A stretch of DNA of 64,000 nucleotides from Planctomycetota bacterium (GTDB taxonomy: Bacteria > Planctomycetota > B15-G4), in contig JBBQUR010000010.1 in the NCBI GenBank assembly GCA_038212275.1, positions 96,001 through 160,000 on the forward strand, written 5' to 3'. Both the position numbers and the translations under genes were made by a program. Under the pieces are notes generated by a model, which had not been told where the DNA came from, made no database searches, and was given only the letters and a program-made list of their open reading frames with translations. Below, piece after piece: positions 1 to 64,000 of this stretch. The first letter of the stretch is position 1. Each line of letters opens with the position of its first letter.

Positions 1-574
1 GCGGCGTGAGGATGGTCGGCGCCCGCACGGCATCCCGCCGCGCCGCGAGCAGAGGCAGGCAACCCGCGGCGGCGAGGGGCGCCGCGCGTGAGGCCGCGCC
101 GGACGTCGCGCCGCGTGCGGCCGCGTTCTCGGCGAGCAGGTTCAGCGCGTCGGCGTCGAGCAGCAGCGGCTTGTCGATGCCGGTCAGCAGCGTCGCGAGC
201 AGCACGCCGGTGTCCGCGTGCGTGCCGAGACCTGGGCCGACGACCACGGCGCTCGCACGCGCGGCCGCTGCGAGGATCGCCTCCGCGGCGCGCGCCGCGA
301 GGCCGCCATCGTCGGTGGCCGGGCAGCGCAGCAGCGTGGCGAAGGGCACCGCAGGCAGCACGCTGTCCACCAGGCCGTCGGCGAGCGCGAGCTGCACGAG
401 GCCCGCACCGGCGCGCCCGGCCCCGAGGGCCGCGAGAATGGCCGCACCCGGATAGCGGCGCGAGCCGGCGACGACGAGCACCGTGCCGTAGCTGCCCTTG
501 TGCGTGTCCGCCGCGCGAGCCGCCAGCCGCGGCAGCGGCAGCTCGGCAACGGGCGGCGTGAACGGCGAAGACAT
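1..574 (-). CDS. nnrD: ADP-dependent NAD(P)H-hydrate dehydratase (YjeF C-terminal family), runs off the window start
   Basis: Manual translation from ATG at 574: MSSPFTPPVAELPLPRLAARAADTHKGSYGTVLVVAGSRRYPGAAILAALGAGRAGAGLV, the typical HKG-x-G-x-VLVVAGS motif, followed by VVGPGLG and LLDADALN. Confidence 0.9.
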   Translation of the reverse strand, partial: MSSPFTPPVAELPLPRLAARAADTHKGSYGTVLVVAGSRRYPGAAILAALGAGRAGAGLVQLALADGLVDSVLPAVPFATLLRCPATDDGGLAARAAEAILAAAARASAVVVGPGLGTHADTGVLLATLLTGIDKPLLLDADALNLLAENAAARGATSGAASRAAPLAAAGCLPLLAARRDAVRAPTILTP

Positions 575-712
575 GGCGACATCGTACGCCGTGCTCCGCC
601 GGCCACGCGCCTGCAGCCCGGCCCGGCGCGCCGTTGCGTGAGCCGTCGCATTGCCCGCATCCCGCGCACGGCGCTACGGTAGGGCGCCCAGCAGCGCACG
701 GAGAGGCCCGCC

Positions 713-3700
713 ATGACCGACACCATCGCCCCGAGTCCGCCGCGCGTGACGCGCCTCTCCGACTACCGTCCGCCGACGTGGCTCGCGCGCAGCGTGCAGC
801 TCTTCATCGACCTGCACGAGGACCACGCGACGGTGCGCTGCCGCACAAGTTACGAACGCGCCGCGCCGACCAGCGCGACCGGCGCGACCAGCGCGACCAG
901 CGCGACCAGCGCGACAGGTGCGACAGGTGCGACAGGCGCAACAGGCGCGACACGCGATGTACCCGGCAGCGACGAGCTGCGCCTCGACGGCACGGGCGGC
1001 GAGCTGGAGCTGATCTCGCTGCACGTCGACGGCCGCGCGCTGTCCGCCGACGAGTTCTCACGCGACGACGAGAGCCTCGTGCTGTGGCCCGAGCGCGACC
1101 GCTTCGAGCTGCAGGTCGTCACGCGCATCCGCCCGCACCTGAACACCGCGCTGTCCGGCCTGTACCGCTCGGGCAGCATGTTCTGCACGCAGATGGAGGC
1201 GCAGGGCTTCCGCCGCGTGACGTACTTCCAGGACCGCCCCGACGTGCTCGCGACGTGGACCGTCACGCTGGAGGCCGAGCGCGCGCGCTACCCGGTGCTG
1301 CTCAGCAACGGCAACGAACTCGGCGGCGCTGCGACCGGCTCCGCGTCGGGCGCCGCTGCGCCCAGCGCTGCGCCCACCGCGGCACCGACCGCGGCACCCA
1401 GCGCCGCGCCAACCGGCTCAGTGACCGGCGCGCTCTCGGGCGCACTCGCGTCCTTCGCGGACCTGCCGCCGCTGGCCGCCGGCCGGCATCGCGCGACGTG
1501 GCACGATCCCTTCCCCAAGCCCAGCTACCTGTTCGCGGTGGTGGCCGGCGATCTCGGCCTCGTGGAGGACAGCTTTACCACCTGCTCGGGCCGCACGATC
1601 CCGCTGCGCATCTGGTGCGACAAGGGCAACGAGAGCCGCGTCCTCTGGGCCATGGCCTCGCTGCAGCGCGCGATGGCGTGGGACGAGCGCGCGTTCGGCC
1701 GCGAGTATGACCTCGACCTCTTCATGATCGTCGCCGTGAACGACTTCAACATGGGCGCGATGGAGAACAAGGGCCTCAACATCTTCAACGCGTCGCGCGT
1801 GCTGGCCGACGCGGCCACCGCGACCGACGAGGACTTCCAGCGCGTGGAAGGCGTCGTCGCGCACGAATACTTCCACAACTGGTCGGGCAATCGCGTCACC
1901 TGTCGCGACTGGTTCCAGCTCTCGCTGAAGGAGGGCTTCACGGTCTACCGCGACCAGGAGTTCACGGCGGACCTCAACGCGCGCGCCGTCAAGCGCATCG
2001 AGGACGTGCGCCGCCTGCGCAAGGAGCAGTTCCCCGAGGACGCGGGCCCGATGGCGCACGCCGTGCGGCCGACGAGCTACATCGCGATCGACAACTTCTA
2101 CACGCGCACCGTCTACGAGAAGGGCGCGGAGGTCATCCGCATGCAGGCCGCGCTGCTCGGGCCGGGGCTCTTCCGCAAGGGCTGCGACCTGTACTTCGCG
2201 CGGCACGACGGGCAGGCCGTCACGACGGATGATTTCGTCGCCGCGATGGAGTCGGTGTCGGGTCGCGACCTCGCGCAGTTCAAGCGCTGGTACGAGCAGG
2301 CCGGCACGCCGGTGCTGCGCGCGACGGGCCGCTGGGACGCCGGTGCGCGGCGCTACGAGCTGGAACTGTCGCAGAGTTGCCCGGCGACACCGGGGCAGCC
2401 GCGCAAGCTGCCCTTTCACATGCCGGTGTCCGTCGCGCTCTTCGCGCGCGACGGCGCGCCGATTCCCGGCACGCAGCGCGTGCTCGAACTGAAAGAGGAG
2501 CGCCAGGTCTTCGCCTTCGAGAACCTGCCCGGCTCCGCGGACGGTGCAGACGGTGCAGACGGTGCAGACGGTGCGAACGGCGCGAACGGTGCGAACGGTG
2601 CGCACGGCGCGCACGGCGCGCACGGTGGCGCCGCCGCCGGCACGCCCGCCGCGTCCCGCACCGGCGGCGGCCCGGTGCCATCGGTGCTGCGCGACTTCTC
2701 CGCACCGGTGAAGCTGGAGCTGTCGCTCACGGACGAGGAGCTGTGCATCCTCGTCACGCACGACACGGACCTGTTCAATCGCTGGGAGTCGCTGCAGCGC
2801 CTCGCGACACGCGTGCTGCTGGCCGCGGCGGAGGCGCGTGTTGGCGGCGCGACGCGGGGGGGCGCGCGTGCCGCCTCCGGCGCGTCGGCGCTTCCCGCTT
2901 CGTTCACCTTGCTGCAGCGCGCCTACGAGAGCGTGCTCGACCAGACCGCGCGCTCCGGAACCGCTGCGCTCGATCCGGCCATCGCCGCCGAGCTGCTGCG
3001 CCTGCCCGACGAGTCGGTGCTCTGCGACGAGCAGGCCGTCATCGACATCGACGCGATCCACGCGGCGCGCGGCGCCGTGCGCGACGGCCTGGCGCGTGCG
3101 TGCCGCCAGCGCTGGCTGGACACCTTCCAGCGCCTCGACACGTCCGAGCCCTTCGTGCCGGACGCCGCCGCGATCGGTCGCCGCGCGCTGAAGAACGTCG
3201 CGCTGGCATACCTCTTCCTCGGCGATGCCGCGGGTCATGCGGCGGGTGGCGCAGCGCGTGGTGCCGCTGGTGCCGCTGGTGCTGCTGATGCCGCGGGTGC
3301 CGCGGGTGCCGCGGGTGCTGCGGCGCGCCGTGCGCCGCACGACACGCCGGGCGGCGGGCAGGGCGTCGCGCTCTGCGTGCGGCAGCTGGAGTCCGCCGAC
3401 AATCTGCAGGACCAGCTCTGCGCGCTGGAGCTTCTCGCGGGTCACGACGGCCCGGAGCGCGAACGCGCGCTGGCCGACACGCGCGCGCGCTGGCAGCACG
3501 AGCCGCTGGTGATGAACAAGTGGTTCGCAGCGCAGGCCGGCGCCGATCGTCCGGGCGTGCTGCAGGACATGCGCGCGCTGCAGCGCGATCCGCTCTTCGA
3601 CGCGGGCAATCCCAACAAGCTGCGCGCGCTCTTCCACACCTTCACCGGCAACCTGCCGCACTTCCACGCGCCGGACGGCAGCGGCTACGCGCTCTACGGC

Positions 3701-3886
3701 GACCTGCTCGTCGGTCTCGACGCGCGCAACCCGGTGCTCGCCGGCCGCTTCGCCACGGCCTTCAACTTCTGGAAGCGCCACGCCGAGCCGCGCCGCAGCC
3801 TGCAGCGCAAGCAGCTCGAGCGCCTCGCCGCGCTGCCGGGCCTGTCGAGCAACACCTATGAAGTGGTGAGCAAGGCGCTGGCGTGA
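713..3886 (+). CDS. pepN: Aminopeptidase N (M1 family) with several low-complexity insertions
   Basis: GAMENKGLNIFN, HEYFHNW...LKEG zinc motif, NFYTRTVYEKGAEV, C-terminal NPNKLRAL. Confidence 0.96.
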   Translation: MTDTIAPSPPRVTRLSDYRPPTWLARSVQLFIDLHEDHATVRCRTSYERAAPTSATGATSATSATSATGATGATGATGATRDVPGSDELRLDGTGGELELISLHVDGRALSADEFSRDDESLVLWPERDRFELQVVTRIRPHLNTALSGLYRSGSMFCTQMEAQGFRRVTYFQDRPDVLATWTVTLEAERARYPVLLSNGNELGGAATGSASGAAAPSAAPTAAPTAAPSAAPTGSVTGALSGALASFADLPPLAAGRHRATWHDPFPKPSYLFAVVAGDLGLVEDSFTTCSGRTIPLRIWCDKGNESRVLWAMASLQRAMAWDERAFGREYDLDLFMIVAVNDFNMGAMENKGLNIFNASRVLADAATATDEDFQRVEGVVAHEYFHNWSGNRVTCRDWFQLSLKEGFTVYRDQEFTADLNARAVKRIEDVRRLRKEQFPEDAGPMAHAVRPTSYIAIDNFYTRTVYEKGAEVIRMQAALLGPGLFRKGCDLYFARHDGQAVTTDDFVAAMESVSGRDLAQFKRWYEQAGTPVLRATGRWDAGARRYELELSQSCPATPGQPRKLPFHMPVSVALFARDGAPIPGTQRVLELKEERQVFAFENLPGSADGADGADGADGANGANGANGAHGAHGAHGGAAAGTPAASRTGGGPVPSVLRDFSAPVKLELSLTDEELCILVTHDTDLFNRWESLQRLATRVLLAAAEARVGGATRGGARAASGASALPASFTLLQRAYESVLDQTARSGTAALDPAIAAELLRLPDESVLCDEQAVIDIDAIHAARGAVRDGLARACRQRWLDTFQRLDTSEPFVPDAAAIGRRALKNVALAYLFLGDAAGHAAGGAARGAAGAAGAADAAGAAGAAGAAARRAPHDTPGGGQGVALCVRQLESADNLQDQLCALELLAGHDGPERERALADTRARWQHEPLVMNKWFAAQAGADRPGVLQDMRALQRDPLFDAGNPNKLRALFHTFTGNLPHFHAPDGSGYALYGDLLVGLDARNPVLAGRFATAFNFWKRHAEPRRSLQRKQLERLAALPGLSSNTYEVVSKALA

Positions 3887-6018
3887 GAGCCTCGAGCTTC
3901 GTCGCGCTGGCGTGCGGCGCCGTGCTCGTCGCGGCGGCGGGCTGGTGGCTGCTGAGCCAGGAGTCGGCCGGTTCGCAGAGCGCGTCCGTCGATGCCGTGT
4001 TGCGCGGGCCGAGCGGGACGGAGCCGTCGTCCGCCGAGGCGCCGCGCTACACGGTGACGGCGCCGGCCGAAGTGGCCACGCCGATCGCGCTGGCCGAGCC
4101 GCCCTCGTCGACAAGTGACGCGCCCCCGACGAAGAGCGCGCCGACGTTACGAGGTCGCGTCGTGTCCGGCGCAGGCGCCGGAGCAGGTGCGGGCGGGCAC
4201 GGGGGCGGGGGCGCAGGCGCCGGCGCCCCCGTGCCTGGTGCGCTCATCGACGGATTTCTCGCGGTCAAGTCGAATCGCCGCAAGCTGGCGCTCGCCTGCG
4301 ATGGCGGCGGTCGCTTCGAGATCCCGCTGCTGCCGCGCGAGCTGGCGCTGAAGGCCAGCGAGCTCGTGTTCACGCATCCGGAAGGACTGGGCCGCAGCCT
4401 GAGGAAGATCAGCGCCGAGGATGTCGAGGCCGGCGGCGATCTTGGCGACATCGAGCTGCTGCCTGCGCGCCGCGTGCACGTCCTGGCGCTCGATGTCGGG
4501 TGGAAGCCCGTTCCCGGCGCGCTTGCCGTGGCAGGCGACGACACGGGCGTGCGCAGCGGCCTCACCGACAAGCAAGGCCGTGCGATGCTCCCGTGCGTGC
4601 TGCTCGAGACGCCGTCGATCAGCGTCTGGGCGCACCGCTTCTTCGGAGCCGTCGTGATCCTGCCCGCGGCTGACGTCGTGATCGACGAGCAGCACCCGCT
4701 GGTCGTCGTCCTCGAGCGCTGCCCGTCGCTGGACATCGTGGTGACGGACGCGGCCGGCGCGCCTCAGCCCGAACTGCTGGCGGTGCTCAACGCGCAGCAG
4801 GAACTCTTCGCCAATCTCGACACGGCCGATCTGCACGCCGGTATCCGCGCGTTCGCGCCCGTCCCGATGCTCGAGGAGGTCGGCGCGGCACATCTCGGCG
4901 CGACGACCTGGAAGAGCGGTTTCACGGACGGCGCACCCACCGTGTCGGGTTCGCTGAACTTCGACCTCGATGCCGGTGGCCGCGCCAGCATCTCGGACCT
5001 GCTGCCCGGCGTGCCCTTCACGCTCTCGGTAGAGGACAGAACGGGCAGCGTCGCGTGGGGGCCCGAGCCGCTGACCCTGCAACCCGGCGAGGCGCGCGAG
5101 GTGCGTGCGGTGCTCGCGCACGCGGCGGTGGATCTCGTCGTGCGCGTGACCGATCCGCAGGGCACGCCGCTCGATCACGCCTCTGTGGAGGTCGTCTGGG
5201 CCGGCAAGGACAGCAGTTCGACACCCTCGACCAACGCCAAGGGCCTGGTCACTCTGCGCCGCGTGTACGCCGACACCATCACGCTGGTGGTAGACAAGCC
5301 GGGCTACGTCTCCCGGCGCTTGGAGGGCGTCGTCGTCACGCGCGGCGGGCAGCCGTTCGAGGTGGTGCTCGAGCCGGGCGCGGTCGTACACGTCCTGGTG
5401 CACGATGCCTACGGTCGGCCGGTGCAGGTGGAGACGGTGCGGGCGATGCTCGGCGGCGCGCGCGTGGGGCAAGCCGATCTGGACACGAGCGGCACGGCTG
5501 CGGAGGCCGCAGATGGCGTCGCTGCCGACCAGGCCGTCGCTGGCGTGCGTCCGCTGCAGAGTGCACGCGGCGTGGCGCAGTCGGCGCTGGAGCCGCCGCT
5601 GCCCGTGGATCGCTCGCGCTGGCTGTTGATGGACCTGCCTCGGGACGAGCTCGTGATCGAGGCACTGCTCGGAGGTCGGTCGATCTCGCAGCCGCACGAC
5701 AGTCGCGTGCCGGATGCCGTGCTCATCGTGCCGAGCGTCGGCGCGCTGCGCGTGAGCTTCGCCTTCGCGCTGGACCAGTCGCTCCATCACGTGCTCGAGG
5801 TGCGGCCGTCGGACGCGTCGACGGGCGCCACGCTATCCCAGCTGCTCAGCCCCTGGGAACGCAGCGTCGGCGAGGTGCTGCTGCCGACGCTCTTCCCGGG
5901 CGACTACGAGGTCACGCTCTCGAAGTGGGAGCCGACGGCAGTGTCGGCGTGCTCCCGGACCGCGCACGTACACGTCGCCGAGGGGGCGACGGCCAGCGTG
6001 GAGCTGGCCGCGCCCTGA
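3883..6018 (+). CDS. Membrane-anchored carboxypeptidase regulatory-like (beta-sandwich) repeat protein
   Basis: N-terminal hydrophobic anchor; repeated LRGRVV / VRVTDPQGTPL...TNAKG motifs; GTGA overlap with the pepN stop. Confidence 0.65.
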   Translation: MRASSFVALACGAVLVAAAGWWLLSQESAGSQSASVDAVLRGPSGTEPSSAEAPRYTVTAPAEVATPIALAEPPSSTSDAPPTKSAPTLRGRVVSGAGAGAGAGGHGGGGAGAGAPVPGALIDGFLAVKSNRRKLALACDGGGRFEIPLLPRELALKASELVFTHPEGLGRSLRKISAEDVEAGGDLGDIELLPARRVHVLALDVGWKPVPGALAVAGDDTGVRSGLTDKQGRAMLPCVLLETPSISVWAHRFFGAVVILPAADVVIDEQHPLVVVLERCPSLDIVVTDAAGAPQPELLAVLNAQQELFANLDTADLHAGIRAFAPVPMLEEVGAAHLGATTWKSGFTDGAPTVSGSLNFDLDAGGRASISDLLPGVPFTLSVEDRTGSVAWGPEPLTLQPGEAREVRAVLAHAAVDLVVRVTDPQGTPLDHASVEVVWAGKDSSSTPSTNAKGLVTLRRVYADTITLVVDKPGYVSRRLEGVVVTRGGQPFEVVLEPGAVVHVLVHDAYGRPVQVETVRAMLGGARVGQADLDTSGTAAEAADGVAADQAVAGVRPLQSARGVAQSALEPPLPVDRSRWLLMDLPRDELVIEALLGGRSISQPHDSRVPDAVLIVPSVGALRVSFAFALDQSLHHVLEVRPSDASTGATLSQLLSPWERSVGEVLLPTLFPGDYEVTLSKWEPTAVSACSRTAHVHVAEGATASVELAAP

Positions 6019-6044
6019 AGCCGGAGCGCCGTGGGCGCCGGCCG

Positions 6045-7055
6045 TCAGCCCGATGGCAGGATCGGTGCGGCGGGCGCCGCGCACTCCGCGGCCACGACTC
6101 CGCGCACGATGTCGGCGATGTCGGGCCAGCTCAGCTCGCCGAGCGCGGCGCGGAGCCGCGCCGGGTCCGGGCTGCGCGCCGGCACGTCGCGGCGGCCGGG
6201 GTAGGCCTCGGCGTAGGGCACGAAGCGCAGCGGGACTTCTGCGCCGCAGGCTTCGCGCACGAGTTGCGCGAGCTGCAGCACGGACGTCGCGACCGGTGAG
6301 CCCAGGTTGAAGAGCGGCTGCGGCGCGCGCCACGCGGCCTTGCTGGCGTGCAGCGCCAGGAGCGCGTCAAGAAATGTGCTTGAGTCGCTGAAGGCGCGCG
6401 TCTGGCGGCCGTCGCCGTGAATGATGAGCTCGCGGCCGGTGAGCGCACGCTCCACGAAGGTCGGCAGCACCATGCCGTAGGCCGCTGATTGCCCGCGGCC
6501 GACGACGTTGAAGGGGCGCACGACGAGCACGCGGCGTCCCTCCGCGGCGGCCGCGAGGCCGAGCGACTCCATGGCGAGCTTGCCGCAGGCGTAGCCGGGG
6601 CGGCCGCCGTCGTAGGCCAGCACGTCGGCGGGGTCGGGCGGCACGTCCTCGCGCGCCGGGTCGGCGTGCGACAGCCCGTAGACAGCCGACGAGGAGAAGA
6701 GCACGACCGGCGCCTCGCCGCTCGCGCGCAGCACATGACGCGTGCCCTCGACCGCGACACGGTGCGCGTGCTCCGCCAGCTGCGTCGCGCGCTGCATGCC
6801 GACCACGCTTGCGAGGTGCCAGACCTCCGACGCGCCGCGCGCGGCGTCCGCCACCGCGGCGGCGTCGAGCACGGAGGCCTCGCGCAGCTGCAGCGCGGGA
6901 TGCCGCGGCAGGTTGGCGGCGAGGCCGGTGCTCAGGTCGTCCAGCACGACCACGCGCCGGCCCGCCGCGAGCAGCCGCGCCACGAGCTGGCTGCCGAGGA
7001 AGCCCGCGCCCCCGGTGACCAGCACCGCTCCGCCGTCGGTGGCCGCAGCACTCAT
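6045..7055 (-). CDS. NAD-dependent epimerase/dehydratase (extended SDR)
   Basis: VLVTGGAGFLGS, SSSAVYG, YACGK (YxxxK), RPFNVVG; start set at MSAAATDGG. Confidence 0.9.
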   Translation of the reverse strand: MSAAATDGGAVLVTGGAGFLGSQLVARLLAAGRRVVVLDDLSTGLAANLPRHPALQLREASVLDAAAVADAARGASEVWHLASVVGMQRATQLAEHAHRVAVEGTRHVLRASGEAPVVLFSSSAVYGLSHADPAREDVPPDPADVLAYDGGRPGYACGKLAMESLGLAAAAEGRRVLVVRPFNVVGRGQSAAYGMVLPTFVERALTGRELIIHGDGRQTRAFSDSSTFLDALLALHASKAAWRAPQPLFNLGSPVATSVLQLAQLVREACGAEVPLRFVPYAEAYPGRRDVPARSPDPARLRAALGELSWPDIADIVRGVVAAECAAPAAPILPSG

Positions 7056-7352
7056 CGTGGCCGGGTTCTTCCGCGAGGGGATGGTGGGGGTCGTGACAGA
7101 CGGGTCTTGGCGACGAGCATGTCGGAACGGCGAGAGCGCTGGACGGACGGACGGCACGCCGCTCGTCCGCGCGGCGGCGCATCGTATCGGGTCTTGGACG
7201 CGGCGGCGTGCGCGCGGCGTCCCGCCTCGTCCCGCTTCGTCCCGTGGCCGGCAGCCCGCGCCCGTCGGTGCCCGTCGGCAGCCGCCCGCGCCCGCTCGCG
7301 CCCGCCCGCGGACGCAGCGCCGCGGCATGCGTGACGGCTATACTCGGCCCTC

Positions 7353-7823
7353 ATGAAAGAGATCGAGCTCTTCCGCATCATGCACAGCGATCACAGCGCG
7401 GATTGCCACATGTATCTGCGGGAGACAGATGGCGGCCGCTGCTTCCCGGTGACCATCGCCATGAACGAAATGGCCGAGATCCACCGCAAGGTGCACGGGA
7501 TCGAGACCCGCCGGCCCATGACCCACGACATCTTCGCGGCGCTCATGCGCGAGCTGAAGCTGGAGCTGGTCTCGGTGGAGATCGTGGACCTCAAGGACGA
7601 CGTCTTCTACGCGAGCATGAACTTCCGGGGCGAGGACGGCCGGACCTTCAAGCTGGACGCGCGGCCCTCGGACGCCGTGGCCATCGGCACCGGCGTCGGC
7701 GCGAAGCTCTTTGCGGCCGAGAGCATCCTGGACGAGGTCGGCCGCCGCGAGGACGAGGAGCCCGTGCCGCCACAGGACGGCACGCGGGAGGAGAGCCCGC
7801 CGGAGGACGATCCGCCGGCATGA
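7353..7823 (+). CDS. Bifunctional nuclease family protein (DUF151)
   Basis: RRPMTHD, DDVFYA and LDARPSDAVAI motifs. Confidence 0.9.
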   Translation: MKEIELFRIMHSDHSADCHMYLRETDGGRCFPVTIAMNEMAEIHRKVHGIETRRPMTHDIFAALMRELKLELVSVEIVDLKDDVFYASMNFRGEDGRTFKLDARPSDAVAIGTGVGAKLFAAESILDEVGRREDEEPVPPQDGTREESPPEDDPPA

Positions 7824-7937
7824 AGCGCACGCCTCCGGCACGAGGGGCCAGGCGCCGGGCGCCGGACCGTAGGCGCGGGCAGAGCAAGCAGATCAGCATG
7901 AAGACGGTTGCGCCGGCCCGGCTTCGGACCGGCAGCG

Positions 7938-8025
7938 GGAGGGGTGGCAGAGTGGTCGATTGCGACGGTCTTGAAAACCGTTGGCCCGTGAGGGCTCGTG
8001 GGTTCGAATCCCACCCCCTCCGCCA
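7938..8025 (+). tRNA. tRNA-Ser(TGA)
   Basis: Acceptor GGAGGGG/CCCCTCC + G-CCA; anticodon arm ACGGT-CTTGAAA-ACCGT; long variable arm; GGTTCGAATCC T-arm. Confidence 0.96.
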
Positions 8026-8089
8026 CACCCGTGCCGCGCTCGAGTGGCGACGCGAGTCGGCCGCTCGCGTGATCCCGCCCACGGCGACG

Positions 8090-8119
8090 TTGACAATCAG
8101 CCCCGCCAGCCCGTTCAAT
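8090..8119 (+). promoter_or_regulatory. Putative sigma70 promoter for tRNA-Ser(GCT)
   Basis: TTGACA (8090-8095), 18-bp spacer, TTCAAT (8114-8119), 14 nt before the tRNA. Confidence 0.55.
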
Positions 8120-8133
8120 CCTGCCCCCGTTGC

Positions 8134-8226
8134 GGGCAGGTGGCAGAGTGGTCGATTGCGGCAGATTGCTAATCTGTTGACGGGGGATTTCCTCGTCCGC
8201 GGGTTCAAATCCCGCCCTGCCCGCCA
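8134..8226 (+). tRNA. tRNA-Ser(GCT)
   Basis: Acceptor GGGCAGG/CCTGCCC + G-CCA; anticodon arm GCAGA-TTGCTAA-TCTGT; long variable arm; GGTTCAAATCC T-arm. Confidence 0.95.
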
Positions 8227-8277
8227 TTTCGGTCTGCGGCCCGACGGCCGCCGACCCGTGCCGTCGGTGAGCACGCG

Positions 8278-8787
8278 ATGATCCAACCTTGCCGTTCATC
8301 GCGCGCGTCGTCGCGTTCCGCCTTGCAGGCGCTGCTCTGGGCTGCCGCACTGCTGCTCGCGCCGGCCTGCGTGACCCGCACGCTCTCGGTGACCAGCGCT
8401 CCTGCCGGGGCGCGCGTCACCATCGACGGCACGTCGGTGGGCACGACGCCGTACGAGCAGGTCTTCGAGTCCTACGGCGAGCGGTCCCTCGACCTGGAGC
8501 TGGCCGGCTACGTCAGCCGCCACGAACTGCTTCCCATGCCGGCCCCGTGGTGGCAGGTCTTTCCGCTCGATTTCGTGACCGACCTGCTGCTGCCGCTCGG
8601 CCTGCACGACGACCACTCCTTTCATTACGTGCTGGTGCCGCGTGACCCGGAGGCCGGTACCTGGGAGCAGGCGCGGCAGGCCTACGCCCGGGAGCAGGCG
8701 GCCCTCGCCGAGACGAGGCGCGCCGCTGCCGAACACGAAGCCGGCAAGCCGGACACCACGCCCCCAGCCGCGGGAGACGAGCCATGA
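8278..8787 (+). CDS. PEGA-domain lipoprotein
   Basis: Signal peptide with LAPAC lipobox, then VTSAPAGARVTIDG...GTTP PEGA motif. Confidence 0.8.
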   Translation: MIQPCRSSRASSRSALQALLWAAALLLAPACVTRTLSVTSAPAGARVTIDGTSVGTTPYEQVFESYGERSLDLELAGYVSRHELLPMPAPWWQVFPLDFVTDLLLPLGLHDDHSFHYVLVPRDPEAGTWEQARQAYAREQAALAETRRAAAEHEAGKPDTTPPAAGDEP

Positions 8788-10259
8788 CCGAGGAGCGGAA
8801 CAGGCGGCCGGGTGCGGGCGCACCGTCGCCGGCGGCTCCGGCCCGCCGCACGGCCCTGAACACGGCGGCGCGCCTCGCGGGAGCGGCGTCGCTCGCGGGC
8901 AAGGACGTCCTGGTGCTCGGGCTCGGGCACTTCGGCGGAGGCTTCGGCGCCGCGCGCTGGTTGCTGGCGCAGGGCGCGCACGTGACCGTCACCGACAGGG
9001 CCGGCGAGGAACTGCTGGCCGCGCCCGCCGCCGCGCTGCGCGAGGCCGGCGCGCGCGTCGTGCTCGGCGGCCACGAGGGCATCGACTTCGGTCGCGCGGA
9101 CCTGCTCGTCGTGAACCCCGCCGTGCCGCTCACGGCGCCGCCCGTCATGACCGCGACGGCGGCTGGCGTGCCGATCGCCAGCGAGATCGGCCTGCTCATG
9201 GAGCGCTGGCCGGGCCCGGTGCTCGGCGTCACCGGCAGCAACGGCAAGAGCACGACCACCAGCCTGGCGCACGCGATGCTCACCGCGGCCGGCGTGCGTT
9301 CCGCGCTGGGCGGCAACATCGGCGGCTCGCTGCTCGATGACCTCGGCACGGCGCAGTCCGGCGACGTCGCGGTGCTGGAAATCTCGTCGTTCATGCTGGA
9401 CATGCTGGCGCGGCAGGGGCTCGGGCCCGACGTCGCGCTCATCACGAACATCACGCCCAATCACCTGGACCGGCACGGCAGCTTCGAGGCCTACAAGCAG
9501 AGCAAGCGCTCCATCCTGACGCACGCGCGCCGCGCCGTGCTCAACGCCGACGACGAGCACGTGCGCGACGTCGCCCGGGGCTTTGCCGGCGAGATGCTCT
9601 GGTACGGGGCGCAGGGCGACATCAGCATCGGCCGCAACGGAGAGCTGACCGACCGGCGCGGCTGGCCGCTCATTGCGGATGCCGACGTGCCGCTGCCCGG
9701 GCGCATGAACCGCATGAACATTGCCGCGGCGACGCTGGCGGTGGCCGCGGTGCTGGCCGACGAGGTGCGCGCCGCGCGCGCGCTGCCCGCGGCGCTGCTG
9801 CGCTACGAGCGCCCGCCGCATCGGCTGCAGCCCGTCGGCACCTGGCGCGGCGTCAGCTGGGTGGACGACAGCTCCAGCACCACGCCCGAAAGCACGCACG
9901 GTTCGCTCCAGGCGGTGGGCGGGCCCTGCATCGTCATCGTCGGCGGGCACGACAAGGGGCTGGACCCGGCGCCGCTGCTCGACGGTTCGGCGCGCTGGGC
10001 ACGACTGGTGCTCACCATCGGTGAACAGGCCCAGCCGCTGCTGCGCGAGCTGACGCGGCGCGGCGTGGCGGCCGAGGCCGTCGGCAGCGTGCCCGCGGCG
10101 GTGGAGCGCGCGGCGCAGGCCTGCCGTCCCGGCGACACGGTGCTGCTCTCGCCCGGCTACAGCAGCCACGACCAGTTCACCAATTACGAGAAGCGCGCCG
10201 AGTGCTTCCGGCGCGAGGTGCTGGCCCGCGTGGCGGCCGAAGCGACCGCCGGAGCCTGA
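8784..10259 (+). CDS. murD: UDP-N-acetylmuramoyl-L-alanine--D-glutamate ligase
   Basis: GVTGSNGKSTT, GGNIG, LEISSF, NITPNHLDRH, LLSPGYSSHDQF. Confidence 0.93.
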   Translation: MTEERNRRPGAGAPSPAAPARRTALNTAARLAGAASLAGKDVLVLGLGHFGGGFGAARWLLAQGAHVTVTDRAGEELLAAPAAALREAGARVVLGGHEGIDFGRADLLVVNPAVPLTAPPVMTATAAGVPIASEIGLLMERWPGPVLGVTGSNGKSTTTSLAHAMLTAAGVRSALGGNIGGSLLDDLGTAQSGDVAVLEISSFMLDMLARQGLGPDVALITNITPNHLDRHGSFEAYKQSKRSILTHARRAVLNADDEHVRDVARGFAGEMLWYGAQGDISIGRNGELTDRRGWPLIADADVPLPGRMNRMNIAAATLAVAAVLADEVRAARALPAALLRYERPPHRLQPVGTWRGVSWVDDSSSTTPESTHGSLQAVGGPCIVIVGGHDKGLDPAPLLDGSARWARLVLTIGEQAQPLLRELTRRGVAAEAVGSVPAAVERAAQACRPGDTVLLSPGYSSHDQFTNYEKRAECFRREVLARVAAEATAGA

Positions 10260-10354
10260 GCGGGCGGCGATGCCGCGGACGCCGATCTGCCCCGCCCCTG
10301 TCGCGGGCGTCCGCCGGGTGCTAGAAAGGCCTTCGATTCACGCGAGGCCTGATC

Positions 10355-10975
10355 ATGTTCCGGAGTTGTGATCGCTGCGAGAAGCCGGCCACCGTGCATC
10401 TGACGGAGATCAAGGCCGGCGCCAAGACCGAGCGCCATCTGTGCGAGGACTGCGCGCGCACGCTGCACGCCCCGCAGCCCAGCCAGGAGCTGCTGAAGCT
10501 CATGAAGTCCTTCGAGCCGGCGCAGTCGCTGTCCGGCACCGGGGCGGGCGAGCTGGCCCGCGCCTGCCCGGAGTGCGGCATGACCTACGCGGAGTTCCGC
10601 CAGCAGGGGCGCTTCGGCTGCGCGAAGGACTACGAGATCTTCGGCGACGAGATCGAGAAGCTGCTGAAGAAGATCCACGGCATTGCGCGCTACACCGGCA
10701 AGTCGCCCAAGGGCGGCACGGTGGAGGGCGGGCTGCGGCTGGATGCGCTGGCCAAGGCGCGCAAGGCGCTGGGCGAGGCCGTCGAGTCCGAGAACTACGA
10801 GGAGGCCGCGCGCCTGCGCGACGAGATCCGCAGGCTGGCCGACGCGCCGTCGACCATCGTGCCGGCCGCCGCGCGCGGTTCGCGCGGGCCGGGAGCGGGT
10901 GCCCCGAAGTCCAGCAGCCCCGAGTCCGGGCCGGGCAAGCCGCCGGGCAGCGTCAAGGGCGGGGCGGAGAGCTGA
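10355..10975 (+). CDS. mcsA: McsA-like activator (CxxC motifs + UVR domain)
   Basis: CDRC, CEDC, CPECG, GRFGC, ENYEEAARLRDEI; directly upstream of mcsB. Confidence 0.9.
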   Translation: MFRSCDRCEKPATVHLTEIKAGAKTERHLCEDCARTLHAPQPSQELLKLMKSFEPAQSLSGTGAGELARACPECGMTYAEFRQQGRFGCAKDYEIFGDEIEKLLKKIHGIARYTGKSPKGGTVEGGLRLDALAKARKALGEAVESENYEEAARLRDEIRRLADAPSTIVPAAARGSRGPGAGAPKSSSPESGPGKPPGSVKGGAES

Positions 10976-10976
10976 C

Positions 10977-12068
10977 GTGGCGGGCAACGGACACGAGCTG
11001 CCGCAGCTGCCGGACCTCTGGCTGCTGAAGTCGGGCCGCGAGCAGGACGTCGTCGTGTCGTCGCGCATGCGGCTGGCGCGCAACGTGGACGGCTTCCACT
11101 TCAAGTCGCGCTTCCGCAGCGGCGAGGGCGAGCGACTCGAGGCGCACCTGCGCGGCGTGCTGCAGGCGGCCGATCCGACGCTGCAGTACGCCTCGATGAC
11201 CGACCTGACGCCCACGCTGCGCGAGGTCCTGTTCGAGCGCCACATCGTCAGCGCCGAGCACGTCACCGACAAGCATCCGCGCGGCGTGGCCTACAGCGCC
11301 GAGGGCACGACCTCCGTGCTGGTGAACGAGGAAGATCACCTGCGCATCCAGGTTTTTGCGCCGGGGCTCGAGCTGGCCGAGCTGGACCGCCGCGTCAACG
11401 AGCTGGATGACACGCTGGCGCGCTACGTGAGTTTCAGCTTCAGCGAGCGCTACGGCTATCTCACGACGTGCCCGACGAACACCGGCACCGGGCTGCGCGT
11501 CAGCGTCATGCTGCACCTGCCGGCGCTCTCCTTCCGCGGCGAGTCCAAGACGGGCCAGCCGCTGGAGCAGGGCATTGTGAAAGTTCACAAGGCCGCACAG
11601 AAACTGGGCCTCACGGTGCGCGGCACGCACGGCGAGAGCAGCCGCGCGGAGGGCGATTTCTACCAGATCAGCAACCAGGTCACATTGGGTTGTGCGCCGT
11701 CCAAGTCCATTGCGGATCTCGCCGCGGTGCTCGCGCACGTCATCGAGTACGAGCGCAACTCGCGCAACATCCTGCTGAAGGATGACCGCACGCGCCTCGA
11801 AGACGTCGTGTGGCGCGCCTGGGCCATCCTCGGCAACGCGCGGCGCATTTCGTCGCGCGAGGCGCTGGCGCACCTCTCCGCGCTGCGATTGGGAAGCTGC
11901 CTCGGCCTGATCGACCACGTCTCGCTGCCGACGCTGCACGCGCTCATGGTGACGATGCGCTCCGGCCACCTGCAGTTCCAGGCCGGCCGCGAGCTCCAGC
12001 CCAGAGAGCGCGACACGCTCCGCGCGCAGCTGCTGCGCGAGACGCTGGCGCGCCCGCCGAGGAAGTGA
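10977..12068 (+). CDS. mcsB: Protein arginine kinase (ATP:guanido phosphotransferase family)
   Basis: SSRMRLARN, VNEEDHLRIQ, GYLTTCPTNTGTGLRVSVMLHLP, YQISNQVTLG; GTG start right after the mcsA stop. Confidence 0.93.
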   Translation: MAGNGHELPQLPDLWLLKSGREQDVVVSSRMRLARNVDGFHFKSRFRSGEGERLEAHLRGVLQAADPTLQYASMTDLTPTLREVLFERHIVSAEHVTDKHPRGVAYSAEGTTSVLVNEEDHLRIQVFAPGLELAELDRRVNELDDTLARYVSFSFSERYGYLTTCPTNTGTGLRVSVMLHLPALSFRGESKTGQPLEQGIVKVHKAAQKLGLTVRGTHGESSRAEGDFYQISNQVTLGCAPSKSIADLAAVLAHVIEYERNSRNILLKDDRTRLEDVVWRAWAILGNARRISSREALAHLSALRLGSCLGLIDHVSLPTLHALMVTMRSGHLQFQAGRELQPRERDTLRAQLLRETLARPPRK

Positions 12069-12736
12069 TCCGCACCGAAGCTGAATATCGCGAGGCGCTC
12101 GCCCGGCTGGCGGCCGAGCGAAAGCGCTTGCGTGAGCAGGACAAGCAGTTGCGAGCCGAGGGCGTCGCGCCGGCATCCCGCAAGCGGCTGCTTGATCCGC
12201 AGCGTTCGTTCTCCGAGCAGATCGCCGAGGAGGTCGCCAGCTACGGGCGGCTTCGGGACGGCGACGTGGGAGAGCTGGAAAACCTGCACGGCCTCGGCCG
12301 CCTGCTCATCGCCTTGCGCATCGCCCGCGGGATGACCCAGCGCGATCTCGCGGAGCAACTGGCCGTCCACGAGACGCAGGTGTCCCGCGATGAGCGCAAC
12401 GAGTATCAGGGCGTGACGGTCGAGCGCGCCAGCCGCATCATGGATGCGCTGAAGGCCAGCGTCCGCACGACGGTTCGGCGCAAGGGCTCCCCGGCAGGTC
12501 CAGCGCCGGTTGTGCGGGATGCCAGCGCCAGCACCGGATTCCGCTGCGTCGCCTTCCCCGCCCGACTCCCCGTGGCCCGGCGGCAGCGGGTTCGCCATAC
12601 TCTGCGGGCGCAGGCCGGCGGCGTCGGCACGCGGTTCACGGCTGTTCCCGGCAAGGCCGGGCGGGCCGGATGCCGATGCTATAGGCCGCCGGACCTGTGC
12701 CGGAACTCGCCGCCGCCCGATGACGTCGGCGCCTGA
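12065..12736 (+). CDS. XRE-family helix-turn-helix protein (HigA-like N-terminus) with low-complexity tail
   Basis: GTG start overlaps the mcsB stop (GTGA); MIRTEAEYREAL...LIALRIARGMTQRDLAEQLAVHETQVSRDERNEY. Confidence 0.8.
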   Translation: MIRTEAEYREALARLAAERKRLREQDKQLRAEGVAPASRKRLLDPQRSFSEQIAEEVASYGRLRDGDVGELENLHGLGRLLIALRIARGMTQRDLAEQLAVHETQVSRDERNEYQGVTVERASRIMDALKASVRTTVRRKGSPAGPAPVVRDASASTGFRCVAFPARLPVARRQRVRHTLRAQAGGVGTRFTAVPGKAGRAGCRCYRPPDLCRNSPPPDDVGA

Positions 12737-12792
12737 CGAAACCCGCGCCGACGAAACCCGACCGCCCGCCTCCCTAACCGAGGGCTGCACCC

Positions 12793-15336
12793 ATGTTCGA
12801 CCGCTTCACAGACCGCGCCCGCAAGGTCATGAACCTTGCCAAGAGCGAGGCCCAGCGCCTCAACCACGAGTACATCGGCACCGAGCACATCCTGCTCGGC
12901 CTGGTGCAGGAGGGGTCCGGCGTCGCGGCGAACGTGCTGCGCAACATGGGCATCGACCTCAAGCGCATCCGCGCCGAGATCGAGAAGCTCGTCAAGGGCA
13001 GCTCCACCGTGGTGCCGATGGGCAACCTGCCCTTCACGCCGCGCGCCAAGAAGGTGCTGGAGCTCTCCCTCGAGGAGGCCAGCCAGCTCGGCCACAACTA
13101 CATCGGCACGGAGCACCTGCTGCTGGGCCTGATCAAGGAGAGCGAGGGCATCGCCGCGCGCGTGCTCACCAACCTCGGCGTCAAGCTCGAGGACGTGCGC
13201 GAGGAGGTGCTGGAGTTTCTCGGTGCGCCGCAGGGCGGCGAGGAGGCCGAGGAGGGCAGCGAGCGGCCCGGCGGCGCGAGCGGCACGCCGGCCGAAGAGA
13301 GCAGCGAGCCCGGCGAGGCCGGCCCGCGCGCGGGCGGCAAGGGCAAGACCCCGGCGCTCAATGCCTTCGGCCGCGACCTCACCAAGCTGGCGCGCGAGAA
13401 CCACCTGGACCCGGTCATCGGGCGCAGCGACGAGATCGAGCGCGTGATCCAGATCCTGTCGCGCCGCACGAAGAACAACCCGGTGCTGCTCGGCGAGGCC
13501 GGCGTGGGCAAGACGGCCATCGTCGAGGGCCTCGCGCAGAACATCGTGAACGCCGAGGTGCCGGAGATCCTCAAGAACAAGCGCCTCGTCGTGCTGGACC
13601 TCGCGATGATGGTCGCCGGCACCAAGTACCGCGGGCAGTTCGAGGAGCGCATCAAGTCGGTGATGAACGAGGTGCGCCGCGCCAAGAACATCATCCTGTT
13701 CATCGACGAGCTGCACACGCTGGTCGGCGCGGGCGGCGCCGAGGGCGCGATCGACGCGAGCAACGTGCTGAAGCCCGCGTTGTCCCGCGGCGAGATCCAG
13801 TGCATCGGCGCGACGACGCTCACCGAGTACCGCAAGTACATCGAGAAGGACGCCGCGCTCGAGCGCCGCTTCCAGAGCGTCATGGTCGAGCCGCCGACGC
13901 CGCCGCAGACTCTGGAGATTCTCAAGGGACTGCGCGAGCGCTACGAGAAGCACCACAACGTGCAGATCACCGACGGCGCGCTGGAGCTCGCGGTCGAGCT
14001 GTCCACGCGATACATCACCAACCGCTTCCATCCGGACAAGGCCATCGACGTGATGGACGAGGCCGGCGCCCGCGTGCGCCTCAAGGCCATGACCGCGCCG
14101 CCGGACCTCAAGGAGCTCGAGGTCGAGATCCTCAAGCTGGACAAGGAAAAGGAGGAGTGCGTCGCGGAGCAGGACTTCGAGCGCGCCGCCTACCTGCGCG
14201 ACTACGCCGACAAGCTGCGCAAGAAGCGCGACCAGATCGAGCACGACTGGAAGAGCAACTCCACCGAGGTGGACGGCACCGTGGACGAGGACGTCATCGC
14301 GGAGACGGTCAGCAAGATGACCGGCGTGCCGCTCACGCGCCTCGACAAGGGCGAGGCGCAGCGCCTGCTCAAGATGGAGGACGAGCTGCACCGCACGGTG
14401 ATCTCGCAGCACGAGGCCATCGTCGCCATCTCCAAGGCCGTGCGCCGTTCGCGCGCGGGCCTGAAGGATCCCAAGCGCCCGATGGGCAGCTTCCTCTTCC
14501 TCGGCCCGACGGGCGTCGGCAAGACGCACCTCACCAAGCAGCTCGCGAAGTTCCTCTTCGGCAGCGAAGAGGCGCTCGTGCAGATCGACATGTCCGAGTA
14601 CATGGAGAAGCACAACGCCAGCCGGCTGGTGGGTGCGCCTCCGGGCTACGTCGGTTTCGAGGAGGGCGGCCAGCTCACCGAGAAGATCCGCCGTCGCCCC
14701 TACGCGGTGGTGCTGCTGGACGAGATCGAGAAGGCGCACGCGGACATCTACAACATGCTGCTGCAGATCATGGAGGAAGGCCGGCTCACGGACTCCTTCG
14801 GGCGGCAGGTGGACTTCCGCAACGTGCTGCTGATCATGACCAGCAACATCGGCGCGAACATCATCAAGAACCAGGCGGGCCTGGGCTTCTCGTCGCGCGA
14901 TCAGGACAAGTCCTACGGCAAGATGAAGAGCAACCTCATGAACGAGGTCAACCGCCACTTCAGGCCGGAATTCCTGAACAGGCTCGACGACGTCATCGTC
15001 TTCAAGCCGCTGCAGAGCGAGGACCTCGTGCGCATCCTCGACATCGAGCTGCGCGGCATCCGCGACCGGCTGCAGCAGCGCGGCCTGAAGCTGGAGCTCT
15101 CGCCGATGGCGACGGAGCTGATCATCAAGAACGGCACGAACCTCGACATGGGCGCGCGGCCGCTGCGCCGCGCGGTCGAGCGCTTCCTCGAGGACGCGCT
15201 CTCCGAGGAACTGCTCAAGGGCGCCTTCGAGGGAGCCAAGCGCATCCTCGCCGACGCGGCGGCGCTGGACTCCGAGACGCTGACCTTCACCGGCGTGGGC
15301 GCGGAGGCCGAAGTGCCCTCCACTTCAACGACCTGA
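12793..15336 (+). CDS. clpC: ATP-dependent Clp protease ATP-binding subunit ClpC
   Basis: [12 protein letters not shown]lp-N repeats, two Walker A motifs ([16 protein letters not shown]), UVR domain, MGF-like loop LGF. Confidence 0.96.
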
Positions 15337-15387
15337 GTTCAGCGCGTCGACGACGCGCCGGGCAGCAGCCCGCGATGTACCGCAAAC

Positions 15388-15427
15388 CAGCCGGCCACGC
15401 TCTCCGCAAGGAAGGCGTGGCCGGCTG
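15388..15427 (+). terminator. Strong hairpin downstream of clpC (terminator-like, no U-tract)
   Basis: CAGCCGGCCACGC...GCGTGGCCGGCTG 13-bp stem topped by TCC-GCAA-GGA. Confidence 0.5.
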
Positions 15428-15883
15428 CGTTGCGCAGGATGTCGTGCGCCTCAGGGCACGTTGCCTCGCAGCGCGTTGCCGAGAGCCACGCCGTGAGGCG
15501 CGCAGGGCCAGCGATCCCGTGCGTCGCTGTTCCGAAGCCTCACCGCAGCCCGGCCGCCGCTGTCACATGGGCCACGGCGCGACGCGCACCGTGGTCCGCG
15601 CTCCGCCGCACCGCCTCGGAGTGATGAACGGTTCACTCGGCGAGGCGTGAACGGAGCAGGCCGAGTGCAGGCGTTTCATCCCGGCGCCCGGCGCATGGAT
15701 CCGCGCGACTCCACGCGGCGCGGGCTTGCCCGATCCAGTCATACTGGAAGGCCGCGGACGGTACACCGTCGTCCGAGTCGCGCGCCCATTCTCGAGCGCG
15801 TCCGCGTGACGGAGCGCGTCCCCGCTACCGAGCCTGTGCGTGTGCCTATGCGTGTGCGTGCCAACCTTCGAGTGAGGAACCCG

Positions 15884-18439
15884 ATGCAAGTCTTCTTCAG
15901 GGTGCGCCGCCTCCCGCGCCGCAGCACTCGCCGTCCGACCTCCCTCGTCACGACGCTGCTGCTCAGCGCCCTCGTGACCGCAGTCGCCGGAGCACAGAAC
16001 GCGCCGGCGGCGGTGGCGCCGGCGGCACCGAACTCGCCGGCGCCGCAAGGCGGGCCGGCGCAGCAGGACGCGCCGGCTCCTCCCGCTGCGCCCTGGACCG
16101 CTGAGGATGGCGGCGGCATCGAGTGGCTCGGCGGCGCGCCGCCGCCCGCGCCCGAGGAGCTCGCGCGCAACCCCGCTGCCTTCGAAGACCTGCTCACGGA
16201 GAACGGACTGTCGCTCGACCTGGAGGGAGGCTCCGTCGCGGTGCGGGGCGGCACGCTGCACGACCAGACCACGCTGGGTTATCCGATCGAATACCTCGTC
16301 GTCACGGACCGGGGCCGCACGCACGAGGCGCTGTTCGTGGTGAAGACGCAGCCGTCGCTGCTCGACGCGTGCCTGCGCGCGCTCGGCCTGCGGCCCGGCA
16401 CGCCGATGCGCTTCCGGCTCAAGGAAGATCAGCCCTCGCAGGAGGAGATCGACGCCGGCACAGCCTCGCCGTGGGACCCGGTGCCGTCGTCGGGCCCGCT
16501 CGTCGCGATCGATGTCAGCTGGACCGACGACGCCGGGCGCCAGCACCGCACGAGCCTGGAGTCGCTGCTGGTGGACGGGCTCACGGGTGAGCCGCTGCCC
16601 GAGGAGGACTGGGTCTACACGGGCAGCGCCTTCGGCACGCTGCGCCAGGGGCGGCGGGACGTGCAGGCCTTCGTCGCGGACCTGCAGGGCGATGTCGTCG
16701 CGATCTACCTCACGGGGCAGGGCGCGGCGCTGCTCGAGCGCAACTCGATCGACGGCGTGGACGATGCGCGTTACCTGCTCAACGCGGACACGATGCCGTC
16801 GCGCGGCACGCCGGTGACGATGCACTTCTCGCGCACGGGCCGCTCGACGGCGCCGTCGCCGTCGCGCGCGACGGCTCCCGTCGTGGCCGGCGACACGGGT
16901 GCGAAGCTGGATGACTTTCTCACGCATCTCGTGCCGTGGGGCTTCTCGGGCGTGGTCGCGGTGCAGCGCGGCAACGAGCTGCTGCTGCACAAGGGTTACG
17001 GCCTCGCGGATCGCGAGACGGGCCTCGCCGTCGACACGGGCAGCGTGTTTCCGCTCTCGTCGCTGAGCAAGCAATTCACCGCAGCGCTCATCCTTCGACT
17101 CGCGGCGGACGGCAAGCTGGACCTCGACGACATCATCTCGCGCTCCCTCAGGCGCGTGCCGGAGGACAAGGCGGGCATCACGGTGCGGCAGCTCCTTCAG
17201 CACACCTCCGGCCTGCCCGAGGACAGCGCGTCCGCGGCGACTTCCGCAGACCGCTCCGCGGCCGTCGCGGCCGTGCTCGCCTCGCCGCTGCTCGCCGAGC
17301 CGGGCACGGCCTTCTCCTACAGCAATGCCGGCTACGTGCTGCTCGCGGCCATTGCCGAGGAAGCGGCCGGCGCGACCTACCGCTCGCTGCTCGCGGAACA
17401 CATCCTCGGGCCGGCGAACATGATCGACACCGGCCTCTTCGGCGAGCCGATGTGGGACGGCAGCCAGCTCGTGCATGGCTACCAGGACGGCGCCGACGCG
17501 CTTGCGGAAGCCGTCGCGCGACACGGACTGCAAGGCACGGCGCTCGGGCGCGATGTCGGCACGCCGGCCAAGGGCGCGCTCGCATGGAACCGGCTCGGCG
17601 CCGGCGCGGCCGTGGCCACGGTGCGGGACGTGCTGCGCTGGGAGAACGCGTTGCGCGACGGAAAGATCATCCCGGCCGAGTCGCTGGCCGTGATGTTCAC
17701 GCCTGGCCTCGACCACTACGGCACCGCGTGGTGGATCGAGCCCACCGCGCACGGCCGGCTCGCGTGGCACGACGGCATCATGCCGGGCTTCCGCATCGAG
17801 GTGCAGCGCTACCTCGACGAGGACCTGACAGTCATCGTCGCCGCCAACGCGGAGATCAACAGCGTGGCGTATCCCGTCGCGGCCATCGCCTTCGGCCAGG
17901 ACGTGCCGCTGCCGCCGCAGGTGGAGCCCACGCTCCCGCCGCCGCCCGCCGGGCAGGGCGCGGCGGATCAAGGCACGTCGGGCGCGCGCACCTTGGACGA
18001 CACGCTGGGTGACACAGCGGGCGCGCGCGGCGAGCTCCGCAACGGCGTCGCCGAAGCGTTGAAGCTCGCCGGCGACTACGCGGACGGCGTCACGCAGGCG
18101 CCGCTCTTCACGCTGCGCGCGATCGGCGACGAACTCTTCCTCGTCGCGTCCGCGGAGGCGGTGTACGAGCAGCTCGGCCCGGCCTTCGGCTTCCGTGCCG
18201 CGACGCTGAAGGACCGCATGTCCCGTCGCGGCGGGCTGCGCTTGCGGCCCGTGCACGGCAGCGGGCCCGCGTCGACCTGGCCCCTGGAGTGGGAGGCCTT
18301 CGAGGCCTCGACCCTCGGCACCGTGCTGCTGCGGGGATCGATCCCCGGCGTCGCGGGATGCACGGCCGGCGTGACGCTCTCCTCCGGCGATGCCGCCGCC
18401 GACGCGGCTCCGCTGCTGTCGGCCTGTCGCACGCCGTGA
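15884..18439 (+). CDS. Secreted fusion protein: YdjY-like N-terminal domain + class C beta-lactamase-like serine hydrolase
   Basis: GAGGA RBS before ATG 15884; signal peptide; IEYLVVTDRGRTHEALF...ALGLRPG; SLSK (SxxK), LLQHTSG, FSYSNAGY (YxN), WHDG. Confidence 0.75.
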   Translation: MQVFFRVRRLPRRSTRRPTSLVTTLLLSALVTAVAGAQNAPAAVAPAAPNSPAPQGGPAQQDAPAPPAAPWTAEDGGGIEWLGGAPPPAPEELARNPAAFEDLLTENGLSLDLEGGSVAVRGGTLHDQTTLGYPIEYLVVTDRGRTHEALFVVKTQPSLLDACLRALGLRPGTPMRFRLKEDQPSQEEIDAGTASPWDPVPSSGPLVAIDVSWTDDAGRQHRTSLESLLVDGLTGEPLPEEDWVYTGSAFGTLRQGRRDVQAFVADLQGDVVAIYLTGQGAALLERNSIDGVDDARYLLNADTMPSRGTPVTMHFSRTGRSTAPSPSRATAPVVAGDTGAKLDDFLTHLVPWGFSGVVAVQRGNELLLHKGYGLADRETGLAVDTGSVFPLSSLSKQFTAALILRLAADGKLDLDDIISRSLRRVPEDKAGITVRQLLQHTSGLPEDSASAATSADRSAAVAAVLASPLLAEPGTAFSYSNAGYVLLAAIAEEAAGATYRSLLAEHILGPANMIDTGLFGEPMWDGSQLVHGYQDGADALAEAVARHGLQGTALGRDVGTPAKGALAWNRLGAGAAVATVRDVLRWENALRDGKIIPAESLAVMFTPGLDHYGTAWWIEPTAHGRLAWHDGIMPGFRIEVQRYLDEDLTVIVAANAEINSVAYPVAAIAFGQDVPLPPQVEPTLPPPPAGQGAADQGTSGARTLDDTLGDTAGARGELRNGVAEALKLAGDYADGVTQAPLFTLRAIGDELFLVASAEAVYEQLGPAFGFRAATLKDRMSRRGGLRLRPVHGSGPASTWPLEWEAFEASTLGTVLLRGSIPGVAGCTAGVTLSSGDAAADAAPLLSACRTP

Positions 18440-18604
18440 GGGGCGTGCGCTTTCCGCTGCGCTGAGCGCACGGCGACGGTGCGGATCGTCGATCGATTCT
18501 CGCGCGACACGCCGCCCGCATCGCCACATCCTCGCCGCGGGTGAGGCACTCGCGTGACATGCGCACGGACCGGTAGGCTCTCGCCCTTCCTCGGGGGCCT
18601 GTTC

Positions 18605-21600
18605 ATGCTGCGATCGATCCACGAAGTCACTTCGTCGCCGTCCATCCCGCTGCGTGCCGCGCTGGTGCTGGCGTGCTGCGCCGCCCCGACGACCGTCGCC
18701 GCGGCCCGCGACACGTCGAGTGCTCTGCCGGCGCCACCCGCGGCCAATGTGCCGCCGCCCGCGCTCGTCGCGGCCTCGGACACGACGCCCGATGCGGGCA
18801 TGCTGCGCTACCCGGACATCAGCGCGAGCCAGATCGCCTTCGTCTACGCCGACGACATCTGGGTCGTGTCGCGGGACGGCGGCCAGGCCGCGCCGCTCGC
18901 CAGCCCGGCGGGGCCGGAGCTCTTCCCGCGCTTCTCGCCGGACGGGAAGACGCTCGCCTTCGTCGGCAACTACGACGGCAACCGCGACCTGTACACGCTG
19001 GAGGTCGGGGGCGGCCTCGCGAAGCGCATCACGCACCACCCGATGCCCGAGCAGCTCTGCGACTGGACGCCCGACGGCAGCTCGCTGATCTTCGCGAGCG
19101 GGCACGCCGCGCCGCTCGGCGGTCGCCAGTCGCAGCTCTTCACCGTGGCCGCGGGCGGCGGCCTGCCGGTGAGACTGCCCGTGCCCTACGGCGGCAACGG
19201 CGCCCTCTCCGCGGACGGCCAATGGCTGGCCTACGTGCCGGTGCCCTTCGACTTCCGCACGTGGAAGCGCTACGAGGGCGGCACCGCGATGGACGTGTGG
19301 CTCTTCGATCTGCAGAACCACGTCTCGCGCCGCATGACCGACTGGGCCGGCACCGACACGCAACCGATGTGGCACGGCAAGACCGTGTACTACCTCTCGG
19401 ACGCGGGCAGCAATCACGTCCTCAACCTGTGGTCCTTCGACACGCTGAGCGGCGCGCGCAGCCAGTCGACGGACCTCGGCGACTTCGACGTGCGCTGGCC
19501 GGCCATCGGCCCGGGGCCCGACGGCTCGGGCGAGATCGTGTTCCAGCACGGCAGCGCGCTGAAGGTCTTCGACTGCAAGACGCGCAACGTGCGCACGGTG
19601 CCGGTGACCATCCCCGGCGACCGGCCGACGCTGCGCCCGCGCACCGTGGACGTCGCGGAAGCGGCCAGTTCGTGGAGCCTCTCGCCCTCGGGCAAGCGCG
19701 CGCTGTGCGAGGCGCGCTGCGACATCTGGACGCTGGGCGCCGAGAACGGCAGCCCGCGCAACCTCACCGCCACCGACGGCGTCTCCGAGCGCTACCCCGC
19801 GTGGAGCCCGGACGGCGAGTGGGTCGCCTACAGCAGCGACGCCGACGGCGAATACGAGCTGTGGATGCGCGCCTCGGACGGCAAGGGCGCGCCGCGTCAG
19901 CTCACCGACGGCCACGCCGCCTTCTTCTCCGACGTGCAGTGGTCGCCCGACAGCGCGCGGCTGTCCTTCAGCGACCAGCTCGGCACGCTGTATGTGCACG
20001 ACGTGAAGGCCGGCACGACGTCCACGGTGGACAAGGATCCGTTCGCCGCCACCCCGGAAGTGTCGTGGTCGCACGACGGAAGCTGGCTGGCTTACACGAA
20101 GACCGGCGACAACCAGCTCACCTCGCTCTGGCTCCATGACACGCAGGCCGGCAGCACGGCGCAGCTCACGGCCGGCCGCTTCCGCGACACGTCGCCGGCC
20201 TTCGACCGCGAGGGCAAGTATCTGTTCTTCGCCAGCGCGCGCGACATCAGCCAGCCGATCTACGAGGACCTCGGCACCACCTTCGTCTACGCCGCGACGC
20301 AGCGTCTGCTGCTCGTGCCGCTGCGCGCCGACGTGCCCTCGCCGTGGCTGCCCGAGAGCGACGAGGAACTCTACGGCGCTGCGAAGGAGAAGGCCGCCGC
20401 GGAGCACGAGGGCAAGGGTCACGCGGACAGCAAGCACGACAAGGCCGACGACGACGACGCGGCCGACGAGGACGGTCGCGGCGGCGATCACGAGGACGGT
20501 GATGACGACGACGCCCACGACGATGATCACGACGACACGCCCGCGGCCGACGGCAAGTCGGCTGCGGACAAGCCGAAGGAGCGGCTGAAGATCGACGTGG
20601 AGGGCTTCGAGCGCCGCGCGATCCTGCTGCCCGTGGAGCGCGGCAGCTTCGGCGGCCTGCAGGTCGATCACGAAGGCAAGCTGATCTTTGCACGCGGCGC
20701 CGCGCCGGGCAGCGACGAGCCGCCCTCCATCCGGCTCTTCGACCCCGCCGCGAAGGATGCGGAAGGCCAGAAGGAAGAGGTGCTGGCCGAGAAGGCCGAC
20801 GAGTTCGCGCTGTCCGCAGACGGCGAGAAGCTTCTCGTCGTCACCGACGGCGAGGTGAGCATCCGCAACGCCGCGCCCGGCGCGAAGGCCAAGCCGGTGA
20901 GCACGGCCGGCATGACGGTCACGGTGGATCCGCGCGCCGAGTGGCGCGAGATCTACGTCGACGCGTGGCGCCGCTACCGCGACTGGTTCTACGACCCGAA
21001 CATGCACGGCGTGAACTGGCCGCAGATGCGCACGCGTTACGAGGCGCTGCTCGCCGAGTGCGTGTCACGCGAGGATGTCTCGTACGTGATCCGCGAGCTC
21101 ATCAGCGAGCTCAACGTCGGTCACGCCTACTACAACACCGGCGAGTCGGAGGATCAGCCGGAGATGTCGGTGGGTCTGCTCGGCGTGGACTTCGCGCTGG
21201 AGCAGGGCGCCTATCGCATCGCGACGATCTTCGAAGGCGCGCCGTGGGATGTGGACGCGCGCGGGCCGCTGTCGCAGCCGGGCGTGGCCGTCAAGGCCGG
21301 CGACTGGCTGCTCGCGGTGGACGGCGTTCCGCTCGACACGACTCGGGATCCGTGGGCCGCGTTCCAGGACAAGGCCGGCCGCGTGGTCACGCTGACCGTG
21401 AGCGACAAGCCGACGCTCGAGGCCGCGACGACCGTCGCCGCCGCATCCGCGGTCACGCAGCCCGCGGTCACGCAGCCCGCGGTCACGCAGCCGGGGGTCA
21501 CGCAGCCGGCGGGATCGCAGCCCGCCGCGCCCACTGCCACTGCCACGGCCACGGCCACCGGCCAGCGCGACGTGATCGTGGAGCCGATCGCGAGCGAGAG

Positions 21601-22291
21601 CGACCTGCGCTATCGCGCGTGGATCGAGCACAACCGCGCGCTCGTCGCCGAGAAGAGCGGCGGCCGCGTCGGCTACGTGCATGTGCCGGACACCGGCGTG
21701 AACGGGCAGGACAATCTCTTCCGCCAGTTCTTCGGCCAGATCGCGATGCCGGCGCTCATCGTGGACGAGCGCTGGAACGGCGGCGGGCAGATCCCGACGC
21801 GCTTCATCGAGCTGCTGAACCGGCCGCCCACCAACATGTGGGCCGTGCGCGGCAGCAAGTCGATCGTGTGGCCGCCGGACAGCCGGCAGGGGCCGCAATG
21901 CATGCTCATCAATCAGCGTGCAGGCTCGGGCGGCGACGCCTTCCCGTACTACTTCCGGCAGGCGAAGCTCGGCCCGCTGATCGGCGTGCGCACGTGGGGC
22001 GGGCTCGTGGGCATCGGCGACCTGCCGGACTTCCTCGACGGCGCGTCGGTCTCCGTCCCGAACTTCGCCTTCTACGAGAACGACGGCACGTGGGGTGTCG
22101 AGGGCCACGGCGTGGACCCGGACATCGAGGTCATCGACGACCCGGCGCTCATGGTGACGGGCGGCGACCCGCAGCTCGACAAGGCCATCGAGGTCATGGT
22201 CGACGCGCTGCGCGATCGTCCGTTCGTCGCGCCGCCGGTGCCGGCCTTCCCGGATCGGAGCGGGATGGGCCTGAAGGCGGAGGATCGTTGA
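18605..22291 (+). CDS. Tricorn-like protease (S41 family)
   Basis: PD40/beta-propeller repeats, PDZ region, GYVHVPD, DERWNGGG, AGSGGDAF, RTWGGLVG, EGHGVDPD. Confidence 0.93.
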   Translation: MLRSIHEVTSSPSIPLRAALVLACCAAPTTVAAARDTSSALPAPPAANVPPPALVAASDTTPDAGMLRYPDISASQIAFVYADDIWVVSRDGGQAAPLASPAGPELFPRFSPDGKTLAFVGNYDGNRDLYTLEVGGGLAKRITHHPMPEQLCDWTPDGSSLIFASGHAAPLGGRQSQLFTVAAGGGLPVRLPVPYGGNGALSADGQWLAYVPVPFDFRTWKRYEGGTAMDVWLFDLQNHVSRRMTDWAGTDTQPMWHGKTVYYLSDAGSNHVLNLWSFDTLSGARSQSTDLGDFDVRWPAIGPGPDGSGEIVFQHGSALKVFDCKTRNVRTVPVTIPGDRPTLRPRTVDVAEAASSWSLSPSGKRALCEARCDIWTLGAENGSPRNLTATDGVSERYPAWSPDGEWVAYSSDADGEYELWMRASDGKGAPRQLTDGHAAFFSDVQWSPDSARLSFSDQLGTLYVHDVKAGTTSTVDKDPFAATPEVSWSHDGSWLAYTKTGDNQLTSLWLHDTQAGSTAQLTAGRFRDTSPAFDREGKYLFFASARDISQPIYEDLGTTFVYAATQRLLLVPLRADVPSPWLPESDEELYGAAKEKAAAEHEGKGHADSKHDKADDDDAADEDGRGGDHEDGDDDDAHDDDHDDTPAADGKSAADKPKERLKIDVEGFERRAILLPVERGSFGGLQVDHEGKLIFARGAAPGSDEPPSIRLFDPAAKDAEGQKEEVLAEKADEFALSADGEKLLVVTDGEVSIRNAAPGAKAKPVSTAGMTVTVDPRAEWREIYVDAWRRYRDWFYDPNMHGVNWPQMRTRYEALLAECVSREDVSYVIRELISELNVGHAYYNTGESEDQPEMSVGLLGVDFALEQGAYRIATIFEGAPWDVDARGPLSQPGVAVKAGDWLLAVDGVPLDTTRDPWAAFQDKAGRVVTLTVSDKPTLEAATTVAAASAVTQPAVTQPAVTQPGVTQPAGSQPAAPTATATATATGQRDVIVEPIASESDLRYRAWIEHNRALVAEKSGGRVGYVHVPDTGVNGQDNLFRQFFGQIAMPALIVDERWNGGGQIPTRFIELLNRPPTNMWAVRGSKSIVWPPDSRQGPQCMLINQRAGSGGDAFPYYFRQAKLGPLIGVRTWGGLVGIGDLPDFLDGASVSVPNFAFYENDGTWGVEGHGVDPDIEVIDDPALMVTGGDPQLDKAIEVMVDALRDRPFVAPPVPAFPDRSGMGLKAEDR

Positions 22292-22331
22292 AGCGCGGCT
22301 GAGCCTCGCTCTCGCGCCGGGCGAACCCGGC

Positions 22332-22435
22332 GGCGTCAGGTGGCGGTGCGATGTGCCGGCGTCAGGTGCCGGCGCGACGTGGCGGCGTCACGTGGCGGCG
22401 TCAGGTGGCGGCGCGGCGTGCCGGCGTCAGGTGGC
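22332..22435. repeat. Tandem array of about 8 degenerate 13-bp units (GGCGTCAGGTGGC) at the metG 3' end
   Basis: TCA recurs at 22336, 22362, 22388, 22401 and 22427 (multiples of 13); the last unit contains the metG stop. Confidence 0.8.
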
Positions 22436-24373
22436 GGCGTGTGCCGAATGCAGGCGCTGGCGTTCGGCGGCGATGACCGCGTCCTCGATCTTCGCGAAGA
22501 GAATGCCCGGCGTGCCGAGCACGTGGCCGGCGGGAAGCACCGGCGCTTCCCAGCGGACGCTGGCTTCGGGCAGCGCGAGCATCGTGCGCAGGTGCGCGGC
22601 GGCGCTCGGCGTGAACGGAGCCAGCAGCACGGACAGCGCGGCCACCACCTGCAGGTGCTCGTGGATCTGGCGGCCGCAGAGGTCCAGGTCGGACTTGCGC
22701 GTTTTCCACGGCGCGTGCTCGTCGAAGAGCTTGTTGGCCCAGCGGCCGAAGTCGGTCACGCCGGCGGCGGCGCGACGGAACTCGCAGGCGGCCAGCGCGG
22801 CGCCGACCTCGCGCAGCGCGGCGTCGCAGCGCTCATGCGTCGCGTGCAGGCTCTCCGAGGTGCCGCCGGAGAGGCCGGCGGCGCCCGAGTCGCCGCGCGT
22901 CGGAGCGGGGGGCACCTTGCCGCCAAGGTGCGCTGCGGCGAACTTCAGCACGCGCGCGCAGTAGTTGCCGAGCGTGTCGCACAGGTCGGCATTGACGGCA
23001 TTCTGCAGCGCGTTGAACGTGAACTGGCTGTCGCCGACCTCGGGCATCGACACGCAGAGGTACCAGCGCAGCGCATCCGCGCTGAAGAGCTCGAACATGC
23101 GCGCGTTGTCGAGCGTCCATTGGTCGCTGGTTGAGAACTTGCGGCCCTCGAGGTTGTAGAACTCGTTGGCGGGCACGTCCTCGGGCAGCACCCAGGCCTC
23201 GCCCTTGCGCGGCCCGTACAGCGGGCGGCCCGGGGCGAAGCTGCCCTTGGGAAGCTTTTCGTCGGCGCCGGCCTCGCCCTGGCCGGCGAGCATCGCGGGG
23301 AACACGATGCCATGGAAGGGAATGTTGTCCTTGCCGATGAAGTGCACCAGCCGAGGGCCGGCGCTGGCGCTGGCCGATGCGCTGACGCTCGGGCCGATCC
23401 AGTAGCGGCGCCAGTCGTCCGCCTGGGCGGAGCCGCCGCCGGAGGCCTCGCTGCGCTGGTCACCGCGTGCCGCGCGGCCGGCGGCCCACTCGATGGTGGC
23501 CGAGATGTAGCCGATCGGCGCATCGAACCAGACGTAGAGCACCTTGCCCGACACGTCGCCGAGCGACTTGCCGTCCAGGCCCTTCTCGGGGAGCGGCACG
23601 CCCCACGGCAGGTCGCGCGAGATCGGCCGACCATGCAGCTTCTCGCCGTCGATGAGCTTGTCGAACATCATGGCGCGCACGTTCGGCTTGAGGCGGGTGC
23701 GCATCGCCTGCAGGTAGCGCACGAAGCCCGGCCCGTAGGCTTCGGCAAGCCGGGTGCTGTCGCCAGAGATAGGTGCGAGGTCCAGCTCGAACTGCCAGGC
23801 GGTCTTCAGCTGCAGGGCGTCGGTCGGGTCGAGGGTCGAAACGGGGGCGATGAGCTTCGTGGCGTCGAGCCATGCGCCGCACTTGGGGCATTCGTCGCCG
23901 CGCGCGGGGTCGTGGCCGCAAAGGTAGCAGCGGCCGCGCACGTAGCGGTCCGCGAGGAAGCGGCCGGTTTTCTGCGACCAGAGTTGCTGCACGTCACGGC
24001 GCACGAGCAGGCCGGCTCGCAGCAGACGCAGGAAGAACTCCTGGCTCAGCGGATAGTGCGGCTCGCGGTTGGTGGTGCGCGAGAAGTGGTCGAAGCGGAT
24101 GTCGAAGCGATCGAAGAGCGCCTCGATCTCGCCGTGCCAGTGATCCACGTAGGCCTGGTAGCTCTGGCCTTCCTTCTCGGCGTTGAGCGTGATGGCGACG
24201 CCGTGCTCGTCCGTGCCGCACACGTAGACGACGTCGCTGCCAGCGAGGCGGTGGTATCGCGCGAAGATGTCGGCGGGCAGGTAGGCACCGGCGATGTGGC
24301 CGAAGTGCAGCGGGCCGTTCGCGTACGGCAGCGCCGATGTGACGAGCAAGGGGCGTGGATCGGGAGCATTCAT
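22427..24373 (-). CDS. metG: Methionine--tRNA ligase (no C-terminal tRNA-binding dimerisation domain)
   Basis: TSALPYANGPLHFGH, GTDEHG, zinc knuckle, LYVWFDAPIGY, HFIGKDN, KFSTS. Confidence 0.95.
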   Translation of the reverse strand: MNAPDPRPLLVTSALPYANGPLHFGHIAGAYLPADIFARYHRLAGSDVVYVCGTDEHGVAITLNAEKEGQSYQAYVDHWHGEIEALFDRFDIRFDHFSRTTNREPHYPLSQEFFLRLLRAGLLVRRDVQQLWSQKTGRFLADRYVRGRCYLCGHDPARGDECPKCGAWLDATKLIAPVSTLDPTDALQLKTAWQFELDLAPISGDSTRLAEAYGPGFVRYLQAMRTRLKPNVRAMMFDKLIDGEKLHGRPISRDLPWGVPLPEKGLDGKSLGDVSGKVLYVWFDAPIGYISATIEWAAGRAARGDQRSEASGGGSAQADDWRRYWIGPSVSASASASAGPRLVHFIGKDNIPFHGIVFPAMLAGQGEAGADEKLPKGSFAPGRPLYGPRKGEAWVLPEDVPANEFYNLEGRKFSTSDQWTLDNARMFELFSADALRWYLCVSMPEVGDSQFTFNALQNAVNADLCDTLGNYCARVLKFAAAHLGGKVPPAPTRGDSGAAGLSGGTSESLHATHERCDAALREVGAALAACEFRRAAAGVTDFGRWANKLFDEHAPWKTRKSDLDLCGRQIHEHLQVVAALSVLLAPFTPSAAAHLRTMLALPEASVRWEAPVLPAGHVLGTPGILFAKIEDAVIAAERQRLHSAHAAT

Positions 24374-24453
24374 CAGCTTGTGTGTAGCAAAAAAGGTGAC
24401 AGACGCGAGCGCCGCTGCCGTGTCGCAGGGGTCCGCCAGTGTGCCGGGTCAGC

Positions 24454-24852
24454 CTACTGCAGGCGATCCCGCGCCGCTGCCGGGTGGTCGAGCCCATTCA
24501 GGCCGGCGCGCATGGCGTCTGCCGCCGACAGCGAAATCCTGAGCGCGCGGTGTCCGACGCCCGTCAACTCGAAGAAGCGGCGCGGATGCGGGCCAGTCGA
24601 ACCGGCACCGGCGAGCACCGAGCCAACGACGTAGCCCCGCAGCTCGAGCCGCTTGAGGGCCTTGTAGACCGAGGCGTAAAGCAACTCACGCCCCGTGCGC
24701 TTGCGGATCTCATGACAGAGGAAGACGCCGTAGCTCCGGGGGCCGAGCCGCGCGACCGCCAGGAGCGAGAGCTGCTCCAGGCCGCCGAGCAGAACCGGTT
24801 GCTCCTCGTCGTAGGCGGACGGGTCCGTGGCGTATCCGATGCCTCTTCGCAT
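24454..24852 (-). CDS. PadR-family transcriptional regulator
   Basis: LGGLEQLSLLAV...YG...SVYKALKRLELRGYV...RRFFELTGVG. Confidence 0.8.
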   Translation of the reverse strand: MRRGIGYATDPSAYDEEQPVLLGGLEQLSLLAVARLGPRSYGVFLCHEIRKRTGRELLYASVYKALKRLELRGYVVGSVLAGAGSTGPHPRRFFELTGVGHRALRISLSAADAMRAGLNGLDHPAAARDRLQ

Positions 24853-24973
24853 GCTCGTGCCGACGGCCTCGACCCCGCCACGTGACATCCCGGCCGGCGG
24901 AAATTCCTGTGTGGTGCGTCGCCGCGGCTCGGCGTCGCGTCGCGGCGGCTCATGGCGAGGGCGATCCGCGCCG

Positions 24974-25010
24974 CCGTGTGATGTTGAGGCAGTGCCTCTA
25001 CATCACACGG
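24974..25010. promoter_or_regulatory. 37-bp near-perfect palindrome upstream of the PadR gene (candidate operator)
   Basis: CCGTGTGATGT-T-GAGGCA-G-TGCCTC-T-ACATCACACGG, one mismatched pair. Confidence 0.6.
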
Positions 25011-25182
25011 GTCGCCTGGCGCCCCGGCGAGAGGTCCGATCCCGGCAGGAAATCGTCCCCGGCGAGAGTGCTGGCCGCTGGCCGCGAGTCGAAACCCGCC
25101 AGCGGCGCGCCGAAACCTGCGAGCGGCGCGCAGGAAGCCGCGCGGCGGGCGCTGGCCGCCGGAATGCAGCGTGCCGGCGTGT

Positions 25183-26001
<819 letters not shown>

Positions 26002-26011
26002 GGGCCGCGTT

Positions 26012-26791
26012 CTAGCGCCGGTCCGCGAGTTCGGCACGCAGGCAGAGGAGGGTCGCGCCGACCACCGCGAAGGGCGCCAGGGGCGGCAGCAGGCTGACCG
26101 GTATCCCCAGGCCGAGGAGAAGCCCCGGATGCCGGCGCGCCCAGAGTCGCCGGGCCGGCGCACCCAGCCGCTGCCGGGCCAGCGTGATGTCCGCGAGCCC
26201 GAATCCCGTGAAGAAGAACCCGGCCAGCATGAACAGCGGCGCGCCGATCGCCGTGAAGCTGAGCAGGAACAGCAGCGACAGGATGCAAGCCTGCATGGCG
26301 GCCAGCGACAGCGCCGCACCCAGGGCGGCCCACGCATCGCCGAGCACCGCCGACCACGGCCGCGCCTCCTCCGCGCGGCGCTCCACGAGCCGCTGCACCT
26401 GCTCCGAGAGCAGCTCGTAGAACGGGGCGTTGATGACGCTGGACGCCAGCAGCGTCACGAGCAGCGCCGCGAGGAAGGAGACCACGGTCAGCAGCACGCC
26501 GACCACCGGCGCAAGAAAGGAGCGCATGCCGTCGAACCAGCCCCAGGACGCCTCCGCGAGGTTGGCCTGCATCCCCTGGGCGACATTCCAGCCCAGCAGG
26601 AAGAGCAGGCCGAAGGTCACGGTGTTGATGAGCAGCGGCACGACGATCCAGACCCACAGGCGCGGGTGGTGGCCGACGAGCCGCGCACCGGTCAGGGCGC
26701 CCGCCAGGCCGTCGGCGAATCCGGGCTTGCGTCTGATGGTCGTGCGCGCTGACGCGCGCGTCGGCGCGGGAGTAGGCGTGGGAGCGGACAT
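26012..26791 (-). CDS. EI24/CysZ-like membrane protein
   Basis: LWVWIVVPLLIN, INAPFYELLSEQV, several transmembrane segments. Confidence 0.75.
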   Translation of the reverse strand: MSAPTPTPAPTRASARTTIRRKPGFADGLAGALTGARLVGHHPRLWVWIVVPLLINTVTFGLLFLLGWNVAQGMQANLAEASWGWFDGMRSFLAPVVGVLLTVVSFLAALLVTLLASSVINAPFYELLSEQVQRLVERRAEEARPWSAVLGDAWAALGAALSLAAMQACILSLLFLLSFTAIGAPLFMLAGFFFTGFGLADITLARQRLGAPARRLWARRHPGLLLGLGIPVSLLPPLAPFAVVGATLLCLRAELADRR

Positions 26792-26908
26792 CGGCCGCAG
26801 ATCATCGGTGCGACGCCGGGCCTGCGCCAGCCCGTGGCGCTGCGCGCCGCGCGCCGCTACATTCGCCGCGATGTCCCTCGTGCCTCACATGGCGGCGGCT
26901 TTTCACCC

Positions 26909-27922
26909 ATGACGGCCGCAGCCACGGCGCCGCTGCCGCATGTCGTCATCCTGGCCACCGGCGGCACCATTGCCGGCGTGTCGGCGTCGCCCAGCGACAG
27001 CAGCAGCTACACGTCGGGCGCGCTGCCCGTGGAGTCGCTGCTGCAGGCGGTGCCGCAGCTCCGCGAGCTGGCCCATGTGCGCGCCGAGCAGGTCGCATCC
27101 ATCGGCAGCCAGGACATGGACGACGCGCTCTGGATTGCGCTCGCGCGGCGCATCCGCGCGCTGCTCGCGGAGCCGGAGGTGGACGGCATCGTCGTCACGC
27201 ACGGCACCGACACGCTCGAGGAGACGGCCTACTTCCTCAACCTCGTCCTGCCGACGGACAAGCCGCTGGTGCTCACCGGCGCCATCCGGCCGGCCAACGC
27301 GCTCTCGGCGGACGGGCCGCTCAACCTGTTCAACGCGGTGGCCGTGGCTGCAAATCCCGCGGCCGCCCGGCACGGCGCGCTGGTCGTGGCCAACGACGTG
27401 ATCCACGGCGCGCGCGAGGTCACCAAGACGCAGACGCTCTCGGTGCAGGCCTTCGAGTCCATGCTCGGCGGCCCGATCGGCTCGCTGCATTACGGGAGCA
27501 TGCAGTTCTTCCGCGCGCCGGCGCACCGGCGCCTGCTCGATGACGCGGCGCTCGCCGTGCTGACCACGCCGCTGCCGCGCGTCGAGATCATCTACGCGCA
27601 CGCCAACATGTGCGGCGAACTCATCGACCTCACGGTGCAGGCCGGCGCGCGCGGCCTCGTGCTGGCCGGCGTGGGCGACGGCAACGCGAGCCAGACGGCG
27701 CTCGCGGCCTTGGCCCGCGCGTCGAAGCGCGGCGTGCCGGTGGTCCGCAGCACGCGCGCCGACGGCGGCGCCGTGCTCCGCAACGCCGAGGTGGACGACG
27801 ACGCGCAGGGTTTCGTGGCCGCCGGCGTCCTCAACCCGCAGAAGGCCCGCATCCTGCTGGCCCTCGCGCTGCGCACGACCACGGACCCGCGCGCCATCCA
27901 GGCGCTGTTCGACACGTACTGA
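26909..27922 (+). CDS. L-asparaginase (type II-like, no obvious signal peptide)
   Basis: ATGGTIAG, HGTDTLEETAYF, SADGPLNL, GVGDGN, LNPQKARILL. Confidence 0.92.
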   Translation: MTAAATAPLPHVVILATGGTIAGVSASPSDSSSYTSGALPVESLLQAVPQLRELAHVRAEQVASIGSQDMDDALWIALARRIRALLAEPEVDGIVVTHGTDTLEETAYFLNLVLPTDKPLVLTGAIRPANALSADGPLNLFNAVAVAANPAAARHGALVVANDVIHGAREVTKTQTLSVQAFESMLGGPIGSLHYGSMQFFRAPAHRRLLDDAALAVLTTPLPRVEIIYAHANMCGELIDLTVQAGARGLVLAGVGDGNASQTALAALARASKRGVPVVRSTRADGGAVLRNAEVDDDAQGFVAAGVLNPQKARILLALALRTTTDPRAIQALFDTY

Positions 27923-27943
27923 GGCGGCAGGAATCAGGCCGCG

Positions 27944-28297
27944 TTGCGGGTCAGATTCAGCGCGGGGAAGTCACAGTCCTGCACGTGCCCGATTCGCGAC
28001 GCAGCGCGTCTCGCATCCACCGAGGGGAAACGAGACGCGCTGCGTCTCGAATCGGGCGAGGGCACGATCCGCCACATGGGAGGTGGAGAATTGAGCTGGA
28101 TCCACGACAGGCTGCTGCTGAAGGTCGAGAACCCTGCGGCTCGCAAATGGCACATGATCGAGGCCGCCGGCCAGCATTGGTCAGCCCGCCAGCTCGACCG
28201 GCAGATCGCGGTGCTCCATTGCGAGCGCCTGCTGACGCTGGCGCTGCTGCGCACCCGGGATCCGGTGGCCAACCATGCGCTGTTCGACGCGTGGTGA
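27944..28297 (+). pseudogene. Fragment of a YhcG/DUF1016 N-terminal domain
   Basis: IRDAARL/KRDALRLES repeats followed by LSWIHDRLLLKVENPAARKW...WSARQLDRQI...ERLL; lacks the N-terminus and the PD-(D/E)XK domain. Confidence 0.7.
27987..28057. repeat. 27-bp inverted repeat (1 mismatch) within the YhcG fragment
   Basis: GCCCGATTCGCGACGCAGCGCGTCTCG...CGAGACGCGCTGCGTCTCGAATCGGGC. Confidence 0.8.
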
Positions 28298-28349
28298 GAC
28301 AGAGGGGGGCCGGCGCAGGTTTCAATGGGTCGAGGGTGACTCGGACTCA

Positions 28350-28737
28350 ACACCCATCCAGGCACGAGGTGCACATTCTCGGGGTTGATGGGAGGTAGGG
28401 GAACCGGCGGCTTGAATGGTTCGGCGCGGATCCGGACGACTTCCGTGATGAGTAGGCGTGAGCGCTCGATGGGATCGGCGACCGGGGTGTCGAACACGAT
28501 GCGCAGGAGCCGCTCTTCCCGCCTCGACCACGGGGCATCGATGGCGTTGAGCGCGCGCCATGCGGCCGCTTCGCGGGCCCCTTCAGTCACTGCGCGTGAA
28601 CGAGATCTGGGCAACGCAGGCAACTGGGGCAGAGGTGGTTTCCGCGAGTTCAATCGCTCCGCGATCCGATCCGGCGCCAAGGAGCACAGTCTCGCTTCAG
28701 AATCACGGCTTTCGTGAAAGGTCTCGATGGCGTGAAT
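28350..28737 (-). pseudogene. Chimeric remnant: short copy of an RM-enzyme C-terminus joined to a probable helicase C-terminal fragment
   Basis: IHAIETFHESRDSEARL (resembles 30686-30736), then APWSRREERLLR...EPFKPPVPLPPINPENVHLV, recalled as similar to C-termini of RM-associated SNF2/PLD helicases. Confidence 0.4.
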
Positions 28738-28973
28738 CCTCCGGCTTGCCTGGACGCTGCGAGGCCTCCGGGCGCGGCTCGGCGCCGGGCAGCAGGTGCA
28801 CCCGAAGCAGGCAACTCCGCAGGACTAGCGCGCGGGTTCCCGCCAAGCCGCCGCGCCCGGCGTCGAAGGAATTGCGAATCGGTCAACGCTGCGCCAGTGC
28901 TTGGGCTTCCCGACAGCCTGGCCGCGTCAAGGAAGGTCCATCGTTCGCTCGCAGCCATCGTTATCATCCCCCC

Positions 28974-29708
28974 ATGCCAACGATCCGACACCTTTCACGC
29001 GCACCCGTCGTTGAGGCGCTGATCGACTACCGTGTCAAGGCACGCCCGGATCTGGATGTCGCCGAATTTCTTGCATGCCGCCCTAGCGTCATCTCCCGGT
29101 TTCCGAGGCATCACGAGCAGCGACGGATCGAGGCGCAGATCAACATCTCGGACGCGAAGGCGAAGGCGCCCGTGTTGGAGGATCTGGGCGTCCTCGGTCA
29201 CGTATTCGTCAGCGAGGACGGGAAGACGTTCGCACAGTTTCGCGCCGATGGCTTCACGCTCAACAAGCTCCAGCCCTATTCGAGCTGGGATGAGCTGTTC
29301 CCCTTGGCCACGGAACTATGGAAACTCTATTCGACGGTGGCCCGGCCGGTGAGCGTGACGCGGGTGGCGGTTCGCACGATCAATAGAATCCGCATGCCTG
29401 TTTCAGACGTTCATTTTGAGGACTTTTTCGTTGCATCTCCCAGCATTCCTCCCGAATTGCCGCAGCATGTGAGTGGTTTTTCAAGTCAACTCACGATCCC
29501 TGATCCTGCACGGGGGGTCGCAGCGCACATCGTCCAGGTGTTGGAGCGCGGTGCAGAAGGCATCTCCGTGATTCTCGACGTGGACGCCTTCAAGGACGGT
29601 CCGATTGTCGACGCGCAGCTTCCAACCGCCTTCGCAACGCTTCGTGAATTCAAGAACCTCATCTTCTTCAGCATGGTCACTGACCGATGCCTGCGAGACT
29701 TTGACTGA
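28974..29708 (+). CDS. TIGR04255-family protein
   Basis: HLSRAPVVEALIDYRV, QFRADGFTLNKLQPYSSW, VTRVAVRTINRI, VILDVDAF, LREFKNLIFF. Confidence 0.85.
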   Translation: MPTIRHLSRAPVVEALIDYRVKARPDLDVAEFLACRPSVISRFPRHHEQRRIEAQINISDAKAKAPVLEDLGVLGHVFVSEDGKTFAQFRADGFTLNKLQPYSSWDELFPLATELWKLYSTVARPVSVTRVAVRTINRIRMPVSDVHFEDFFVASPSIPPELPQHVSGFSSQLTIPDPARGVAAHIVQVLERGAEGISVILDVDAFKDGPIVDAQLPTAFATLREFKNLIFFSMVTDRCLRDFD

Positions 29709-30202
29709 TGATGCTCGCTTGCCCAGCCGTCGCTCCCGCCGCACCTGACGGCACAGTCTCCTACGCGATCTACGATGAAGGTGCCGGGGTTTGGGATCCG
29801 ATGGACTCCGCGATCGACCCAGGCAGAAGCGTCTCCGTGGGTGATGTGAATCGCAGAGTAGTATTCACACGGTTCGTGGCGGCGGCTGCGGCGGCTCAGC
29901 ATGACAATTGGGATGCGCTTGGATCCGCCCGAGTGCAGCCAGGCTCCTTCATCTACGCGCGGCGGTTCCTGAATGCGCTTTCAAGTTCGATACCGATGCC
30001 CAGTGTTGCCGTCGAGACCGACGGCGAGATCTGCTTTGATTGGCATCTCGGTCCTCGAAGAACCGTGGCCGTTTCCGTTGGCAGGGATGGCACGCTCGGT
30101 TTTGCAAGCCTGATCGGCGACGAGAGTCTGCACGGCATCTCTCAGTATCGGGACGGCGTCCCGACAGCTATTGCCGCACTTTTGGAACGGCTGGATGCCT
30201 GA
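29708..30202 (+). CDS. Hypothetical protein (putative antitoxin-like middle gene)
   Basis: TGATG coupling to the upstream gene; DNWDALGS...FLNAL...PMPSVAVETDGEICFDW. Confidence 0.7.
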   Translation: MMLACPAVAPAAPDGTVSYAIYDEGAGVWDPMDSAIDPGRSVSVGDVNRRVVFTRFVAAAAAAQHDNWDALGSARVQPGSFIYARRFLNALSSSIPMPSVAVETDGEICFDWHLGPRRTVAVSVGRDGTLGFASLIGDESLHGISQYRDGVPTAIAALLERLDA

Positions 30203-30602
30203 TTGTCCTGACATCGCGGGTGACGAGCAGCTCACTCGGTACGTGTTCCAAAGCAATCAGCTGAGCGGGGAACCTGCTCATGCGACCTATCGAGCTTTCA
30301 TGCCGGACGGCAAGGACAACGAGACGTCCGTGTTTCGCACCGAAGAAATGCACATCTTGGAGATCTGGGACCTCGGTGATCGCGAAGTAGCGCCTGTGCG
30401 CGGCTTCCCCATCATCGGTCGCGCAACGACGCGACCATCCAGCATTGCGAGCGTCGCCCTGCGCGTCGAACCGGATGAGCCGCCCACGCGGCATGCGGCC
30501 ATCCGTGGCTGGCCGGTTCATGTTGACCCTACCGCGAAGAAGACCGCAGCCAAGGCGATAGCGATGCGCTTGGCGGCACTCTCTGAGGCTGAAAGGCGCT
30601 AG
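30195..30602 (+). CDS. Hypothetical protein, putative ADP-ribosyltransferase-like toxin
   Basis: Start overlaps the upstream stop (ATGCCTGA); EQLTRY...AFMP...TSVFR...PDEPPTRHAAIRGWP. Confidence 0.6.
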   Translation: MPDCPDIAGDEQLTRYVFQSNQLSGEPAHATYRAFMPDGKDNETSVFRTEEMHILEIWDLGDREVAPVRGFPIIGRATTRPSSIASVALRVEPDEPPTRHAAIRGWPVHVDPTAKKTAAKAIAMRLAALSEAERR

Positions 30603-30637
30603 TTCGTTCGTGGCCTCGCACGCGGTGCGCTTGATGG

Positions 30638-31152
30638 TCAGCCAGTGCGACGCTTCCAGTCGCGGACGTACTTCAGTGTCGCGCGCAGTCGGGCCTAATG
30701 GTCCCAGCCTTCATGGAAGGTCTCGAAGAGGTGGATAAGCTGCGGCTCGCTCAGGCCGTAGAGGTGCGCGACGACGGCGTCGAGTTCATGGATGTGGTCT
30801 GCCTGCGTGTCTGGAGCGAGCGGACCGCAGGCGACGCAGACCTACTCGGCCCACGACGCGAATCGATCGTCGGGGCAGGCCGGCTTGGCGTTGAGGGCCA
30901 CCACGCGCGCGGCATCTGGATCGCGCGGGTCAGGCCGCGGCACGGGCATCGGATTGAAGATGAAGTAGTTGAGCTTGATCTCGACAAAGCGGCGCGAGTC
31001 CCAGTCCAGCGGGAGCGAAGCCTGCACTCCAAGCAGGAAGGCCTGATCCTTGACGGTGCCTCGGGGCCAGGGGAGGAACGGACCCTTGTTCGTGATGAAC
31101 ACGTTTGGCGTCACGAGTGCCGTGATCACCGTGCGCGAGTTTGTTCGATCCG
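30638..31152 (-). pseudogene. C-terminal fragment of an Eco57I-like (type IIG/IIL) restriction-modification enzyme
   Basis: RTNSRTVITAL...FLLGVQASLPLDW...RRFVE...ELDAVVAHLYGLSEPQLIHLFETFHEGWD; in-frame TAG at 30842-30844 and 30695-30697; no methyltransferase core upstream. Confidence 0.7.
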
Positions 31153-31330
31153 CCTATAGACCGGGTCGCAAGTCGCCCGGGTTCGCGCGAATCGCCAGCC
31201 CACTCACTCGTGGCCTTCGCCCGCGCAGGGCGCGCGCGCACTGCCCTTCGTCCTGAGGATCCTGAGCCTTTCGGGCACGGCCCGGAGTACAACGTCGACG
31301 TCGGCGAGCAGCTTCGGGAGGGACAAGGGC

Positions 31331-34309
31331 ATGGGCAGGCAACGCAGCGTGGTGCGACTGGCGATCGCGTCGTTCCTCGTGCTGCCCGTGCTCGCGGCCG
31401 GCGCGCCCGCGCAACACGCGCACGGCGCCCCGGACGCGCCCGTGCCGCTGGTGGCCGCACCGGGCGAGGGGCCGCGCGCGCTGGACGGAGTCGCGCAGCG
31501 GCCGGAGGGGCTTGTCGACTGGCGCGTCACGGGGCGCGTGGTGTCGGCGGCGGGCGAGCCGGTGGCTGGCGCGGAGGTCGCTTTCGTCCCGGGCTTTGAG
31601 CAGCTTGTCGTGCGCAGGCAGTGGACGAGGGGCGATGCGGCGGATCACCTGCGCTTGATCGAGTCCCTGGTGCGGACGCGCACCGGGAGCGACGGCCGCT
31701 TCGTGCTGCTGGCGCGCCACCCGCTCGTGAGTGATGCCTACGCTTCCTATCAGTTACGGGGCGAAAGCGCGCTGCGCAACAGTGACCGCCTGGCCGACTG
31801 GAGTTTCCTGCTGCCGCAGAGGAGCCTGGCTTTTCACCCGCAGGTGTTCGTCGCCGCGCGCGGCCACGGCGCCACCGCACGCTTTGCCTCGCTGTGGCAG
31901 GGAGAGGCCGACGTCGGCGAGATTCGCCTCGAGCCGGCGTTCGAGGTGAAGGGTCGGCTGGTGGACGAGAACGGCGCGGGTCTCGCCGGCGCCACGGTGC
32001 TGACGCGCTTCATCGCGCCGGCACGGGACAAGCAGCCTGATGCGGTGCGCCGCTTTTCCGGAAGCGGGCTGGCCTCGCACCTGCAGGCGCGCACCGGAGC
32101 CGACGGAAGCTTCACGCTGGAGGGGCTGCCGCCCGGCAAGCCGAAGTGCGAGGCCGTCACGGCGCAGGGCGTCGCGCTCCGCGTGGACGTGCGCGACGGC
32201 GTGCGCACCGCCTCCGGGGTTGAGCAAGTGCTGCTTGTCGGCACGCGCGACTCGTGGCGCCTCGCGGGCAGCGTGGTCGGCCCCGACGGCGCTGCGATGG
32301 CCGGAGTTCACGTGCGCCTCGGTGCACTCGACGACGCCACGGGTTTCGTGGACCACGACTGGCTGCTCTCCGGGCCGGATGGGTCGATTCCGGATCCGGT
32401 CGGCGCGAACGAGATGCTGACGGATGGCAACGGTCGCTTCACCTTCGACGTGCCTCGCGAAAGAAGGGGCGCGGCGAGACTTCAGGTGAGCGCTCTTGCG
32501 GCCGGTCACGCACCGGTCGTGTATTCATACATCGAACCGGACTCCGGCGACCTGACCCTTCAGTTCGCGCCGCCGGCTGGCCTGCTGCTCGTGGTGCGTG
32601 ACAAGGACAGCGGGCAGGCGCTGCAGGCGCTCGCCGGGCAGGCCATGCTCTTCGGCCCGTCCGATGAAGGTGCGGCCGTGAGCCCCACCGTCGTGCTGGT
32701 CGGCCCGGCGGCGCTCCACGCGGCGAGCGCCTTCGGCATTCAGGGGACACCTGGCGATATCGACCCGGCGGCCTGCCTGCTGGTGGTCGGCATCGTGGGC
32801 GCGGAAACCGCGGTGCAGGTGCAGGCCGTGGGCGGCGGCACGCGCGTGTTCAGGTTCCCCGCACTTGAGAAGCATGGCGCGTTGCAGCACGTGGACCTGC
32901 CGGCCGGTTACACGCTGCACGCGTGGGTGAGCGACGGCATCCGCACCGCCGTGCCGGGAGCCCGACTCACGCTGGAGATGGACTGGGGCTACCCGCGCGC
33001 CGTGCTCTCGGGCTGGACCGACACCGACGGCAGGCTGCACCTGCACGACGTGTACTCGACACGGCACATGGTCTCCATCAGCGCGCCGGGCCACGTCCCG
33101 GTGAGGGGCTTCGAACTGTGGATGACCCCGAAGATCGGCACCTTCACCTTTCCCACTCCGGCCACCGGCGCGATCGCAGGGCGCGTGCACCTGCCGGAGG
33201 GCGTCAGCCCGTCGGGCGTTGTGGTGCAACTCAACTGGCAGAGCCCCGGGCCCGATACCTGGGGGCCGTGGTACGTCGAGCCTGACCACGTCGTGGTCCT
33301 TGCCGGCGACGACGGCCGCTTCCTGGCGACAGGCCTGCCGCACGGCAAGTGGACGGCCACCACCGACGCGGGTGGTTCCGCGGAGACTTCCATCGCATGG
33401 GGCGAGCTCGGCAGCATGGATTTGCGCGTGGCCGAGCCGTCGCTGCTGCGCATCCGTCTCGCCGACGCCGACGGCCAGCCGCTCGAGGGCATTTTCTACG
33501 CCCTCGACGCCGTGACGAAGGACGTCGTGCTCGACGCGCGGACTCGCGCGCCGGCCTACGGCTTTGTCCAAGGCGATGCCAGCGTCGAGGTCCGGCTCAA
33601 GGCTTCAGCCCGCTGCGTCATCCGCGCCATGTTGCCGAGCGGCGTGGTGTACGACACAGAGCCTTTCGCGCTCGAACCGGGCGAAGAGCGCGAGCTCGTG
33701 GTGCGCGTGCCCGACCTCGGCGGGCTCGAGGTGCGCTTCATCGGCGAGGACGGCCTGCCCTGCCCCGCAGCCGGCCTGCTGTTCGACGGCCGGGCTCTGA
33801 CGGCCACCTCGCGCCGCGGAGACATCAGCTGCTACGCGGGCCTGCCCTCCGGCGTGCACGTGCTGCAGGCCGTGAGTGTGGCCGGAAACGAGCATGCCGA
33901 GATCGCGGTGAAGTCCGGGGTGGGCCTCGGGCGCGAGCTCGACGTTTCGGTGCCCGCGCGCGGCGTGGCTCGCGACGTGGTGCTCGTTGCGCCGCGGCCC
34001 GCGCGCGTGACGGTGCGCTGGGATCGGGACCTGTCCGAGTTCGAGTCCGTGTGGGTCAAGGTCGGCCCCACGAACGCTCGCGTCAGCGAATCCGACGACG
34101 ACCCGAACCGCGCGGACGGCGAGCCGGCCATCCGGTCGATCACGGTCGATGTCCTGCCGGGCGAGTACGAGATCCGGGTGGAGCTGTCTGCTCCGGGGCC
34201 CGAGGGGATCAGGGAGCATAGCGTCGTCATCAAGCCCCTCGAGCTGACCACGCTGCAGGTCCGGCTCGCCAGCGGCGAGGAGCACGTGATCGAGCAGCAC
34301 CTGCCCTGA
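31331..34309 (+). CDS. Secreted carboxypeptidase regulatory-like repeat protein
   Basis: Signal peptide; repeated VTGRVV..GEPVAGAEV, TGSDGRF, TGADGSFTLEGLPPG, TDGNGRF, TDTDGR. Confidence 0.7.
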   Translation: MGRQRSVVRLAIASFLVLPVLAAGAPAQHAHGAPDAPVPLVAAPGEGPRALDGVAQRPEGLVDWRVTGRVVSAAGEPVAGAEVAFVPGFEQLVVRRQWTRGDAADHLRLIESLVRTRTGSDGRFVLLARHPLVSDAYASYQLRGESALRNSDRLADWSFLLPQRSLAFHPQVFVAARGHGATARFASLWQGEADVGEIRLEPAFEVKGRLVDENGAGLAGATVLTRFIAPARDKQPDAVRRFSGSGLASHLQARTGADGSFTLEGLPPGKPKCEAVTAQGVALRVDVRDGVRTASGVEQVLLVGTRDSWRLAGSVVGPDGAAMAGVHVRLGALDDATGFVDHDWLLSGPDGSIPDPVGANEMLTDGNGRFTFDVPRERRGAARLQVSALAAGHAPVVYSYIEPDSGDLTLQFAPPAGLLLVVRDKDSGQALQALAGQAMLFGPSDEGAAVSPTVVLVGPAALHAASAFGIQGTPGDIDPAACLLVVGIVGAETAVQVQAVGGGTRVFRFPALEKHGALQHVDLPAGYTLHAWVSDGIRTAVPGARLTLEMDWGYPRAVLSGWTDTDGRLHLHDVYSTRHMVSISAPGHVPVRGFELWMTPKIGTFTFPTPATGAIAGRVHLPEGVSPSGVVVQLNWQSPGPDTWGPWYVEPDHVVVLAGDDGRFLATGLPHGKWTATTDAGGSAETSIAWGELGSMDLRVAEPSLLRIRLADADGQPLEGIFYALDAVTKDVVLDARTRAPAYGFVQGDASVEVRLKASARCVIRAMLPSGVVYDTEPFALEPGEERELVVRVPDLGGLEVRFIGEDGLPCPAAGLLFDGRALTATSRRGDISCYAGLPSGVHVLQAVSVAGNEHAEIAVKSGVGLGRELDVSVPARGVARDVVLVAPRPARVTVRWDRDLSEFESVWVKVGPTNARVSESDDDPNRADGEPAIRSITVDVLPGEYEIRVELSAPGPEGIREHSVVIKPLELTTLQVRLASGEEHVIEQHLP

Positions 34310-34414
34310 GCGAGCTGCCCGGTGGGCAGCGCCGCAGGCCTCCGGTGCTAGACTCCGCGCCTTCCACGTCGCGCCCCGGACCGGGCGCCCCCAACTTGCG
34401 CAGGACTGCCCGAC

Positions 34415-35587
34415 ATGAGCGCCTACCGCGGACTCGACTACATGCACCTCGACGAACTCCTCACCGAGGAGGAAATCATGGTGCGCGACACGACGCGCAG
34501 CTTCGTCACCGAACACGTCATGCCGATCATCGGCGACGCGTACGACAAGGCCGAGTTTCCGCGGCATCTCGTCGCGATGGTGGGCGAGCTGGGCCTGCTC
34601 GGGCCGACGCTTCCCGAGGAATACGGCTGCGCGGGCATGGGTTCCGTGGCCTACGGCCTCATCTGCCAGGAGCTCGAGCGCGGCGATTCGGGCCTGCGCT
34701 CGTTCGTGTCGGTGCAGGGCTCGCTCGTGATGTATCCGATCTTCACCTACGGCACCGAGGAGCAGAAGCGCCGCTGGCTGCCCGAGATGGCGAAGGGCAG
34801 CAAGATCGGCTGCTTCGGCCTCACGGAGCCGGACCACGGCAGCGACCCGGGCGGCATGGTCACGCGCGCCGTCAAGGATGGCAACGAGTGGGTCATCAAC
34901 GGCGCCAAGATGTGGATCACCAACGGCACCGTCGCGGACGTGGCGCTGGTGTGGGCCAAGACCGACGACGGCATCCAGGGCTTCCTCGTCGAAAAGGGCA
35001 CCAAGGGCTTCTCCGCGCCGGAGCAGAAGCGCAAGTTCAGCCTGCGCGCGAGCGTGACCTCCGAGCTGGTGCTCGATCACGTGCGCGTGCCGGACAGTGC
35101 GCGGCTTCCCGGCGTGAAGGGGCTCAAGGGGCCGCTGTCGTGCCTGACCCAGGCGCGCTTCGGCATCGCGTGGGGCGCCATCGGCGCGGCGCAGGCCTGC
35201 TACGACGAGGCGCTGCAGTACACCAAGGGGCGCGAGCAGTTCGGCCGGCCGCTGGCGGGCTTCCAGCTCGTGCAGGCCAAGCTGGCGCACATGGTCACGC
35301 AGATCACGGCGGCCCAGCTCATCGCGTGGCGGCTCGGTCGGTTGAAGGAAGCCGGCAAGATGCGGCCGCAGCACGTCAGCCTTGCCAAGCGCAACAACGT
35401 CGCGCGCGCGCTCGAGATCGCGCGCATGGCGCGTGACATGCTTGGCGCCAACGGCATCACGGCCGAGTACCAGTGCATGCGCCACATGTGCAACCTCGAG
35501 TCGGTGTACACCTACGAGGGCACGAACGACATCCACACGCTCGTTCTGGGCGAAGACGTGACCGGACTGCCTGCATACGCGGGCTGA
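34415..35587 (+). CDS. Acyl-CoA dehydrogenase (glutaryl-CoA dehydrogenase-like)
   Basis: ELERGDSGLRS, GCFGLTEPDHGSDP, NGAKMWITNG, KFSLRASVT, TYEGTNDIH. Confidence 0.92.
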   Translation: MSAYRGLDYMHLDELLTEEEIMVRDTTRSFVTEHVMPIIGDAYDKAEFPRHLVAMVGELGLLGPTLPEEYGCAGMGSVAYGLICQELERGDSGLRSFVSVQGSLVMYPIFTYGTEEQKRRWLPEMAKGSKIGCFGLTEPDHGSDPGGMVTRAVKDGNEWVINGAKMWITNGTVADVALVWAKTDDGIQGFLVEKGTKGFSAPEQKRKFSLRASVTSELVLDHVRVPDSARLPGVKGLKGPLSCLTQARFGIAWGAIGAAQACYDEALQYTKGREQFGRPLAGFQLVQAKLAHMVTQITAAQLIAWRLGRLKEAGKMRPQHVSLAKRNNVARALEIARMARDMLGANGITAEYQCMRHMCNLESVYTYEGTNDIHTLVLGEDVTGLPAYAG

Positions 35588-35613
35588 AGTCCACCGACGG
35601 GAGGGGGCAGGGC

Positions 35614-37029
35614 GTGAGCGAATCATCGGGACGGGGCGGCCTGTGGGTCGCGGTGCTCATCGTCTTGGGCGTGCTCGGCATCGCGGCGTGGATCACGCTG
35701 GGCGGCGGGACGACCGCGCCCGACACGGCGACAGGCGGCCACACGATCACCAAGCCCGCGCCGGGCGAGCCCGCTCAACCGCCGAATATCCGGGCGACGG
35801 AGCTGCCGCCGGTCACGCCCCTCACTCCGTCGACCCAGCCCGCCGCGCGGCCGACCGCCGTCACGCCTGCCACCGCGGGCGCGCCGCTGCCCGCCGGTTC
35901 GCATGTCGTCGCGCGCGGCCACGTCCGCTGGGCCGGCGGCTCGGTGCCCTTCGAGAGCGACGTGAAGCTCATGGACCTTGAGGGCTCCGACGTCGACATC
36001 GCCTACACCGACGCCGACGGCGCCTTCGAGCTGAGCAGCGACGAGCCGCTTGCGGCGGGCTGGAGCTTCGGCACGGATGTCATCGAGCTCAAGGGCAAGG
36101 GAGGCTCGCTGGCTCCGGCGATCGTGTCGGACCTGCCGGCACACGCGGTGGGCGAGCCGCCCGTGGAGCGCGACCTGATCATCGGCTTCGCGCCGGTGCT
36201 CACCGGCCGCGTGGTGGACAAGCTCACGCTGCGCCCGATCGCCGGCGCGGAAGTGCACGTCTCGTCCACGCTCGCGGCCTGGTCCTACGACGGCGTCGAC
36301 GAGCTGACCGACGAAGACGGCCGCTACGTGCTTCCCATCGAAGATCTGCCGCTCACGGGGATGCTCGTCTGGTGCCGCGCCGACGACTATCAGGCCAGCC
36401 TGGTCGGTCCGCTGGACATGCAGCCGGTCGCGTCGCCCACGGACGTCGTGACGCAGGACTTCGCGCTGTCGGGAGCCGTGGTGATGAAGGGCCGCGTCAC
36501 GGATCGTCGCACCGGCGAACCGATCGACGGCGCGACCATCACCGTCGGCAGCCGTTTCGAGGCCTTCCTGGACGCCAACGACTTCGACATCACCGGCGAG
36601 TCGGGCGAGTTCGAGCTGGAAGCCTCGGAGATCCCCTTCGAAGGCGGATGGATCGTGGTCAGTGCGAGCGACTGCGAGGCGAAGCTCGTGCCTCTGGAGC
36701 GCGGCGTCTCCTTCCTCGAGGTGGCGCTGGGCGAAGCCTTCGTCGTGGCAGGCGTCGTCCAGGATGTCGCGGGCCGTGGCGTGCCGCGCGCGCGCGTGGA
36801 GTTCGTGTTTGACGGCGACACGCCGGCCGCCGACCAGGACATGCTGGATCAGGCGGACTGCGATGCGGATGGCCGTTTCGAGGTTACGCTCGAGCAGGTG
36901 CCCGACCAGAATGTGATCGTGCACGTGGATCAGCTCGGCAAGCAGCCCTTCCGCGGCCGGCTCACCGAGATCGGCCGCCTGCTCAACGGCAATCGCTGGG
37001 AGCTCGACATCCGCCTGACCGACGAGTGA
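35614..37029 (+). CDS. Membrane-anchored carboxypeptidase regulatory-like repeat protein
   Basis: GTG start, N-terminal TM segment, repeats LTGRVVD..PIAGAEV, TDEDGRY, GRVTDRRTGEPIDGATI. Confidence 0.7.
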   Translation: MSESSGRGGLWVAVLIVLGVLGIAAWITLGGGTTAPDTATGGHTITKPAPGEPAQPPNIRATELPPVTPLTPSTQPAARPTAVTPATAGAPLPAGSHVVARGHVRWAGGSVPFESDVKLMDLEGSDVDIAYTDADGAFELSSDEPLAAGWSFGTDVIELKGKGGSLAPAIVSDLPAHAVGEPPVERDLIIGFAPVLTGRVVDKLTLRPIAGAEVHVSSTLAAWSYDGVDELTDEDGRYVLPIEDLPLTGMLVWCRADDYQASLVGPLDMQPVASPTDVVTQDFALSGAVVMKGRVTDRRTGEPIDGATITVGSRFEAFLDANDFDITGESGEFELEASEIPFEGGWIVVSASDCEAKLVPLERGVSFLEVALGEAFVVAGVVQDVAGRGVPRARVEFVFDGDTPAADQDMLDQADCDADGRFEVTLEQVPDQNVIVHVDQLGKQPFRGRLTEIGRLLNGNRWELDIRLTDE

Positions 37030-37071
37030 AGCGCTCGCGGTGCGCCGCGCCCTGCAGCCGCGGCGGGCGGA

Positions 37072-39375
37072 CTACTTCACCTTGAGCTTCAGCGTGTAGC
37101 GGCCGCCGGTCAGCCCGCTGTCGGTCACCGTGATCACGTAGACGCCCGCGTTGTTCACGGTGATCTTGGCCTGGCTCGCGCTCGTGCCGTTGGCGCCCTG
37201 CTTCTTGACCTCCGGATAGGTGAAGTCGCCGGGGCCGTCGTCGCTGGCGAAGTCCACCTGCGTCGCGTCCTGCTTGTCTCCCTTGATGGAGAGCGTGAAG
37301 GACTGGCCGGGCGCGAGCTCCAGCGCGAAGCGGTGCTCGGTGATGCCGCCGAGAAACTCCGACGTGAAGTCGAGCGCGAAGCCGGCCGGATCATCAGAGT
37401 TCGCGAAGGTGTAGAGCCGCGAATCGTCGGCAGTGCCGGTGATGCCGTGGCGAAGGAAGGCGCCGAGCAGCTTGCCGGCGTTCTTCGTGCTTCCCTTGCC
37501 CGAGTCGGGCGAGAGCAGGTCTTCCATCATCGATTCGAAGCACTCGAAATAGAAGGTCGCATAGGCGTCGTTCGCATTGCCGAGGTCGACCGTCGGAAAG
37601 CCGGCCTCGTCGTTGCTCTGAGGCCAGCCGCCCAGGCCATCGAGAATCAGCGCGTCCGCGACCTTGGCCTTCAGCGCGGTGCGGGCGCTCCAGAGCGCGG
37701 CGCCGAAGATCTCGCCGGCCTCGTGCTCCTCGGGAAGTCCCCCGTTGCCCAGCGTGTCCTGCAGGTTGTCGGGCAGCGTGAGCGTTGCGTCGAGGTGGCG
37801 CAGCGCGTCGCCCTCCAGCGCGAGGTCGGCGCCGGAGTGCGCCAGCAGCACCGGGCCGATGCGCGCGTCCTTCAGGAAGCTGCCGGCGGCGTAGTCGGCG
37901 ATGGCCTCGTTGACCGCGCGCGACGGCGTGTCGATCGCGCCGTTGCCGAAGGTGAAGCCGGCCTTGTCCACCATGCCGTGCGTGTACTCGTGGCAGACGA
38001 CGGACGGGTCGCGCGAGAAGTCGTCGGCCGGGTCGCCGGTCTGCGAGTCGAAGTCGCCGAAGACGAAGTAGCCGGGAGAGAAGCCGCCGAGGCCGCCGTC
38101 GAGATCCTGCGGCGAGTAGAAGGCGTTGAGGAAGCCGTCGCCGCCGTCGTCGAAGTTCACGACGACGGGGATGCAGGTGTCGGACGCGAGCTCGCCCTGC
38201 ACCTTGCCCAGCCAGGCCGCCATGCGCGTGATCCACTGGTAGGTGTTCACGTGGTCGAAGGCCTCGTACTCCGCGATCGAACCGCCGATCGTCGCGTGGC
38301 TCGTGTCGGAGAACGGGAAGCTGAGCGGCGGCGAGAACAGCACGGCGTCGAGGTCGAACACGGTGGCGTAACGGCCCGTCAGCGTGCCGGCGAGCGCGAG
38401 GGCGGGCGTGCTGACGTCCACCAGCGTGAGCTCCGCGAGGCTCGCGTTGCTCTCCTTGCCGGAGATCGCGTTGCCGACCGAGGTGTAGGCGCTGCCCTTT
38501 CCCTTGCCGGTGGGGAACGGCAACGCCGCGCCGTCCCACACCAGCTGGCCCGTGCCGGATGATCGGTTGTCCTTCACGCCGAGCACGGCGCCCGAACGCG
38601 CGTCGATGTCCACGGCCAGCGGGCGCAGGCCGGCGCGCGTCACCAGCTCCACGCGCTGCACGAGCCGCACGCTGCCATCGGCCGCGACCTGCGCACGGCC
38701 TGCCACGACGGGCGCGGCCATGAGTGCCCCGTCGTCGAGCTGCAGGTGAGCGAGTGCCGCGAGTCGGGCCTCCTCGGCATCCACCGACGGCGGAGTCACC
38801 GCAGCCGTGCCGGGCAGCAGCACGCCGTGCACCTCGCGCACGTGATCCGGAAGCGCGACGACGTCGGCGGGCAGCGCGCCCGCGGCGGCATCGGGCAGAT
38901 CGCCGTCGAGGCGCAGCAGCAGGGCGTGTCCTTCGAGCGGGAAGCCCTGCACCAGCTGGGGCACGCGCACCCAGGTCGGACGTCCCGACGCGTCGCGCGA
39001 GACGATCTCGGTGGCGCCGAACGTGGCGCCCGCGTCACCGTCAAAGAGCGGCGCGAAGCGGCGCGCGAAGTCCGCACCGCGCGCCGGCAGGTCGGTGCCC
39101 GCCATGGTGCCCGCCATGGTGCCCGCCATGGTGAAGGCGAAGTGGCCGCGCAGCCGCGACAGCGCACCGGTGCGGGCGTTCACGCGCAGGCGAGAGCCGG
39201 CTTGCAGCACGGCGAGCTGTCGCCGGATGTCCGGGCGCAGTTCGCGCTGTCCGCGCGGTGCAGCGAGGGCACGGGGCGTGGCGCGCGCGGCGGACTGGGC
39301 GCCGAGCACGGAACTGCACGCCAAGAAGGCGAGCACGAGCAGGGGTTCTCTGCAGCTTCTCATGTCCGCCCTCAT
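37072..39375 (-). CDS. Secreted zinc metallopeptidase (M4/M36-like) with propeptide and C-terminal PPC-like domain
   Basis: FTP/PepSY-like propeptide, NAFY, VVCHEYTHG, NEAIAD, EEHEAGEIF. Confidence 0.8.
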   Translation of the reverse strand: MRADMRSCREPLLVLAFLACSSVLGAQSAARATPRALAAPRGQRELRPDIRRQLAVLQAGSRLRVNARTGALSRLRGHFAFTMAGTMAGTMAGTDLPARGADFARRFAPLFDGDAGATFGATEIVSRDASGRPTWVRVPQLVQGFPLEGHALLLRLDGDLPDAAAGALPADVVALPDHVREVHGVLLPGTAAVTPPSVDAEEARLAALAHLQLDDGALMAAPVVAGRAQVAADGSVRLVQRVELVTRAGLRPLAVDIDARSGAVLGVKDNRSSGTGQLVWDGAALPFPTGKGKGSAYTSVGNAISGKESNASLAELTLVDVSTPALALAGTLTGRYATVFDLDAVLFSPPLSFPFSDTSHATIGGSIAEYEAFDHVNTYQWITRMAAWLGKVQGELASDTCIPVVVNFDDGGDGFLNAFYSPQDLDGGLGGFSPGYFVFGDFDSQTGDPADDFSRDPSVVCHEYTHGMVDKAGFTFGNGAIDTPSRAVNEAIADYAAGSFLKDARIGPVLLAHSGADLALEGDALRHLDATLTLPDNLQDTLGNGGLPEEHEAGEIFGAALWSARTALKAKVADALILDGLGGWPQSNDEAGFPTVDLGNANDAYATFYFECFESMMEDLLSPDSGKGSTKNAGKLLGAFLRHGITGTADDSRLYTFANSDDPAGFALDFTSEFLGGITEHRFALELAPGQSFTLSIKGDKQDATQVDFASDDGPGDFTYPEVKKQGANGTSASQAKITVNNAGVYVITVTDSGLTGGRYTLKLKVK

Positions 39376-39422
39376 CGGCAGGCGGCCGGCATGAGGTGAG
39401 CGATGCCTGGAGGCGCGTCGCG

Positions 39423-39540
39423 GGCCCACGGACGAGGCTCACGCACGGGCCCACGGACGGACTCACGGATAGGCGCGCAGACGGGTGCGCAGACGGGTGC
39501 GCGGTCGGTTGGGCGGTCAGGCGCGCGGTCAGGCGCCCGG
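39423..39540. repeat. Degenerate 12-bp tandem array (about 9 units) at the globin 3' end
   Basis: GGCCCACGGACG / GGTGCGCAGACG / GGCGCGCGGTCA units drifting along the array; the last unit contains the globin stop. Confidence 0.65.
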
Positions 39541-39960
39541 AGCCGCGATGTCCGCCGTGGTGGTTGCGCTGGCCGCGATCATCTGGCCCGCCACGAAGTG
39601 CAGCGCCTCGTCCCAGGTCTGCGAGATCTCCGGCGTCCACGCGGGGCCGCATTCATCCGCCATCGCGGCGAGCATCGACGCCGCGACGTACTCGTAGTGA
39701 CGCGGCTGCACGCCGAGCTGGGCGTGCTGCCGGCCCATCGTCGCCAGCACGGGCGACAGGGTGGCCGGCTTGTCGGCCAGCGAAACGACGGCCGCCACCG
39801 ACGCCATGAGCTTGCGACGCTGCTCGTTGAAGTCCGTGTCCTTGAACATCGGCCGCACCTGCGGATACGTCGCGAAAAGCCGCGCGTAGAAGCGGCGCGC
39901 GAGCGCGTCGGCCGAGGGTTGCAGCGTGGCGAAGGTCGAGCGGAGCAGGGTGATGTTCAT
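39529..39960 (-). CDS. Single-domain globin (flavohemoglobin-type globin domain, no reductase)
   Basis: FYARLFATYPQVRPMF, QRRKL, proximal His in GRQHAQLGV, HYEYV, TWDEA. Confidence 0.9.
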   Translation of the reverse strand: MNITLLRSTFATLQPSADALARRFYARLFATYPQVRPMFKDTDFNEQRRKLMASVAAVVSLADKPATLSPVLATMGRQHAQLGVQPRHYEYVAASMLAAMADECGPAWTPEISQTWDEALHFVAGQMIAASATTTADIAAPGA

Positions 39961-40418
39961 GCTGCGGGGGCGTCCTTGCGGTTGGTGGAGAGAGCGAGGT
40001 TCCGGAGTCCGCCGCGCGGGGCGCGAGGCCGGCACAGGTCGGCGATGGTGGTGCCGGCCAGCGCGCCGTAGAAGGCGTCCTCGGCAGACATGAGCAGCCG
40101 GCGCAGGTCGCAGCCCGGTTCGAGCACGCAGCTCTCGGGCTGCAGCACGCACGGCAGCACGGTGCGCCGGCCTTCGAAGTGCGCGACGACCTTCGAGACG
40201 GTGGCCGCCTTGCCTGCGGCCAGCAGTTCCACGCCGCCGCCGCGGCCCGGGCGCGTGCGCACGTAGCCGGCGCGGACGAGCTCCTGCACGACCTTCACGA
40301 GGTGCTCGCGCGAGATGGCGAAGGCGGAGGCCATCGCGTCGACCGGCGCCGGCGCGCCGGCATAGCCGAGGTAGAGCAGCACGCGGAGGGCGTAGTCGGT
40401 CTGCAGCTTCAGGTGCAT
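39957..40418 (-). CDS. Rrf2-family Fe-S regulator (NsrR-like)
   Basis: QTDYALRVLLYL, HLVKVVQEL, GRGGG, three Cys (C-x6-C-x5-C); ATGA overlap with the globin. Confidence 0.88.
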   Translation of the reverse strand: MHLKLQTDYALRVLLYLGYAGAPAPVDAMASAFAISREHLVKVVQELVRAGYVRTRPGRGGGVELLAAGKAATVSKVVAHFEGRRTVLPCVLQPESCVLEPGCDLRRLLMSAEDAFYGALAGTTIADLCRPRAPRGGLRNLALSTNRKDAPAA

Positions 40419-40425
40419 GGCGCTG

Positions 40426-40456
40426 AACATGGTATTGCGAATACCATGTTTGTCAA
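40426..40456 (-). promoter_or_regulatory. Promoter with an overlapping 11-3-11 inverted-repeat operator
   Basis: AACATGGTATT-GCG-AATACCATGTT (40426-40450); minus-strand TTGACA (40456-40451), 16 bp, TACCAT. Confidence 0.8.
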
Positions 40457-40474
40457 GCGCCGGGTGTCGGGCCC

Positions 40475-41233
40475 TCAGCGCGAGGCGGACGCGTCCGTCA
40501 TGCCGGCCAGCGCGGGCGCCATGGCGGCGGCCCAGCGCTCGTAGCCGGCGGCCGAGAGATGCAGCGCGTCGGGCATCACGTCCGCGGCGAGGGCGCCGTC
40601 GGTCTCGGTGAAGGCCGCACCGATGTCCAGCCAGCGCACGCGGTCGCCGTCGCAGAGCGCGGCCAGCAGCACGTTGGCGGCCTCGTTGTTGAGTCGGGCG
40701 GGGTCGGAAGCCGTCCTGCCGCGCGGGAAGATCGCGAGGAGCAGCACGCGCGTGTCGGGCATGCGCGCGTGCACCTCGGCCAGGATGGCGGCCACGCCGT
40801 CACGGATGTCCTGAGGCGACTGCATGCCGCCGCCCGTGTTGTTGGTGCCGATCATGAGCACGAGCACGCGCGGGTTCAGGCCGTCGAGGTGGCCTTCGCG
40901 CAGCCGCCACAGCACGTGCTGCGTCTGGTCGCCGCCGATGCCGAGCTCCACCGCGCCGAGGGGCGCATAGTGCCGCGCCCAGGTCGCGGCGCCATCCGTC
41001 TCCCACGCCTCGGTGATCGAGTCGCCGAGGAAGACGAGGGGCGCGGGCGGCTGCTGCATGGCCGCCTGCGTCGCGCGCTGCTGCAGCGTCACGATGCGGT
41101 CCGCGCGCCCCGGATTCGGGCACGGCGTCACGGCCGCGGCGGGCGGCGCGACATCGCCGGGTGCGGCGCAGCCGGCGAGGAACAGGAGTGCGGAGGCCGG
41201 GATCAACGACGCGATGAGCGAGGTGGTGCGCAT
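40475..41233 (-). CDS. SGNH/GDSL hydrolase lipoprotein (PAF-acetylhydrolase IB-like)
   Basis: LAGC lipobox, FLGDSIT, GIGGD, IGTNN, DALH. Confidence 0.9.
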   Translation of the reverse strand: MRTTSLIASLIPASALLFLAGCAAPGDVAPPAAAVTPCPNPGRADRIVTLQQRATQAAMQQPPAPLVFLGDSITEAWETDGAATWARHYAPLGAVELGIGGDQTQHVLWRLREGHLDGLNPRVLVLMIGTNNTGGGMQSPQDIRDGVAAILAEVHARMPDTRVLLLAIFPRGRTASDPARLNNEAANVLLAALCDGDRVRWLDIGAAFTETDGALAADVMPDALHLSAAGYERWAAAMAPALAGMTDASASR

Positions 41234-41287
41234 GCCCGGAACGCTACCACGCGCGGGCGCAGCACCGGCAGTCCGGCGCCGGGCGAC

Positions 41288-42394
41288 TCAGCCGGCGGCG
41301 AGACGGGCTGCCTCGGCGTATACGGCCAGCGTGGCCCGCGCGATGGCGTCCCAGCTGAAGTGCTGCGCGACACGCACGGGACCACGCCGCGCGAGATCCG
41401 CGCGCAGCGCCTGATCGTGCGCCATCCGCGCCAGCGCCGCGGCGAACGCGGCCTCGTCGGCGGGGTCGAAGAGCAGGCCGCAGTCTCCGACCGTCTCGGG
41501 CAGCGCTCCGCGATTGCTGGACAGCACCGGCGCGCCGCAGGCCTGCGCCTCCAGCACCGGGATGCCGAAGCCCTCGTGCAGCGACGAGCAGCAATACATC
41601 GCGGCGCCGGCCAGCAGCACGGGCAGGTCGGCCTCCGACACGCGGCCCGGCAGCAGCACACGGTCGTCGGAAAGCTTGCAGGCGCGGGCCTCGGCGCGCA
41701 GCGTGTCGGCATCGGCACCCCGCGGGCCGCCGAGCAGCAGCACCCACTCGGCCGGCAGCTCCGCGCGCGCGAAGGCCGCGAGCAGGCCGCGCTGATTTTT
41801 GCGCGGACCCGCGGCGCCGAGATTCAGCACGTAGGGCCGCGCCTGCACGCCGTGGCGCGCGAGCACCTCGTGCAGCACGTCGGGCGCGGGCCGCCGCAGC
41901 ACCGCCGTGTCGATGCCGATGGGCACGACGCGCACGCGGTCGCGAGGAAACTGCAGGTGTTCGCCGAGTGCGCGCGCGCCCTGCTCGCTGTAGGAGATGA
42001 CGAGGTGCGCGCGCTCCAGCGTCTGCCGGATGCGCGCCGTGCGCCGGGCCCGCCACTCGGGCGTGCTCAGCTCGGGGAACTCCAGCACGTTGAGGTCGTG
42101 CATCGTCACGACGCGGGCGCAGCCGCGGGGCGGCAGGCGCACGCCGATGCCGTGCAGCACGTCCAGCCCGGCCAGCGCGCGGCCCGCGAAGGCGTCGACG
42201 AGCAGGCGCGGGCGGATGCCAGGCAGCATGTCGGCGACCAGCTCGCGACGGAACCAGCGATGCGGCCGCACGAAGAGCCGGTACTCGTGCTCCGGCGCCA
42301 CGCGCGCGCAGGCGGCCACGAGCGACCAGCCGTAGTTGGAAATGCCGCCGCGTTCGGCCTTCACACACGAGCTGACGTCGAAGCCGAGCCTCAC
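41288..42394 (-). CDS. Glycosyltransferase family 4
   Basis: VVTMHDL, PRKN, EGFGIPVLEAQACG, FSWD. Confidence 0.9.
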   Translation of the reverse strand: MRLGFDVSSCVKAERGGISNYGWSLVAACARVAPEHEYRLFVRPHRWFRRELVADMLPGIRPRLLVDAFAGRALAGLDVLHGIGVRLPPRGCARVVTMHDLNVLEFPELSTPEWRARRTARIRQTLERAHLVISYSEQGARALGEHLQFPRDRVRVVPIGIDTAVLRRPAPDVLHEVLARHGVQARPYVLNLGAAGPRKNQRGLLAAFARAELPAEWVLLLGGPRGADADTLRAEARACKLSDDRVLLPGRVSEADLPVLLAGAAMYCCSSLHEGFGIPVLEAQACGAPVLSSNRGALPETVGDCGLLFDPADEAAFAAALARMAHDQALRADLARRGPVRVAQHFSWDAIARATLAVYAEAARLAAG

Positions 42395-42482
42395 GGCAGG
42401 ACCGGGCCGGGCGGCGCGGCAGGCGTCGGCGCGTCGGCGCGGCGCGCGAGGAGGTGTGCTCGCGCGCCGTCGCGCGCGGGCC

Positions 42483-42860
42483 TCACTTGCTCTTGGCCAC
42501 GTAGGCCATGCGCAGGTTCGTGAGCACGCCGCGCAGGTAGGTGTCCTCTTCCTCGGTGCGATTGCCCGCAGTCTTCTGCTCGAGCATCGCGAGCAGGTCG
42601 ATCAGGAAACGCGCGGCGGGCAGGTCCTTCTCGCGCTTGCCGGAGAGCGGGTTCTCCACCTCGCCCAGCGCCATGGTCACCTGCGAGGCCAGGTGGAAAA
42701 CGTGCAGTTGCAGCGACGGCTCGGGCATCGTGCGCGTGCCGGCCGCGGTGTCGTGCTCATGCTCGTGGCCGTGCTCGTGAGCTCCGGCGACCTCGTGCTC
42801 GTGGCCGTGGTCGTGGCCGCAGGTCTCGCCGGGGGCGTGTTCGTGCTCGTGCTCGGGCAT
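42483..42860 (-). CDS. DUF1844 protein with His-rich N-terminus
   Basis: MALGEVENP...ARFLIDLLAMLEQKTAGNRTEEE...LRMAYV. Confidence 0.85.
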   Translation of the reverse strand: MPEHEHEHAPGETCGHDHGHEHEVAGAHEHGHEHEHDTAAGTRTMPEPSLQLHVFHLASQVTMALGEVENPLSGKREKDLPAARFLIDLLAMLEQKTAGNRTEEEDTYLRGVLTNLRMAYVAKSK

Positions 42861-42865
42861 GGCTG

Positions 42866-44529
<1,664 letters not shown>

Positions 44530-44533
<4 letters not shown>

Positions 44534-45381
44534 GAGGTGCTGCCTGGAGCTCGGGAGGAGCCGCTGGAGTCGCGCTCGCGGCGCTGGAACCGCTCCACGA
44601 AGCGAGCGTAGTCCGCTGGCGTGTCGATTCCCAGAGAGGCATGGTCCGTGAGCACGACGCCGATGCGCATTCCCAGCGACAGGGCCCGGAGCTGCTCGAG
44701 CCGTTCGGCCCGCTCGAGCGCTGCGGGCGGTGCAGCGGAGAAGGCCAGCAGCGCATCGCGCCGCCAGCCGTAGACGCCGAGATGAGCCAGCGCCCCCGGG
44801 GCCAGGGGCCCCGCGCCGTCGAGGCCGTGGGGAATGGGCGCGCGGGAGAAGTAGAGGGCGTGGCCGGCGTCGTCGCGGACCAGCTTGACGGTGTGCGGAT
44901 CGCGGTAGGTGTCGGTCTCGTCGGGGCCCAGCGGGCGGGCCAGCGTCACCAGCTCCTCGCCGGTGGCGGCCAGGCGCTCGACGAGGCGGTCCAGATCGTC
45001 GGGGTTCACCTCGGGCTCGTCGCCCTGCACGTTGAGGACCAGGCGGACGTCGGCGGGAAGGCGCCGGACCACCTCGGCCACGCGGTCGCTGCCGGAGGGG
45101 TGGGACGCGTCGGTCAGCTCGACCTGGGCCCCGAAGTCCCGCGCGACGGCCGCGATGCGCTCGTCGTCGGTGGCCACGATGATCGGGTGCAGCCTGCGCG
45201 CACGGCGCACCTGTTCCCAGACGTGACGGATGAGCGCCTGCCCGGTCTGGGCGAGGAGCGGCTTGCCCGGCAGCCGCGTCGAGGCGTAGCGCACCGGCAG
45301 GATGGCGGCAGCCCGGACGCCCTCCGCGAGGACGGCCTCGCCCTGCGAGGGACCTTTCGGCCGGCCTTCCGCCGCCGTCAC
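44530..45381 (-). CDS. kdsB: 3-deoxy-manno-octulosonate cytidylyltransferase
   Basis: [44 protein letters not shown]. Confidence 0.93.
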
Positions 45382-45872
45382 GGCGCGCCCCGGAGCTGCT
45401 GCTTCTTGAGGAGCGCGCCGCCCTCCGGATTCTCGATGAACTGCGCCGAGCCGATGTGGCTGTAGTACTCATTCACCGTCAGCTTCATGTAGACGAAGGC
45501 GCTGAGCTGGTCGGCTGTCGGTCCGACCGTGGGCACCGCGAAGGTGCGGCCGGAGCCGTTCCTGCGCACCTCGATCCAGCCGCGCACACCCGAGGCCGGG
45601 GGCGCGCCGGGCGTCGACAGCGTCTGGAAGTTCAGCGTATCGAGGTCCGCGATGAGTTCATCGAGGAGCTCATCCGGGGCCAGCTTCAGGGAGGCGTCGG
45701 GCTGCTCCGTGGAGTAGATGTCGGCGAGGTCGGGATTGCTCTCGTTGGAGAGTTGCAGCAGGACCTTGGAGCGGCCGTCGTACAATCGCACCAGCAGCCG
45801 GTCGCCGCCGGAGCCGAAGCCCAGGGCCGAGCACGCGCTCAGGCTCGAGATCAGGGTCGCGAGGAGCGCCAT
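45378..45872 (-). CDS. Hypothetical lipoprotein (start uncertain)
   Basis: LSAC lipobox; stop overlaps the kdsB start. Confidence 0.55.
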
Positions 45873-46097
45873 CCGCAGGGACCACCTGCGCAGGCTCGGA
45901 CTCAAGCGGCGACGGGCGGACGACGGAGCGGCACGCGGCCCCCCGGGCAGCCCGGTCGGTGGCGTCCCGACACACGAATTGTGAGCGCTTGCGATCAAGC
46001 GCGCGAGACTAGTGGATTGCGGAAGTAGGTACTTCGCGCAAAACAGCCTCGTTTCAGTCGGTTCAACGTCCAAGAGCCCATGCTAGAATACCGGCGC

Positions 46098-46277
46098 ATG
46101 ACCCGGAAACAGGCTACCCGAAAGCGCGCCGCTCGCAAGCCGGGACCGCGCGCCCGCATCGTCAAACCCCGCGAGCCGGACAAGACCGGCCCGGACACGT
46201 CCCGGCTGGTCATTGAGGGCGGCGACTACGAGGAAGCCATCCGGAAGGCGCTGGGGAAACCTACGAGGCCGAGGTAG
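46098..46277 (+). CDS. Small basic hypothetical protein (IS passenger)
   Basis: MTRKQ...TGPDTSRLVIEGGDYEEAIRKALGK; TAGAAT 8 nt upstream of the ATG. Confidence 0.5.
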   Translation: MTRKQATRKRAARKPGPRARIVKPREPDKTGPDTSRLVIEGGDYEEAIRKALGKPTRPR

Positions 46278-46506
46278 GCGGTATCGATGTCGGTACGGTG
46301 ATCGCCCATACCGGCTCGGACTTCGGAGCGAGGTGTCCTCGGGTCACGGCGATGCCGAGGCCAAGCTCGATGAGGTTGCGGCAGACCTCCGGCTCATCGA
46401 TGCCGTAATGGCCGCCGAAGATCAGGTCCACAACCGACTGACCCTGCCGCATGGTCAGGTTCACGGACACAGAGTAGGATGGCACGTCGTACTTGCTTTT
46501 TGGCAT
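46261..46506 (-). CDS. Putative ribbon-helix-helix DNA-binding protein (IS passenger)
   Basis: Alternating strand SVSVNLT, then helix-GHYG-helix EVCRNLIELGL, as in CopG/ParD-like RHH proteins. Confidence 0.5.
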   Translation of the reverse strand: MPKSKYDVPSYSVSVNLTMRQGQSVVDLIFGGHYGIDEPEVCRNLIELGLGIAVTRGHLAPKSEPVWAITVPTSIPPTSAS

Positions 46507-46568
46507 GTCTCAACCCGCTAGAGCCAGCTAGAGCCGCTTGAAGTACAGGTCTATCGGTGATAGGACGC

Positions 46569-46608
46569 ATACCTGTCAAGGGGGCCGCTGGCCCGTCTTG
46601 ACAGGTAT
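46569..46608. promoter_or_regulatory. 12-bp perfect inverted repeat between divergent genes, each arm containing an outward TTGACA
   Basis: ATACCTGTCAAG-N16-CTTGACAGGTAT. Confidence 0.65.
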
Positions 46609-46682
46609 CACCTTCGCCCCTATGTCCTTTCGCCAGAGCCTTGGCGGGCTGGCGAAGGGGCGCACGAGAGAAAGCGAATTAC

Positions 46683-47258
46683 ATGACGGACGGGCCACGG
46701 CTCCATTTCCGCTTCAGTGAGCGGAAAGCAACGGAAGCGACGTGCTACGTGCTTCAGAAGCTTGGTGGCAAGCGTGACTATCTCTCGGTTATCAAGCTGC
46801 TCTATCTCGCGGAGCGCGAGAGCCTGAGCCGACACCACTGGCCGATCATCGGCGACGCCTATGTATCGATGCCACACGGGCCTGTCGTAAGTACGGTCTA
46901 CAGCCTCATCAAGGATGATCGTGCCTGGCTAGAGAAGACCCCTCAATACTGGCCTGACCACATCCGCCAAGTCGATGAGAACGACATCGAGGTGTATCGG
47001 CCCTTGGCCCCGCACGAACTGACCCGGGGGGACATGCGAGTCCTCGACGAGGTGTGCGCGAGATATGCACACCTCAGCCGATGGCAGCTACGGGATCTCA
47101 CGCACACGCTCCCGGAGTGGGAAGACCCGGATGGCGGAAGCCTCCCGATCCTTCATGAGGATCTCCTGCGGATAGTGGGTCTCAGTGAATCAGAAATCGA
47201 GTCGATCAGGCTTGATACGGAGGAACTCCGGCGTATCTTCGCCGACACACATCGGTGA
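46683..47258 (+). CDS. Panacea (SocA-like/DUF4065) antitoxin
   Basis: IKLLYLAER, IIGDAYVSMPHGPVVS, QLRDLTHTLPEW. Confidence 0.88.
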   Translation: MTDGPRLHFRFSERKATEATCYVLQKLGGKRDYLSVIKLLYLAERESLSRHHWPIIGDAYVSMPHGPVVSTVYSLIKDDRAWLEKTPQYWPDHIRQVDENDIEVYRPLAPHELTRGDMRVLDEVCARYAHLSRWQLRDLTHTLPEWEDPDGGSLPILHEDLLRIVGLSESEIESIRLDTEELRRIFADTHR

Positions 47259-47270
47259 AGAGTCTCTCCT

Positions 47271-47708
47271 ATGCGGCCAAGACGCGGGCTGACGTTTACT
47301 AGTCAACGAAAGAGCCCTTCCGGGAAGCCCCACCTCTGGGTCGTGCTGTCCGAGCCCCATGGCATTCCGCCTTCACTTTTGGTGGTGAGCCTCACGTCCT
47401 ACCAACAGGGCATGTCGCGCGCGTGCATCTTCAATCAGGGCGAGCATCGTTTCATCAGACACGAGACAGTCGTGTACTACCGCGGCCTCGGATGGCTTGA
47501 AGCTGGCGAGCTACAGACGATGTTCTCGGACGCGAGCGCGATTCACGATCAGGATGCGACGCCGGACCTCATGCTCAAGATCGTTGATGCCTGCCTCATG
47601 GAGGTCTCGGAGCCCGACGGAAAAATCGGCGTCGGATACGAAAGTTACCTTGTCGAGCAGCGCAACGCCTTGCTTGTGATTCAAGCGGAGGCCAGCGACC
47701 AGCTTTAA
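47271..47708 (+). CDS. Putative PemK/MazF-like toxin
   Basis: HLWVVLS...VVSLTS...GEHRFIRHETVVYY; directly downstream of the Panacea gene. Confidence 0.6.
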   Translation: MRPRRGLTFTSQRKSPSGKPHLWVVLSEPHGIPPSLLVVSLTSYQQGMSRACIFNQGEHRFIRHETVVYYRGLGWLEAGELQTMFSDASAIHDQDATPDLMLKIVDACLMEVSEPDGKIGVGYESYLVEQRNALLVIQAEASDQL

Positions 47709-48694
47709 GCCGCAGTCTGCTGCTTGCGCGTGAGCCGCTTCCCGTCGCCCTTCTTGATGGCTATGGCGATGCGCTCCCCGTCGTCCAGCCCGCGCGTGTT
47801 ATAGAGGAAGGCGGCTTCGTCCACGTAGCGCCAAAGGTGCTTCCGGCTGACGGCGTGGTGAGTGCCGTAGAACTTCCGCTTGAGCAGGGAGAAGAAGCCT
47901 TCGACCGTGTTCGTGCAAACGTCGCCGCGCGCGTATTCGCGGATCGAATGGTTGACACGGGAGTGCTTGGCGAAGCCCCGCGTGGCCTTCCGGTACGAGC
48001 GGTAGTCGTCGGTCATGATGTGCGACGACGGGGCAACGTGGCCCTCAAGCTCCGCGCGCAAGGTCTGCGCGGTCACGTTCGCCACGGGTGACGCCCGAAC
48101 CTCGCCACCGCGCTCCACCATGGCAAAGACCGGCACCTTGTCGTGCGCGCGGCCAAGCTTGGTCGGATCGGCCGGGCCAGCGTGATACTGCTTGCGGCGA
48201 GGCCGACCGCCCACGAAGGTCTCGTCAGCCTCCACGATGCCCTTGAGCAGTCGCGGAGCCGGTCCCGCGTCGTCGGACATGGCCCAGCGGATGCGGTGCA
48301 TGAGGAACAGCGCGGACTTGTAGGTAAGCCCGGTCTGGCGCTGAATCTCAAGGGCGCTCACACCCTTCTTCCCGGCGCAGGCGGCCCAGAACGCATATGC
48401 CCAGTGGCGCAGCGGGATCGGGGAGTCCTCAAGGATGGTTCCGACCCGGACGCTGTACTGCTTGTTGCAGTCCTTGCAGCGCCAGAGGAAGCGACGATTG
48501 CGCTTGCCGCTCGCTCGGTCGGTCATCTGATAGACCGACACGCTCCCGCAATGGACGCAGGCCGGGCTACCAGCCCAGCGGATGCGCTCGAAGAACTCGA
48601 CGGCCATGGTCTCGCCCGAGCAGGTGAGCGGCATCGCCGCGATGATCTCGGACTGGCCCGACGCGACCTTGGTACGGCTGCCCTTGGCATTCAT
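47705..48694 (-). CDS. IS1595-family (ISXO2-like) DDE transposase
   Basis: Zinc ribbon CVHC...CKDC, KKGVSAL, VEADETFVGG, IMTDD, VNHS..EY, TNTVEGFFSLLKR, YVDE. Confidence 0.95.
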   Translation of the reverse strand: MNAKGSRTKVASGQSEIIAAMPLTCSGETMAVEFFERIRWAGSPACVHCGSVSVYQMTDRASGKRNRRFLWRCKDCNKQYSVRVGTILEDSPIPLRHWAYAFWAACAGKKGVSALEIQRQTGLTYKSALFLMHRIRWAMSDDAGPAPRLLKGIVEADETFVGGRPRRKQYHAGPADPTKLGRAHDKVPVFAMVERGGEVRASPVANVTAQTLRAELEGHVAPSSHIMTDDYRSYRKATRGFAKHSRVNHSIREYARGDVCTNTVEGFFSLLKRKFYGTHHAVSRKHLWRYVDEAAFLYNTRGLDDGERIAIAIKKGDGKRLTRKQQTAA

Positions 48695-48739
48695 GGTTGC
48701 GGATCATGCGTCATCACTATCTTTGCGTCAAGGGTAAAA

Positions 48740-49381
48740 TCATAGAGAGCGGTTCATGTCGCGAAGAATGTCATCCAGCTTGTCGAGCGTTCGGAGGATG
48801 GCGGCGGATAGGTTCTTGGTATCGCCGGTGCTTAGCAATTCATCCTTCACCCCAAGGATCGGACCGACACGATAGGCCTCCATGGGGCCACACGCTAAGG
48901 GTAGGTCTTGGTGCAGCAGATCAACCCAATCCGAGTAGCGCTTGCCCCATGGCTCGAAACGAGCGAACGGCTGGAAGTTCGGCGGCAGGTCAATGATTAG
49001 CAAGGCTCCATCGCGCTTGAGCCCGGCAACTATCGCCAGCTTGTTGCGAGTCACACGGCTTGCCTCAAGATTGCCTTCAAGGGCTCGGATGCGGTTCGCT
49101 CGCCCTGCGTCGTTGAGAGCGACGACGCGAATCGCCTGGACCACCCAAGCGGCCAGTGCGACCAAGAACAGGGCGGCGCCTGTATATGCGAGGTAGCGAA
49201 GCTGGCTCTCGGCCGCTGCGGAGTCGCCAAACGCGAGCATCAAGCCGATGGCTACCATGGCGACCACCAAGGCCAACACGGCTCCGCCAAGCGGCCAATG
49301 GCCGAGTGCGGCCAGCGCCCGCTTGCGGGATTCCCGCAACACCTTGCGCCAATACCGCCAAACGATGCCCTGTTTGCCCAT
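48740..49381 (-). CDS. Hypothetical membrane protein (IS passenger)
   Basis: 213-aa ORF with two predicted TM helices and a coiled-coil-like stretch, inside the IS ends. Confidence 0.6.
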   Translation of the reverse strand: MGKQGIVWRYWRKVLRESRKRALAALGHWPLGGAVLALVVAMVAIGLMLAFGDSAAAESQLRYLAYTGAALFLVALAAWVVQAIRVVALNDAGRANRIRALEGNLEASRVTRNKLAIVAGLKRDGALLIIDLPPNFQPFARFEPWGKRYSDWVDLLHQDLPLACGPMEAYRVGPILGVKDELLSTGDTKNLSAAILRTLDKLDDILRDMNRSL

Positions 49382-49457
49382 AGATCGCGAACCTTACCAA
49401 CCATGCTCATTCCCCGCTTTCCGGCGCTAATTGCGCCAAGTACCCACTTCGCGTGGA

Positions 49458-50201
49458 TTGCCGCAAACCTTGTCAAGCCAAGCTGATACGTCCGCTGGAG
49501 GTGCCGACCGCGAGGCCTCGGCAGCCGGCGCGACGCTCTCCGTCGCGGCGCTCCGGAGCCTCCCCTCCACGGTGCTGAAGCACGAGGGCGACGGGGCGGC
49601 GCGCGTGGTCCGCATCGACCTTCCCGAGGGCGCGGTGGTGCTCAAGGAGTGGCGCCCCGAGGGGCTGCTCATGGGCTGGTGGGCGCGCTGGCTCATGCGT
49701 CGGGAGATCCGGCACTACCGGCTGCTGCTCGGTGCGCGCGGCATCCCGCGCTACCGCGGCCACGAAGGTGACCACGCGCTGGTGCTCCAGTGCATCGACG
49801 GACTGCCGATCAAGCGCCAGCTCGAGCCGGCGCGCCTGCGCCTCGGCCTCGACTCGCTCGACCGGGTGCTCGCCGAGCTGCATGCGCGCCGCTTCGTGCA
49901 CCTCGACCTGCACCAGAAACTCAATGCGCTCATCGACCCGACCGGCGAAGCATGGCTCATCGACCTCGGCCAGGGACTCAGCGGCAGCTCCGGCCTCGTG
50001 AAGCTGGTGGCGCCGGCGCTCTTCCCGCTGCTGGCTCGCATCGACCGCAACGCGGTGCTGAAGTTCCGGGCGCGCTATGCGCCTGACACGCTGGACCCGG
50101 CACGGCGCGACCGCCTCGTCGCGCGCTTCGGCGGGCGCAGCACGTGGTGGCCCAAGCTGCTCGGCCGTCGTCTGCGCCGACTGCTCACCGGCGAACGCTG
50201 A
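49458..50201 (+). CDS. RIO/Kdo-kinase-like protein kinase-fold protein (start uncertain)
   Basis: VVLKEW, RRE..Y..L, LHARRFVHLDLH..N, WLIDLG. Confidence 0.7.
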   Translation: MPQTLSSQADTSAGGADREASAAGATLSVAALRSLPSTVLKHEGDGAARVVRIDLPEGAVVLKEWRPEGLLMGWWARWLMRREIRHYRLLLGARGIPRYRGHEGDHALVLQCIDGLPIKRQLEPARLRLGLDSLDRVLAELHARRFVHLDLHQKLNALIDPTGEAWLIDLGQGLSGSSGLVKLVAPALFPLLARIDRNAVLKFRARYAPDTLDPARRDRLVARFGGRSTWWPKLLGRRLRRLLTGER

Positions 50202-50343
50202 GCGGCGGCCGCCGTCCGAGCCCGCGCGCGCCGCGTCGAAGTCCGCGAGATTCGTCTTTTGCTTCGATTGAAACGGGGTTTTGGGCTGCCTACCATCGCT
50301 TCCGGTTGGCGAACAAAAACGGAGGGTGAATCAAGTGAGTGGC

Positions 50344-51177
50344 ATGGGCAGTGTCGAGCGCGTTCTCGTGCTCGGAATCGTTGTGGTGATCGTTGCGATC
50401 CTCGGAATCACGATCTGGGGTGCGGCGGGTGACGAACCGGGTGCTGTGCTGGCCGCGACGGATGGCGGCGTGTCCAACATCGTTCCCGGTTCACTCGACG
50501 GCATGACGGGCGCGCAGCCCGCCGTGGCGAGCGCCGAGTCGAACGTCGCGCCGCTCAGCGAGATCGAGAAGATGCGTGAGCTGAAGGCGGCCGAGGCGAA
50601 GGAGCGCGGCGTGCAGCTGGGCAACTCACCGGTCACGCTGCCTGCCTCGGGCCTCGTCGTCGACGCCGGCGCACCGGCGCCCACGGGCGCCGTGCCGCTC
50701 GAGAGCAGCGTGAGTGCGGCGCCCGCCACGGGCACGCCGATTGCGCTGCCGATCATCGGCCCGGAACAGCCGGCCGCGGGCAAGACCTCCGGCCCGGCAA
50801 CTCACACGGTCGTGTCCGGTGACAGCATCTGGAAGATCGCGCATCACGCCTACGGCGACGCGAACATCCAGGAGCACATCGACGCGATCCTGGCCGCGAA
50901 CCCGCAGGTGGATGCCGAGAACCTGAAGATCGGCACCAAGCTCACGCTGCCCGGTGCGGATGCCAAGGATGTCGCGCGGCAGTCGCCGGCCAAGCAGGTC
51001 GCGGCGCTCAGCGGCAGCCTCTACGAGGTCAAGAAGGGCGACACGCTCTCGAGCATCGCGCGCTCGAAGCTCGGCAACTCGGCCAAGTGGAAGTCCATCT
51101 ACGAGCTCAATCGCGAGCGCATCCAGGATCCGGCGAGCATCAAGGCCGGGACGACGCTGCGCCTGCCCAACAACTGA
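50344..51177 (+). CDS. Membrane-anchored protein with two LysM domains
   Basis: N-terminal TM; HTVVSGDSIWKIA...LKIGTKLTLP and YEVKKGDTLSSIA...IKAGTTLRLP. Confidence 0.9.
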   Translation: MGSVERVLVLGIVVVIVAILGITIWGAAGDEPGAVLAATDGGVSNIVPGSLDGMTGAQPAVASAESNVAPLSEIEKMRELKAAEAKERGVQLGNSPVTLPASGLVVDAGAPAPTGAVPLESSVSAAPATGTPIALPIIGPEQPAAGKTSGPATHTVVSGDSIWKIAHHAYGDANIQEHIDAILAANPQVDAENLKIGTKLTLPGADAKDVARQSPAKQVAALSGSLYEVKKGDTLSSIARSKLGNSAKWKSIYELNRERIQDPASIKAGTTLRLPNN

Positions 51178-51299
51178 GCCGGCTTCGCCAGCCCTGGGTC
51201 GTACGAGCGCGGCGCGCGCGATGTCGGAGCACGACATCCGCGCGCCGCGCCCTTTTGTGCCTGTGACTTTTCCGGAGCCCGTCGCGGAGCGCGCATGCG

Positions 51300-52628
51300 A
51301 TGAACGACGCCTCGCCCGACGCACCCGCCTCGCCCGACGCGTCCGCCTCGCCCGCGGCGCAGCGCGGCCTCCACCGCGACGCGTCGCGCGTGCTCGTCGG
51401 CCTGATGTCGGGCACCTCCGCCGACGGCATCGACGCCGTGGTCGTGCGCCTGACGGGTGCCGGCGAGGCGCCGGACGTGATCGTGCTGTCCCACGAGCAC
51501 GCCGGGTTTCCGCCTGAATTCAGGGCCAGACTGCTGGCGCTTCCCGAGGCGCGCGCGGCCGAGCTCGCCCTGCTGCACGTCGCGCTCGGCCGTCGCTTCG
51601 CCGCCGCAGCGAAGGCTGCGCTTGCCGCGGCGGGCGTCTCGGCGGACGAGGTCGCGGGCATCGGATCGCCGGGCCACACCGCCGTGCACCTGCCGCCGCG
51701 CGTGCACGAACACGACGCCGCCGATCACGCCGCCGATCACGATGCCGGGGGCGCGACGCTGGCGCTCGGCGATGGCGACGTCATCGCCGAGCTCACGGGA
51801 TGCACCGTCGTGTCGGACATGCGCGCGGCGGATCGCGCGGCCGGCGGCCACGGCGCGCCGCTCGTGCCCTGGGCCAACGCCCGGCTGTTGCGGAATCGCG
51901 GCGGGGCGCGTGCCGATGCCGGCGCACGCCGCCACGACGTCGTGCGCGGCGCGCTCAATCTCGGCGGCATCGCGAACATCACCGTCGTGCCGCCGCAGGG
52001 CGATCCCGTCGCCTTCGACACGGGCCCCGGCAACATGCTGCTCGATGCGGCCATCGCGCAGCTCACGCACGGCAGCCAGTTGTTCGATCGCGACGGCGCG
52101 CTGGGCCTCGCCGGTCGCGTCGACGAGGTCTGGCTGGAACAGCTCGTGCGCGACGACGACTTCTTCGCGCAGCGGCCGCCGCGCTCGACGGGACGCGAGC
52201 GTTACGGCGAGGCCTGGCTCGCGCGGCATGCGGCGCGACTGACGCGCGGCCCCGCGAGCGAGGTCGCCGCGACGCTGGCGGCCTACACGGTGGAAGGCGT
52301 CGTGCTCGCCCTCGAGCGCTTCGTGCAGCCGCGTCCCGCGGACCTCGTCGTGTCGGGCGGTGGCGCCTTCAATCGCTGTCTCATGGCGCGTCTCGCCGAG
52401 CGTCTGCCGGACGTGAAGGTGTGGACCAGCGAACAGGCGCTGGGCATCCCGGTGCTGGCGATGGAGGCGCTGGCCTTCGCGCTCATCGCGGACGCCACGC
52501 TGCGCGGCGAAGCTTCCAACGTGCCGTCCGTGACGGGCGCGCGCCACGCGGCCATCCTCGGCAAACTGAGCGCGCCGCCGCCCCGGCAGGGCCCTCGTGC
52601 TTGCGGCCCGCGCGGAAGCCCGGCATGA
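51300..52628 (+). CDS. anmK: Anhydro-N-acetylmuramic acid kinase
   Basis: GLMSGTSADGID, DRAAGGHGAPLVP, LNLGGIANIT, FDTGPGN, STGRE, EALAFA. Confidence 0.93.
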   Translation: MNDASPDAPASPDASASPAAQRGLHRDASRVLVGLMSGTSADGIDAVVVRLTGAGEAPDVIVLSHEHAGFPPEFRARLLALPEARAAELALLHVALGRRFAAAAKAALAAAGVSADEVAGIGSPGHTAVHLPPRVHEHDAADHAADHDAGGATLALGDGDVIAELTGCTVVSDMRAADRAAGGHGAPLVPWANARLLRNRGGARADAGARRHDVVRGALNLGGIANITVVPPQGDPVAFDTGPGNMLLDAAIAQLTHGSQLFDRDGALGLAGRVDEVWLEQLVRDDDFFAQRPPRSTGRERYGEAWLARHAARLTRGPASEVAATLAAYTVEGVVLALERFVQPRPADLVVSGGGAFNRCLMARLAERLPDVKVWTSEQALGIPVLAMEALAFALIADATLRGEASNVPSVTGARHAAILGKLSAPPPRQGPRACGPRGSPA

Positions 52629-52637
52629 TCCCGCGCC

Positions 52638-53498
52638 ATGCAACCCGTACACATCGGCGTCATCGGCGGCAGCGGTCTCTACGAGATGGAAGGGCTCTCG
52701 GACATCGAGCGCGTCAAGCCGAACACGAGTTTCGGCCCGCCGTCTGACGAGATCACCGTGGCCTCGCTCTCGGGCGTGCGCCTCGCCTTCCTGCCGCGCC
52801 ACGGCCGCGGCCACCGCCTGCTTCCCACCGAGGTGCCGTCGCGCGCGAACATCGCCGCGCTGAAGAGCCTCGGCGTGCAGAAGATCCTGTCCTTCTCCGC
52901 GGTGGGCAGCCTGCGCGAGGACCTCGCGCCGCGCGACTTCGTCATCCCGGACCAGGTGGTGGACCGCACGCGGCATCGCCCCGACACGTTCTTCGGCGAC
53001 GGCATCGTCGGGCATGTCGGCTTCGCGGACCCGTTCGCCAACAAGCTGGGCGACGTGATGTTCGACGCGCTGAAGGGCATGCCCGTCAAGTCGCATCGCG
53101 GCGGCACGCTGGTCTGCATGGAAGGGCCGCTGTTCAGCACGCGCGCGGAGTCCGAGCTGTATCGTTCGTGGGGCTGTCACCTCATCAACATGTCGGCGAT
53201 CCCGGAGTCCAAGCTCGCGCGCGAAGCCGGCATCGAATACGCGCTCATCTGCATGGTCACGGACTACGACTGCTGGCACACCTCGCACGCCGACGTGGAC
53301 ATCCAGATGGTCATCGCCAATCTCACGGCGAACGCCGGCAATGCCTGCGAGCTGATCCGCCGGGCGCTTCCCGCCGTGGCCGCCGCGCCGCGCGACATGG
53401 CCATCGCCAACGCAAGCGAGTTCGCCGTGATCACCGCGCCGGACAAGCGCCCGCCGGCCGCCGTCGCCAGACTGCACGGAATCATCGACGGGATCTGA
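52638..53498 (+). CDS. mtnP: S-methyl-5'-thioadenosine phosphorylase
   Basis: IGVIGGSGLY, FLPRHGRGH, EGPLFSTRAES, VTDYDCW. Confidence 0.93.
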   Translation: MQPVHIGVIGGSGLYEMEGLSDIERVKPNTSFGPPSDEITVASLSGVRLAFLPRHGRGHRLLPTEVPSRANIAALKSLGVQKILSFSAVGSLREDLAPRDFVIPDQVVDRTRHRPDTFFGDGIVGHVGFADPFANKLGDVMFDALKGMPVKSHRGGTLVCMEGPLFSTRAESELYRSWGCHLINMSAIPESKLAREAGIEYALICMVTDYDCWHTSHADVDIQMVIANLTANAGNACELIRRALPAVAAAPRDMAIANASEFAVITAPDKRPPAAVARLHGIIDGI

Positions 53499-53552
53499 GG
53501 CGGGCCGCGAGAGATCCGCGGCGAGGCGCAGCGGAAGCGGCATGGCGCGCGT

Positions 53553-54128
53553 TCAGCGCGGTGTGCCGCCGCGTTCGAGCAGCATGAGCAGCTCCTGCAC
53601 GATTGTGCGGCCGGCATCCTGTGCATACCAGGCCATGACCGGCGCGTAGAAAGCACCGAGTGTCTCCTTCGTCGGTGCGCCGAGAAGCGCGCGACGCGCC
53701 CGGAACAGCGCCTGCAGCGGAGCGGGGCGCGGGCCCCACGCGCCGAGACACTCGCCGTGTTCGTCGCGCACGATCGCGATGGGAATCGCGCGGCCGCCGT
53801 GCGTGAGGAAGCGGCTCAGCAGATCCGGGTGATCGTCCGATGGCAGGCATCGCAGCGTGAGCGACGGCGCGACCTCCGCGGCGCGTGCGAGGAAGGGCAC
53901 GGAGCGGAGCGCATCGCCGCACCAGTCCTCGGTGAGCACGAGCACCTCGCGCGGGCCGGGGAGCGCAGCGAGGCGCGCGGCTTCGTCGGCGTGCACCGTC
54001 GCGCGCTGCCAGTTGGCCTCCCAGAGCTCGCGCTTGTCGTGCACGGACTCGAGGTAGGCGGGCCAGGAGAGGGCGGCATTCCAGCCTGCAGTGATGAGTG
54101 TGGACGCGGCGGGCTCGGAGCTGTTCAT
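53553..54128 (-). CDS. Thioredoxin-family protein (single-Cys WCGD type)
   Basis: VLTEDWCGDA, GGRAIP, WGPRP. Confidence 0.85.
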   Translation of the reverse strand: MNSSEPAASTLITAGWNAALSWPAYLESVHDKRELWEANWQRATVHADEAARLAALPGPREVLVLTEDWCGDALRSVPFLARAAEVAPSLTLRCLPSDDHPDLLSRFLTHGGRAIPIAIVRDEHGECLGAWGPRPAPLQALFRARRALLGAPTKETLGAFYAPVMAWYAQDAGRTIVQELLMLLERGGTPR

Positions 54129-54232
54129 GGGGGCCGAGAATAGCCTCGAGGCCGAAGCCCGCTTGTCGCATGTCGGCCGATGCTCGTGGTGGATTACGCT
54201 GCGATGTCCTACTCACTCCCCGGAGCCGCCCC

Positions 54233-54397
54233 ATGTCCGTCCAAGTGAAGATCTTCAGCAGCAACGCGCGCAGCATGGGAGACATCTGCGCGGACGCGGC
54301 GGATTTCGCGACCGAGCTGGGGCCTGAGCGCCTCATCAACATCAGCCACACGAAGGAAGACACCGCGATCTGGGTCGCGGTCTGGTACTGGGCCTGA
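54233..54397 (+). CDS. Small hypothetical protein
   Basis: GGAG RBS; MSVQVKIFSS...AADFATELGPERLINISH...VAVWYW; coding-like codon usage. Confidence 0.65.
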   Translation: MSVQVKIFSSNARSMGDICADAADFATELGPERLINISHTKEDTAIWVAVWYWA

Positions 54398-54575
54398 GGC
54401 GGCCGCACGGGCACGCGCTGCGGCACGCTGGCCGGGACCGTCGGGGGCGGGGTATGGTCGCGCGGACGCTCTGCGCCCGCTGTCCGCTTGAGATGCCCGG
54501 CATGACGGCCGAAAGAGTCGGCTCGCCGCTCGCGCCTCCCGCCGCGGGCACGCGCCGTGCAGTGCGCCTCACCCT

Positions 54576-55937
54576 TTGAGGATCCCCGTCTTGACCGTCG
54601 ACTGGAACGCCGCGAACGCGGCCCACCTGCTCCGCCGCGCCGGGTTCGGCGGCACGCGCAAGGAAATCGACAAGGCGCTGAAGGCTGGCTTGGACAAGAC
54701 GCTGGCGTCCCTGCTCAAGCCCGAGAAGTCGAAGTTCAAGCCGCCCACGTCGGTGGACAACCTGCAGCGGCTGCAGAGCTGGTGGGTGGCGCGCATGCTG
54801 AAGAGCAAGCATCCGCTCACCGAGAAGCTCACGCTGTTCTGGCACAACCACTTCGCGACCTCGATCGCGAAGGTGGGCGACCTGCAGCTCATGGCGCTGC
54901 ACATGGGCACGCTGCAGTCATACGCCTTCGGCACCTTCGAGGACATGCTGCTCGCGGTGAGCCGCGACCCCGCGATGCTCATCTGGCTGGACAACAGGGT
55001 CAACTACGCCAACAGCATCAACGAGAACTACGCGCGCGAGCTGCAGGAGCTGTTCACGACCGGCGTGCTCGACAGGAACGGGCAACCCAACTACACGGAA
55101 CAGGAGGTCATCGAGGTAGCGCGTGCCTTCACCGGCTGGTCACTGAGCCACGATGAGTTCACGTTCAAGGCCAACAAGCACGACTCCGGCAGCAAGACCT
55201 TCAAGGGCGTGACGGGCGCGCTGGACGGCACGGACGTCATCGCGATCCTCGCCGCCGATGCGGCCACGGCGCGCCGCATCCCGCAGAAGCTGTGGTCCTT
55301 CTTCGCGTACCCGATCGCCCTCGATGATCCGCTCTGCGACGAGCTTGAACAGCTCTACACGTCCAGCGGCGGCCAAATCGCCGCCGTCCTCGACGGCATC
55401 TTCCGGCACGACGCGTTCTACTCCGTCACCGCGCAGCGCGCGCTGGTGAAGAGTCCGGTGGAGTTCTTCGTCGGCGCGGTGCACCTGCTGCAGGGCAAGC
55501 AGCACTCGGGCTACCCGTACGAGATCGGCGACGTGCTCGAGGAACTCGGCCAGTCGCTCTTCGCGCCGCCGTCGGTCTTCGGCTGGAAGGAAGGCCTGAA
55601 GTGGGTCTCCACCTCGGGCCTGCTCGCGCGGAACACCCGCGGCGAATGGATCGCCGACGCGCGCGACAAGGATCATCCGGTCCAGTACAAGCCGGCGAAG
55701 CTGCTGGGCAAGAAGAAGGACTGGGCAACGCTGGACGCCGCGGGCCTGGTGCAGCGCGTGCTGGACGAGCTCGATACGACCGCCTCGCCCGCGACGCTCG
55801 CCGCGCTGGCCGCCTACGTGCTGGCCGACGACAGCGGCGTGCCGCAGCCGCTCGTCATCGATGACGACTTCGTGGACCGCAAGCTGCGCGGCCTGGTCTC
55901 GCTCGTGCTCGGCACTCCCGACTTCCAATTGGCCTGA
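54576..55937 (+). CDS. DUF1800 family protein
   Basis: AAHLLRRAGFG, EKLTLFWHNHFATS, DPAMLIWLDN, NENYARELQELFT, PPSVFGW. Confidence 0.92.
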   Translation: MRIPVLTVDWNAANAAHLLRRAGFGGTRKEIDKALKAGLDKTLASLLKPEKSKFKPPTSVDNLQRLQSWWVARMLKSKHPLTEKLTLFWHNHFATSIAKVGDLQLMALHMGTLQSYAFGTFEDMLLAVSRDPAMLIWLDNRVNYANSINENYARELQELFTTGVLDRNGQPNYTEQEVIEVARAFTGWSLSHDEFTFKANKHDSGSKTFKGVTGALDGTDVIAILAADAATARRIPQKLWSFFAYPIALDDPLCDELEQLYTSSGGQIAAVLDGIFRHDAFYSVTAQRALVKSPVEFFVGAVHLLQGKQHSGYPYEIGDVLEELGQSLFAPPSVFGWKEGLKWVSTSGLLARNTRGEWIADARDKDHPVQYKPAKLLGKKKDWATLDAAGLVQRVLDELDTTASPATLAALAAYVLADDSGVPQPLVIDDDFVDRKLRGLVSLVLGTPDFQLA

Positions 55938-55944
55938 CGCCACC

Positions 55945-57186
55945 ATGACCATCTCACGCCGCGACTTCCTCAGGAACTTCGTGCTCGTCCCGGCCGGCTT
56001 CGCGCTGCTTCCGCAGAGCCTGCTGCGCGCCGTCATGGCGCCGTCCGGCGCCGGCACGCGCAACCTCGTGCTCATCGACCTGCGCGGCGGCAACGACGGA
56101 CTCAACATGGTCGTGCCCTACGGCCTCGCCGGCGGCACCTACTCCAGCGAGTTCCGCCCGACGCTCGGCGTGCCGCTCTCCGGCGTGCTCCCGCTCGGCG
56201 GTGGCATCGGACTCAACCCGGGCATGACCGCGCTGAAGTCCCACTTCGACGCGGGCCGCCTCGCCATCGCGCAGGGCGTGAGCTACGCGAACCCGAGTTT
56301 CTCGCACGAGGTCGCGCAGCGCGTCTGGGAGAAGGGCGATCCCGGCGACGCCGCGGCGGACGGCTGGCTCGGCCGCTTCCTCGCGGGCCTCGGCGCGCCG
56401 GCCTCACCCAACGCCGTCGCCGTCAGCGACACGCTCACGCTCGCGCTCACCGGCTCGGGCAGCTTCGTGCCCAACTTCGACAAGCTGTCGGATTTCGCCT
56501 TTCCGTCGGACTCCCATCACCCAGGCGACAAGGGCAATCGCCGCGCGGCGTACTCGGCGATCGCGTCGGGACTCGCAGGCGCGGACTCGCAGCTTGCGAC
56601 GATGGCCGCCTCGTCCGCCGGCATCCTCGATCTCATCGACGTCTTCGCGACGGTGCCGCCCTTCCCGCACGTCGGCACCTATCCCACGAACACGAGCCTC
56701 AGCACGAGCCTGAAGCTCAGCGCGCGACTGCTCAACGCCGACATCGGCATGCGCTACTTCCACCTGCCGTGGGGCGGCTTCGACACGCACGCCGACCAGG
56801 AAGTGGATGGCTATCACACCACGCGCATGCAGAAGCTCAGCGATGCGATGGACGCGTTCTGGCAGGACCTCTCGTCCGTGGGACTTGCCGGCGACACGCT
56901 CGTCGTCGTCGTGAGCGAGTTCGGGCGCACGGTGTACGAGAATGGCAGCGGCGGCACCGATCACGGTTCGGTGAATCCGGTGCTCGTCTTCGGCAACGGC
57001 GCGGCCGGCGGATTCGCTTCCGCGCATCCGAGCATGGATCCCGTCGATCTGGGTGAAAACGGCGAACTGCCGATGACCACCGACCTGCGCGACGTGCTGG
57101 GCACGCTGGTCCAGGAGTGGCTCGGAGGGGATGCGGGCGCGGTTTTCCCGGGGCATGTGCTGAGCACGCTTCCGCTCGTCGCTTGA
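55945..57186 (+). CDS. DUF1501 family protein (Tat signal)
   Basis: [32 protein letters not shown]. Confidence 0.92.
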
Positions 57187-57304
57187 GTCGTCTGCTATCG
57201 GTGCGGGAGCGACAGCCGTTCGGGCGGCAGTTCCCCTTGACCGCGATCCCGGCGTAGTCTCTTGGGACTCAGACAGGCTCCTGCCGGTCCACGGAGCTCC
57301 CAAG

Positions 57305-60220
57305 ATGTGCATCCCCCCGAAGACAATCGCCCCGGCTCCTCGTGCCTTTCGCCGCCGCGCGTCCCTCGCCGTCGCAGCGCTCGCGCTGGCGTGCGTCGCA
57401 GGTGGCGCCAGCGCGAGCGCGTCGGCGCAGGCCGACGGCAATCCGCTGCCGCTGGCCGATCCGCCGACACCGCTGCGCATTCACACCAGCCTTTACCGCA
57501 ACAGCGGCACCAAGTATCTGCCGTTCACGGCGGCCAGCAAGTCATCCTTCCAGGTGCTCGTGCGCCTGTTCGACGGCCCCGCCGGAGAACCGATCTACGA
57601 CGAGTTCGGCGTGCCGTGGGAGGAGCTGATCACCATCGCGTCGTCGTCCTCCGCACCGTCGAGTCCCGACAGCGGGCAGCTCTCGGAGCCCGCGGCAGTG
57701 AAGGGCGAGGTCGACCTGCTCATCGGCGGCAGCAGGCCGCTGCCCTCCAACCTGATGCAGCTCGACGTGTGGTTCAGCACGGAGGTGCACACGCTGAAGA
57801 ACGGCGTCGTCGCCAAGACCTACGCGGCCTCGCCGCGGCAACCCTTCGGCGTGAGCGGCTTCACCTCGGGACAGAGCCTCGCGCCCCGCAACCTCGTCAT
57901 CGGCGGGCAGACGGTCATCGACCAGAGCGGCGCGTGGGTCGGTCCGCCCATCGAGGGCGTCGTCGTCGAAGGCCCGCCCGGTCCCGCCGGCCCCGCGGGC
58001 CCGGTCGGCCCGGTCGGCGCGACCGGCGCTACGGGTCCGCAGGGGGTGGCCGGCATCGATGGCGCGGCTGGTGCCGACGGTGCCCCGGGACCCGCAGGTC
58101 CGCCCGGCGCGACAGGCGCGACAGGCGCGACAGGCATAACGGGGCCGCCCGGTGCGAAAGGCGCGACAGGTGACCTCGGTGCGATGGGCCCGCAGGGATT
58201 GCCCGGCAACGACGGCGCGGACGGCGCACCCGGCCCAGCCGGCCCCGTCGGCCCGCAGGGTGACATCGGGCCGATCGGTGCACCCGGCGGCCCCGGACCG
58301 ACAGGCCCGCAGGGTCTTCCCGGCAGCGACGGTACAAATGGAGCCGACGGCGCGCCTGGCCCAGCAGGCCCGGCAGGTCCAGCCGGCGACGTGGGTCCGA
58401 TCGGTGCCCAAGGTGACCCCGGTTCGATGGGCCCGCAGGGATTTCCCGGCAACGACGGCGCCGCTGGCCCGCCCGGTGTGGACGGTGCGCCCGGTGTGGA
58501 CGGTGCACCTGGGGCCTCTGGCCTGCCCGGCGCGGACGGTGCCCCCGGCATGGACGGCGCACCCGGTCCGACGGGCCCCGCGGGACTGCCTGGCGCCGAT
58601 GGCGCAAATGGAGCCGACGGTGCGCCTGGCCCGGCAGGTCCGGCAGGTCCGGCCGGCGACGTGGGTCCGATCGGTGCCCAAGGTGACGCCGGTCCGATGG
58701 GCCCGCAGGGATTGCCCGGCAACGACGGCGCCACTGGCCCGCCCGGCGCCGACGGCGCACCCGGTATGGACGGTGCGCCCGGCGCCGACGGTGCACCCGG
58801 GGCCGACGGCCTGCCTGGCGCGGACGGTGCCCCCGGCATGGATGGCGCACCCGGTCCGACGGGCCCCGCGGGTCTGCCTGGCGCCGATGGCGCAAATGGA
58901 GCCGACGGTGCACCCGGCCCGGCAGGTCCAGCCGGCGACGTGGGTCCGATCGGCGCCCAAGGTGACGCCGGTCCGATGGGCCCGCAGGGATTGCCCGGCA
59001 GCGACGGTGCACCCGGCCTCGACGGCGCGCCCGGCGCCGACGGAGTGCCCGGGCCGGCCGGCGACGTGGGGCCAGCGGGCGCGGATGGCGTGGACGGCGC
59101 CGACGGCGCGCCCGGCCTCGATGGCGCGTCCGGTCCGCAGGGACCTGCGGGCCCGACGTTCACGGGCGGCACGGTGAGCAGCCTGACGGTCACGTCGGGC
59201 GGCACGAGCATCTCGGCGCAAGGCGACATCGTCGCGGACGGCGCGCTGTCGTCGGGCGTCGGCACGATCAAGACCGGTGGCGGCATCGCCGGCCCGATGC
59301 GCCTCGAGTCCAACTTCGACATCGCGTTCGTGAGCGATGCGGACAACAACAGCCCCGACCCCTGGTTCCAGTGGTACCGCGGCCCCGTGAGCGCCGGCAA
59401 TGTCACGGCGCGACTCACGCAGACCGGCAATCACTTCATCGATGGCGCGTACTTCGGCGGCGGTGCCGACCTGGCGGAGTACTACCCGACCAGCGATGGC
59501 ACGCTTGCCGCGCAGCACGGCGCCCTGGTGGCGATCGACCCGGCACACGCGGCGCACGTGCAGCTTGCGCGTCGCGGCGTCGCGGAGGCGCTGCTCGGCG
59601 TCATCTCCACGCGGCCCGGCATGGTGCTCGGCAACGGCGGCATCGATGGCGATCAGCCCGAGCTGCTGCGCGCGGCGGAGCTGGCGCGCCTTGACGGCAA
59701 TGACGGCCTCGCCGCGGCGTTGCGCAGCGAGTGGGATGCGGCGCAGGAGCGCCGGACTGATCGCGTGCTCATCGCGCTGGCCGGCCGCGTGCCGTTGCGC
59801 GTGGACTCGTCCGGCGGCGTCATCGCGCCGGGAGATCGGCTGGGCCTCGGCACCGAGCCCGGCGCCGCCGCGCGCTGGAACGGTGTGGGTCCGGTGGTGG
59901 CCGTCGCCCTCGACGCGTGGCACGGCGCGTCCGGCGACGGCGACACGGTGCTCGCCTTCGTGTCGCTCGAGCGCGGCGGCCCGGTGTCAGCCGCCGCGAC
60001 ACTCGCTCCGCTTACCGGCAGCGGCACGATTCCACGCGGCGCGACGCAACGCGTCGTGCCGGTCGCGGGCATGACCGCGCAGGGCCAGCCGCTCGTCACG
60101 CTCTACGGCGACCCGGGCGGTCGCTGGTGGATCGGCGCGCGCGAAGCAGGCCGCTTCACGATCGTGCTCGCGCAGCCCGCGCCGGATGATCTCGACTTCG
60201 GATACCTGCTGCAGCGCTGA
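57305..60220 (+). CDS. Secreted collagen-like protein with C-terminal intramolecular chaperone/auto-cleavage-like domain
   Basis: Signal peptide; about 130 uninterrupted Gly-X-Y triplets (57971-59157); GADLAEYY...GVISTRPG...ALAGRVP. Confidence 0.85.
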
Positions 60221-60261
60221 GCGCCAACCCTGCCGCCTCGTGCCGGGCCCTGCGGCCTCAC

Positions 60262-60283
60262 GTCCAGACGCGATCCTGATGCG
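60262..60283 (+). promoter_or_regulatory. Direct-repeat motif shared with the kdp upstream region
   Basis: GTCCAGACGCGATCCTGATGCG, 18/22 identical to 61216-61237. Confidence 0.5.
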
Positions 60284-60397
60284 CAACGTCCGTCTCTTGC
60301 ACCTGCCTGATGTCCATGCTGCTTTCATGCAGGCATGCATCAAATCCGCGTGTACACAGTGCAACCCGCGCGCCGCCGGGCGGCGTGCCGACATGCC

Positions 60398-61186
60398 ATG
60401 GCGCGGTGCGTGCCGCCAGGCCTTTTCGCGCTCGCGCTGCTGGCCGGCGCGTGCACCGCGCCGCCGGCCGACACGCCCGCGGCCACGCCGCAGCGCCCGA
60501 CTTTCGGCTCCAGCGCGACGACGACGGCGGCGGGCACCATCGAGGTCGAGTGGGGCGTGCTGCAGGACCCGGGCGACCTGACCGACACGCCGCTGACGGT
60601 GAAGTTCGGCGCCGACGAGCACACCGAATACTTCGTGCGCGCGTCGCCGCTGATTCACGTCGTGGGTGACAGCGAGAGGCACTCCGGCTTCGGGGACCTC
60701 GGGCTGGGCGGGCGCTGGCGCGTGCAGGACGAGAGTCCGGACAGCGCGGCGTGGGCGCTGCAGGCCGCGCTCAAATTCCCGACGGCGAGCGAGGACGAGG
60801 GCCTCGGCACGGGCAACCAGGATGCGCTGCTCGCCGTGATCCGCACGCGCACGATCGGCGCCGCCACCTTCAACGCCTTCTACCAGCTCGAACTGCTGGG
60901 GCAGGATGGCTCGCAGGTGGATGTCGGGCACGATCTCGCGCTGGCGCTCGGCGCTCCGGTGGATGGCCGGCTCTCGGCCTTCGGCGAACTGACGGAACAC
61001 TGGATACCGGAGCAGGACATCCAGGCGCTCTTCCTGACGACGGGGCTCGCCTTCGCGGTGACTCCCGCGTGGGTGCTCGACACGGCGGTCATCGTCGGCC
61101 TGAACGACGACGCGCCGGGACTGCAGGTCACCGTCGGCTTCACGCGCAACTTCGGGCGCTTCCGGCCGGAACCGGAGGGCCCGTGA
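60398..61186 (+). CDS. Outer-membrane beta-barrel/transporter (phenol MetA-pathway-like family)
   Basis: QRPTF, SGFGDLGLGGRW, LKFPTA..GLGTG, alternating C-terminal strand VTVGFTRNF. Confidence 0.7.
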   Translation: MARCVPPGLFALALLAGACTAPPADTPAATPQRPTFGSSATTTAAGTIEVEWGVLQDPGDLTDTPLTVKFGADEHTEYFVRASPLIHVVGDSERHSGFGDLGLGGRWRVQDESPDSAAWALQAALKFPTASEDEGLGTGNQDALLAVIRTRTIGAATFNAFYQLELLGQDGSQVDVGHDLALALGAPVDGRLSAFGELTEHWIPEQDIQALFLTTGLAFAVTPAWVLDTAVIVGLNDDAPGLQVTVGFTRNFGRFRPEPEGP

Positions 61187-61215
61187 GGCCGCGCAGCGCG
61201 TCGAGCGCACCTCCA

Positions 61216-61237
61216 GTCCTGACACTTTCCTGATGCG
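61216..61237 (+). promoter_or_regulatory. Putative KdpE/OmpR-type direct-repeat binding site
   Basis: GTCCTGACACTTTCCTGATGCG: TCCTGA repeated at 11-bp spacing upstream of the kdp operon. Confidence 0.55.
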
Positions 61238-61278
61238 GTGCACGACATGCTTGCAGCGCAGATGATGAGGAGCGCGAC

Positions 61279-61374
61279 ATGGACGACCTGATCTGGTGTG
61301 CGGCCGCGGTGGCCTTCTTCGTGCTGACGGCCGGCATGCTGGCGCTGTTCGAGCGCCTGCGGAGGCAGCCATGA
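61279..61374 (+). CDS. 31-aa membrane peptide upstream of kdpF
   Basis: [44 protein letters not shown] overlap with kdpF. Confidence 0.7.
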
Positions 61375-61463
61375 GTTCGCTGGCCGGAATCGGCGCCGTA
61401 CTCGCGGCGCTGCTGCTGGTCTACCTGCTGGTGGCGCTGCTCGCACCGGAGCGATTGCAATGA
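61371..61463 (+). CDS. kdpF: K+-transporting ATPase subunit F
   Basis: [30 protein letters not shown] (YL..AL..PE motif); overlaps the kdpA start. Confidence 0.85.
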
Positions 61464-63226
61464 ATGCCGCGTTCGGTGCGTGGACTGTCAACGACTTGGA
61501 GCGTGTCGCGATCTTTCTCGGGGCGCTGCTGCTGCTCGCCGGGCCGCTGGGCCTGTTCATGGCGCGCATCTTCACGGGCAAACGCACGTGGGTGTCCGCG
61601 CTTCTCGATCCCGTCGAGCGCCAGGCGTACCGCCTCGCCGGCGTGCGGCCGGACGCGGAGATGACGTGGCGCGGCTACGCGGGTGCGGTGCTGCTCTTCA
61701 ATCTCGCCGGGCTGCTGCTGGTGTATGCGCTGCAGCGACTGCAGGGCGCGCTGCCGTTCAATCCGGACGGCCTGCCCGGCGTCGCGCCGGACCTGGCTTT
61801 CAACACGGCGGTCAGCTTCGCCACCAACACCAACTGGCAGGCTTACGGCGGCGAGACCACGATGTCCTGGCTCACGCAGATGCTCGCGCTCTGCGTGCAG
61901 AACTTCGTGTCGGCGGCGACGGGCATCGCGGTGCTGGTGGCGCTCGCGCGCGGCGTGCAGCGCCAGCGCAGCGCGACCATCGGCAGCTTCTGGGTGGACC
62001 TCGTGCGCGCCACGCTGCACGTGCTGCTGCCGCTCTCGGTGCTGCTGGCGCTGGCGCTCGTCGTGCAGGGCGTGCCGCAGACGCTGCAGCCCGCGGCGCA
62101 CGCCACGCTCACGGCGCCGACCGTGGATGGCCAGGGCGCGCCGGTCACGGAGCAGGTCATCGCGCGCGGGCCGGTGGCCTCGCAGGTGGCCATCAAGCAG
62201 CTCGGCACGAACGGCGGCGGCTTCTTCAACGTGAACTCGGCGCACCCGTTCGAGAACCCGACGCCCGTGTCCAACCTGCTGCAGATGCTGGCCATCCTGG
62301 CCCTCGCCGCGGCGCTGTGCGTGACGTGGGGCCGGCTGGTGGGCGACGTCCGCCACGGCCGCGCGCTGCTGTGCGTGATGCTGCTGCTCTTCGTGCCTCT
62401 GCTCGCGGTCTGCCTCGGGGCGGAGCGTCACGCGGGCCCGGCGCTGGCGCAACCCGGCGTGGACGTGGCGGCCTCCGAGCTGGCGCCCGGCGGCAACATG
62501 GAGGGCAAGGAGCTGCGCTTCGGCATCGCGGACTCGGCGATCTGGGCCAGCGCCACCACCGCGGCGAGCAACGGTTCGGTCAACTCGATGCACGACAGCT
62601 ACACGCCGCTCGGCGGGCTCGTGCCGATGGTGTTCATGCAGCTCGGCGAGGTGGTCTTCGGCGGCGTCGGCTCCGGGCTCTACGGGCTCGTGCTGTTCGC
62701 GCTGCTCGCGGTGTTCATCGCGGGACTGATGGTCGGGCGCACGCCGGAGTATCTCGGCAAGAAGATCGAGGCCTTCGAGATGAAGATGGCGTCGCTGGCG
62801 ATCCTGCTGCCATGCCTCGCGGTGCTGGTCGGCACCGCGCTGGCCGTCTCGTCGGGCGCCGGGCGCGCGGGCGTCTTCAATCCTGGTGCGCACGGCTTCT
62901 CGGAGATCCTGTACGCCCTGTCGTCGGCGGGCAACAACAACGGCAGCGCCTTTGCGGGGCTGTCGGCGAACACGCCGTTCTACAACGCGCTGCTCGGCCT
63001 CGCGATGCTGGTGAGCCGCTACTGGGTCATGATCCCGACGCTGGCCATCGCCGGCGCGCTCGCGGCCAAGACGCGCGTGCCGGTGAGCGCCGGCACGCTG
63101 CCGACGCACGGGCCGCTGTTCGTGGCGCTCGTGGCGGGCATCGTCGTTGTCGTCGGTGCGCTCACGTTCTTCCCGGCGCTCGCGCTCGGGCCGATCGTCG
63201 AGCAACTGAGTCTTGCGGGAGGCTGA
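61460..63226 (+). CDS. kdpA: K+-transporting ATPase subunit A
   Basis: [50 protein letters not shown]. Confidence 0.96.
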
Positions 63227-63227
63227 C

Positions 63228-64000
63228 ATGAGCAGCATGAGTCACGACACGACCTCGAGCCGCAAGTCCGGCACCGGCTCGCCCTGGAGCGGCGCGCTGC
63301 TGCGGGAAGCGGTGTTCCAGTCTTTCGTGAAGCTGGACCCGCGCGTGCAGATCCGCAACCCGGTGATGTTCGTGGTGTGGGTCGGCTGCGTGCTGACCAG
63401 CGTGCTGTGGGCGCAGGCGCTGGCCGGCGCCGGCGAGGCGCCGACGTGGTTCATCGGCAGCGTGTGCCTCTGGCTCTGGTTCACCGTGCTCTTCGCGAAC
63501 CTCGCGGAGTCCGTGGCGGAAGGCCGCGGCAAGGCGCAGGCCGACACGCTGCGCAAAGCGCGCAGCGAGAGCGTCGCGCACCGTCTCGCGGGGCCGCTGC
63601 GCGAGGCGACCGCAGCCGCGGCCGCCGTCGCTACGGCGGGCGCAACGGGCGGCACGGCGGGCGCAACCGGCTTGATGGGCGCGAACGCCCGGTCCGCAGG
63701 CTCGGGGTCACTGCTCGTCCCGGCCAGCGAGCTGCGCAAGGGCGACCACGTGCTCGTCTCAGCGGGCGAGTCCATCCCGGCCGACGGCGACGTCGTGCAG
63801 GGCGTCGCCTCCGTGGACGAGAGCGCGATCACCGGCGAGAGCGCGCCCGTCATCCGCGAGAGCGGCGGCGACCGTTGCGCCGTCACCGGCGGCACGCGCG
63901 TGCTGTCGGACTGGATCGTGGTGCGCATCACGGCCGAGCCGGGCGAGGGCTTCCTCGAGCGCATGATCGCGATGGTCGAGGGCAGCAGCCGGCGCCGCAC
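63228..64000 (+). CDS. kdpB: K+-transporting ATPase subunit B, runs off the window end
   Basis: [59 protein letters not shown]. Confidence 0.95.

Follow-up and report, generated by a model that had tools for sequence, protein, structure and literature searches.

A candidate tripartite toxin-antitoxin-type cassette headed by a TIGR04255 protein and ending in a predicted ART-fold effector in a Planctomycetota genome

CmdTAC is a toxin-antitoxin-chaperone system whose toxin is an mRNA ADP-ribosyltransferase (ART) and whose third protein senses the phage capsid, according to the available part of the article describing it (PMC11618068). Panacea (PanA) is a promiscuous module that occurs with many toxin families, as stated in the accessible part of the NetFlax preprint (10.1101/2023.03.22.533649), a part that holds no passage on tripartite or three-gene modules, on a third gene or on ADP-ribosyl. 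PDC-M32 is a PADLOC candidate represented by models for components A and B alone, and TIGR04255 is absent from PADLOC; the single paper found for it terms it, in the portion available, a hypothetical candidate in Sinorhizobium prophages, and that portion gives no fold, mechanism or third gene. TIGR04255 itself is annotated by NCBI as "sporadically distributed, function unknown". A literature search, with subscription journals and bioRxiv supplements outside its range, found no paper naming TIGR04255, IPR026349 or DUF7689, and none joining toxin-antitoxin, TATA-box-binding protein (TBP)-like and tripartite. Here we describe a three-gene cassette from a Planctomycetota bacterium in which a TIGR04255 gene precedes a candidate antitoxin and a candidate ART-type toxin.

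An intact three-gene cassette flanked by gene remnants

Within the window, the whole 64,000-nt stretch of DNA that was analysed, three intact, co-directional and overlapping ORFs form the cassette (Table 1). As the initial annotation had described, they are tightly coupled, with overlaps of 1 nt (TGATG) between genes 1 and 2 and 8 nt (ATGCCTGA) between genes 2 and 3, and the overlapping arrangement is identical in other genomes. Each gene spans its own family profile from end to end without stops. The cassette is indeed AT-richer than the host genes: GC is 0.586-0.612 across 29000-30499 and about 0.70-0.73 in the flanking host genes. The ATG of gene 1 is internal to a longer open frame from 28560, and a TTG at 30171 offers gene 3 an alternative start yielding 143 aa; the chosen starts of both genes are supported, because the homologue alignments begin at the N-terminus of gene 1 and at about residue 4-10 of gene 3. 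The layout is that of type II toxin-antitoxin loci: the genes are small, neighbouring and read in one direction, and an acidic partner precedes the candidate toxin. No promoter-like site was found at 28400-30900 (0.5 expected by chance), terminator-like sites around the cassette showed no excess over chance, and no Rfam family or tRNA was found near it. The stretch occurs in three DNA sequencing runs of a single study, and no RNA run containing it was listed.

Table 1 Features of the cassette and its flanks (positions in the window)
Feature	Position	Strand	Description
Direct repeat D1, copy 1	27853-27923		73% identical to copy 2
Left-flank remnant	27944-28297	+	Pfam DUF1016_N, only positions 90-132 of 137, E 4.5e-9
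Direct repeat D1, copy 2	28228-28298		73% identical to copy 1
Gene 1	28974-29708	+	TIGR04255 family protein, 244 aa; predicted duplicated alpha+beta sheet, guanidino-kinase/TBP-like
Gene 2	29708-30202	+	Acidic protein, 164 aa, unnamed family; candidate antitoxin
Gene 3	30195-30602	+	135 aa, unnamed family; predicted Tpt1/KptA-NAD-lobe-like (ART-superfamily) fold; candidate toxin/effector
Right-flank remnant	30842-31129	-	95-aa piece, C-terminal part of a large protein (~1345 aa elsewhere)

Both flanks carry remnants of genes. On the left, the final 71 nt of the fragment repeat the 3' end of an asparaginase gene (direct repeat D1). On the right, the fragment shares 42% identity over 99% of its length (tblastn) with a 4038-nt CDS on a Rhodococcus plasmid, where a helicase-related gene comes next. 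The initial annotation had every flanking defence-type gene broken; that holds for these two remnants, and "every" is not demonstrable because the remaining flank ORFs had no family match in the searches.

Families, predicted folds and conserved residues of the three proteins

Gene 1 is a member of TIGR04255, as first proposed, with a full-length match well above the HMM cut-off of 30 bits (99.7 bits, E 2.3e-28, profile positions 2-251 of 252). Its AF2 model (pLDDT 94.5) had guanidino kinases, McsB, TBP and AdoMetDC as best listed matches, the guanidino kinases aligning over 170-192 residues with Z up to 8.6. Foldseek matched the model to TBP with a probability of 1.00 and E ~1e-4, at TM-scores of 0.26-0.43. 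The SecB-like fold that had been envisaged gave way to guanidino-kinase/TBP-like sheets; SecB was absent among the matches listed, an absence that is not an exclusion. A PDB sequence-profile search with the family alignment returned nothing convincing. Members of the family tend to be slightly acidic, with a median pI of 5.99 and 84% of 38 proteins under pI 7; none of these 38 matched a PADLOC model. Complex prediction for genes 1 and 2, run without controls, gave ipSAE values of 0.22 and 0.07, where the mark is 0.32.

Gene 2 belongs to a large unnamed family, none of whose 115 homologues carries a Pfam family. The N-terminal part of the protein is variable and its C-terminal domain conserved, with W68, G106 and W112 invariant. 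Antitoxins are usually acidic, and gene 2 has a pI of 4.73, with a family median of 4.93 and all 79 relatives below pI 7. A PDB sequence-profile search with its family alignment likewise gave nothing convincing. Neither gene 2 nor gene 3 matched Pfam, NCBIfam, PADLOC or PHROGs, and the Atlas led only to unnamed clusters for both. The two genes are divergent within their own families here, at 28-50% identity to relatives.

The gene 3 family is also unnamed and comprises 1092 cluster representatives at E<=0.001; a full HMMER search was needed, a word-based search having returned only gene 3 itself, called as 100 aa. The AF2 model is a single domain (pLDDT 96.0, pTM 0.88). Its top structural rows among 48,161 representative chains were KptA (Z 7.3, rmsd 3.3, 93 aligned), AvrPphF ORF2 (6.4), Tpt1 (5.8) and Tne2 (5.0). 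Among the best 20 rows, at least 12 were ART-superfamily enzymes covering nearly the whole domain: Tpt1/KptA (four rows), Scabin, DarT (two rows), diphtheria toxin, PltA, pertussis toxin, RES and TreX. In a second fold comparison, 12 Tpt1/KptA entries aligned with VIA Z scores of 5.3-7.7 over 89-95 residues, with the whole NAD lobe covered, and rows judged to lie outside the ART superfamily scored no higher than 3.3. Tse2, a toxin of unknown activity, was also among the structural matches (Z 4.3-4.4). The model has the split beta-sheet of the ART type, a predicted fold supported at Z scores that all stay below 8; by the tool's own warning, best Z scores of 7-8 are common for models without true relatives.

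At the level of sequence, gene 3 showed no similarity or profile match to a described ART family. None of 75 family members matched Pfam, a PDB sequence-profile search with the family alignment found nothing relevant, and Foldseek with the model returned nothing at E<=0.001. Profile-level kinship with KptA was rejected, hhalign against a 19-sequence KptA alignment giving a probability of 0.3%. The motifs EQLTRY, SVFR and HAAI, picked out in the initial annotation, are all present and contain the most conserved polar residues of the family: R15 (73/75), S45 (74/75), R48 (65/75), R99 (60/75) and H100 (74/75). R15, S45 and H100 lie on model strands 1, 2 and 5. The ART triad occupies strands 1, 2 and 5 and reads H-Y-E or R-S-E, or H-H-h in Tpt1. 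Strand order would thus place R15, S45 and H100 in the predicted pocket, with His at the third triad position and not the canonical Glu. The early ART-like assignment is therefore retained at the level of predicted fold, whereas neither the canonical third catalytic residue nor a profile link to ART families was found.

Recurrence of the trio and of TIGR04255 in other cassettes

Gene 3 is sporadic, occurring in 14 of 401 genomes of the phylum. Gene 2 lies directly upstream of it in 16/16 loci of this phylum sample and in 75 of the 77 evaluable loci from many phyla; the latter were found with 13 closer sequences, the 75-sequence alignment having no sufficiently conserved stretch. TIGR04255 in turn lies directly upstream of gene 2 in 12/16 and 62/75 loci, so that the trio recurs in the same order, its conservation being a check that the initial annotation had named. 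Since genes 2 and 3 also occur as a pair without gene 1 (4/16 and 13/75 loci), they do not depend on TIGR04255. Loci that lack TIGR04255 have a gene 2 with a different N-terminal part: this part was covered in 54 loci with gene 1 and in one without it, and not covered in 8 and 10 loci, respectively, in counts that include related genomes and are not independent. In about 20 of 64 loci the nearest neighbours were restriction-modification, Abi, BREX, reverse-transcriptase or helicase-type genes, a count made without a background control. With the queries used, tblastn of gene 3 gave no match on plasmids or phages, and a scan of viral contigs found no relative.

TIGR04255 is present in 71/401 genomes of the phylum, compared with 14/401 for gene 3, and was also found on plasmids of cyanobacteria, Vibrio and Thermus. 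In 25 of the 26 other TIGR04255 loci fetched, an ORF in the same direction comes shortly after it. Third genes in these loci include PIN (3 loci), PemK/MazF (1) and DUF7689 (2), and on the Vibrio plasmid TIGR04255 is followed by a hypothetical gene and then by a zeta toxin family gene. BLAST sorted the middle genes of the loci examined into 11 classes and the third genes into 12. Cassettes ending in a large unnamed family with a short T-Q-x-C-D motif were also seen. Pfam matches placed an Xre/HTH_3 domain in the middle gene of five loci. The toxin-antitoxin-like logic suggested at the outset is thus echoed by pairs ending in PIN, PemK/MazF and zeta behind TIGR04255, and by the uniform acidity of gene 2.

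An N-terminal docking element shared by the middle proteins was considered and is unsupported, because a profile of the gene 2 N-terminal part found no common element in other cassettes (one match, at 10.6 bits, among 25). A hydrophobic stretch noticed by eye is a tentative candidate for such an element.

Proposed mechanism, rival explanations and known systems

We favour, at slightly better than even confidence, the explanation that the trio is a horizontally acquired, operon-like tripartite cassette of the toxin-antitoxin (abortive-infection) type, with gene 3 as a predicted ART-fold effector, gene 2 as its antitoxin and TIGR04255 as an accessory. Gene 3 would be a minimal ART-superfamily domain, most like the NAD+-binding lobe of Tpt1/KptA, with a putative active site formed by R15 on strand 1, S45 and R48 on strand 2, and R99-H100 on strand 5. 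It would use NAD+. Because gene 3, like Tpt1, has no catalytic Glu, its target is more probably a phosphate-bearing nucleic acid, or NAD+ that is just consumed, than a side chain of a protein. The conserved C-terminal domain of gene 2, which travels with gene 3, may neutralise its presumed toxicity by direct binding. Gene 1 would be an interchangeable accessory module that precedes many unrelated antitoxin-toxin pairs. We favour for it a role at the protein level, sensing or stabilising by way of the middle protein's N-terminal part, over one as a DNA-binding regulator.

The regulator reading keeps the same toxin-antitoxin pair and, by analogy with omega in omega-epsilon-zeta or PaaR in paaR-paaA-parE, casts TIGR04255 as the DNA-binding transcriptional regulator of the operon. 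TIGR04255 invariably comes first in the cassette, it holds omega's place before the zeta toxin family gene on the Vibrio plasmid, and its confident Foldseek match to TBP points the same way. We nevertheless consider this role unlikely: the slight acidity of the family does not suit a basic DNA saddle, its TM-scores to TBP are low and guanidino kinases align over more residues, and the Xre/HTH_3 domains in the middle genes of many cassettes would make a second regulator redundant. Doubt may also be directed at the chemistry of gene 3. If its ART-like fold were shared topology only, gene 3 would be a toxin or binding protein of another kind (e.g. a His/Arg nuclease or an inhibitor) and NAD+ would be uninvolved. 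That every Z is below 8, that profile similarity to ART families is absent, that the triad has no Glu and that Tse2 is also matched would all suit this reading, which we judge rather improbable given that ART-superfamily chains dominate the top of the search with near-whole-domain coverage and that the conserved residues fall on the ART-triad strands.

The neighbourhood of some loci lends itself to yet another reading, in which the three genes serve nucleic-acid modification or repair as an accessory unit: gene 3 would be an NAD+-dependent transferase like Tpt1, the other two proteins its adaptors, and the unit would work with neighbouring methyltransferase, helicase or restriction genes. Tpt1/KptA, the closest structural neighbours of gene 3, act on RNA/DNA phosphates; in five loci (L093, L113, L120, L123, L127) the trio is flanked, all on one strand, by an ORF containing a DNA methylase domain on one side and a UvrD-like helicase (about 700 aa) on the other, and type I restriction-modification genes flank it in five further loci. 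In most loci, however, the neighbours vary, and in many they are housekeeping genes. Classical toxins close other cassettes headed by TIGR04255, gene 3 consists of the NAD lobe only and matches no PF01885 profile, and its distribution is sporadic; a repair unit is, on balance, rather improbable. A scenario in which, in the source genome, a decaying island merely carries the cassette along, its frames intact and its genes silent or inactive, would accommodate the remnants on both flanks, the lack of promoter-like sites and the divergence of genes 2 and 3. It is very improbable in view of three full-length genes free of stops, with conserved residues kept and the overlap arrangement as in other genomes.

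A broader form of the favoured explanation, which we put forward as a doubtful possibility, is that TIGR04255, as a sensor or stabiliser at the protein level with a guanidino-kinase/TBP-like sheet, is the hitherto unrecognised and hyperpromiscuous third component of a large combinatorial network of three-gene toxin-antitoxin/anti-phage modules, which would end in PIN, MazF, zeta, DUF7689, the T-Q-x-C-D family and other effectors, and that gene 3 founds a new minimal Tpt1-like ART clade with an R-S-H triad, attacking nucleic-acid phosphates or NAD+ during phage infection. Should the reading hold, TIGR04255 would be the shared marker of an entire class of three-gene toxin-antitoxin/abortive-infection modules, a third promiscuous accessory module beside SecB-like chaperones and Panacea. 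New toxin families could then be traced easily by guilt by association, with the T-Q-x-C-D family, DUF7689 and the gene 3 family as immediate candidates. The NAD+-dependent defence effectors would gain, in gene 3, a very small enzyme of ART fold whose triad is unusual, and the uncharacterised PDC-M32 candidate would gain a testable mechanism.

With respect to novelty, which the initial annotation had proposed, the cassette's own proteins matched no PADLOC model even at E<=1. The relatives of gene 2, in contrast, match two PDC-M32A models (38/79 and 16/79), and those of gene 3 match PDC-M32B (12/75, best E 5.3e-9), so genes 2 and 3 are probably a member of PDC-M32 or its sister, and the pair is in part already catalogued, as an uncharacterised candidate.

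Tpt1/KptA is the best structural match of gene 3 (Z 6.9-7.7, rmsd 2.6-3.3 Å, chain residues ~84-180). Tpt1 is not known to have the catalytic Glu of protein ARTs, and gene 3 lacks it. Gene 3 differs in having neither an N-terminal RNA lobe nor a match to PF01885, a family for which genome G000 gave no match at all, and in sitting in a mobile three-gene cassette, whereas Tpt1/KptA is a solitary housekeeping gene. The ART-fold toxins DarT, RES/MbcT and ParT resemble predicted gene 3 as small NAD+-using toxins of two-gene modules, but their Z scores are low (DarT 3.5-4.2, RES 3.9-4.0, MbcT 3.6, ParT 3.4), there is no sequence match, and their partners, the macrodomain protein DarG or Xre-type antitoxins, are unrelated to gene 2. 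Like Panacea and the SecB-like chaperones of toxin-antitoxin-chaperone systems, TIGR04255 is a single conserved module joined to many unrelated third genes; unlike Panacea, it has a gene of its own ahead of the pair and is not an antitoxin domain, and its predicted fold is different. CmdTAC likewise has three small genes, here represented by a predicted ART-type effector, a candidate antitoxin and a third protein. The order is reversed relative to CmdTAC in this cassette and in the 62 loci that share its arrangement, the gene 1 model resembles guanidino kinases and TBP and not, among the matches listed, SecB, the predicted triad of gene 3 reads R-S-H, and no sequence match links the cassette's proteins to any PADLOC model.

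Layout of the cassette and its flanks

Three consecutive, co-directional ORFs (gene 1, encoding a TIGR04255 protein, gene 2 and gene 3; together, the trio) form an intact cassette in the window, which confirmed what the initial annotation had observed. Genes 1 and 2 share a single base (TGATG), and genes 2 and 3 overlap by eight bases (ATGCCTGA). GC content over 29000-30499 was 0.586-0.612, versus ~0.70-0.73 in the neighbouring asparaginase gene and a large gene with a CarboxypepD_reg domain. The open frame of gene 1 reaches back to 28560, and relatives begin at the ATG at 28974. ATG 30195 is a sound start for gene 3, because its relatives align from residue 4-10; a protein collection calls gene 3 too short, at 100 aa. 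The cassette showed no outstanding promoter, terminator, Rfam or tRNA signal.

The cassette is an intact unit between remnants, since broken pieces lie on both sides of it. The right one matches the C-terminal region of a ~1345-aa protein of a Rhodococcus plasmid, whose gene precedes a helicase-related gene. Every flanking defence-type gene had been described as broken; the two remnants bear this out in part, but not every flanking ORF could be named. On the left, the 3' end of the asparaginase gene recurs where the DUF1016_N fragment ends, as a 71-nt direct repeat (27853-27923 and 28228-28298, 73% identity). The repeat resembles a scar left by an insertion into that 3' end. Just inside the direct repeat is an inverted repeat of 42 nt (27977-28067; arms 83% complementary and separated by 7 nt). 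Further left, the ORF at 25183-26337 (-) ends in a long Gly-Ser dipeptide run encoded by a simple repeat, and the rest of it may be pirin-like.

Features of the window's cassette and of TIGR04255 cassettes at fetched loci of other genomes (L numbers) and on plasmids
Feature	Location	Strand	Description
Left remnant	27944-28297	+	Last third only of a DUF1016_N domain
Gene 1	28974-29708	+	ORF, 244 aa
Gene 2	29708-30202	+	ORF, 164 aa
Gene 3	30195-30602	+	ORF, 135 aa
Right remnant	30842-31129	-	95-aa piece
PIN	L038, L048, L050		Third gene (Pfam)
PemK/MazF	L029		Third gene (Pfam)
DUF7689	L022:2670-3128; L025:2656-3099		Third gene (Pfam; E 6e-40 and 1e-43)
DUF6361	L021		Third gene (Pfam)
HTH_3 or Xre-like	L021, L030, L031, L034, L045		Middle gene (Pfam)
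T-Q-x-C-D proteins	L023, L024, L028, L030, L031, L033, L034, L036, L040, L043, L045		Third gene (BLAST cluster)
Two overlapping hypothetical genes	Crinalium plasmid		After annotated TIGR04255 gene
Hypothetical gene and zeta toxin family gene	Vibrio parahaemolyticus plasmid		After annotated TIGR04255 gene
Hypothetical gene	Thermus plasmid		After annotated TIGR04255 gene

Recurrence of the trio and exchange of TIGR04255 partners

A gene 3 profile search of 401 genomes of the window's phylum detected the family in 14 genomes at 16 loci. Gene 2 lay immediately 5' of gene 3 in all 16, and TIGR04255 lay 5' of gene 2 in 12. At one locus (L017/L020, G395:C192, ~58453-58810) the gene 3 homologue appears to be frameshifted, with profile positions 9-74 in one frame and 69-128 in another; the gene 2 homologue there is intact and TIGR04255 is absent. 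Scanning a single genome of each species for the pattern DEPPxRHAxI, which covers only a subset of the gene 3 family, yielded 79 loci in Acidobacteriota, Planctomycetota, Verrucomicrobiota, Nitrospirota, Chloroflexota, Myxococcota, Binatia, Poribacteria, Spirochaetota, Saccharimonadales, several proteobacterial classes and others. Among loci with enough upstream DNA, gene 2 preceded gene 3 in 75/77 and TIGR04255 preceded gene 2 in 62/75 (56 of these with E below 1e-20). The recurrence of the trio elsewhere, which the initial annotation had proposed to check by neighbourhood, is thus supported in both samples. With the queries used, searches of plasmids, phages and viral contigs returned no gene 3 relative.

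Loci without TIGR04255 were mostly from Poribacteria; there the gene 2 profile matched from about position 50 only, and a different helix occupied the N-terminal part. This part of gene 2 was covered at 54 loci with gene 1 and one without, and uncovered at 8 with and 10 without, counts in which related genomes are not independent.

TIGR04255 itself occurred in 71 of the 401 genomes, five times the count of gene 3. Four of the 30 best TIGR04255 loci fetched carried the trio. At 25 of the remaining 26, a co-directional ORF started -120 to +250 nt from the TIGR04255 stop, with a gap of at most 5 nt in 22; the gap was taken from the longest possible start, which may lie too far upstream. The Table gives the results of Pfam on 51 downstream ORFs, together with the genes that follow annotated TIGR04255 genes on plasmids of other phyla. 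The commonest partner in the phylum was an Xre-type middle gene followed by a ~260-aa protein that has no Pfam family and carries a short T-Q-x-C-D motif; BLAST grouped 12 ORFs for these third proteins, from 11 loci, into one cluster, which is a candidate, uncharacterised toxin family. The third place of DUF7689 in two TIGR04255 cassettes suggests a toxin-like role for it as well. With BLAST at E<=1e-3, 25 cassettes of this kind had middle proteins of 11 classes, and the third proteins (26 ORFs including the window's gene 3) fell into 12. TIGR04255 therefore behaves as the portable first gene of three-gene cassettes that frequently end in a classical toxin gene. When the middle proteins were searched for a common N-terminal element, one weak match only was returned. 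Two TIGR04255-PIN cassettes (L048:3028-3714 and L050:3-770) are directly followed by DUF1156/methyltransferase and DUF499 genes, domains that probably form part of a DNA-modification-type defence system already described.

Neighbours were surveyed at 64 loci out of 79 by taking the longest flanking ORF on either side of the trio, which covered 118 of 146 ORFs; the other 15 loci were mostly near-duplicate Poribacteria. Restriction-modification, Abi, BREX, helicase, reverse-transcriptase or Schlafen-type neighbours were present at about 20 loci, a manual, descriptive count made with no background set; other neighbours were housekeeping genes or had no family. At five of these ~20 loci, from different phyla (L093, L113, L120, L123 and L127), the trio, at ~1740-3380 of each locus, follows a ~540-570-aa ORF in which an N6_N4_Mtase domain is represented by its end, and precedes a UvrD-like helicase of ~700 aa, all on one strand. 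A UvrD-like gene also lies downstream at L109, L128, L143 and L152. At such methylase/UvrD-like loci the trio may be part of a more extensive defence operon.

Families and predicted folds of the three proteins

Neither gene 2 nor gene 3 matched Pfam, NCBIfam, PADLOC or PHROGs. They are nevertheless not orphans. A gene 2 profile retrieved 115 proteins, all without a Pfam family and, where named, called 'hypothetical'; the family is acidic in 79/79 members (median pI 4.93), in contrast to the near-neutral gene 3. In a full HMMER search, gene 3 matched 1092 cluster representatives at E<=0.001, 153 of which passed E<=1e-10; most were 120-140 aa long. From these, 72 of the 150 matches listed were aligned with the window's protein and two loci (75 sequences), none of which matched Pfam. 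The most conserved polar residues were E11 (62/75), R15 (73/75), S45 (74/75) and R48 (65/75), and on the C-terminal side R99 (60/75), H100 (74/75) and K116 (56/75). The motifs singled out by the first reading (EQLTRY, SVFR and HAAI) are contained among them.

The gene 3 model was very confident (pLDDT 96.0, pTM 0.88), with strands at 13-17 and 44-48, helix 54-69, strands 75-79, 90-93 and 100-104, helix 112-128 and strand 131-134. Foldseek found nothing in the PDB at E<=0.001, and a reasonable TM-score was reached by KptA entries alone (0.44-0.45). An independent search of 48,161 representative chains placed KptA first (Z 7.3, rmsd 3.3, 93 aligned), followed by AvrPphF ORF2 (6.4), mouse Tpt1 (5.8) and Tne2 (5.0). 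We take at least 12 of the top 20 rows to be of the ART superfamily (four Tpt1/KptA, Scabin, two DarT, diphtheria toxin, PltA, pertussis toxin, RES and TreX) and five more to be ART-like (AvrPphF ORF2, Tne2, protein 6b, VPA0770 and Tse2). When Foldseek's 996 best chains were rescored, 12 Tpt1/KptA entries gave Z 5.3-7.7 (eleven at 6.9-7.7; rmsd 2.6-3.3, 89-95 residues) and spanned the whole NAD+ lobe; other ART-like toxins reached at most 4.3, and rows taken as unrelated at most 3.3. An ART-type fold, as first proposed, is therefore likely for the gene 3 model, since the match list is consistent and the domain is covered, even though no Z reaches 8 and such values, the search tool warns, can reflect topology alone. 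Profile-profile comparison of the gene 3 family with 19 KptA sequences gave a probability of 0.3%, so the link to KptA is structural only. R15, S45 and H100 lie on model strands 1, 2 and 5, the triad-bearing strands in ARTs; the third triad position is His, not Glu.

Gene 1 clearly belongs to TIGR04255 (99.7 bits, cut-off 30) and has no match in Pfam, PADLOC or PHROGs. In its model (pLDDT 94.5) an alpha+beta unit is duplicated, and the antiparallel sheet is large. Foldseek returned TATA-binding proteins (TBP; E ~1e-4, probability 1.00, TM 0.26-0.43) and AdoMetDC. The independent search returned McsB (Z 7.8), arginine kinases (7.0-7.3), RepDE (6.9) and TBP (6.8-6.9), and rescoring gave McsB, arginine and creatine kinases at Z 7.3-8.6 over 170-192 residues. 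Only Y102 and R134 were invariant among 38 diverse TIGR04255 proteins, a pair that does not look like a kinase active site. The family is mildly acidic.

Proposed mode of action and known systems

The best-supported reading is that the trio is a tripartite toxin-antitoxin-type module, each functional step of which we infer, and we hypothesize the following roles. Gene 3 would act as the effector, with an ART fold; gene 2 would supply its dedicated neutraliser in the form of an acidic C-terminal domain; and TIGR04255 would be an exchangeable accessory, probably acting via the N-terminal part of the middle protein. We lean towards nucleic-acid phosphate or NAD+ itself, rather than protein, as the gene 3 substrate, because the closest match of gene 3 is Tpt1 and the Glu is absent.

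TIGR04255 could instead be a regulator, as its first position and TBP-like matches suggest, but its acidic charge and the HTH domains already present in many middle genes argue against this. The methylase and helicase neighbours would also suit a non-toxin modification module tied to them; the toxins in other TIGR04255 cassettes are consistent with the toxin-antitoxin-type reading. Gene 3 might share the fold without the NAD+ chemistry, a rival to be weighed with the Z values and the His on one side and the conserved residues on triad-bearing strands on the other. The copy in the window's genome might also be inert, lying among remnants with all three ORFs intact.

Regarding novelty, the window's proteins matched no PADLOC model, but relatives did: 38/79 and 16/79 gene 2 relatives matched two models of PDC-M32A, and 12/75 gene 3 relatives matched PDC-M32B (best E 5.3e-9), the components of a PADLOC candidate; none of 38 TIGR04255 proteins matched PADLOC. 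By sequence, the gene 2-gene 3 pair thus appears to be a divergent relative of PDC-M32, an uncharacterised and untested 'phage defence candidate' that, in the accessible text, is in print only as a hypothetical system of Sinorhizobium prophages. The searchable literature held no mention of TIGR04255, IPR026349 or DUF7689, and neither an ART-type fold of a PDC-M32-like pair nor TIGR04255 as a promiscuous cassette head was found there. Our comparisons found no similarity in sequence or fold between the trio and the parts of CmdTAC. In logic, CmdTAC, which combines an ART toxin with an antitoxin and a capsid-sensing third protein (PMC11618068), is the nearest characterised analogue of the trio, and its gene order differs from that of the trio, as the initial annotation had claimed.
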